40,787 nt of DNA from an uncultured virus (IMG/VR IMGVR_UViG_2061766007_001633) (taxonomy: Duplodnaviria; Heunggongvirae; Uroviricota; Caudoviricetes). Below the pieces are notes generated by a model. It saw only the letters and a list, made by a program, of their open reading frames with translations, did no database searches and had not been told where the DNA came from. Shown here in pieces: positions 1-40,787 of this stretch (its first letter is position 1; the number at the start of each line of letters is the position of its first letter). The translations under genes and the position numbers were made by a program. The stretch lies in IMG/VR virus record IMGVR_UViG_2061766007_001633; one strand, 5' to 3'.

Positions 1-1988
1 GTATTCGAGCTTGGCGCGAGCGGAAGGTCCAGACAGCGCTTCTTCAGCTTTCAGGCTTTCCATGAACTGTGCCAGACGAAGATCCGCGTCGGACTCAACA
101 GTGGAAACATCGTGATGAAGCTCCATCAGATGCGGCACGCCGGGTGTAAAAGCGGCACTTGATTCAATATGGCCCGCAGTTCCGGCAAATTCAAAGCCGC
201 TGCTCGAAGGAGCCTTTATAATGCCTGCCGTCGAGATGATTCTCTGAATGCCGACAGCTTCCAGTATCTTTTTGATTTCCTGTGTCAGACCGGCTTCTGG
301 TTCGAGCATTACGCGAACATGGTGCCAGCCGATGCTCTTGGTGTGCTTNNNNNNNNNNTATTCAAAGCCGCTGCTCGAAGGAGCCTTTATAATGCCTGCC
401 GTCGAGCTGATTCTCTGAATGCCGACAGCTTCCAGTATCTTTTTGATTTCCTGCGTTAGACCGGCCTCCGGTTCGAGCATTACGCGAACATGGTGCCAGC
501 CGATGCTCTTGGTGTGCTTTGAAACGGCACCAGCGGTGGATTGTATCCGTGAGGAGAACCGGCCTGCGAGAGCGCTTGACGGCAGCTTGATTGCATTACC
601 GTCAAAGGCGACATTTGCCTCTCCCTCGGCCTTTATAACTGCCGGGGTAAGCATACGAAGCAGTGCCTGTGCGCCGGATCGTGAGCGGACTGTCTGCTTT
701 AGTCCCACGGGAGGAAGCCTGTGCATCGTACTTCCGATGTTGACGCTTGCATAAACGAAGCCCTCCATCATGGCCGAAAGCCTCTCTGAATCGANNNNNN
801 NNNNGATCTGCTTTAGTCCCACGGGAGGAAGCCTGTGCATCGTACTTCCGATGTTAATGCTTGCATAAACGAAGCCCTCCATCATGGCCGAAAGCCTCTC
901 TGAATCGAGTTTAGCCCGCCAGCCCGCTGTCGGAATAACATAGTGCAGCGTCAGCGTGGGCAGGTTTTCTGCTCTTAACAGGGCTCCGAAGGTCAGCTTT
1001 TCCTTATGCCTGAGTCTGTCGAAACTTGACGAATGAGGGAGAACGAGTTCCGGCTCCGGCAAAAGCAGAATGGGCGTTGATGCCTCTGCTTCCTTAACAG
1101 ACTGCGTGCCGTTGATGATCCCGATGACGATGTTCAGCTTTTCGACGAGTTCCAGCAGATAAACGCCATAGACGATGTCAGCGCCNNNNNNNNNNTTGCC
1201 TCAGCATCCTCCGTGGCCTGCGTACCGTTGATGATCCCGATGACGATGTTTAGCTTTTCGACGAGTTCCAGCAGATAAACGCCATAGACGATGTCAGCGC
1301 CGGAATCGCCGTACCGGGCAACACCGCGTACATCCGTGCGTCCGATGTAGCCTTCATAGGTCTGGTCGTACACCCAGCGCCAAGAGGGATAGTTTGTGTT
1401 GAATCGGATCGAGTTGAACCTNNNNNNNNNNACCGTACCGGGCAACACCGCGTACATCCGTGCGTCCGATGTAACCTTCATAGGTCTGGTCGTAAACCCA
1501 GCGCCAAGAGGGATAGTTTGTGTTGAATCGGATCGAGTTGAACCTATCTTCAGTCAGCTCGTCATAGCGTCTGCTGGCGCGTGTTGCAGCATAAGTCGCG
1601 TAGTCTGCCTTCCATGAACGGCTGAGTGCCTGATTAACCGAATAAACCTTACTGACAAGATCGTTCCAGACCTTNNNNNNNNNNTTCGTCATAGCGTCTG
1701 CTGGCGCGGGTTGCCGCATAGGTCGCGTAATCCGCTTTCCATGAACGGCTAAGTGCCTGATTAACCGAATAAACCTTACTGACAAGATCGTTCCAGACCT
1801 TATATGAAAACTTCGATGTCAGGTCTTTTCCGACCAGCGCGTTATATGCGGCCTGCGTCTCCGCAGCGGTAGNNNNNNNNNNGCTGTGAGGTTAAGTCTT
1901 TTCCGACCAGCGCGTTATATGCGGCCTGCGTCTCCGCAGCAGTAGCAGTTCCGTTTGATGCGGTCCAGCTCCAAGGGGTAATAGCCAT
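1..1988 (-). CDS. Large tail-associated protein (possible receptor-binding or baseplate protein), runs off left edge, broken by N-gaps and allelic duplicates
   Basis: Manual translation from ATG at 1988 (RBS GGGGGTGA): MAITPWSWTASNGTATAAETQAAYNALVGKDL...KVWNDLVSKVYSVNQALSRSWKADYATY...; the frame stays open through the unique segments to position 1; lies downstream of the tail-tip gene. Confidence 0.65.
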
Positions 1989-2000
1989 GAGATCACCCCC

Positions 2001-3630
2001 TTATCCGAACTTTGCTATGGCGGCACCCGTATAAATGTTTCGCATCTGTGCGTCGTGAACGATATATGCGGTATTGTCCTCGAACTTGAAGAACATACCG
2101 TTATAACCGACCTTTGCTTTGAAGGTCCCGCTGGCGTCTGCCGGATCTGAATTGCCGATCCACAGGCCGTCCGAGAACTTCTTTATAAGGCCGTAGTCAG
2201 TAGAAGCGCCGCTGCCGGAGCCGAGCTGGACATACGGGAAATCCTCGCCGTTGGAAGTGTATCCGAAGCGAAGTTTGACATCCGTCTGCCCGTTATAGAC
2301 CACGAAGCCGTCAGCGGTCATCTGCGAGAAGCCTTCCATGTCCTCCGGGCTTCCGGCATAGTATTTGCCGCCGTAGATGGTGGCGTCACCGGCGAGATAG
2401 GCATTGCCTTGCTGATCTACGCGGAAGTTATTCCCGATGTTGATCTCGCCGCCATTGATATTGACATTTCCGATGAACTTGTAATCGCCGGAGATGGGAT
2501 CGAAAAAGATGCGGTTTTGCATGTTGCCTTCGGCATCTTCGGCCTGCATCGCAAACTCGTCCGCGTTCATCTTGATTCTTGCGGTGCCGTCTGCGCGGGA
2601 AATGGCAAGGCCGTCCTCTGCGGAAATCTTGACCCCGTAGTAGTTCTTGCCTTTTGCCACCATACTCGTTTCAATTCTCGCAAACTGCGACTCGATGGTC
2701 GGCGCGTAGTTGTCCACTTCCAGCGCCACATCCTTGGAGGTGAAGGGCTGTCTNNNNNNNNNNAGTTCCGTCTGCGCGGGAAATGGCAAGGCCGTCCTCT
2801 GCGGAAATCTTGACTCCGTAGTAATTCTTGCCTTTGGCCACCATGCTCGTTTCGATTCTCGCAAACTGCGACTCAATGGTAGGTGCGTAGTTGTCCACTT
2901 CCAGCGCCACATCCTTGGAGGTGAAGGGCTGTCTCGTCATTCCGACCACCCGGACATTTTCATCAATGCCGAGCTTGGAAAAAGCAAAATGCACCTCGTC
3001 TCCAAGGAAAATGCCGGATGGGTTGCGAACGGTGCAGGCATAAGCTCTTGTGCTGTCCGCTTTATCGACAGTTTTCGACACGGATACCACATTCCGGTCA
3101 ACCAGCTCTTTTGTTCTGGTGCTGCCGCGATGCAGGTAAAGGTGTACGAAGTAATCTGCAAAGACTACATCGAAGCCCATGCTGGCAGCATAGGAAAGAA
3201 TAGCGGCCCTGCGCGTGGTTTCGCTTGTTACGCTGAAGGTCGCCGGTTCGTTTGACTCCACATCACCGACATGAAACTCCGTCCCGGCAAGCAGCACCGT
3301 CAGAATCTCTCGCGGTGTGCCGGTTGCCGTTACCTCGGTGATACGATTATCACTGTTTGACAACCGGTAGGACACATGCTCACAGTCGAGGCTTATCTTA
3401 TACAGCCCGCCTTGTAGAGCCTTTTTGACCTTGGTGACATCGTAGAAGTCGTTCTCGAACTCAGCAATATAGGCGTCCGTGTCATTGACCCGCTCCATAG
3501 GGCCTTCCAGCACAGTTTCAAAGGACAGCGTCTTCTCCGTGGAGAGCTTTTCCTGCGCGGAGCAGGACAGCACGGAGGTGACTGTGGCGATACGAGAGGT
3601 ATCAGCTTTTCTGCGGATAATAATGCTCAT
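2001..3630 (-). CDS. Tail-tip / prophage endopeptidase-tail (Tal-like) protein, about 480 aa once the duplicated ~57-aa segment at the gap is removed
   Basis: ORFs 2671..3630 and 2001..2912 overlap in RQPFTSKDVALEVDNYAPTIES...; CEHVSYRL motif and G-rich beta-type C-terminus; directly follows tape measure. Confidence 0.7.
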
Positions 3631-3631
3631 A

Positions 3632-5968
3632 TCAAGTCACCCCCAATGCCCTTCTGTATGTCTGGTTTCGACCGGTCTGGATGATGCCCGTGGACTCGGT
3701 TATCTCTTTGCCGTCAAGGTAGACAGGTATCTGTACAAACACCTGACCACTGTTATCATTTCTGTTCGAGCCGCCACGAATATCCGGGATGAAACTGTCT
3801 GAAACCACATCTTTTAAATGCGCCCTGACATTGATATCGAAATCTGCCGGGATAGCGTCAAGGATGGTCTTCTCGATATCCTTAAGCCCTTCAATCACCG
3901 CTCTTAGATGCAGACGGGTCTCGGTGAAGATGTCGGTGGGAACTGCTGCTGTTATGCTGTTCTCTATATCCTCGATTCCTTCGGTCGTTGCTTTAACATT
4001 TGCCGGAATATCGTATTCGGGCTGTATCTGCTTTGAAATATCCCTTATACCTTTTGCGGCAGCCGTAATGTTCACATTCGCCGGGATATCATACTCGGTC
4101 TTCACCTGCTCCGAAATATCCTCCAGCCCCTCGACCGAATTATCCACATGGGTGGTGGTTTCAATATCGAAGTCAGAAGGCAGGGCGTTCATGATGTCCT
4201 TGTCGGTATTCTCCATTTCATCGACAAAACCGATGCCCATACCCATGGACATATATTTACCGAGTTCGGCAAACTTCCTTGAAGGAGAATGAATACCGAA
4301 GAAGGAGCAGATGCCGTCCCAGATACTGCTTATCCAGCCAGATACCTTGTCCCAGATCCACGAAGCAAGCGATGTGATACCGTCCCAAAGTCCACGGACG
4401 AGGTTTTTACCGACATCGGCAAGCTGCGAGACGCCTTTACCGAGCGCCGAAACGATGCCGGAAATGATCTGCGGCATTGCCTTCACGATTTCCATGATGA
4501 TGGTCGGCAGGTTTGTAATCAGCGAAGTAAGCAGCTGAATACCGGCCTGAATAATCAGCGGAATGTTCGACAGGATCGCGTTGATAATGCTCGTAATGAT
4601 CTGCGGCAGCGCGTTCACGATGGTCGTTATAATCAGCGGCAGGTTCTGGATCAGCGAAGTCAGCAGTTTGATACCGGCTTCGATGAGCTGTGGAATCGCG
4701 CCGAGGATACCGGAAATGATCGCGTCAATAATCTGCGGCAGCGCATTTACGATGGCCTCAATAATGGTCGGCAGCGCCGTTACGAGAGAGGTCAGAAGCT
4801 GAATGCCCGCGTCGATGATCATCGGAATTGCGTTGATGATGAAGTTGATGATGCTCTCGATCACAGTCGGCAGGGCTTCGATCAGAACCGGAATGGCATC
4901 CAGAATACCCTGTGCCAGACCGATGATAATCTGCAGCGCTGCGTCAAGAATAGCCGGAAGGTTATCGATCAGCGTCGTGCAAATCTGCATAATGACCGAA
5001 ACNNNNNNNNNNNNNNNNNNNNNNNNNNNNNNNNNNNNNNNNNNNNNNNNNNNNNNNNNNNNNNNNNNNNNNNNNNNNNNNNNNNGAGGATCGCGTTGAC
5101 CAGCGTCATCACCAGTTCCAAAGCGCCCTCCGCGATCTGCGGCAAGGCGGCTATCAGACTTTCGAGGAAGGTCACGATTATGTTGGACGCGGCCTCGATG
5201 ATCTGCGGCAGGTTATTAACAACACCCTGAACGAGCGCCTCGATGATGCCCGGAGCGATTTCTGCGATTGCAGTGATCAGAGTCATCAGAAGGTCTACGA
5301 TCTGCGGGAATATGCCTGCGAGAGAGTTGACCATTTCCTGTGCGCCGTGCTGGATCTTGTTCTTNNNNNNNNNNNNNNNNNNNNNNNNNNNNNNNNNNNN
5401 NNNNNNNNNNNNNNNNNNNNNNNNNNNNNNNNNNNNNNNNNNNNNNNNNNNNNNNNNNTGTATCAAGGGAATCGTTGAAGTCCGCAGAAGCCGCGACCGC
5501 TTCATCACTCATAACAAAGCCGAGCTCATGGGCCTGCTGCTTGAGCGCTGCCGTGGATTCAGCGGTTTCGTTGAAAAGTGGCGTCAGGTTCTGTCCGGAT
5601 TTACCGAACAGGTCGTTTGCCAGCGCCGCACGGTCGGTGGAATCGGCCATGCCCTGCATACCTTCAATGACCTTCGCAAAAATGTCCTCGCGGGACATCG
5701 TGGAGAGGTCCTCCATTGAAATGCCAAGGCGGGCAAAGCGCTCCGCAGCCTTATCGCTTCCGTTTTTCGCGTCATCGATCTGGTTGGTGAGCGTTTTGAG
5801 GCCGGTAGTCATGGAGGTAATCTCAACACCCGACTGACCGAGAACATAGTCCCATTCCTGATAGGCTTCGGCNNNNNNNNNNNNNNNNNNNNNGTTGATG
5901 TCCGAGAGCGCTTTCTTGAACTCCTTTTCACCCTCGACGCCGATTTTTAAACCGAAATTATCAGCCAT
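3632..5968 (-). CDS. Tape measure protein, allele 1 (gapped; part of the N-terminus is misplaced at 6009..6406)
   Basis: MADNFGLKIGVEGEKEFKKAL start, amphipathic LPxII repeats, W-rich repeats, GIHSPS motif. Confidence 0.9.
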
Positions 5969-6008
5969 GTGTCATACCTCCTTCCTCTCAGATTCCATNN
6001 NNNNNNNN

Positions 6009-6491
6009 TTTAGAACTTCACCGACCTTTTTGAACTTGTCACCGGCAGAGGTGGTTTCATCGCCGGTCTTCTTGATTTCCTTTCCGAACTGGTCGGCTTC
6101 TTTTTCCGCATCGTCAAACTCGTCAGCGGTCTTATCCAGAGCGTCGTTGTTCTGCTTGAGTTCGCGCTCCATGCCGTTTAAGGCAGCTTCCGCATTGTTC
6201 AGTTGGATCTGCCATGCCTGCGTTCGCCTGTCGTTTTCACCGAAAGAGGAGGAGGCATTTTCAAGGGCAGAGCGAAGGGTGTCAATCTTTTGCTTCTGCG
6301 CCTCGATGTTTTTATTCAGGACCTCGTTGCGGGCCGTAAGAGCCTGCACGGATTTGTCCTGTTTGTCGAAGGTGGAATCCACCAGCTTCATTTCGGAACC
6401 CAGCACNNNNNNNNNNATTGATGTCCGAGAGCGCTTTTTTGAATTCCTTTTCACCCTCGACGCCGATCTTCAAACCGAAATTATCAGCCAT
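6009..6491 (-). CDS. Tape measure protein N-terminal fragments (allelic, misordered contigs)
   Basis: VLGSEMKLVDSTFDKQDKS... near-identical to 8863..9260; second MADNFG start at 6491. Confidence 0.8.
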
Positions 6492-6510
6492 GTGTCATAC
6501 CTCCTTCCTC

Positions 6511-6735
6511 TCAGATTCCATACGGGATAATCTCATCAATGAAATGGTCCCGCTTCGGTTTGGATAAGCCGTTGAATTGCTTGTAGATTTCCCACTGGTC
6601 CAGCAGGTGTCCCAGCGGCATGAGCCACACTTCCTCCTCGGTTCGATTCAGAAGCGTGACTCCGTAGAACAGCAAACGGGCGAATACCTCTCCGTCAGAA
6701 GGAGAAGCATCCGACCCGTTTACGCGTTTTTTTCG
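6511..6735 (-). CDS. Tail assembly chaperone, -1-frame (gpT-like) portion, allele 1
   Basis: Encodes ...FARLLFYGVTLLNRTEEEVWLMPLGHLLDQWEIYKQFNGLSKPKRDHFIDEIIPYGI*; slippery AAAAAAC at 6726..6732. Confidence 0.8.
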   Translation of the reverse strand, partial: RKKRVNGSDASPSDGEVFARLLFYGVTLLNRTEEEVWLMPLGHLLDQWEIYKQFNGLSKPKRDHFIDEIIPYGI

Positions 6736-6800
6736 NNNNNNNNNNGGTGACCGTGGCGATACGAGAGGTATCTGCTTTTCTGCGGATAATAATGCTCATA

Positions 6801-9260
6801 TCAAGTCACCCCCAATGCTCGTTTATAGGTCATGTTTCTGCCGCTCTGGATAATGCCGGTGGATTCGGTGATCTCGTTTCCGTCGAGGTACAACGGAACC
6901 TGAACAAGAACCTGACCGCTCATTCCATAGGTGCCAGTGGCAGCATAGGCTCTGCCCGCAGGAGTGATGTCATCGACCACATTATTGAGGTGCGTCCGGG
7001 TGTTGATGTCGAAATCTGAAGGAATGGCGCGAATAATGTCCTTATCCACTTCCTTCATTTCATCCACGAAGCCAATGCCGAGACCCTGCGACATATACTT
7101 GCCGAGTTCAGCGAACTTCTTAGAGGGCGAGTGAATACCAAAGAAACCGCAGATGCCGTCCCAGATACTCTTGGCCCAGCCTGAAACCTTGTCCCAGATC
7201 CACGAAGCGAGAGATGTAATACCGTCCCACAGACCGCGCACGAGGTTTTTACCGACATCAGCGAGTTGGCTGACACCTTTTCCGAAGGCAGAAACGATAC
7301 CGGAGAGGATCTGCGGTACCGCCTTTACAATCTCAACGATGATGGTCGGCAGGTTCGTAATGAGCGAGGTCAGAAGCTGAATACCTGCCTGAATGATGAG
7401 CGGTATGTTCGACAGGATCGCATTGATGATGCTCGTGATGATCTGCGGTAGTGCGTTCACGATGGTTGTTATGATCAGCGGCAGGTTCTGTATCAGCGAA
7501 GTCAGCAGTTTGATACCGGCTTCAATGAGCTGTGGAATTGCTCCGAGAATACCGGTTATGATCGCGTCAATAATCTGTGGCAGCGCATTTACAATAGCCT
7601 CGATGATAGTCGGCAGCGCCGTTACAAGAGAAGTCAGAAGCTGAATGCCCGCGTCGATGATCATCGGGATTGCGTTGATGATGAAGTTGATAATGCTCTC
7701 AATTACAGTCGGCAGGGCTTCAATCAGAACCGGAATAGCATCAAGAATACCCTGAGCCAGACCGATGATGATCTGCAGTGCCGCGTCAAGTATGGCCGGA
7801 AGGTTATCGATCAGCGTCGTGCAAATCTGCATAATGACCGAAACGATGGTAGGAATCAGCGTAGGCAGTGCGTCCGCGATACCCGTTGCGATGGTCACGA
7901 TAACCTGAATGGCCGTTTCAAGGATCATCGGAAGGTTGTCAAGGATTGCATTGACCAGCGTTATAACGAGGTCCAAGGCACCCTGCGCGATTTGCGGCAA
8001 GGCGGCTATCAGGCTTTCAAGGAAAGTCACGATAATATTGGAAGCTGCCTCGATGATCTGCGGCAGGTTGTTTACGACACCCTGAACAAGCNNNNNNNNN
8101 NTTTCCGCAATGGCCGTAATCAGGGTTATCAGAATATCAACGATCTGCGGGATAATACCTGCGAGAGAGTTGACCATTTCCTGTGCGCCGTGCTGGATCT
8201 TGTTCTTGGCATCTTCGCCGCCGACCAGCAGTTCCGAAAGACCGGTCATGATCTCCGTGAAAGAAGGCAGCAGGTCGCCCATGATATTGTTTTTAACGCC
8301 GGTGAAGGTGCGCTGGAGCGTATCAAGGGAATCGTTGAAATCAGCGGATGCCGCGACTGCTTCATCACTCATAACGAAACCGAGGTCATGCGCCGCTTGC
8401 TTTAGCGCAGCCGTAGACTCTGCGGTTTCATTGAAGAGAGGCGTCAGGTTCTGACCGCTCTTACCAAAGAGGTCATTAGCCAGCGCAGCACGGTCGGTTG
8501 AATCGGCCATGCTCTGCATACCTTCGACGACTTTTGCGAAGATGTCCTCGCGGGACATGGTGGAGAGGTCCTCCATAGAGATACCGAGCCTTGCAAAGCG
8601 CTCTGCGGCCTTATCGCTTCCGTTTTTTGCGTCGTCGATCTGATTTGTGAGCGTTTTGAGGCCGGTGGTCATGGAGGTAATTTCAACACCCGACTGACCG
8701 AGAACATAGTCCCATTCCTGATAGGCTTCGGCNNNNNNNNNNNNNNNNNNNNNNNNNNNNNNNNNNNNNNNNNNNNNNNNNNNNNNNNNNNNNNNNNNNN
8801 NNNNNNNNNNNNNNNNNNNNNNNNNNNNNNNNNNNNNNNNNNNNNNNNNNNNNNNNNNNNNNTTTAAGACCTCACCGACCTTTTTGAACTTATCACCTGC
8901 GGTTGTCGTTTCATCGCCGGTTTTCTTGATTTCCTTGCCGAACTGATCGGCTTCTTTTTCCGCATCATCAAACTCGTCAGCGGTCTTGTCCAGCGCGTCG
9001 TTATTCTGCTTGAGCTCACGCTCCATGCCGTTCAAGGCGGCCTCCGCGTTGTTCAGCTGGATCTGCCATGCCTGAGTTCGTCTGTCATTTTCACCGAAAG
9101 AGGAGGAAGCATTCTCCAAGGCCGAGCGCAGAGTATCGATTTTTTGCTTCTGCGCTTCGATGTTTTTATTCAGGACTTCGTTACGGGCAGTAAGTGCCTG
9201 AACGGATTTATCCTGTTTGTCGAAGGTGGAATCCACCAGCTTCATTTCGGAACCCAGCAC
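6801..9260 (-). CDS. Tape measure protein, allele 2 (true start lies in the gap at about 9330)
   Basis: 819-aa ORF nearly identical to allele 1 but with a shorter C-terminus; followed by the same MSIIIRRKADT start at 6799. Confidence 0.92.
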   Translation of the reverse strand: MLGSEMKLVDSTFDKQDKSVQALTARNEVLNKNIEAQKQKIDTLRSALENASSSFGENDRRTQAWQIQLNNAEAALNGMERELKQNNDALDKTADEFDDAEKEADQFGKEIKKTGDETTTAGDKFKKVGEVLXXXXXXXXXXXXXXXXXXXXXXXXXXXXXXXXXXXXXXXXXXXXAEAYQEWDYVLGQSGVEITSMTTGLKTLTNQIDDAKNGSDKAAERFARLGISMEDLSTMSREDIFAKVVEGMQSMADSTDRAALANDLFGKSGQNLTPLFNETAESTAALKQAAHDLGFVMSDEAVAASADFNDSLDTLQRTFTGVKNNIMGDLLPSFTEIMTGLSELLVGGEDAKNKIQHGAQEMVNSLAGIIPQIVDILITLITAIAEXXXXLVQGVVNNLPQIIEAASNIIVTFLESLIAALPQIAQGALDLVITLVNAILDNLPMILETAIQVIVTIATGIADALPTLIPTIVSVIMQICTTLIDNLPAILDAALQIIIGLAQGILDAIPVLIEALPTVIESIINFIINAIPMIIDAGIQLLTSLVTALPTIIEAIVNALPQIIDAIITGILGAIPQLIEAGIKLLTSLIQNLPLIITTIVNALPQIITSIINAILSNIPLIIQAGIQLLTSLITNLPTIIVEIVKAVPQILSGIVSAFGKGVSQLADVGKNLVRGLWDGITSLASWIWDKVSGWAKSIWDGICGFFGIHSPSKKFAELGKYMSQGLGIGFVDEMKEVDKDIIRAIPSDFDINTRTHLNNVVDDITPAGRAYAATGTYGMSGQVLVQVPLYLDGNEITESTGIIQSGRNMTYKRALGVT

Positions 9261-9355
9261 NNNNNNNNNNNNNNNNNNNNNNNNNNNNNNNNNNNNNNNN
9301 NNNNNNNNNNNNNNNNNNNNNNNNNNNNNNNNNNNNNNNNNNNNNNNNNNNNNNN

Positions 9356-9745
9356 TATTCCATACGGGATAACCTCATCAATGAAATGATCCCGCTTCGG
9401 TTTAGATAAGCCGTTGAATTGTTTGTAAATTTCCCACTGGTCCAGAAGATGTCCCAGCGGCATGAGCCACACTTCCTCCTCGGTACGATTCAGAAGCGTG
9501 ACTCCGTAGAACAGCAAACGGGCGAACACCTCTCCGTCAGAAGGAGAAGCATCCGACCCGTTTACGCGTTTTTTTCGGGTTCGCTTTCAACCTCGCGCTT
9601 GGTGCCTTTCATAAGGCAATCCATGATCGCTTCCTTGAATCCTGCGATCTCATAAGGCGTGGTGAGAAGTTCCACCGTTTCCGGCTCCAGAAGTTCTTTC
9701 TTATCGTCCGGATTTTTAAGGTTGTGAATCAGGATCGGCTGGTTT
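9356..9745 (-). CDS. Tail assembly chaperone G/GT pair, allele 2 (3' end of G, stop at 9562, and the -1 frame extension)
   Basis: ...GTKREVESEPEKNA* overlaps an open -1 frame KRVNGSDASPSDGEVFARLLFYG...; slippery A AAA AAC at 9568..9574. Confidence 0.85.
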
Positions 9746-9755
9746 NNNNNNNNNN

Positions 9756-10172
9756 CTTGCTCTTGGATTTTTCTGCCGCTTCACCGGAATCCTCGATTTC
9801 TTCGCCCATGTCGTCAGCACTGTCAGCTGTGGAATCGAGTTCCCGCTCCATATCGTTCAGTGCGGCTTCCGCATTGTTTAGCTGGATTTGCCAGTTCTGC
9901 GTCCGGCGGTCGTTCTCTCCGAAGGATTCAGCTGCGTTCTGCAGGGCCTGACGGAGAAGCTCGATTTTCTGCTTCTGGGCGTCGATCTCCTTATTCAGGA
10001 CCTCGTTCCGAGCAGAGAGGGCTCTGACGGAAGAATCGTTTTTATCAAACTGTGAGGTAACGAGCTTCATTTCCGAGCCGAGAACCTTGAAGGAGGAGTT
10101 GATGTCAGCAAGGGCCTTTTTAAATTCCTTCTCGCCCTCAAGACCGATCTTTAGACCGAAATTGTCTGCCAT
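9756..10172 (-). CDS. Tape measure protein N-terminus, divergent allele 3
   Basis: MADNFGLKIGLEGEKEFKKALADINSSFKVLGSEMKLVTSQFDKND...; RBS AGGAGG. Confidence 0.85.
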
Positions 10173-10190
10173 ACGAACCGCCTCCTTTCC

Positions 10191-10405
10191 TTAGATTCCG
10201 TCCGGGATAATGTCGTCGATGAAGTGTTCCCGTTTCGGTGTTGCCAGACCGTTATACTGTTTGTGGCACTCCCACAGATCGAGGAGCAAGCCAAACGGCA
10301 TCGTCCAGACTTCCTCCTGTGTCAGGTGAAGATGGGCGATGCCGTAATAAAGAAGTCGAGTAAATAACTCTTCGTCACTTACTCGACCACTGCGTTTTTT
10401 GGATC
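10191..10405 (-). CDS. Tail assembly chaperone -1-frame portion, divergent allele 3
   Basis: KKRSGRVSDEELFTRLLYYGIAHLHLTQEEVWTMPFGLLLDLWECHKQYNG...IIPDGI*; 0-frame DPKNAVVE*; slippery site at 10394..10400. Confidence 0.8.
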
Positions 10406-10733
10406 NNNNNNNNNNNNNNNNNNNNNNNNNNNNNNNNNNNNNNNNNNNNNNNNNNNNNNNNNNNNNNNNNNNNNNNNNNNNNNNNNNNNNNNNNNNNNNN
10501 NNNNNNNNNNNNNNNNNNNNNNNNNNNNNNNNNNNNNNNNNNNNNNNNNNNNNNNNNNNNNNNNNNNNNNNNNNNNNNNNNNNNNNNNNNNNNNNNNNNN
10601 NNNNNNNNNNNNNNNNNNNNNNNNNNNNNNNNNNNNNNNNNNNNNNNNNNNNNNNNNNNNNNNNNNNNNNNNNNNNNNNNNNNNNNNNNNNNNNNNNNNN
10701 NNNNNNNNNNNNNNNNNNNNNNNNNNNNNNNNN

Positions 10734-11075
10734 GACCTCGCGCTTGGTGCCTTTCATAAGGCAGTCCATGATCGCTTCCTTGAAACCGGCGATCTCGTAA
10801 GGCGTGGTGAGAAGTTCCACCGTTTCCGGCTCCAGAAGTTCTTTCTTGTCGTCCGGATTTTTCAGGTTGTGAATCAAAATCGGCTGGTTCGCAAGCAGCG
10901 CAATGAGCCAGATCAGCTCGTCAATGGCCGTCTCGAAGTTTTCAGCTTTCATGAGCTTGTCTCCGAGATCGGAAAGGCCGCCGTACTTCTTGCCGATTTC
11001 CTTTGTTGCTTTGGTGGTCAGGAGCAGTTCATACTCCTTGCCGCCGATGGTAATCACAGAGCTTCTTTCATCCAT
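10734..11075 (-). CDS. Tail assembly chaperone (gpG-like), 3' end in gap
   Basis: MDERSSVITIGGKEYELLLTTKATKEI...GTKREV; located between major tail and tape measure genes. Confidence 0.85.
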
Positions 11076-11078
11076 CTT

Positions 11079-11826
11079 TTAACCCTCCCCATTGTTCTGA
11101 GCCGTGTAGTTGGGCTCATAGACATGGGCGAACCAGTCCGTAATAGCTGCGGCAGAAACGCCAGCATCGCCTTCGGTGACTTCCGCTTTCCACGGATGCT
11201 TGTTCTGACCGTCCAGCTTGTTTCTGCGGGAGATGGTACCTTCGATGGAAGGGGTCTGGAACTCGATGCTTTCACCCTTCGTTTTGAGCGTGGTGCCGGG
11301 AATACCGAAGAGAACACGATACAGCCAGAANNNNNNNNNNGTGCTTGTTCTGACCGTCCAGCTTGTTTCTGCGGGAGATAGTACCTTCGATGGAAGGGGT
11401 CTGGAACTCGATGCTTTCACCCTTGGTTTTGAGCGTGGTGCCGGGAATACCGAAGAGAACACGATACAGCCAGAAATAGCGATATCTGCCCTTGGCGGTT
11501 TTGGCTCTGAAACCGATAGCGACCGGGGTAGGCTCATCTTCGCCGGTAGATACGAGTACGCCGTTGTTATCCACCACAGCGCCGGTCAGGTCTTTTGCAG
11601 CGTCGGTGCCGATGTCGTTGACACCGAGGGTAATGGTGCCGTTCTTGAACTCCTTGATGACCGTATCCGTGCCGTCGTCGGCATAGAGGATCGCTTCGTT
11701 GAGTTCGATGGAGACCTCGGCTTCGATGGCTTTGGCCAGCTTGGTGGGAATACCATAGGTTTCCTCACCGGCATTGTTCTCGGTGATCTTGGAATAGTAG
11801 AGACTGTCAAGTCCGATAGTTGCCAT
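11079..11826 (-). CDS. Major tail protein (phi13-family-like), with internal assembly duplication
   Basis: MATIGLDSLYYSKITE...LYADD...VAIGFRAKTAKGRYRYFWLYRVLFG...FQTPSIEG. Confidence 0.9.
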
Positions 11827-11828
11827 AG

Positions 11829-12176
11829 TTAATCATCCTCCTGTAAAGAATAGTTTTTTGCCACATCGATGGCATAGTGGTGATAACCGGTGTCATTCTC
11901 GTGGCCGATGTACCTCCGGTCGGTTATCGTGATTTCCGAAGATAAAAGCGCGGATGTGATCTGGCGCTTCACGGCGAGATAGTTGCCCTTGTCAAAGAGC
12001 GAAATACGGAGCTCCTCGACATCTTCTTCCGGGGTGTTATCCGAGAAGAGATCGAAGGTATCCGCAAGCGGGGTAAGTACCGTATAGCGGTCAGGAGGCG
12101 TTTTGGAAAAGACTCCTGTTTCCACCGGAAGGGATAACCCCGTCAGAATGGTTTTTACTTCAGATAAAAGGCTCAT
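11829..12176 (-). CDS. Tail terminator / tail completion protein
   Basis: 115 aa, PVETGVFS...RISLF...ENDTGYHHYAIDV; neck-module position. Confidence 0.75.
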   Translation of the reverse strand: MSLLSEVKTILTGLSLPVETGVFSKTPPDRYTVLTPLADTFDLFSDNTPEEDVEELRISLFDKGNYLAVKRQITSALLSSEITITDRRYIGHENDTGYHHYAIDVAKNYSLQEDD

Positions 12177-12604
12177 ATTTTGTCGATTTCCTCCGTTAGT
12201 TTCTGCTCCATAGCCTGAATACAGGCGCTCTTTGACGCTGATTTCGCAGGCTTCAAAAACGGCCTTGCAGGTTGTCCGCTTCTTCCATATTCGAGGACAG
12301 TGGCGATTTTAGCGTTGCTGTCGCCGTCACGCCTTGGCTCGGAAAAGCCGACCTTCACATTGAAGTTGCCGTCCCGATCCTGCTTTGCGGAAGAAGTACC
12401 AAGCGCAGACAGCAGTTCGCCGGTTGAGCGCGAGGGATCTTTCGTGCCTTTGCCGATGGCAGCACTCAGGTTGGAGCGGACTTTTGCCTCGACAACTTCT
12501 GCACCGGCCTCTAAGACGCGAGGCAAGATTTCATCAGTGCGTTCTTCCAGCTTGGAAACCTTCATAAGGAACTCGTCAGGCATTTTGAATGTTGCTTTAG
12601 CCAC
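12173..12604 (-). CDS. HK97 gp10-family neck protein
   Basis: RSTGELLSAL and LEYGRSGQPARPFLKPA motifs. Confidence 0.85.
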   Translation of the reverse strand: MAKATFKMPDEFLMKVSKLEERTDEILPRVLEAGAEVVEAKVRSNLSAAIGKGTKDPSRSTGELLSALGTSSAKQDRDGNFNVKVGFSEPRRDGDSNAKIATVLEYGRSGQPARPFLKPAKSASKSACIQAMEQKLTEEIDKI

Positions 12605-12929
12605 TTGGCTTCACCTCCTCTGCAAGGACCTCAAGATACATTCCGCGACCCTTGACATCCTCGACCGAAGTAATGCTGAAGATATGCTCATCACATATAA
12701 TCCGCATAGCCGTAGTAACCACGAGACCCGGAATGGTACGAAAACGGAAAAGGTCGGTGGCAGTGGAGAATGAAGCTGTGTTTGCCCATTTCTCACTGCC
12801 GTGCCGACCCTCTCTGTAAGCGTGAACTGTTGCGAGGATTTCATCCGCTTCATGTTTGAAACCATCAGCGTCGACGACGATGTTTTTTGCGGAGATTTGA
12901 ATGGTGGTGTTCATTTTTCCAAAGCTCAT
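12597..12929 (-). CDS. Head-tail adaptor / head closure protein
   Basis: MSFGKMNTTIQI...AYREGRHGSEKWAN...FRFR...SVEDVKGRGMYLEVLA; start reassigned to ATG 12929. Confidence 0.85.
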   Translation of the reverse strand: MSFGKMNTTIQISAKNIVVDADGFKHEADEILATVHAYREGRHGSEKWANTASFSTATDLFRFRTIPGLVVTTAMRIICDEHIFSITSVEDVKGRGMYLEVLAEEVKPSG

Positions 12930-12930
12930 G

Positions 12931-13242
12931 TCACACCTTCCAATCCCGGTCCAAACGAAGCAGAAGGTTGACCGTGTTCCATATCTGCTGTGCCGCCGCC
13001 GTGTTGTCTGCGAAAAAGCCACCAGTGGAGCCATCCCTCGACTCGTAGAAGTGGCTGGACAGCATAATGACGGCCTGTTCGGTGGTCGCTGGCATCGCGT
13101 GTTCCGTATAGTAGCCTTCCGGGATATGCTGGTAGCTTTCCGCATAGGAAGTGGCGGCAGTGATATAGTGCGAAAGGAGCTCGTCATCTTCCGTGTGTTC
13201 CAGTATGAGATTTGCTTTTACCTTTTCAAGCAGGGTGTTCAT
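12931..13242 (-). CDS. Head-tail connector protein (gp6-like)
   Basis: MNTLLEKVKANLILEHTEDDELL...QAVIMLSSHFYESR; RBS AGGAGG. Confidence 0.88.
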   Translation of the reverse strand: MNTLLEKVKANLILEHTEDDELLSHYITAATSYAESYQHIPEGYYTEHAMPATTEQAVIMLSSHFYESRDGSTGGFFADNTAAAQQIWNTVNLLLRLDRDWKV

Positions 13243-13259
13243 CGCTGCCGCCTCCTTCC

Positions 13260-13883
13260 TCAATCATTTGTTTCCGGCAGAGTTACGGTAATGGTAAGTT
13301 TGGCCTGAGCGTATCCGTCCGCGTCAAGAGTGATGACCTTCGGGGTATTGATGACCTCGTCCGCCTTCACCCAGAGCACGAACTCTCCGGGCTGATCCAG
13401 ACCGACGCCGGTTGCCTCGGTGATATCTGCGTCTGTGACAGCTTCGCCGTTGTAGCGCATCTTGGTAAGAACGGAAAGACCGGTCCCGATACCAAGGCCG
13501 ATCCACTTGTGGACGCCCTGACCCGAAGCACCGCTGTCGTATTCCTCAAGGTCAGCTACATCAACGGTGATAGCAATAGAGGTTCCATCAATGGAAACCG
13601 CTGCCTTGCCGTTGTTCCTGCCACCTACGCCGCTTACGGAAGGAGCAATGCGGGTGGTGAAATTCCATGAATCTGGAACAACGACACCGGAGTCCTTGAG
13701 CTTTGTAAGCAAAGCGTTGAAATCGTCCTTGAGCGCGGCAACCGTTGTCGCTGTACTTGCAGCCTGATTTGCGGCAGAGGAAGGAAGCCCGGTTACACGA
13801 GCTCCTTCCTTGACTTCGAGTTCACCGCCGATGACGGTTTTTTCGCCGCCCGGTTCGGTATAGTTCTTCGTGTTATAGCTCAT
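13260..13883 (-). CDS. Head fibre / capsid decoration protein
   Basis: MSYNTKNYTEPGGEKTVIGGELEV...ANQAASTATTVAALKDDFNALLTKLK; immediately after a capsid stop at 13896. Confidence 0.75.
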   Translation of the reverse strand: MSYNTKNYTEPGGEKTVIGGELEVKEGARVTGLPSSAANQAASTATTVAALKDDFNALLTKLKDSGVVVPDSWNFTTRIAPSVSGVGGRNNGKAAVSIDGTSIAITVDVADLEEYDSGASGQGVHKWIGLGIGTGLSVLTKMRYNGEAVTDADITEATGVGLDQPGEFVLWVKADEVINTPKVITLDADGYAQAKLTITVTLPETND

Positions 13884-13935
13884 AGGAGTACCTCCTTACG
13901 CCTTCTGCTGAAGGACTTTCACGGCNNNNNNNNNN

Positions 13936-14297
13936 AAAGCAGATTGACCGTATTCCATACCTGCTGACCGGCTTGCACGTTATCGGCAAAGAAACCGCCG
14001 GTCGAGCCATCCCTCGATTCGTAGAAATGGCTCGCCAGCATAATCACTGCCTGTTCTGTGGTCGGCGGCATGGGGTGCTCGGAGTAGTAACCTTCGCTGA
14101 TGTGCTGATAGCTTTCGGCATAAGAAACGGCAGCNNNNNNNNNNGTCGGCAAAGAAACCGCCGGTCGAGCCATCTCTTGATTCGTAGAAATGGCTCGCCA
14201 GCATAATCACTGCCTGTTCCGTAGTCGGCGGCATGGGATGCTCGGAATAGTAACCTTCGCTGATGTGCTGATAGCTTTCGGCATAAGAAACGGCAGC
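13936..14297 (-). CDS. Fragments of a second head-tail connector allele
   Basis: AAVSYAESYQHISEGYYSEHPMPPTTEQAVIMLASHFYESRDG..., present twice between gaps. Confidence 0.75.
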
Positions 14298-14457
14298 NNN
14301 NNNNNNNTTCCATCACCGCTGCCTCCTTTCGTTAAGATCCGGATTTCATCTGGAGCAGNNNNNNNNNNCCATACCGTTACCGGCAAAGAGCTCCTTGAGC
14401 TCTGCAAAGGAACGAGTGCCACGNNNNNNNNNNATCCATCACCGCTGCCTCCTTTCG

Positions 14458-16275
14458 TTAAGATCCGGATTTCATCTGGAGCAGCTTGACGGCTTCAGGA
14501 AGTACCAGCTTGCCATCGACACGCTCCTTGGCCACGAAGCCGATCATGCCGTTACCGGCAAAGAGCTCCTTGAGCTCTGCGAAGGAACGGGTGCCACGAT
14601 CTCCGATGTTGTAGTAGCTGAAATCACCGAAAGCGACAGCGGTGCCGCCAGCAGTAGGAACCGGGAAATACGGAGAGGTGTAGACCTTATAGCCCAGCAC
14701 ACGATCNNNNNNNNNNGTCACCGATATTGTAATAGCTGAAATCACCGAAAGCGACAGCAGTGCCGCCAGCAGTGGGAACCGGGAAATACGGAGAGGTGTA
14801 GACCTTATAGCCCAGCACACGATCCGGCTCACCGGCCTGCAGAGAAGGCTGCCAGAGATACTGACCGTTGTTATCCTTCAGCTTGCGAAGTTCAGCAACA
14901 CAGACATCGTTNNNNNNNNNNTTCACCGGCCTGCAGCGAAGGCTGCCAGAGATACTGGCCGTTGTTATCCTTCAGCTTGCGAAGTTCAGCGATGCAGACA
15001 TCGTTTGCGAGGAATACCGCATTCTTGCGGTAAGGACGCTTCAGAGAGTACACGAGGTTGATAATCTCATCGGCAGTAACCTTGGTGCTGGAAGCAGTAG
15101 TAACGCCAACCTGTGCGCCGCCGGTTTCAGCCAGAATGCCAAGAGGCTGGCCGACGCCGGTGCCGTTGATGAAGGCATCTTCCTCGGCATTGGACAGAGC
15201 CTTGCCGAACTGCGTAAGGATGTAGTTCTCAAGGTTGAAGGCGTTGTCGTACAGGAGCTCTTCGGTGACCTTGATCGCCACATGGAGCTTGTGGGCGTCG
15301 AGGATAATCTGGTCGAAGGTAGCGTCACCGAAGGTCAGCGTACCGCCTTCCTCGATCCACGCTGCAGCAGGTTTGGTGGCTGCAATGTTGATCTTGTGCT
15401 CACCGCTGGTGGTNNNNNNNNNNCGCGAGGAATACCGCATTCTTGCGGTAAGGACGCTTCAGAGAGTACACAAGGTTGATAATCTCATCGGCGGTTACCT
15501 TGGTGCTGGAAGCGGAAGTTACGCCAACCTGTGCGCCACCGGTTTCTGCAAGAATACCAAGAGGCTGGCCGACGCCGGTGCCGTTAATGAAGGCATCTTC
15601 CTCGGCATTGGACAGAGCCTTGCCGAACTGCGTAAGGATGTAGTTCTCAAGGTTGAAGGCGTTGTCGTACAGGAGCTCTTCGGTTACCTTGATCGCCACA
15701 TGGAGCTTGTGAGCGTCGAGGATAATCTGGTCGAAGGTAGCGTCACCAAAGGTCAGCGTACCGCCTTCCTCGATCCACGCCGCAGCAGGTTTGGTGGCTG
15801 CGATGTTGATCTTGTGCTCACCGCTGGTGGTGATGTTAGTGCCGAGGGTACGCATGACATTCTCCTCGGTCAGGATGTCGATCAGGCGTTTGTCGTACTC
15901 GTCAGGAACGAGGTAACCGCCCTGCGGGTCAATACCCTCCTGAAGCACGTTGCTGATCTGACGGAAGTTGGTTCTCATGGCCTGAAGCAGGGCTTTCTTG
16001 TACTCATCGGAAGCACGACCGGTCTTGGCGGCCTTGTCTCCATCGGCCTTCATGGGCTTGCCGGTGAGGGGCTTGGACGTGGGCTTGCTGAGTTCCGCTT
16101 CGATCTCCTCACGACGCTCCATGCGATGGATGCTGTCGGTGAGCTGTGCGACCTCGGTTTCCATATCCTTATAGGTCTTGTCGTCTTCGGCAGAAAGAGT
16201 GCCCTTGTCGGTGGTGTGGGTGTCGAGGAAGGTGTCCATCATACCCACGAGCTTGTTGCGCTTTTCACGCATCTC
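14458..16275 (-). CDS. HK97-fold major capsid protein (start in gap; several duplicated fragments; alternative 3' end at 13896..13925)
   Basis: GGYLVPDEY, AAWIEEG, EEDAFINGTG, LRKLKDNNGQYLWQPSL, FGDFSYY, ERVDG motifs. Confidence 0.95.
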
Positions 16276-16418
16276 NNNNNNNNNNNNNNNNNNNNNNNNN
16301 NNNNNNNNNNNNNNNNNNNNNNNNNNNNNNNNNNNNNNNNNNNNNNNNNNNNNNNNNNNNNNNNNNNNNNNNNNNNNNNNNNNNNNNNNNNNNNNNNNNN
16401 NNNNNNNNNNNNNNNNNN

Positions 16419-17178
16419 TTCTGAGAACATCACGGGGACCGCAGGCTGGGCGTCATCGTCGGATACCTCCTCACGGGAAAGCACATCGTCTATGAAGCCG
16501 AGCTCCATAGCCTTGTTTGCGTTCATCCANNNNNNNNNNNNNNNNNNNNNNNNNNNNNNNNNNNNNNNNNNNNNNNNNNNNNNNNNNNNNNNNNNNNNNN
16601 NNNNNNNNNNNNNNNNNNNNNNNNNNNNNNNNNNGATTTTCACGGTTACGTCGCCCTTGTAATCGATCAGCATGTTGTAGATCTGCGCTGCGGCCACACA
16701 GTNNNNNNNNNNAATCTTCACGGTCACGTTGCCCTTGTAATCGATCAGCATGTTGTAGATCTGCGCTGCGGCCACACAGTCGCCACCCGGCGAATTGATC
16801 CAAACGGTGATATCGCCGCTGCCGGAGTTCAGTTCCTCCTTGAAAAGCTGCGGTGTGACGTCATCGTCAAACCAGCTTTCCTCTGCGATTGTCCCGTTTA
16901 GGTACAGGGTNNNNNNNNNNGATTTTGATGGTCACATTGCCTTTGTAATCGAGCAGCATGTTGTAGATCTGTGCTGCGGCCACACAGTCGCCACCCGGTG
17001 AGTTGATCCAAACGGTAATGTCTCCGGTGCCGGAGTTCAGCTCCTCCTTGAAAAGCTGCGGTGTAACATCATCGTCAAACCAGCTTTCCTCTGCGATTGT
17101 CCCGTTTAGGTACAGGGTCCTCTGTGCCGGAGTCGTCTCCGTCTGCGCCTGATTCTTCCACTTCCAGAACTTCTTCAT
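16419..17178 (-). CDS. ClpP-type head maturation protease (gapped)
   Basis: MKKFWKWKN...LYLNGTIAEESWFDDDVTP...VWINSPGGD...WMNANKAMELGFID. Confidence 0.92.
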
Positions 17179-18436
17179 CGGTGTTTTCCTCCTTTCCGTC
17201 ATCGTTGTTTTTATTTGCAAACGCGCCTGCCTGATCGAGCGGGAGCATATTGCCGTTGATAAGGTAGAGATCACCTCCGGCCTCGGCAGGGATACGGTCG
17301 AGGTTTTCAAGCTCACGGATGTCGTTTGCGCTCATCCAGCCGTTCTGCCTTGCGGTGGCATAGCCGTTCATGCGGCTCTGGTAATCTCCACGGAGCAGAC
17401 CTTCCAAGTTGAACTTCACGAAATACTTCTTCTTTTCGTCCGGGGAAAGAAGCGTCCGCATGATGGATTGCTCCCAGCGGATGACCCACGGATCGAGGGT
17501 GTATTTCACGAACTCCAAGGACTGCTGCTCAATATTAGAAAAGCTCGACTTCTCAAGGTCACCGACCATGTGCGGTGGCACCCTGAAAATTCGAGCGATT
17601 TCGTTGATTTGAAACTTTCGCGTTTCAAGAAACTGCGCCTGTTCCGGGGAAATGGAGATAGGCGTGTACTTCATGCCTTCTTCCAGCACGGCGATCTTGC
17701 CGCTGTTCTGGGAGCCTCCAAACTGTGACTGCCAAGCCTCTCTGACGCGCTGCGGGTCCTTGATGGTGCCGGGATGTTCCAGAACACCGGAAGGCGCAGC
17801 GCCGTTGGCGAAGAACTTAGCTCCGTATTCCTCGGTAGCGATGGCAAGACCAATGGCGTTTTTGGCCATTGCAATTGGACTGTATCCAACGAGCCCGTCA
17901 AAGCCGAGACCGGGAATGTGAAGCACATCGGAGGGCTTTAACACGACCGTTTCATTCTTGCCGCCGACCTCATCAGTGGAGCACTGGTACTGGTAGTACA
18001 GATGTCCGTTTTCGTCGCGGTCCACAGTCATCTTGTTCGGCATCAGCGGATAAAGGGCAACGACCTCACCCTTGCTGTTCCGTATAATCTGCGCGTAGGC
18101 ATTACCCCAGAGGAGCAGATGCGTCATGAGCGTTTCCCGAAAGACGAAAGAACTCATTTCCGGGTTCGGCTCGTCGTGCAGTAGCAGGTAGAGCGAATGG
18201 TCCAGCGCTTTCTCCTTGCCGCCGTCGTCGTTATATCGATACACATGAAGCGGCAGTCCCGCGATGGCTTCCGCGAGAATGCGGACGCAGGAATAAACCG
18301 CCGTCATCTGCATGGCGCTGCGTTCCGTTACCGCTTTGCCGGAAGTGCTGCCACCCATGTAAAAGGTGTAGCGCGATCCGGCTGTGCTGTTGGTAGGCTT
18401 GTCTCTTGACTTGAATAGTCCGCTGAAAATGCCCAT
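17075..18436 (-). CDS. HK97-family portal protein
   Basis: Intact 453-aa ORF: AVYSCVRILAEAIAGLPL, LLWGNAY, GYSPI, QFLETRKF, IARIFRVPP. Confidence 0.96.
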   Translation of the reverse strand: MGIFSGLFKSRDKPTNSTAGSRYTFYMGGSTSGKAVTERSAMQMTAVYSCVRILAEAIAGLPLHVYRYNDDGGKEKALDHSLYLLLHDEPNPEMSSFVFRETLMTHLLLWGNAYAQIIRNSKGEVVALYPLMPNKMTVDRDENGHLYYQYQCSTDEVGGKNETVVLKPSDVLHIPGLGFDGLVGYSPIAMAKNAIGLAIATEEYGAKFFANGAAPSGVLEHPGTIKDPQRVREAWQSQFGGSQNSGKIAVLEEGMKYTPISISPEQAQFLETRKFQINEIARIFRVPPHMVGDLEKSSFSNIEQQSLEFVKYTLDPWVIRWEQSIMRTLLSPDEKKKYFVKFNLEGLLRGDYQSRMNGYATARQNGWMSANDIRELENLDRIPAEAGGDLYLINGNMLPLDQAGAFANKNNDDGKEENTDEEVLEVEESGADGDDSGTEDPVPKRDNRRGKLV

Positions 18437-18452
18437 ATATCATCACCTCCGA

Positions 18453-20040
18453 TTACAAAAATAAAAGACCACGAGTGTCGTAGACGCTCTCGGTCGTGTC
18501 GTTTCCGCACCGAATGGCACGGTCCAGCGCCATGACTGTTGCCACAGCGCCGTCTATCTTTTCCGTGGACTTCTCCTTGTCGGGTTTGATGTTCCCGGCA
18601 GGATCGGTCCTGACATAGATGTTGTCCATCATCCAGCGGAGCACCGGATGGCCGCCGTGCGCCACGCGCTCCTCCAAGACCAGCTTCATAAGTTCCTTGG
18701 TAGGTGGGCTCATGTCTTTGAAGCCCTGCCCGAAGGGAACGACCGTGAAGCCCATACCTTCAAGGTTCTGAACCATCTGAACGGCACCCCAGCGGTCAAA
18801 AGCGATCTCGCGGATATTGAACCGCTCACCGAGTCGCTCGATAAACTTTTCGATGTAGCCGTAGTGGACCACATTGCCTTCGGTGGTCTGCAGGTAGCCT
18901 TGGCGCTCCCACACATCGTAAGGAACATGGTCGCGGTTCACTCGCTGGTCGATGTTTTCCTCCGGTATCCAGAAGTACGGGAGGATTACGAACTTGTCGT
19001 CCTCGTCCAGCGGTGGAAACACCAGCACAAAGGCCGTGATGTCCGTGGTGGAGGAAAGATCCAGCCCGCCGTAGCAGACGCGTCCTTCAAGGTCGTCCTC
19101 GCTCGTAGCAAAAGCGCAGCGATCCCATTTCTCCATTGGCATCCAGCGCACGGCCTGCTTGACCCACTGGTTGAGCCTGAGCTGACGGAAGGAGTTCTCC
19201 TCGGCAGGGTTCTGCTTTGCAGATTCGCAGGCGGCTTTGACCTTATCGATGCCGACCGTAATACCGAGAGAGGGGTTTGCCTTCTTCCAGACCTTCGGGT
19301 CCGTCCAGTCGTCGTTATCATCAGCACCGTAGATTACCGGATAGAAGGTCGGGTCGATTTTGCGGCCCTCGATGATGTCCTTTGCTTTCTGGTGCGTTTC
19401 ATAGCAGATGGACTTGGTGTCCGTACCGGCTGTCGTGATCAGAAAGTAAAGCGGCTGCATACGCGCATCGCCGGAGCCCTTGGTCATAACATCAAAGAGC
19501 TTTCGGTTCGGCTGCGTGTGCAGCTCGTCAAAGACCACGCCGTGAATGTTGAAGCCGTGCTTCGAGTATGCCTCTGCGGACAGCACCTGATAGAAGCTGT
19601 TCGTAGGGATGTACACGATACGCTTGGTGGCCGTCAGGATTTTCACCCTGCGGTTTAGCGCCGGACACATGCGGACCATGTCAGCCGCGACCTCGAAAAC
19701 GATGGACGCCTGTTGACGATCCGCAGCGCAGCCATATACTTCAGCGCGTTCCTCACCGTCGCCGCAAGTGAGCAGAAGCGCGACCGCAGCCGCAAGCTCC
19801 GATTTACCCATCTTCTTGGGTATCTCAATNNNNNNNNNNGCCGTTTGGCTTTATAATGCCGAACAGGTCCCTGATGATCTGTTCCTGCCAATCAATCAGC
19901 TTGAAGGGCTTTCCGGCCCATGTGCCTTTGGTGTGGCAGAGACATTCGATGAAGGAAACCGCGTAGTCGGCCTTGACCTTGTCATAGACGGAGTCCTTGG
20001 ATTTGAACTTCGTCGGTGTGTATTTCTTCATTTGCCTCAA
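18453..20040 (-). CDS. terL: Terminase large subunit
   Basis: TTG start after GGAGGTGA; WQEQII, Walker A PKKMGKS, VVFDELH, GGLDLS, KIDG nuclease motifs; one gap at about 19830. Confidence 0.96.
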
Positions 20041-20061
20041 ATAATCACCTCCAAAAAGGCA

Positions 20062-20087
20062 TAAAAAATAGCCGCCATAAGCGACCG
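20062..20087 (-). terminator. Intrinsic terminator-like hairpin after the accessory genes, upstream of terL
   Basis: Minus strand GGTCGC-ttatg-GCGGCT followed by ATTTTTTAT. Confidence 0.5.
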
Positions 20088-20144
20088 TCATAACGAGGAA
20101 CAGAGCCAAGCGGCTCATGTCCCAAGGGTATTATTTACCGTGGT

Positions 20145-20588
20145 TTAGTGGTTTTCGGTGTGCAGGAGTATCTCCAGCGCAAGCTCCGTATCCGGGTCGA
20201 TGGGCTTGATGTCCCAGCCTCTGTCGTAGTTGCACACGGTCTCGCCGTTTCGCTGAAGCATCAGCTTGGAAATCCTGCCGCCATCGATTCCGTACTCGGA
20301 GCCTTCGTCGTACTGCTTGTACCAGTAATGGAAGATGCTCTCGTGAACCCGGAGGGTGCCTTCGTGCCAGAGGCGCTTTTCCTCGTTGGCGGGTACCGGG
20401 CTTACTTTGATCTTGAAAAGAAAGTCGCCGGTGTTCGATACGCAGAAATCCTCAACCGTGCAGTTGCTGAAGCGATCCGGTATGTCGCGCATGCTGCCTT
20501 CAAAATAGGTGGTGTCGAGCTTCCGGTTGGTGAGCGTCACGGTGGCGTTGCGGCTAATAAGGTCGTAGAACTGTTCCAGTCTGATCAT
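20145..20588 (-). CDS. Conserved phage hypothetical protein (two-domain)
   Basis: 147 aa with RBS; C-terminal half YDEGSEYGIDGGRISKL...YDRGWD resembles a motif common in Firmicutes phages. Confidence 0.8.
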   Translation of the reverse strand: MIRLEQFYDLISRNATVTLTNRKLDTTYFEGSMRDIPDRFSNCTVEDFCVSNTGDFLFKIKVSPVPANEEKRLWHEGTLRVHESIFHYWYKQYDEGSEYGIDGGRISKLMLQRNGETVCNYDRGWDIKPIDPDTELALEILLHTENH

Positions 20589-20602
20589 CGTCGGTTCCTC
20601 CT

Positions 20603-20863
20603 TTACAGTTTGCTGTTTTCGTGTTCCGGCAGGGTCTTGAGGAAGGCGTCAACCTCCGCGAGGGTCTTGAAGAAGTCCTCGTAAGCGCCGAGCCCGCATT
20701 CCCGGATCACTCTGTAGTAGCCTTGGCGGTTCTTCAGGAGGCCGAGCTTGTTCTGTTCTGCGATCTTGCAGGCGGTGCGGGTAAGTTTGCCCATGCTCTT
20801 GATCTCGGTGTCCTTGCCTTTTTCAAATGCGCTTTTGCAGCCGGTGTGGTCGATGAATCTCAT
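20603..20863 (-). CDS. Hypothetical protein
   Basis: MRFIDHTGCK... preceded by GGAGG RBS and a promoter-like region. Confidence 0.7.
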   Translation of the reverse strand: MRFIDHTGCKSAFEKGKDTEIKSMGKLTRTACKIAEQNKLGLLKNRQGYYRVIRECGLGAYEDFFKTLAEVDAFLKTLPEHENSKL

Positions 20864-21145
20864 TGTGTTTTCCTCCATTCGGTTTTCCTTTTTGCATGTA
20901 CATATATCACTCTAAACGCATGAAATAGCAAGTCATTTAGCGGAAATAAAGTACACAATCTTTCGGGGCTTTGACCGGTCTGAAATTGTGTAGTTTATGC
21001 CTCTCCATAAAGGATGAAATGCACATATTCTTTCCGGTTCTCCTCGATGAAAACCACCAGNNNNNNNNNNCTGAAATAGCAAGTCATTTAGCGGAAATAT
21101 AGTACACAATCTTTCGGGGATTTGACCGGTCTGAAATTGTGTAGT

Positions 21146-21322
21146 TTATGCCTCTCCATAGAGGATGAAATGCACATATTCTTTCCGGTTCTCCTCGATG
21201 AAAACCACCAGCTCATAGAAGTTACGCTCGTAAGCAAGGCGCTGGACCGCGTTCGTATCAAACATATTCGTCAGACCCGTGTCCCGGATGGCGATGATCT
21301 GTTCCTTAATCTTCTCAGTCAT
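21146..21322 (-). CDS. DUF5049-like small protein (3' part duplicated at 20996..21060)
   Basis: Manual translation MTEKIKEQIIAIRDTGLTNMFDTNAVQRLAYERNFYELVVFIEENRKEYVHFILYGEA*. Confidence 0.8.
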   Translation of the reverse strand: MTEKIKEQIIAIRDTGLTNMFDTNAVQRLAYERNFYELVVFIEENRKEYVHFILYGEA

Positions 21323-21494
21323 TGTCGCTCACCACCCTGCAGCTGTCTTCACCGTAGGCAACGGACAGGCCGGAGCCGTTGTCCCATTTGACCATGATGG
21401 AGCCGATGTCATCGACGCCGATCACGGTTCCTTTCGTTCCGATTGGAGGAGCCTGAACATCGTCCATGTGGAGCAGTTCCACGCGGGTACCGGG
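21315..21494 (-). CDS. DUF4314-like protein (5' end in gap)
   Basis: Manual translation PGTRVELLHMDDVQAPPIGTKGTVIGVDDIGSIMVKWDNGSGLSVAYGEDSC. Confidence 0.8.
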   Translation of the reverse strand, partial: PGTRVELLHMDDVQAPPIGTKGTVIGVDDIGSIMVKWDNGSGLSVAYGEDSCRVVSDND

Positions 21495-22181
21495 NNNNNN
21501 NNNNNNNNNNNNNNNNNNNNNNNNNNNNNNNNNNNNNNNNNNNNNNNNNNNNNNNNNNNNNNNNNNNNNNNNNNNNNNNNNNNNNNNNNNNNNNNNNNNN
21601 NNNNNNNNNNNNNNNNNNNNNNNNNNNNNNNNNNNNNNNNNNNNNNNNNNNNNNNNNNNNNNNNNNNNNNNNNNNNNNNNNNNNNNNNNNNNNNNNNNNN
21701 NNNNNNNNNNNNNNNNNNNNNNNNNNNNNNNNNNNNNNNNNNNNNNNNNNNNNNNNNNNNNNNNNNNNNNNNNNNNNNNNNNNNNNNNNNNNNNNNNNNN
21801 NNNNNNNNNNNNNNNNNNNNNNNNNNNNNNNNNNNNNNNNNNNNNNNNNNNNNNNNNNNNNNNNNNNNNNNNNNNNNNNNNNNNNNNNNNNNNNNNNNNN
21901 NNNNNNNNNNNNNNNNNNNNNNNNNNNNNNNNNNNNNNNNNNNNNNNNNNNNNNNNNNNNNNNNNNNNNNNNNNNNNNNNNNNNNNNNNNNNNNNNNNNN
22001 NNNNNNNNNNNNNNNNNNNNNNNNNNNNNNNNNNNNNNNNNNNNNNNNNNNNNNNNNNNNNNNNNNNNNNNNNNNNNNNNNNNNNNNNNNNNNNNNNNNN
22101 NNNNNNNNNNNNNNNNNNNNNNNNNNNNNNNNNNNNNNNNNNNNNGTACTGCCTTTTCTTTGCACGGCAGTAGGTGTGTCT

Positions 22182-23438
22182 CTACAATAATGCAATTATT
22201 TTTGTGTATAAAAGGAATAACCATTTTATTTTATGTGGAGGGATAATATGAGACTGGCAGATATGCATATCCGAGGAACCGACCTGTTCGATGTAGCGCT
22301 TGACGATGACATCGCAGAACTTCTCGTCCAGCTCGACCGTGTAGCAGATGCGGTCGGACTGTTCGCAGGCAATCAGCGTGCTGCCGGAACCACCGAAGGG
22401 GTCAAGAACCACAGCATTGCTCATGGAGGAGTTCATGATCGGATACGCCAGAAGCGCAATCGGCTTCATGGTCGGATGGTCGCCGTTTTTCTTGGGCTTG
22501 TCGAACTCCCAGATCGTGGTTTCCTTGCGGCCCGTGTACCACTGGTGCTTGCCGTTCTTCTTCCAGCCGTAGAGCACCGGCTCGTGCTGCCACTGATACG
22601 GGGAACGACCGAGCACCAGCGACTGCTTTTTCCAGATGCAACAGCCGGAGAGGTAGAACCCGGCATCAACGAAAGCCCTGCGGAAGTTCAGCCCTTCGGT
22701 GTCCGCGTGGAACACATAGATGGAGGCGTCGTCCGTCATGACGGCTTCCATATTGACAAAGGCGTCGAGCAGGAACTGATAGAAGGCGTCATTTGCCATG
22801 TTGTCGTTCTTGATCTTTCCGGCGCTGCCTTCGTAGTTCACATTGTAAGGAGGATCGGTCAGGACGAGGTTGGCCTTCACATCACCGAGCAGGGTTTCGT
22901 AGGTTTCCTTTTTGGTGGAGTCGCCGCAGACGAGCTTATGCCGTCCGAGCGTCCATACATCACCGGCTTTGGTGAAGGTGGGCTTTTTCAGCTCTTCATC
23001 CACATCAAAATCGTCGTCATGGATGCCGTCCTTCAGGCTGTCCTTGAACAGGTCGTCGATCTCTGCCGGATCAAAACCGGTGAGTGACACATCAAAGTCC
23101 TCGCCCTGCAGGTCCGCGATGAGAAGGGCAAGTTTGTCCTTGTCCCAATCGCCGCTGATCTTGTTGAGGGCGATGTTGAGCGCCTTTTCCTTGGCCTCGT
23201 CCAGCTCCACGACCACGCAGTCAACCTCGGTGATGCCGAGATCGATGAGGACTTTTAGCCTCTGGTGGCCGCCAACGACGCGACCGGTCGTCTTATTCCA
23301 GATGACCGGCTCGACATATCCGAACTCCTCGATGGAGCGTTTCAGCTTTTCGTATTCCTCGTCACCGGGCTTTAGGTCCTTACGAGGGTTGTATTCAGCG
23401 GGCAGGAGCTCCGCAGCTTTCTTTTTCTCAATTAACAT
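22182..23438 (-). CDS. ParB-like domain plus N4/N6 DNA methyltransferase; last ~27 codons derive from foreign AT-rich sequence
   Basis: YNPR...GGHQR ParB N-terminus; catalytic DPPY; HPTMKP; SAM-binding LDPFGGSGST. Confidence 0.93.
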   Translation of the reverse strand: MLIEKKKAAELLPAEYNPRKDLKPGDEEYEKLKRSIEEFGYVEPVIWNKTTGRVVGGHQRLKVLIDLGITEVDCVVVELDEAKEKALNIALNKISGDWDKDKLALLIADLQGEDFDVSLTGFDPAEIDDLFKDSLKDGIHDDDFDVDEELKKPTFTKAGDVWTLGRHKLVCGDSTKKETYETLLGDVKANLVLTDPPYNVNYEGSAGKIKNDNMANDAFYQFLLDAFVNMEAVMTDDASIYVFHADTEGLNFRRAFVDAGFYLSGCCIWKKQSLVLGRSPYQWQHEPVLYGWKKNGKHQWYTGRKETTIWEFDKPKKNGDHPTMKPIALLAYPIMNSSMSNAVVLDPFGGSGSTLIACEQSDRICYTVELDEKFCDVIVKRYIEQVGSSDMHICQSHIIPPHKIKWLFLLYTKIIALL

Positions 23439-24217
23439 ATCAGACCCCACTCAGCGAAGCGCTCGAAGCCGCCTTTCTCGCGGATGAACTGCCTTGCCGT
23501 TTCTACAATTTCTTTATATGGAACCCCGTCCACCATGTCGTCACCGATGGCGCAGCAGAGTTCGACCGGATTGCCGGTTTCCTGTGCTTTGAGCCATGCG
23601 TAGATGTTGATGCTGACATCTGCTTTAGAGAGGTCCTTGCCGTGCAGACCGCCTCCGGTGATGGAATCGCCCATGTCGGAGCCGAGCTTGCGATTGGTAG
23701 CGCCGGAGTCTACATCCGTGCCGCCAGTCCAGTCACCGAGGGGATTGATAATGGCGGTGGGATAGGTTTCCTTCAGGTGCTCGGTCTCGGCATGGCTCTG
23801 ACAGAGCACAAGATGATCGCCGTCGATGATGTATTTGCCGTCAAAGGGATACACATCGTAAAGGAAGCGGGCGATCTGCGTCAGTTCGCGCTGCTCGTCA
23901 GTCACCGGGACGCCTTTGAAGATACCGTTGTCGCCGCAGCGAATGTGGTCGTTCTGGTTTTCGGCCAGCATCGCATCCTGCGGGACCTCGAAATAGTCCG
24001 CGTGAAGATTACCGGCGATGCGGGAAACGGTATCCTGCACCTCTTCATTGGTGAGATGCACCGAGGTTTCCGCGATAATGTGACAAACGCCGTGGCCAAT
24101 CAATATCTCCACGGCGATTTTCGGGTTTTCTGCTTTCAGATACGCAATGTCGACGAGGGCTCCGGCGATGCGGTCGGCCACCTTGTCGGGGTGCGAGGGA
24201 TTTACTTTTTCAAACAT
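23432..24217 (-). CDS. metK: Short phage S-adenosylmethionine synthetase homologue (261 aa)
   Basis: HPDKVADRI, CGDNG, GGTDVDSGATNRKL and GGGLHGKDLSKAD match the MetK motifs GHPDK, GAGDQG, GDxGLTGRK and GGGAFSGKD. Confidence 0.85.
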   Translation of the reverse strand: MFEKVNPSHPDKVADRIAGALVDIAYLKAENPKIAVEILIGHGVCHIIAETSVHLTNEEVQDTVSRIAGNLHADYFEVPQDAMLAENQNDHIRCGDNGIFKGVPVTDEQRELTQIARFLYDVYPFDGKYIIDGDHLVLCQSHAETEHLKETYPTAIINPLGDWTGGTDVDSGATNRKLGSDMGDSITGGGLHGKDLSKADVSINIYAWLKAQETGNPVELCCAIGDDMVDGVPYKEIVETARQFIREKGGFERFAEWGLIC

Positions 24218-24219
24218 AG

Positions 24220-24744
24220 TCAATTTCCTTTCCGAGCAGTGAGTAGCCGCTCCATCAAATCATCTTGTGGGCTTNNNNNNNNNNNNNNNNNNNNNNNNNN
24301 NNNNNNNNNNNNNNNNNNNNNNNNNNNNNNNNNNNNNNNNNNNNNACTCATCGCCACATAAGGAGAAGCGATAGCGTTGCCGGTTGTCGGGTGCTTGGCC
24401 AGAAAACCGAACTCGCTGATCGCTTCCTCACATTGAATCCATCTGGATACGGACATGGCATACTGCTCGATCAGCTGGTTGTTTACTAACATTTCACAGC
24501 CACGGGCCTTCAGCCAGTTCCATGTTTCCTTATAGACCTCCTCGGCGCACAGGTCCTTTCCATTTTTCTGTGCTGCGCGGAGGTATTCTTTTACCGGTGG
24601 AATATCCACGCCTTCGATATCGGTCGGTTCCGGGAGTATCATCGCGCCGTTCAGCCTGCCGTCTGCGATTTTATCGACCAGAGCTTTTGACTTTCGGCCT
24701 GCTCCCACGCGCTGACCGCCGCGCATAGTACCGTCTTTTGCCAC
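24220..24744 (-). CDS. terS: Terminase small subunit (P27 family)
   Basis: MAKDGTMRGGQRVGAGRK...QYAMSVSRWIQCE...HPTTGNAIASPYV; GTG start after GAGGTG. Confidence 0.88.
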   Translation of the reverse strand: MAKDGTMRGGQRVGAGRKSKALVDKIADGRLNGAMILPEPTDIEGVDIPPVKEYLRAAQKNGKDLCAEEVYKETWNWLKARGCEMLVNNQLIEQYAMSVSRWIQCEEAISEFGFLAKHPTTGNAIASPYVAMSXXXXXXXXXXXXXXXXXXXXXXXXSPQDDLMERLLTARKGN

Positions 24745-24859
24745 GCTTTTCACCTCACTTTCAGGGCAGAGGGGTTAATACCCCGTTTGATTTCTGTTTT
24801 TTGCGTTCGTGACCCCACGCCGCTGTCCGCGTAGCAAGGTCGTAGAGATTTGACCCGCC

Positions 24860-25207
24860 CTACCGGTCGCCAATTTCGTGGTGGATTTTGGTGTGGCAGG
24901 ACTGACATAAACTCATCAGGTTATCTCTTGAATGGGTGCCGCCTTGGGAGATCGGTTTGATGTGATGAACCTCTTCGACAGGAGTGAGGCGTCCTTCCTT
25001 CAAACACCTCTCGCATAGCGGATGCTCCTTCACATAGCGGTCCCGGATACGCTTCCAAGCTCTGCCGTACTTCTTGTTGATGTCCGGGCTGCGTTCATAC
25101 TTGTTGTACCGGTCGCGTTCCAGCTTCTCGTGCTCCGGGCAGTAGCGCCTGTCCGTCAGCCTTGCACAGCCGGGGTACGCACACGGTTTCTTAGGACTTC
25201 TTGGCAT
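24860..25207 (-). CDS. HNH endonuclease (packaging-associated)
   Basis: MPRSPKKPCAYPGC...PLCERC...EEVHHIKP..GG.H...NLMSLCQSCHTKIH. Confidence 0.93.
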   Translation of the reverse strand: MPRSPKKPCAYPGCARLTDRRYCPEHEKLERDRYNKYERSPDINKKYGRAWKRIRDRYVKEHPLCERCLKEGRLTPVEEVHHIKPISQGGTHSRDNLMSLCQSCHTKIHHEIGDR

Positions 25208-25211
25208 TCTT

Positions 25212-25298
25212 TCACTTCCTTCCGTGGAACAGTTCACGGAGCTTGTACTTGATGATGTACCAGACCTGCTCCAAGTAGCCGACTTTCCTGTAGGCCAT
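25212..25298 (-). CDS. 28-aa small protein
   Basis: AAAGGAG RBS then MAYRKVGYLEQVWYIIKYKLRELFHGRK*; its end carries the RBS of the HNH gene. Confidence 0.6.
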   Translation of the reverse strand: MAYRKVGYLEQVWYIIKYKLRELFHGRK

Positions 25299-25315
25299 AA
25301 TCGCTCCTTTCTGGC

Positions 25316-25352
25316 ATAAGAAAAGCCCACGAAGGCCGAAGCCCCGTGAGCC
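25316..25352 (-). terminator. C(UUCG)G hairpin with U-tract in the late leader
   Basis: GCTCACGGGGC-TTCG-GCCTTCGTGGGC followed by TTTTCTT. Confidence 0.6.
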
Positions 25353-25371
25353 GTTCTCATTTTCTTTTCCC

Positions 25372-25421
25372 ATTATAATCATATCATAACGGGCAGGTGT
25401 CTTTCAGTGTCTTTTCGTGTC
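25372..25421 (-). promoter_or_regulatory. Putative activator-dependent late promoter
   Basis: Three GACAC repeats at exact 10-bp spacing (plus-strand GTGTC at 25397, 25407, 25417) in place of a -35 box; perfect TATAAT at 25372..25377. Confidence 0.65.
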
Positions 25422-25829
25422 CAATTCCGGGATTTTGACATTTTCTAATGCCCGATTGTGGAGCTTGTGAATATAGCGCAGGTCATAGCCCATGTCCACG
25501 GCGATCTTTTCCCAAGAAAGGTAGCACAGATACCGCTTTTCGAGCAGCGCCTGATGTTCCGGGTTATCCACGGCCTTGATAATGGCCATGATTTCCTTCT
25601 TCAAGTCGAGCAGCTCGTTCATGTCGTCCCTGATCTCATGTTCCAAGTCGATAATCTTGCACACGCAGTCGGCCATACGCGAAGTGGTAGGGCTCGGATT
25701 ACGCGGCATTCCGGTAAGGACCGAAGAACACGAAGTGGCGAGATCGTTTAACGACTCGATTTGCTGGAGCTTTGATTTGATGCGCATGTCCAGATAACGC
25801 GCCTGTGATAAGTAGCTTTTAACCGTCAT
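25404..25829 (-). CDS. RinA/DUF1492-like late transcriptional activator
   Basis: MTVKSYLSQARYLD...LLEKRYLCYLSWEKIAVDMGY...IHKLHNRAL; last gene before the packaging module. Confidence 0.85.
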   Translation of the reverse strand: MTVKSYLSQARYLDMRIKSKLQQIESLNDLATSCSSVLTGMPRNPSPTTSRMADCVCKIIDLEHEIRDDMNELLDLKKEIMAIIKAVDNPEHQALLEKRYLCYLSWEKIAVDMGYDLRYIHKLHNRALENVKIPELDTKRH

Positions 25830-26013
25830 AGTTCCGTTTCTCCTTCCGAAGTTTTTTGATCAGGAGGTCCGGGTCGAGACGGGTCAATATGGCAAACCAG
25901 TCGGAGCGGAAAAAGGCTTCTATTTCCTCCAGCTCCTTTTCGTTATCCGTCAGGCGGTAATCTTCAACAGCCCGAAGAATAATCGCGTTTGCCAGATTTT
26001 CATAAGGGTCCAT
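25819..26013 (-). CDS. Conserved phage hypothetical protein
   Basis: MDPYENLANAIILRAVEDYR...FFRSDWF..LT; GGAGG RBS. Confidence 0.75.
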   Translation of the reverse strand: MDPYENLANAIILRAVEDYRLTDNEKELEEIEAFFRSDWFAILTRLDPDLLIKKLRKEKRNYDG

Positions 26014-26079
26014 ATTCGTACCTCCAAGTTTGGCGTTCTCGGATTGGCACGGATTGTCGGTATTTGTCGTTTTTTGTCG

Positions 26080-27692
26080 TCAGATTTTCAGATTTGCCTT
26101 AACCGCAGAGATCAGCGCCGACTGCGTTTTGTCCTTTGCCTTCAGCGCCCGGAGAATTTGCTCATCAATGGTTCCGTCCGTTATGATGTGCTGCACGATG
26201 ACGGTTTCTGCGGTTTGGCCTTGTCGCCAGAGCCTTGCTATGGTCTGCTGGTAGAGTTCCAAGGACCATGTAAGCCCGAACCACACGATGGTGTTTCCAC
26301 CGGATTGCAGATTCAGGCCATGTCCGGCAGAAGCGGGGTGAATCAGGGCCACCGGGATTTCGCCATTGTTCCACCTGCGGATACTGTCGGAAGAGTCCAG
26401 CTTGGAAAACGGGATGTGCTTTTCATGGAGCCTTTTCATGATCCTATCAAGGTCGTGCTGGTACCAATAGGCCACCATCAGCGGTTTGCCGTTTGCGGAT
26501 TCGATGATATCCTCCAGAGCGTCGAGTTTTCTGCTATGGATTTCGGTGATGCCGCCGTTGTCTTGATAAATCGCGCCGTTTGCCATCTGGGAGAGCTTCC
26601 CGGAAAGAACAGCCGCATTTGCCGCAGAGATCTCGCCGTCAGGCAGGTCCAGAACGAACTGCTTCTTCATTTCATCGTAGGTGTCCTGTTCATCGGGGTC
26701 GAGATATACGGAATACTCACTCGAAACCAGCTCCGGCATTTTGATGTGGTCGGTGGATTTCATGGAAATCGTGATATCCGAAATNNNNNNNNNNTACGAT
26801 GGTGTTTCCACCGGCTTGCAGATTCAGGCCATGTCCGGCAGAAGCGGGGTGAATCAGGGCTACAGGTATTTCGCTGTTGTTCCATCTGCGGATACTGTCG
26901 GAAGAGTCCAGCTTGGAAAACGGGATATGCTTTTCATGGAGCCGTTTCATGATCCGGTCAAGGTCGTGCTGATACCAATAGGCCACCATCAGCGGTTTGC
27001 CGTTTGCGGATTCGATGATATCNNNNNNNNNNCTTGTTATAGATGGCGGCTTCGGCACCGGGACGCAGGCGGTAGCTGTACACAATCTGGCCGTTCATCT
27101 TGTCCGGTACGAAATAATCGAGGCGATATTGTGTTATAAACCGTCCGAGGCGACGACCCATATCGATGACTTTGAACTCGGCCCACAGATCCATCAGACC
27201 GTTGCTGGCCGGAGTGCCTGTCAGCCCAACCACGCGCTTGACACGAGGTCTAACCTGCATCAGGGACTTGAAGCGTTTTGATCGGTGGTTCTTGAAGGAA
27301 GAGAGCTCGTCCACGATGACCATGTCGAAGTCAAACGGGATACCGCTTTCCTCAATCAGCCACTGCACATTCTCACGGTTGATGATATAGATGTCGGCTT
27401 TCCTCTGAAGGGCTGCTTTTCGTTCTGCCTCTGTTCCGACCGCCACGGAGTAGATGAGGTGGTGCAGCTGATCCCACTTTTTGATTTCGGAGCTCCAAGT
27501 ATCGCGGGCCACACGAAGCGGAGCGATGACCAGCACCTTGTGAACCTCGAAGCTGTCAAACAGCAGGTCGGCTGTGGCAGAAAGCGTGATGCTCGTTTTA
27601 CCAAGTCCCATGTCCAGCAGGACTGCTGCCAGCGGGTGCTCCTCAATGTACCGGATCGCATATTTCTGGTAGTCATGCGGTTCGTATATCAT
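26080..27692 (-). CDS. SNF2-family helicase (gapped, with duplicate fragment 26795..27022)
   Basis: LDMGLGKT, VDELS, LTGTP, SAGHGLNLQ, QTIARLWRQGQ motifs. Confidence 0.93.
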
Positions 27693-27900
27693 TCAGAATC
27701 CCTCCGATCTGCTCCGGGTCATCAAGGACATAAACCTTGAAGCCCAGCCTGCGTAGTANNNNNNNNNNTATCTTGCCTCCCGGCAGCAGCACCAGTCTGT
27801 CCGGCATCCCGTCAAAGCCGGGACTCACAAACTTTGGTGCAAGACCGCCGTCGTTTTTCGTTGCGTTTACGAGTTTTTGCTCTATCGTTTTTTCTCTCAT
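27673..27900 (-). CDS. VRR-NUC domain nuclease
   Basis: MREKTIEQKL...GGLAPKFVSPGFDGMPDRLVLLPGG...LRRLGFKVYVLD. Confidence 0.88.
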   Translation of the reverse strand: MREKTIEQKLVNATKNDGGLAPKFVSPGFDGMPDRLVLLPGGKIXXXXLRRLGFKVYVLDDPEQIGGILNDIRTA

Positions 27901-27931
27901 AATGGTTCCTCCGTCAGGGATTAGAGTGGGT

Positions 27932-28028
27932 GGTGCAGGTCGTGAACCTCATTTCCGTAAGTTTTCTTATATGTTGTTTTTTCAGGGCTATAAGAAAAGT
28001 TATAGATTTGACCTTCACGACCTGCACC
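27932..28028. repeat. Nested inverted repeats around an AT-rich core (candidate replication origin)
   Basis: GGTGCAGGTCGTGAA 27932..27946 / TTCACGACCTGCACC 28014..28028; inner TTTTCTTATA 27962..27971 / TATAAGAAAA 27989..27998. Confidence 0.8.
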
Positions 28029-28035
28029 TTTCGGT

Positions 28036-30834
28036 TTATTCCATGAAATCTGACTTAAGCTGCAAGCCAGAAATCACGATTCCAGCCTTGGTTTTGTGCC
28101 TTACGAAACCAGCCGCTTCCAAGGCGGTGTAAAAATCGGTCGTGCTGCGAATATAGTCGCCCACCTGCATGCAATAGCTGCGATATGCGGTATAGAACTC
28201 GCCGGATTTGGCAGTCCCGTCCGGGTCAATCACGCAGCACTCGTCAAAGAACTGCGAGAGCCAGTCGTTATTCTCCTTGTACTTNNNNNNNNNNATCTAT
28301 CACACAGCACTCGTCAAAGAACTGCGAGAGCCAGTCGTTATTCTCCTTGTACTTGCGGGTCGCTTCCTCAACCACGGTCGGCTTCGTGATATGGTAGTCC
28401 TTCTCAATCACGCGCTTGGCACCTTCCATGATCCANNNNNNNNNNCCGGGTCGCTTCCTCAACCACGGTCGGCTTTGTGATATGGTAGTCCTTCTCAATC
28501 ACGCGCTTGGCACCTTCCATGATCCAAGCGAGAATCGCGCCACCGGCCTGCGTGAAAAGGTGGTCGGCATAGTTCTTAATATCCGATTTGCCTTCGATCT
28601 TGGCGTTGAACGGAATCACGATCAGCCTGCGCCATGTACCGTCATCGAGCGCACCGACTTTCGGCAGGTGGTTCGTATAGAGCACAAGGGTGTGGGTCGG
28701 CACAAAGCTGAACGGGTCCTTGTACTTTTTCTCCGCGTAGATCTCGTCTGTGGAGCAGAGTTGCTTGACATTGGCGGTAGACAGGCGCATACCTTCCTCC
28801 AGTTCGGCAGCGATAATGAGGCGTTTGCCTTTTGCCTCTGCAAGCTCCGGCTTGACATTACGCTTGCAGCCGACCGTCAGGGTATCAGCGGACATGTTGC
28901 CGCTATAGGTGCCCAGAACCCGTGCGAGGGTGTTCCAGAAGGTGGACTTTCCGTTGCGGCCTTCGCCGTAGGCAATGATCAGTCCTTCGACGCACACCTT
29001 GCCGATTGCAGAGAGTCCGGCGATCTCCTGAANNNNNNNNNNTGCAGAGAAAAAGTACAAGGACCCGTTCAGCTTTGTGCCGACCCACACCCTCGTGCTC
29101 TATACGAACCACCTGCCGAAGGTCGGTGCGCTCGATGACGGTACATGGCGCAGGCTGATCGTGATCCCGTTCAACGCCAAGATCGAAGGCAAATCGGATA
29201 TCAAGAACTATGCCGACCATCTTTTCATTCAGGCCGGTGGCGCGATTCTCGCTTGGATCATGGAAGGTGCCAAGCGCGTNNNNNNNNNNTCCCAGAACCC
29301 GTGCGAGGGTATTCCAGAAGGTGGACTTTCCATTGCGGCCTTCGCCGTAGGCAATAATCAATCCTTCGACGCACACCTTGCCGATTGCAGAGAGTCCGGC
29401 GATCTCCTGAACATAGGAAATGAGCTCCGCATCGCCGCAGAAGAAGGTTTCCAGTGCGTCCTTCCAGATATCCGTACCGTCCGTTCCGGGATCAACCGTG
29501 GTCTGCTTTGTGATGAAGTCGGTGGCCGCGTGATCATGCATGACGGAAGGTCCGACGCGCAGGTCATATGTGCCGGAGGGAGTGTTGAGCAGGAACTCGT
29601 CCGCGTCCAGTTGTTTCTGGTCTATTTCCACCATCGGACGCACTTCCTTCATTGCTGCCGTGATGTACTTGGAGTCCCGGCGCTTGATGGCGTAGTTGCG
29701 GTAGGCGGTGGCGTTCTCGTATTTCTGGAAGGACCGCGCCTGAACATCGCTGAACACGGCAGCGGCTTTCTTGGGTCCCATTGAGGCAAGCAGCTCCCAC
29801 GCGCCGTTCTTGACCATCTCGTCGGTGACCTTCTTAAGTTCGACATCGGCTTCCTCTAACTGCCTTGCCGTCAGTTCCTGTGCGATGCCTTGGGCCTTTG
29901 GCTTGGACTCGTCCCAGAAGCAGCCGTTGTAAACGAGGAAATCGGTCGAGGGCGAATAGCGGAGCTTGGCTTCGTATTCCCGTGCCATCACCGTGGCCTG
30001 TCCGACATCGGAGTAGTCGGAGGGCTTGAGGGCAAGTTCCTGATTGTACTGTTCGGGCGGGATATATCCGTCCTGCGCGGAGACTTTATCAAAGAACCTC
30101 TGTGCGCTGCGCCAGATACTGTCGAGCTCGGCCTGATCGAGAGGCGGCTGGCAGCAGGCTGCGACTTCCATGAAATGCGTATGTGCTTCGTCGTTGTTGC
30201 CGTAGCGCTTCAGGATACGACCGGCATAATGGGACATAGTTGCATTGCGGCTTCCTTCGGGAATGACGATGTCGCCGTAGTTGCCTGCGTCCATATTGGC
30301 GTCGAACTCATCGTCGGCAAGGAATGTCGTGAGCGTCATCGGTCCGTCGAAGATCTCAACCTGCGGGTTCGTGGTCCCGAAGAAGAATCTGGCGGCATCG
30401 AGGGCTTTGGTATCAAAGTAGGGAAAGATGCTGTTGACCAGCTTCTTCAGTTCGCTGTACTGCGCGGCATCGGTGAGCGGGTCAATGGCAAAGAACACAT
30501 GGAACTTTGGCCTTGCCGCTTTACCTTTTTTCTCCTTCATATGGTTGCGGCTGAAATGGACCGCAAAGGCGACGCCGGGGAAAGCAGTAGCGACATCAGA
30601 CGGATAAACCCACTGTTCGGGATCTTCGCTGTGGTCGTTGTCGCAGTCGACCGGCAGGCAGTTTGAACCGATGAAGTTATCGTTGCTTCTGTAGCTGCCT
30701 TTGTACTCGGCGCATACATAGTCGTGAGCGACAGCCTTTATAAGGGAATCCTTATCTGTAACCTCCACCGCATGCGGGTAGGTGCAGTTGTCGGGGATTC
30801 CGAGGCAGTCGGCATGATATAAGTTGAATTTCAT
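28036..30834 (-). CDS. P4-family primase / SF3 helicase (gapped; contains duplicated and one inverted assembly fragment)
   Basis: N-terminal DCDNDH...RPKFHVFF primase-polymerase motifs, EGSRN (PriCT-like), D5-like region, Walker A GEGRNGKST. Confidence 0.93.
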
Positions 30835-31253
30835 CTTGTAACCTCCTCGCATGTATCGGTGAAATAACGGATGTGATAGCCTTTCCAAGTGGCTCTGCGG
30901 ATTTCGGCCTCCATGCCTTTTGAGATGTGGTCACCGAATACCCACAGCTCGGCGCACTTGCTGAGAAGTGCATTGCCGAAAAACAAACCCAGTTCACGCT
31001 CCTTTGGATTGTCATCATCAAGGAACTGAGGAAAAAGCAGGTGCGGAGCTATCGGGATAAACCCGGATTCGACTGCAAACCGACAGTAGCGTCTGGCGGC
31101 AGCAATATTGTTTTCAACATCTCCGGCATACGGGCTGCAAACATAGATGATTGGCCTGAATGCACGGAGAGCTTTTTCTTCTTTTTCTATGGCGCAGAGG
31201 GCATAAAAGGTTGTAGGGTCCGGATAACCTTCTGCGTTTTTGTATTCGACCAT
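30831..31253 (-). CDS. DUF4406-like / nucleoside deoxyribosyltransferase-fold protein
   Basis: IYVCSPYAGD...PIAPHL...LLSKCAELWVFG..ISKGMEAEI. Confidence 0.75.
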   Translation of the reverse strand: MVEYKNAEGYPDPTTFYALCAIEKEEKALRAFRPIIYVCSPYAGDVENNIAAARRYCRFAVESGFIPIAPHLLFPQFLDDDNPKERELGLFFGNALLSKCAELWVFGDHISKGMEAEIRRATWKGYHIRYFTDTCEEVTR

Positions 31254-31281
31254 AGCGGTACCTCCAATCTATAAGTTTCAC

Positions 31282-31319
31282 TACCCACTGGACAGACCAG
31301 CGAGTTTTGAACGAAAAGT
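31282..31319 (-). promoter_or_regulatory. Bipartite phage promoter motif, copy 1
   Basis: Plus strand TACCCACTGGACAGA-N7-GTTTTGAACGAAAAGT; identical blocks at 36976..37013. Confidence 0.7.
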
Positions 31320-31320
31320 G

Positions 31321-34015
31321 TCAGTCTTTTTTATAAAACTCGGTTTCATAGCCATCGGCGCGGAGCTTCAGACCTTTTGCCCACGGAGGGGTGCGGCCCA
31401 TCTGCTCACAAACGGCAGACAGCGACATGCGCGGTTCGGCTTCAATGACCAGCTCGTCGTGGATATGCATGGTGATAAAGCAATGCGAAAGCGTCCTCAT
31501 GGCNNNNNNNNNNAGCCCATCTGCTCACAAACGGCAGATAGCGACATGCGCGGGTCGGCCTCAATGACCAGTTCGTCGTGGATATGCATGGTGATAAAGC
31601 AATGCGAAAGCGTCCTCATGGCGTAGCAGAGAATGTCGCGGGAGGTTGCTTGCACGATGTTTTCCACGAGCTTCGGGCCATAGGTTTCAAGTCGCTCCCA
31701 CTTTTTTGTGCCGCCGACGCCTTCATAGGTGATACAGTCGCTGCCGAACTGGTTAGTGCCGAGCTTCGGTTTGACATAGGAAAGCCTTCTGCCGGACGGA
31801 AGCGTAATGAAGAGCATGCCGCTCTGGTAGGCGAACCTAATCCCGCACACCTCGTCGGGTATGCGATACTTCACGGCATTCATGGCAGCGCGGTCAATNN
31901 NNNNNNNNTCCACTCTGGTAGGCGAACTTAATCCCGCACACTTCGTCTGGTATGCGATACTTCACGGCATTCATGGCAGCGCGGTCAATATCCCACCANN
32001 NNNNNNNNAGACGGAAGCGTAATGAAGAGCATGCCACTCTGGTAGGCGAACCTAATCCCGCAAACCTCGTCGGGTATGCGATACTTCACGGCATTCATGG
32101 CAGCGCGGTCAATATCCCACCAGAACTTCACGATGTTCGGATTTGAGGCACGCCACGCATTTACCAGCGGTTGGAGTTCGTCTTCGGTCAGCCCCATTTC
32201 CAGAGCGCCCATTGCTTTGAGGGCTCCGACGCTACCGCCGTAGCCGAGGGCAAGTTCTGCGATTTTGCCTTTCTGACGCAGGTGACCGTTCACGCCGTGT
32301 TTCTCAACCGGCACCTTGAACATCTGCGAGGCAGACGCGCAGTAGATGTCGCCGCCTTTCTCGAAGACCTCCTGACGCCAGAGTTCACCGGCAAACCATG
32401 CGAGGACTCTTGCTTCGATTGCCGAAAAGTCCGACACCACGAATTTGCACCCGGCCTTCGGGATAAATGCAGTACGGATCAGCTGCGAGAGCGTATCCGG
32501 CACATCTTCATAGAGAAGCTCCACGCCGTCAAAGTCGCCGGAACGGACAAGGCCACGAGCCTCAGCCAGATCTTCGAGGTGGTTCTGTGGCAGGTTCTGC
32601 ATCTGAATGATGCGTCCGGCCCAGCGTCCGGTTCTGTTGGCACCGTAAAACTGGAACATACCTCGCGCACGACCATCAGCGCAGACGGCCTTTTCCATCG
32701 CCTGATATTTCTTGACGGAGCTCTTGGCCAGCTGCTGACGGAGGAGCAGTACGCGCTGCAGTTCCTTCGGAGCGGTTTTGAGCATTTCAGCGACTTCCTT
32801 TTTGCCAAGGGAATCGANNNNNNNNNNTCCGGCCTTCGGAATAAAAGCGGTGCGTATTAGCTGCGAGAGCGTATCCGGCACATCTTCATAGAGGAGTTCC
32901 ACACCGTCAAAGTCGCCGGAACGGACAAGACCACGCGCCTCTGCCAGATCTTCGAGGTGGTTCTGTGGCAGGTTTTGCATTTGAATGATGCGTCCTGCCC
33001 AGCGACCGGTTCTGTTGGCACCATAAAACTGGAACATACCCCGCGCACGACCATCAGCGCAGACGGCCTTTTCCATCGCCTGATACTTTTTGACCGAGCT
33101 CTTGGCCAGCTGCTGCCGGAGAAGAAGGACCTTCTGAAGTTCTGCCGGAGCGGTTTTGAGCATTTCAGCGACTTCCTTTTTGCCAAGGGAATCGACCTCC
33201 AGACCGTTATCCGAGAGCCATTGCTTCATCTGCTGTACGGAGTTCGGGTTATCGAGCGCGGTCAGCTTTTTCATGGCAGCGGTCAGCTCCGAGCGGGAGC
33301 GGGTATCCATTCCAATCGCCTGACGCACCAGTTCCATATCGAGGGCAACACCTCTGTCGTTGATCTCCTGATCGAGGTGGTATTCGTCCCAGACGAAGTC
33401 CGGAACCGGGAACTTGGCGAGTTTGTCCTGAATGGATCTCTCGACCTCAACATCGCGGATGTTATAGCGTTTGAAGGCTGCCCACTTATCCGGTGCGTGG
33501 TTCGGCAGGTTACGGGTGCGACCTCCGTTTGTTTTTGTGGCAGCGCATGGCTGACAGAAATATTTGATGAGTTCTTTTCCTTCAGCCAGCTTCTGCTTAT
33601 CAAGTCCGAGCACAGCGCCGGAGCCTTCGAGGGACAGCGGCAGACCCATATAGGCAGCCCAGACCATCGTGCATTTCCAAGAGGCAGGATCGAGATAGTT
33701 GCCGACTGTGTCCTCCGGAATGCTGTAGCCGGTATTGTCGAAGTGGCCGTGATCGCGGAGCCAGCGGGATAGACATATCCTCTCGAACTGTGCGTTGTAG
33801 GCCCACTTGGTGACAGAATCATCTGTCAGAGCTGTAATTACCTCCGGTGGGATCACTTCACCGCAGGCAAGGTCAATCTCCTGAACCGGGCCGCCGTCAG
33901 CGGAGTATCCGAAAAGAAGAATGTCGAAATCCGGCGCTTCGGTGTATTTGTAAACGCCACACTTGGCAAGGTCCACGCTGCTAAAGGTCTCAATATCGAT
34001 ACTGAGTGTTTTCAT
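31321..34015 (-). CDS. Family-A DNA polymerase (gapped, with internal duplicates)
   Basis: Exonuclease DIET; YGANRTGRWAGR; SDFSAIEARV; RQKGKIAELALGYGG; HIHDE; ends GYETEFYKKD*. Confidence 0.95.
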
Positions 34016-34035
34016 GTTTACCTTCTTTCACGGGG

Positions 34036-34064
34036 AAAAGGCGGCAAAGAAGCTCTCTGCCGCC
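34036..34064 (-). terminator. Intrinsic terminator-like hairpin upstream of the polymerase gene (duplicated at about 34251..34280)
   Basis: Minus strand GGCGGCAGAGA-gct-TCTTTGCCGCC-TTTT. Confidence 0.55.
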
Positions 34065-34292
34065 AGTCCCGATTTGCTTACTTGTTGTATTCCTTCATAC
34101 GCGCCTCATGGTATTCGAGGTCGCGCTTTTCACGCTTGCGCTCGCTCACGATGTTCTGGATCATGGAGATCAGAAAGGTGATGCTGACGCAGGACCAGAC
34201 GCCCAGAAGGAAGTTGACGANNNNNNNNNNATTTACCTTCTTTCACGGGGAAAAGGCGGCAAAGAAGCTCTCTGCCGCCACTCCCGATTTGC

Positions 34293-34493
34293 TTACTTGT
34301 TGTATTCCTTCATACGCGCCTCGTGGTATTCGAGGTCACGGGCTTCGCGCTCCCTGTCGCGCTTTTCACGCTTGCGGTCGTTCACGATATTCTGGATCAT
34401 GGAGACCAGAAAGGTGATGCTGACGCAGGACCAGACGCCCAGAAGGAAGTTGACGAGAAACTCGGTCAGAGCACTTACGGTATTTGCTTCCAT
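34293..34493 (-). CDS. Small single-TM membrane protein (allelic copy at 34078..34219)
   Basis: Hydrophobic FLVNFLLGVWSCVSITFLVSMI followed by a charged tail; GGAGG RBS. Confidence 0.7.
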   Translation of the reverse strand: MEANTVSALTEFLVNFLLGVWSCVSITFLVSMIQNIVNDRKREKRDREREARDLEYHEARMKEYNK

Positions 34494-34507
34494 AGCGGCA
34501 CCTCCGA

Positions 34508-35178
34508 TCAGGCGAGGAAGTCCTCGTCGGCATCGGTTCCGAAGTCGGATGCCGCGCTGGACTTGCCGCCGAGAGGCTCACCGTCACGAATCTTCTGGAG
34601 ATTGTTCAGACCGCAGGCGATGCCCTTGTTTCCGTTGCTGTTAAAGGCGTAGAAGTTGATGCTGGCACGACCGTACACACCGGAGTAAACCTCGGAGCGG
34701 GTCAGGATCGGATTGCAGTCCGCGTCCACGATGCCCGGAGCCGTCGAGGAATTTGCGTTGATGAAATAGCAGCCAGCGTAAGCCGGATCATCCGGACGCT
34801 CGGTGTCGCCGTCACGAAGAGGNNNNNNNNNNGAAGGCGTAGAAGTTGATGCTGGCGCGACCGTACACACCGGAGTAAACCTCGGAGCGGGTCAGGATCG
34901 GATTGCANNNNNNNNNNAGTCTTGATCGCGGTGAGCGCGGGAACGGTGCGACCGTTGCCCTTGAGCTTGGCCTGACCTTCCTCGTAGGCCGCCTGAATTG
35001 CCGCCTTGATCTTCTGAACGGTCACGGTGTCAGTCTTCGGAATGATGAGGCTGACGCTGAACTTGGGAGCGCCGCCGTTGATGGACTTGGCTTCCCAGAC
35101 ATTGGCGTAGGACCATCTGGTGTCCTTGCCGGTGATAACCTTCATGGGGTTTACGGGTTTTACATTAGAATTTGACAT
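34508..35178 (-). CDS. DUF2815-family ssDNA-binding protein (gapped)
   Basis: TRWSYANVWEAKSINGG.PKFSVSLII, PLRDGD, YSGVYGRASINFYAFNSNGNKGIACGLNNLQK, acidic tail DADEDFLA. Confidence 0.9.
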
Positions 35179-35179
35179 A

Positions 35180-36497
35180 TTAGTTGTCCTCCTTAAAATC
35201 ATCGATAATGGTTGTCATTGCCGGTCTTTTATCGCTGTCCGGCACCAGCGTGGGTTTACCTTGCGGCTTTGTAACAAGCCCGCCAAGGATGTCGTTGAAC
35301 TGTTTCTTTCCGAGAAGTGTGGTCATGGCGGTGACACCCAGAACCTTGTGTTCGTAGGGGTCGTATCCGGCAGCGGTGACTGCTGCGATGACGGCATTCT
35401 CGTCGGTGTACTTGCGGTTGGCACGGCCTTCGACCAGCTTGTAGCCGGACCATTGCTTGCCGCTGATAGCTGCACGAAGTGCATAGTCCTTGATGTCCGA
35501 TGCCCAAGAAATCAGGTCTTCAATGCGACCGAGGATTTCCTCGACTTCCTCATCCGTCAGGAGAGGCGGCTGCTTGAACTCGTACTTGGCAAGTTCCATG
35601 TTGGCTTCGGCTCTTTTGCGGCAGTCGGCTTTGGCCTTGCAGAACTGGCACCATTCACCGCAGTGGTATTCGCCGCTGCCGTTGAAGGCGAGCTCTGCCG
35701 TGGGGACCAGAACCTTTTCGGCCCATTCGTAGAGGTCTGCTTTCGGGAGAGTGAAGGTGCTGACATTGGCGCGTCTGGGCTGGTAGATCGTCATGCTGAC
35801 GGTGTCGATGTCGTAGATGCAGTCGAACAGCTCCAGCGCACCGAGGGCATACAGCTTCATTTGCGGGTTGTCATCAGCCTCGACCAGAACTCCGCGACCG
35901 TGCTTGTAGTCCACGATGTGCAGCGTCCCGTCCGCGATGATGATACAGTCGCCGGTGCCGAAGCCCTCCTCGACATATTTGGAGTAATCGAGTTTCTGTT
36001 CGATCAGGACCACCGGGTCGGCGCAGGTTTTCTTTGCCTCCTCGACGAGTTCCATCACGAAGGACACATAGCCGTTAGCGCAGTCCTCCATCTCGGCGCT
36101 GTACCACGAGAGGTTTTCTGTCGGGTCTGCAGCTTCCATGCCGAGCGCCGAGCGGAGCTTGTACTCGCANNNNNNNNNNGTCAAGGCGCTGCTCGATCAG
36201 CACCACCGGGTCGGCGCATGTTTTCTTGGCCTCTTCGACGAGTTCCATTACGAAGGACACATAGCCATTCGCGCAGTCCTCCATCTCGGCGCTGTACCAC
36301 GAGAGGTTCTCGGTCGGGTCTGCAGCTTCCATGCCGAGCGCCGAGCGGAGCTTGTACTCGCAAAGCGCGTGAGCGTCGGTACCTTCGGCTGCAAAATCGC
36401 TGCCTTTGTCGTCGTAGTCCTCACAGAGCCTTGCCGAGGGAGGGCAATTCAGCCACCTGTGCGAAGATGATGCAGAGAGAAGTGCGTGATTACCCAT
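35180..36497 (-). CDS. DUF2800 PD-(D/E)xK (Cas4-like) nuclease
   Basis: HALLSASSSHRWLNCPPS, EGTDAH, FGTGDCII, IVDYKHG, NPQMKLYALG, CGEWCQFCKAKADC. Confidence 0.9.
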
Positions 36498-36765
36498 TTC
36501 CCAGCACCTCCGCGTCTGCGACCAGCGCTTTGTACTTTGCCGGGTCGACTTCGGAGAGCTTGCTGGCACCGTACTTCTGGAGGAGTTCACGGATCTGAGC
36601 GGTAAAGCCGTCACGCGACTTGTTGGCCAGAATTGCGCGAACCGCCTCAAGGGTGAGTGCCTGTTCTTCTTTTACGGGTTCCGGAGTGGTTTCCGGTTCG
36701 GCTTCACCGTTGCCACTGAAGGCTTCGGTCAGCCAGTTGGCGATGGAGTTAATAGAAGATGCAAT
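36490..36765 (-). CDS. Conserved phage replication-module protein (5' end in gap)
   Basis: LTLEAVRAILANKSRDGFTAQIRELLQKYGASKLSEVDPAKYKAL. Confidence 0.75.
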   Translation of the reverse strand: MASSINSIANWLTEAFSGNGEAEPETTPEPVKEEQALTLEAVRAILANKSRDGFTAQIRELLQKYGASKLSEVDPAKYKALVADAEVLGNG

Positions 36766-36777
36766 NNNNNNNNNNNN

Positions 36778-36927
36778 ATTGTGGTTTTCTCCTCCTTCCT
36801 TGGATTGACTTGTCTGGGCTTCTCGGATCAGCTGCCTTGCCAGACGCTTTGACACTACGCTGATAGCCGTCAGGACTCCGATGAGCTCTTCATCAGCAAC
36901 GGCTCGGTTGTCTTTGGACTCGTTCAT
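36778..36927 (-). CDS. Small conserved phage protein
   Basis: MNESKDNRAVADEELIGVLTAISVVSKRLARQL; AGGAGG RBS. Confidence 0.7.
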
Positions 36928-36975
36928 GGCGGGTACCTCCTTCCGAGGACTTTTTTGTTGTTTCGCTGTCCTCAG

Positions 36976-37013
36976 TACCCACTGGACAGAAGGTGCCGTT
37001 TTGAACGAAAAGT
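36976..37013 (-). promoter_or_regulatory. Bipartite phage promoter motif, copy 2
   Basis: Same 15-bp and 16-bp blocks as 31282..31319 with a different 7-bp spacer; upstream of the first replication-operon gene. Confidence 0.7.
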
Positions 37014-37019
37014 TTTGAA

Positions 37020-37061
37020 AAAAATATTTGACCGCCGCAGGATTTCTCCCACGACGGCCAA
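37020..37061 (-). terminator. Terminator after the sigma-like gene
   Basis: TTGGCCGTCGTGGGA-GAAA-TCCTGCGGCGGTCAA (15-bp stem with several G-U pairs) then ATATTTTTT. Confidence 0.65.
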
Positions 37062-37070
37062 TGTGTACTA

Positions 37071-37704
37071 TTAAATGAAGTCTTTCAGGGCTTCACGAAG
37101 AAGGTCGAGCACGCGCTTCTTCTGATAATTGATGGTGGACTGACGCTTGCCTAAGTCCGCAGCCATCTCGCGTTCAGTTTTTCCTTCCATAATGAACTGG
37201 CAGATGCGTCTGCCGTCCGGGTCGAGCCTGTCGAGCTCTTCGTAGAGGGCTTCGAGCAGTGCCGTGTTTATAGCGATGGCCTCCGGGGAAGGCTCATCGG
37301 AAACGAGGGTGTCACCGAGGGTTAATCCTTCGGCATCGTCAAGCGGGGTATCGTAGCTGACGGTATTGCCGCAGGCGCTGTACGGGCAAACGCTGCAATC
37401 GGCATCGCAGGCCCANNNNNNNNNNGGTTCTTCTTTTACGGGTTCCGGAGTGGTTTCCGGTTCGGCCTCACCGTTGCCGCTGAAGGCTTCGGTCAGCCAG
37501 TTGGCGATGGAGTTAATAGAAGATACAATNNNNNNNNNNCAGCTTGGACTTCGGGCAAACACAGCGACCGGAGCGCTGCATCTGCTTCCTCGTGCGCTCG
37601 ATTTCCGGGTTGATGGAACGATATACATCTTCAGGTACCGGGACGAGCTGAACATCGTAGGGGTTTTCGGGGTTGCGAACGGGGTAATAGAACTCTGTTT
37701 TCAT
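37071..37704 (-). CDS. Phage sigma-70 region-4 (ECF-like) regulator with Cys cluster; interrupted by misplaced fragment 37426..37529
   Basis: MKTEFYYPV...RCVCPKSKL|WACDADCSVCPY...LDRLDPDGRRICQFIMEGKTEREMAADLGKRQSTINYQKKRVLDLLRE; AAGGAG RBS. Confidence 0.82.
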
Positions 37705-37745
37705 TGTTTTTCTCCTTGGATTTTCAAAATTTGCGGAAATCACAA

Positions 37746-37779
37746 GAAGAAAAAGGCTCCTGTGACTTCTCACAAGAGC
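37746..37779 (-). terminator. Leader terminator upstream of the sigma-like gene
   Basis: GCTCTTGTGA-GAAG-TCACAGGAGC followed by CTTTTTCTTCTT, about 40 nt before the start codon. Confidence 0.65.
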
Positions 37780-37899
37780 TATCCAATCGTTCCTATGGTC
37801 CGGTGCCATAGTTCGTAAGGTTCTTAGAGTTCTTTGGGTTTTTGTTTTTGAAAGTTGTTAAAATTCATTGTTTCGTAACATCGAATTTGTCGTAGATGA

Positions 37900-37928
37900 T
37901 TGTATTTTCGGCTTTTTTGTGTTATAAT
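37900..37928 (+). promoter_or_regulatory. Sigma-A promoter of the divergent plus-strand operon
   Basis: TTGTAT-17 bp-TATAAT with extended TGn. Confidence 0.75.
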
Positions 37929-38017
37929 AGGATTTAGTAGGGTTTGTTGGGGTTTGTAGTAATCCCCATACGAGCCCTTGTTCCAGTGAAAATCAGAGTC
38001 AATCGGAGGAGTTAACT

Positions 38018-38890
38018 GTGTCAAACAGCGTTTATCCCCGTCTTTGTGGAGGCACATTCTTCACCTTGGTATTGCAGGCCCTCAAGCAGCGGGTCAAAGC
38101 AAGAGAACATTATAATGGTGAGAGGGACGGCCTTTCAGATCCCGAAGTTTTGACAGGGCTCATTAAGGTCATCAATCCCGATTATCAGGTGCCGAAAGAC
38201 GGACTGAATAAGGGAAAAACAAATGAATATAAATCGTGCAAGACATCCGATGGAGCGTACCTGCCTTTTGGTGATACGCAGGAGGTTCGGGCTTTTGACT
38301 CGCGTGTACAGACGGACTATCGTGACGCTTTGAAGCCGATGGTCGCCTTTGTCGAGGAGTTTGTTGACACTGGCGCAGCGGTCAAAAAGCATGAGCATCT
38401 GGTTAAGGCGCTCGTTGATCTCATACAGAAGGATCAGTCTATTCTGGACGATGCCGAGTTCTATATTGGCGAGAACGGCGAGAAAACAAAAAAGGCCGCG
38501 CTTGGCGACCTGACAGAAGTTTGCCTTCCCGCATTTTTACTTGGGGTTTGGCATTATGCAGTTGTTTTCCGAAAAGACAATACAGTAGGTCAGGTGACCT
38601 ACGACGAGTGGTGTCCTTCGCAGGGTGGCGGCAAAAGAATATACAAAGGGAACATGGGCGATGGCATTCTTGACGGACTGGTTGTTATTGTGCCAGAAAT
38701 GAAGGAAGAAGAACCTCCTATCATTGAAGATGCTGAGCCGGTAGAAGCAGAGGTGTATGAAGAACCTCAACCGCAGACGGTTCAACAGACCGTGAACCAT
38801 CCGTTCGTGTTCAACTTTACACAGCACGGAGATAACAATACCCAGATTGGCCACATCGAGCACTATCATGCCGATAAGAAGGAGGATTGA
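38018..38890 (+). CDS. Unknown protein A with C-terminal RHIM-like motif after an acidic/Pro-rich linker
   Basis: 290-aa gap-free ORF, GGAGGAG RBS, GTG start; no family recognised. Confidence 0.85.
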   Translation: MSNSVYPRLCGGTFFTLVLQALKQRVKAREHYNGERDGLSDPEVLTGLIKVINPDYQVPKDGLNKGKTNEYKSCKTSDGAYLPFGDTQEVRAFDSRVQTDYRDALKPMVAFVEEFVDTGAAVKKHEHLVKALVDLIQKDQSILDDAEFYIGENGEKTKKAALGDLTEVCLPAFLLGVWHYAVVFRKDNTVGQVTYDEWCPSQGGGKRIYKGNMGDGILDGLVVIVPEMKEEEPPIIEDAEPVEAEVYEEPQPQTVQQTVNHPFVFNFTQHGDNNTQIGHIEHYHADKKED

Positions 38891-38894
38891 TGCA

Positions 38895-39557
38895 ATGGAA
38901 AAAGACAATAAGATAGTCCCTTCCGGCAACCAGCCTCCGCAGGTGGTAGGTCCCGGACAGCCGACACCGTTGGAGTTCAAACAAGAAGGAAGCGGCAACA
39001 CCCAGATCGGCCATGTTGAACACTACGACACCACGGTCAATCAAACGGTTGTGATCATGAATGGCTTTCAGCCTAACAACAGGCCGGTGGCTCCTCAGAG
39101 CGTATATTTCAACTATGATTGTTTTAATCTGTTCGTGCTGTTAGATGAGAAATATGACCAGCAAACATTCCTTGTACCGAAAGACCGAGCCTTGACAGAA
39201 TCCACTTCTGATGAGATGAAAGCACAGTGCGCCTCATTGACACCAGAGGCAATTCAGATAATAAAAACATTCCCGGCTCTGTTCTGTAGTGAGAATCACT
39301 ATTTTTCAAAAACCGATCCTGACCACATGGCCTATTATGGGTATGTGAACGATATAAAAGTTCAGGACAACGGAATCAAGGTATACTTCCAAATCCTGAA
39401 TTCATTTCCACAGCAGATCCTGATCGATATGGCCGAAGATTTATACATCGGTGGCGCGAGGCATTTCAACGAGTTGTGCCGGACGCATTGGGCCATTAAG
39501 AGAATAAACATGATAGAAGTATTTGAGCAACACGGATACAAATTATTCAAGCTCTAA
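38895..39557 (+). CDS. Unknown protein B with N-terminal RHIM-like motif and a C-terminal globular domain
   Basis: 220-aa ORF from ATG 38895 with AGGAGG RBS inside the end of gene A. Confidence 0.85.
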   Translation: MEKDNKIVPSGNQPPQVVGPGQPTPLEFKQEGSGNTQIGHVEHYDTTVNQTVVIMNGFQPNNRPVAPQSVYFNYDCFNLFVLLDEKYDQQTFLVPKDRALTESTSDEMKAQCASLTPEAIQIIKTFPALFCSENHYFSKTDPDHMAYYGYVNDIKVQDNGIKVYFQILNSFPQQILIDMAEDLYIGGARHFNELCRTHWAIKRINMIEVFEQHGYKLFKL

Positions 39558-39590
39558 TCATTGCATACAGAAAGAAACGGAGGAAAAGCA

Positions 39591-39809
39591 ATGAACCGTG
39601 AACATGAAGAAGCAACTGTCGAGAAAGAAGTTACTATCGAGAAATGGGTAAATCTCAAAGATATAGCGGAGCACCTCAGCGTAAGTCAGGACACCGTCCG
39701 CACTTGGATCAAGGATGGCAAGCTCCCATTTTATAAAGCGGGTAAGAGCTACAAGTTCAAAATCTCCGAAGTGGACGAGTGGGTCCGCGAAGGCAGAATA
39801 CAAGACTAA
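39591..39809 (+). CDS. Excisionase-type helix-turn-helix protein (HTH_17-like)
   Basis: WVNLKDIAEHLSVSQDTVRTWIKDGKLPFYKAGKSYKFKISEVDEW. Confidence 0.88.
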   Translation: MNREHEEATVEKEVTIEKWVNLKDIAEHLSVSQDTVRTWIKDGKLPFYKAGKSYKFKISEVDEWVREGRIQD

Positions 39810-39830
39810 GCGAAGGATGGTGTAAGGTAT

Positions 39831-40787
39831 ATGCAGAGAAAAGTCCCTTCAGCAATTACGAAAATCACTCTTGACCGCGCCACCTTTTCCAATGTGCCGG
39901 TCGAAGATCTTACTTTCATAAACTTCTTTTACGGCAATAACGGTGCCGGTAAATCGTCCATCGCGCATGCCATCGATGAAGATGATGGCGTTGNNNNNNN
40001 NNNNNNNNNNNNNGTGACGATTATGATGTCCTTGTCTACAATCAGGACTTCATAAACGACAACTTTGAAAACTACGGTGATCTTGAGGGTGTCTTTATCT
40101 TCGGTGAAGAGGATATCGAGGCCAAGAAGAAAATTGCTGATCTTACAGATAAGAAAAAAACAAAGTCCGACGAGCGTACAAAAGCCCTTGAAGACTACGG
40201 CACAAAAAAGAATGGCATCGAAGCTGCTATGACAGAGCTTCAAGAAACCTGCTTCACCACCACAGCTGATATCCGTAAGCGCTTTGAAAAGTGCATGGAC
40301 GGCAAGAAGCAGAAAAAGAGTTTCACTGATGCGGTTCTTGCGGAAACATCTCCGACAAAAATAGACATCGCTAAATTGGAGCAGCTTTATGATGTTGCTT
40401 TTGATGATACGGCCAGAACCTATCCTGAGTTCAAGCGTGCTGGTTCTAAAACGACATACGGCAGCCTGCCCGGAAAGGACCTGCTGGACAAAGTAATCGT
40501 AAGCAGTAGCGACACTCCGTTTGCAAACTTTATGAAGGCGCTGGGTGCTTCGGCTTCTGCGTGGGTCCGTGACGGTCACACTCACTATTCCGCTGCTGCA
40601 GCCGGTAAATGCCCTNNNNNNNNNNCAATCAGGATTTCATCAATGACAACTTCATGAATTACGGCGATCTGAAAGGCGTCTTTATCTTCGGTGAGGAAGA
40701 TATCGAGGCCAAGAAAAAGATTGCGGAGCTCACGGATCAGAAAAAACAGAAATCTGACGCTCGCCTTGCAGCTCTTGAGGAGCATAA
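39831..40787 (+). CDS. AAA_13 / RloC-like ABC-type ATPase, N-terminal part (40626..40787 is an allelic duplicate of about 40039..40200)
   Basis: INFFYGNNGAGKSS Walker A, VLVYNQDFI Q-loop region, coiled coil, start of zinc hook GKCP at about 40606..40615. Confidence 0.8.

Follow-up and report, generated by a model that had tools for sequence, protein, structure and literature searches.

To our knowledge, amyloid-signalling immunity in bacteria comprises one tested system, Bab/Agp of E. coli, together with the untested Bell/NLR pairs of multicellular bacteria. In the fungal HET-S/NWD2 pair, encoded by adjacent genes, a motif at the N-terminus of the receptor templates one at the C-terminus of the effector. 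As described by Ibarlosa et al. (10.1101/2024.11.07.622273), Bab/Agp lies in a prophage defence island and uses amyloid signalling to connect a sensor that is not an NLR with the effector encoded next to it. The two genes that we describe here, A and B, share with Bab/Agp (E. coli ECOR25, motif BASS11), as far as that account goes, a C-terminal motif on the effector and an N-terminal one on the sensor, adjacent prophage genes, the lack of an NLR, and a motif of about 20–25 residues; abortive infection, shown for Bab/Agp, is proposed for A–B. They differ in the motif's sequence family, in the effector (a 228-aa helical domain in A, a Bell-type one of ~90 aa in Bab/Agp) and in their hosts (gut Clostridia as against Enterobacteria), and A–B is known here from sequences and models alone.

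With the Bell/NLR pairs carrying BASS1–10, as set out by Dyrka et al. (10.1101/2020.01.06.895854), A–B has in common the pair geometry, a compositional bias, conserved Gly/Asn/Gln residues and the existence of parallel ‘all-in-one’ effector–NOD fusions; unlike them, its receptor is without an NB-ARC or NACHT module, and it is found in unicellular Bacillota and their phages, whereas BASS1–10 are reported there from multicellular Actinobacteria and Cyanobacteria. The logic of A–B is also that of HET-S/NWD2, but the sequences are unrelated, HeLo domain and NLR are both lacking, and the effector does not carry the motif as a double repeat. On balance, we read A–B as an NLR-free two-gene prophage defence module of the Bab/Agp kind, in which a sensor and an effector would be coupled through a motif of the amyloid-signalling type.

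The window (the whole 40,787-nt stretch of viral DNA that was analysed) contains both genes as complete, translated open reading frames, and all features given below lie on the + strand. Gene A (38018..38890; 290 aa) encodes the effector-type protein, made up of a helical N-terminal domain without a known fold (aa 1–228, 38018..38701), which is also the N-terminal module of NACHT-SNaCT14 proteins; an acidic, Pro-rich and variable linker, predicted to be disordered (aa 229–259, 38702..38794; pLDDT 33–38); and the C-terminal motif, formed of a strand, a Gly-x-x-Asn turn and a second strand (aa 260–283, 38795..38866). The stop codon of A (38888–38890) sits 4 nt ahead of the start of B, with a Shine–Dalgarno-like run inside the 3′ end of A (38880..38886) as the candidate ribosome-binding site for the latter. 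Gene B (38895..39557; 220 aa) encodes the sensor-type protein: a leader, then the N-terminal motif (aa 26–55, 38970..39059), which matches the tail of A and adds one further strand-like segment, disordered in the monomer model (pLDDT 37–47), and finally a predicted PUA-like beta-barrel of EVE/YTH/ASCH type (aa 70–220, 39102..39554; AF2 pLDDT about 83–95). The acidic/Pro linker of A, the Pro/Gly/Gln leader of B and the Q/N/T/V-rich flanks of the motifs, all described in an earlier sequence-only reading of this DNA, are present in the translations.

Comparing the two facing ends, residues 267–283 of A (nt 38816–38866) and 28–44 of B (nt 38976–39026) are identical at 12 of 17 positions, with different codons at 7 of the 12; coordinates, frames, identity and synonymous differences are thus as the sequence-only reading had them. 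Its further statements, that the repeat is no assembly duplicate and that the remainder of the two proteins is unrelated, also hold. BLASTP of A against B aligns the motif region alone (13/22 identical, E 7e-6 for this single comparison); the DNA encoding the motifs is identical at 34 of 51 nt, the longest identical run being 8 nt, and the six-residue motif core, searched for as a degenerate DNA pattern, turns up twice in the window and not once in 100 shuffles. The nearest N runs are at 37530–37539 and 39994–40013, hence the motif region is gap-free and, the codons also differing, an assembly duplicate is ruled out as the source of the repeat. Recent gene conversion is likewise ruled out, by codon differences and short identical runs across 22 unique A–B pairs, in which 3–7 of the 5–12 identical motif residues use differing codons and no identical nucleotide run between paired motifs exceeds 11 nt.

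At E≤0.001 we find 807 homologues of A and 281 of B. B lies directly downstream of A at 33 of 38 genome loci (of the five without an adjacent B, four fall at the end of a contig and one is a NACHT fusion) and at 61 of 66 viral-contig loci, giving the pair at 94 of 104 loci overall; the matched motif at the C-terminus of A and the N-terminus of its neighbour, held by the sequence-only reading to be the hallmark of such pairs, is a property of the family. Whether the motifs co-vary within pairs, the check proposed in that reading, is answered in the affirmative by two shuffle tests. Among 27 unique pairs, the motifs of true partners are 41% identical, those of mismatched partners 24%, and none of 10,000 shuffles reaches the value for true partners. 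A larger test used 93 pairs (72 unique, in 9 tail classes), drawn from viral contigs as well as bacterial genomes. Local alignments with the own partner score 56.4 on average, as against 30.0 with other partners; the observed sum is reached in 0 of 20,000 partner shuffles, and the own partner has the top score in 6 of the 9 classes. Visual inspection also shows a match within pairs for extra classes that the motif profile misses (L091, L097, L098, L100 and L101). A's tail and B's head consequently vary together through at least nine sequence classes, the two partners retaining the same residues at corresponding positions, and among homologues of A (n=121) the majority-residue frequency rises from 0.51 in the linker to 0.81 in the motif region. 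The same motif thus stands at facing ends, conserved across homologous pairs, as in amyloid signalling pairs. From conserved adjacency, within-pair co-variation and the fused forms described below, A and B are a functional pair coupled via their common motif. Saying this, matched and co-varying motifs are proof of interaction, not of amyloid.

With a length of about 25 residues, the motif has conserved Gly, Asn and Gln in the manner of BASS and FASS motifs, and is disordered in the monomer models of both A and B. Together, Q, N, G, V and I make up 53% of it compared to 29% of the globular domains, and K, P and L 8% compared to 20%; by residue, N is enriched 3.4-fold, Q 2.4-fold, G 1.5-fold and I 1.5-fold, V is unchanged (0.97-fold), and K (0.50-fold), P (0.64-fold) and L (0.25-fold) are depleted. 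This composition fits the bias that Dyrka et al. (10.1101/2020.01.06.895854) describe for BASS motifs, in which Q, N, G, V and I are enriched and K, P and L depleted. The same account gives a central G-phi-Q-phi-G as the signature of RHIM, PP and BASS3 motifs. A RHIM-like kinship had been suggested for A–B, with scoring against RHIM profiles as the check, and the Gln-Ile-Gly core of two motif classes does recall the (I/V)-Q-(I/V)-G of RIPK1/RIPK3. However, neither A nor B has a Pfam match to RHIM (PF12721) at E up to 1, in a search whose HMMER filters may lose very weak matches; the motifs of the window read Asn-Thr-Gln-Ile-Gly at the core, the first Gly of G-phi-Q-phi-G being absent; and most other A/B motif classes lack Gln-x-Gly at this position. 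We accordingly reject membership of the RHIM family.

By sequence, A and B belong to no family in Pfam (E up to 1), NCBIfam or PHROG, and PADLOC has no model for either. The N-terminal domain of A is modelled by AF2 with a pTM of 0.70 (pLDDT 85–96 over residues 90–180), and fold searches with it return a best E of 0.6 (Foldseek against the PDB), a best Z of 2.6 (VIA wide) and a best E of 0.23 (BFVD); a profile of A finds nothing relevant among PDB sequences, and the ESM Atlas gives no usable match, its own model of A being poor. A single weak match to HamA in PADLOC (E 0.0025, 65 positions) is accompanied by no nuclease fold in the structure searches. A pointer to what A does comes from its relatives: of 34 longer homologues, 27 have its domain as the N-terminal module of a NACHT protein, as is the case also at L019 and L081 (E 1e-26 to 9e-86 to NACHT and NACHT-SNaCT14 proteins), and an HMM of the domain matches two such proteins (P0243 and P0250) over residues 1–225. 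In bacterial NACHT proteins the N-terminal position is that of the effector, as Kibby et al. (10.1101/2022.07.19.500537) describe it. In the NACHT-SNaCT14 proteins of that work the domain, at 36–62% identity to A, is fused to an NTPase and a sensor; in A it is free-standing and motif-tagged. Three further proteins (P0254, P0255 and P0276) are single chains that combine the N-terminal domain of A with the C-terminal domain of B, and the motif goes unmatched in them even at E≤10; ‘all-in-one’ fusions of the BASS/FASS type thus exist both with NACHT and between the partners themselves. A is likely a cell-killing effector of a new domain family; as it contains no recognisable fold or catalytic motif, it is position that points to toxicity. 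Three other apparent fusions, of A or B to EVE-AAA_5 (McrB-like) proteins (P0248, P0261 and P0233), break off inside conserved domains on one contig each and are thus probably chimeric; where P0233 bears a precomputed PF28529 label, this refers to its McrB-like C-terminus and not to B.

The C-terminal domain of B gives modest fold matches. In the wide VIA search PH1033 comes first (Z 6.8, below the tool’s caution line of 8; rmsd 3.4 over 118 aligned residues), followed by VcaM4I (Z 6.3), DrmA (Z 6.2) and the N-domain of McrB (Z 5.7). The top 17 rows are of EVE/YTH/ASCH type, all 50 rows of a second look are EVE, YTH, ASCH or McrB-N chains, and Foldseek returns YTH (E 4e-3, probability up to 0.94). 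At the level of sequence B has no match to Pfam EVE, YTH or ASCH at E up to 1, and its profile finds nothing relevant among PDB sequences. Residues 70–220 of B would therefore appear to share the PUA-type EVE/YTH/ASCH fold class. According to Bell et al. (PMC7641849), domains of this class serve as modified-base sensors in modification-dependent restriction, and by analogy that of B probably binds modified bases in nucleic acid of incoming phage. Like the restriction enzymes of the class (the EVE-HNH enzyme VcaM4I, and EVE/YTH-McrB), B stands in a defence context; in contrast to them, reader and effector are here separate chains tied by the motif, with no recognisable nuclease, and the EVE, YTH and ASCH sequence profiles of such enzymes do not match B. 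At 220 aa and with its PUA-like domain, B is not an NLR, and the earlier remark that neither partner looks like an NLR or a HeLo/Bell protein is borne out. As the published Bab/Agp pair is also without one, an NLR receptor no longer defines pairs of this kind. The roles proposed from the sequence, B as sensor and A as effector, find architectures of the matching type in the NACHT fusions of A and the fold class of B.

Searching 1.84 billion representatives with the motif profile, we find no NLR or other long protein that carries it: all 63 matches are of at most 310 aa, and nearly all are members or fragments of the A and B families. The generality of the motif thus depends on a few exceptions. 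In one (P0336; Cap4 identity from PDB 7yib at E 1.7e-25 and a PADLOC CBASS effector at E 8e-66), the motif follows a Cap4 endonuclease domain at the place where Cap4 has its SAVED sensor; its cluster consists of two short contigs, and it is not found in viral contigs, in JGI metagenome contigs or in 401 genomes of one family (that of G001). In a second, a family of five members (P0313), a third, unassigned domain is joined to the motif, and two loci (L094 and L096) encode a second N-terminal motif carrier. As judged by sequence, the sensor, effector and motif families would all be new.

Bringing these elements together, we propose that B acts as the sensor, its PUA-like domain probably binding modified bases that an infecting phage carries in its nucleic acid. 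With several copies of B collected on that ligand, their disordered N-terminal motifs would meet; the gathered motifs would adopt a stacked beta-strand (amyloid-like, cross-beta) fold, which would recruit and template the counterpart motif in the tail of A; and the N-terminal domains of A, so clustered, would be switched on, killing or arresting the infected cell. If true, this would extend amyloid signalling to unicellular gut Firmicutes and their prophages, with a minimal non-NLR sensor whose fold class is known to read modified bases, a new effector domain shared with bacterial NLR-like proteins, and a new motif family; the pair would also offer a handle on the activity of the domain found on NACHT proteins.

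A bolder version, which we put forward tentatively, is that A–B is a widespread NLR-free module of gut Clostridia and their temperate phages, in which a 150-residue modified-base reader would nucleate a prion-like fold and so set off a new cell-killing domain; that its nine or more motif classes would be orthogonal ‘address codes’ guarding against cross-triggering between co-resident prophages; and that the same tag may arm other effectors, such as the Cap4-type nuclease. The family comprises hundreds of sequence clusters with many naturally co-varying motif classes, and would make a ready-made natural experiment on the specificity of templating.

Among the alternatives, the one that survives best, unlikely as we judge it, takes A and B for the reader and catalytic subunits of a constitutive enzyme, working like a modification-dependent restriction enzyme or a toxin, with the motif as a fixed beta-sheet ‘zipper’ of defined size: a split form of the A–B fusion, free of prion-like templating or polymerisation. 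The fused single chains do exist without the motif, which shows that permanent linkage of A and B is compatible with function; PUA-type readers are, in the account of Bell et al. (PMC7641849), usually joined covalently to their nucleases; the motif occurs in no NLR-type oligomerising receptor; and the 4-nt gene spacing, with its translational coupling, suits subunits made in stoichiometric amounts. A fixed heterodimer, however, needs complementary rather than identical surfaces, and A and B retain matching residues across nine or more classes; identical, co-varying residues are what in-register stacking requires, if we infer correctly from the portions of the published amyloid-motif work consulted. 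The composition, too, is of the beta-arch, amyloid-signalling type. The motif stands in for an oligomerising domain, SAVED, on the Cap4 nuclease, and the domain of A is found also on NACHT modules, which act by oligomerisation as described by Kibby et al. (10.1101/2022.07.19.500537).

Reversing the polarity, B might be an antitoxin that holds A inactive through the motif until infection removes or titrates it, for example onto modified DNA. We consider this improbable. Two small neighbouring genes with coupled translation, carried by a mobile element, would suit it, and A and B are both broken at one locus (L001); but the presumed toxin comes first in the gene order, the motif sits on long linkers, predicted to be disordered, far from the globular domain of A, the A and Cap4 domains are known or expected to be turned on by assembly, and the fused A–B forms would be inhibited permanently.

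Returning to the two-gene defence module and its surroundings, the pair is found where a siphovirus-like prophage has its accessory end, with PDC-S06 and restriction-modification methylases as neighbours, a context that fits the abortive-infection option of the sequence-only reading. Its hosts are gut Clostridia. The pair is sporadic: within one family, 4 genomes out of 401 have it. Downstream of B come a small DNA-binding protein of HTH_17/excisionase type (39591..39809; Pfam HTH_17 E 1.5e-14, PADLOC mad1 E 7e-11, NCBIfam MADS1 at 59.6 bits, under the cut-off of 80) and an AAA_13 ATPase, the PADLOC candidate defence gene PDC-S06 (39831..40787; Pfam AAA_13 E 1e-17, PADLOC PDC-S06 E 1.5e-40), which N runs interrupt here and the end of the window truncates. 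Both genes come after B in 75 of 81 related loci, the AAA_13 gene on the strand of B and in its full-length form of 760–783 aa, and the functional unit may for this reason exceed two genes. That A–B is an accessory to a four- or five-gene set with the HTH protein and the AAA_13 ATPase, the latter as the true sensor or motor, nevertheless strikes us as very improbable. The recurrence of the AAA_13 gene after B speaks for it, as does the further motif-bearing gene that overlaps the end of the AAA_13 gene at L094 and L096; against this, 6 of the 81 loci have no AAA_13 gene, the pair at L087 and L105 being followed instead by convergent small genes, the AAA_13 protein carries no motif (there are two motif hits per genome), PADLOC lists PDC-S06 as a single-gene candidate, and conserved synteny may reflect related prophages only.

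Viral RHIM proteins act as decoys on host amyloid pathways. A phage counter-defence decoy of this RHIM-like sort, or the earlier idea of a prophage-induction switch working through a repressor-like A, is scarcely credible even though the genes are phage-borne and such decoys are known, since motif copies number exactly two in 4 of 5 genomes and in 4 of the 401 genomes searched, leaving no third, host-encoded carrier in them, and A, with no HTH, DNA-binding feature or family match, has nothing of a repressor about it, so that the switch is without support.

A consensus promoter scan returns no site upstream of A. Reading the sequence directly, we see a candidate promoter for an A–B operon at 37900..37928, with a weak −35-like element (37900–37905), a 17-nt spacer and a TG preceding a consensus −10 (37923–37928); its −35 matches at 3 of 6 positions only, which explains why the scan missed it. 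RNA libraries can hold DNA, hence contigs from them are no proof of transcription; with this in mind, relatives of A and B are covered by contigs from four RNA-library runs in two studies. One contig of 2,358 nt starts at 37948, spans A, B and the HTH gene, and reaches into the AAA_13 gene, and contigs from two runs of one study end at 37948, a weak hint for the promoter.

Gene A (window 38018–38890, plus strand; 290 amino acids, GTG start) is followed by gene B (38895–39557, plus strand; 220 amino acids) with a gap of only 4 nt between stop and start codon, the ribosome-binding site of B (38880–38886, plus strand) falling inside the end of A. Residues 267–283 of A and 28–44 of B are identical at 12 of 17 positions, seven of the twelve being specified by different codons; at the nucleotide level 34 of 51 positions agree, with a longest identical run of 8. 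BLASTP aligns this stretch of the two proteins (E 7e-6) and nothing else, and a degenerate DNA pattern for the motif core occurs twice in the window as against 0 times in 100 shuffles. Though the window is a scaffold broken by many gaps (55 N runs), the segment 37540–39993 is continuous and N-free; the matched motif picked out by the sequence-only reading is therefore real, and an assembly artefact is excluded.

Searches of a large protein collection (E ≤ 0.001) return 807 homologues of A and 281 of B. B directly follows A at 33 of 38 genome loci, the remaining five comprising one gene fusing the A domain to NACHT (L019) and four loci at which the contig stops, and at 61 of 66 viral loci, where the exceptions are two contig ends, a second NACHT fusion gene (L081) and a 403-aa variant of A without B (L103:3968–5176 and L104:2251–3459). 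This variant, at 32% identity, has a different C-terminal domain, lacks the motif and has no B gene downstream.

Rather than one fixed motif, the tail of A and head of B carry many motif classes, the partners at each locus belonging to the same class. Across 27 unique pairs (L001 and L031, with broken genes, being left out), identity over 26 anchored positions is 41% for true partners versus 24% for non-partners, and the observed partner-match sum was reached by 0 of 10,000 partner shuffles. Scored by local alignment of tail against head over 93 pairs (72 unique), true partners average 59.4 and other combinations 34.8, with the own partner the single best for only 11 of the 72 because near-identical relatives tie; collapsed to nine tail classes, the means are 56.4 and 30.0, the own partner is best in six of nine, and none of 20,000 shuffles reaches the observed sum. 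The motifs of homologous pairs thus do co-vary, a check that the sequence-only reading had proposed, and shared descent alone cannot produce this, as both ends would drift without keeping their likeness. The motif region is also the better conserved (mean majority-residue frequency among 121 A homologues of 0.81, versus 0.51 in the preceding acidic linker). Recent gene conversion is an unlikely source of the likeness: in 22 unique pairs, 3–7 of the 5–12 shared residues are encoded by different codons, and no stretch of identical nucleotides exceeds 11. At L001:2689–4275, in a Lachnospiraceae genome, a frameshift breaks A and an in-frame stop interrupts B immediately past the motif; the motif-less 168-aa form of B that results (P0138) is recorded on 359 contigs, so that a decayed copy of the pair is common.

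All classes share a plan, consisting of a short strand with alternating hydrophobic and polar residues, a turn formed by Gly, two variable residues and (mostly) Asn, and a second, often a third, strand; the turn Gly is the sole invariant column in an alignment of 49 segments. The motif is enriched in N (3.4x), Q (2.4x), G (1.5x) and I (1.5x), depleted in K (0.50x), P (0.64x) and L (0.25x), and disordered in monomer models of both proteins. At about 25 residues, with conserved Gly, Asn and Gln positions, it agrees with descriptions of amyloid signalling motifs in the available text of the published accounts; membership of the RHIM family, to whose core the sequence-only reading likened it, falls away on both profile and core signature.

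The AlphaFold2 model of A (31-sequence alignment, pTM 0.70) has at its N-terminus a helical domain of some 228 residues, with pLDDT of 85–96 over residues 90–180, followed by disorder from 229 to 290. Fold searches of solved structures and predicted viral structures returned nothing resembling the N-terminal domain. Conservation is strongest in its first 32 residues and at scattered invariant positions (Arg, Glu, His, Tyr, Asp, Lys and Cys), a sequence pattern that suggests an enzyme or a surface for specific binding more than a simple scaffold. Of 34 longer homologues, 27 are NACHT proteins (about 850–890 aa) that begin with this domain, and most of them bear a C-terminal SNaCT14 domain; at L019 the fusion gene stands next to a serine recombinase gene and a type I restriction-modification system. 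According to the available text of Kibby et al. (bioRxiv 10.1101/2022.07.19.500537), the NACHT proteins of bacteria act against phages and have their effector at the N-terminal end. Since the domain occupies this effector position, A would by analogy be an effector domain set free and tagged at its C-terminus.

In the model of B, residues 1–68 are disordered and 70–220 form a confident alpha/beta domain (pLDDT ~83–95). Foldseek places YTH domains at the top (E 4e-3, probability up to 0.94), and a second structure search, independent of Foldseek and covering 48,161 chains, is led by PH1033 (Z 6.8, rmsd 3.4, 118 aligned); next come the restriction enzyme VcaM4I through its EVE domain (Z 6.3), DrmA (Z 6.2) and an archaeal McrB through its YTH-like N-domain in complex with m5C DNA (Z 5.7), with YTH, ASCH and THYN1 domains ranked lower; in a further comparison all 50 rows belong to the PUA-like superfamily. 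Because these Z-scores are modest and no sequence-profile match was found, we regard the domain as probably, on its modelled structure, a divergent PUA-like reader. This fold class is the usual prokaryotic sensor of modified bases in modification-dependent restriction, as set out in the available text of Bell et al. (PMC7641849), a 2020 EVE survey in which the word amyloid is absent.

We searched a profile of the 49 segments against 1.84 billion representative proteins (E ≤ 0.001), obtaining 63 matches, every one of 310 aa or less. Among 60 new matches examined, 16 have the A domain and 9 the B domain, most others being short tail or head fragments and one a low-complexity false positive. There are two full-length exceptions. 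P0336, recorded on two short contigs only, consists of an endonuclease domain of the Cap4 type (PDB 7yib, E 1.7e-25; PADLOC CBASS effector, E 8e-66) bearing, where Cap4 has its ligand-binding SAVED domain, a C-terminal motif of the class found in the A proteins of L024–L032. The second, a family of five (P0313, P0337–P0340; ~285 aa; several contigs, one member on a 22.6-kb contig), joins an unrelated 215-residue N-terminal domain through an acidic linker to a C-terminal motif of that class. A third carrier within a locus occurs at L094 (8052–8678) and at the same place in L096: its gene overlaps the end of the AAA_13 gene, and an N-terminal motif of the local class precedes a 'domain X' that also separates N-domain from tail in the long forms of A at L038 and L099. 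Taken together with the single-chain fusions of the A and B domains described below, these sequences point to a portable coupling device. Like mobile defence genes, it is distributed sporadically: four of five genomes reached through the loci hold exactly two copies (A and B), the fifth having only the NACHT fusion, and 4 of 401 genomes sampled from one family hold the motif, each in exactly two copies; none of the five or the 401 encodes a third, host partner.

That A and B interact directly through their matched motifs, as one sensor-effector unit, we hold with high confidence. How they do so is a matter of finer balance. Effector tail, sensor head, adjacent genes and parallel all-in-one forms are the defining geometry of the amyloid signalling pairs of fungi and bacteria in the available text of Dyrka et al. 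(bioRxiv 10.1101/2020.01.06.895854), and A and B share it. In the Bab/Agp system of Escherichia coli, whose sensor, like B, is not an NLR, the available text (10.1101/2024.11.07.622273) describes experiments showing that this geometry leads to abortive infection, an outcome here proposed. In the reading we lean towards, by a modest preference, B would bind modified nucleic acid from an incoming phage, adjacent B molecules would bring their N-terminal motifs together, and these would fold into a stacked, presumably cross-beta, structure templating the tail of A, whose clustered domains would then be switched on and halt the cell. Oligomerisation activates Cap4; with the NACHT fusions and the replacement seen in P0336, this points to clustering as the likely activating step.

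The main rival, a permanent docking module that builds a two-subunit enzyme with no templating, we consider appreciably less likely. It fits the tight translational coupling of A and B, as well as three proteins (P0254, P0255, P0276) that join the A N-domain to the B C-domain through a helical middle region; the motif finds no match in these even at E ≤ 10, so that covalent linkage can replace the pair. Against docking, and for stacking, stand the composition of the motif, its substitution for an oligomerising domain and the identity of both ends, identical residues at the same positions in both partners being what in-register stacking requires and a simple heterodimer does not. A toxin–antitoxin polarity for the two genes is improbable.

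The design principle, coupling of sensor and effector by matched motifs, is already known. New, within the reach of our searches, are the motif family, the A effector domain as a free-standing tagged protein, the putative PUA-like reader as receptor, and the presence of the system in unicellular Bacillota of the gut and the temperate phages that infect them; BASS are still assigned to multicellular bacteria in a 2026 review. Our literature search for other bacterial systems found only Bell/NLR BASS1–10 and Bab/Agp; related motifs might stand in the supplementary tables of the two bioRxiv preprints.

From position 1 to about 37655 every large gene lies on the minus strand, in a block of siphovirus-like functions (tape-measure pieces, portal, large and small terminase, head-tail connectors, DNA polymerase, primase/helicase, exonuclease and a sigma-like factor), at the end of which A and B stand in the opposite orientation. 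As relatives occur both inside bacterial contigs of 300–470 kb (Lachnospiraceae, Oscillospiraceae, Anaeromassilibacillus, Evtepia, Pseudoruminococcus and others) and in 66 IMG/VR viral contigs, the element is a temperate phage or prophage of gut Clostridia; the sequencing runs containing its DNA are labelled bovine gut metagenomes. Downstream of B come a small HTH_17/excisionase-type gene (39591–39809, plus strand) and an AAA_13 ATPase listed by PADLOC as candidate defence gene PDC-S06, and in relatives the cassette extends into methyltransferase genes of type I or type II or into a McrB-like EVE-AAA_5 gene; the surroundings are a defence-cargo region. A larger system including the ATPase would explain its presence after B at 75 of 81 loci, but it is absent from six, two of which end with convergent genes, and we think this quite improbable. 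A counter-defence decoy, or the prophage-induction switch suggested by the sequence-only reading, has no support and is very improbable indeed.

Three apparent joins of truncated A or B to EVE-AAA_5 (P0248, P0261, P0233; a single contig each) probably arose as assembly chimeras or by deletion between defence genes that lie side by side. Position 37948, about 20 nt past a TG-extended -10-like hexamer (37923–37928), is a shared end of contigs from two RNA-library runs of one study, one contig continuing from there over A and B, past the HTH gene and into that for AAA_13; since RNA libraries can hold DNA, this hints only weakly at a transcript start. Diverged repeat copies flank N runs in 36490–37655 (for example minus-strand ORFs 36490–36927 versus 37071–37655) and 40016–40787 (for example the N-terminal part of AAA_13 at 40016–40200 versus 40626–40787), and strain variants seem to have been strung one after another in the scaffold. 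The phage also encodes a ParB-like/DNA methyltransferase fusion (22185–23450, minus strand; PHROG 498, E 6e-191), of interest should B read base modifications.
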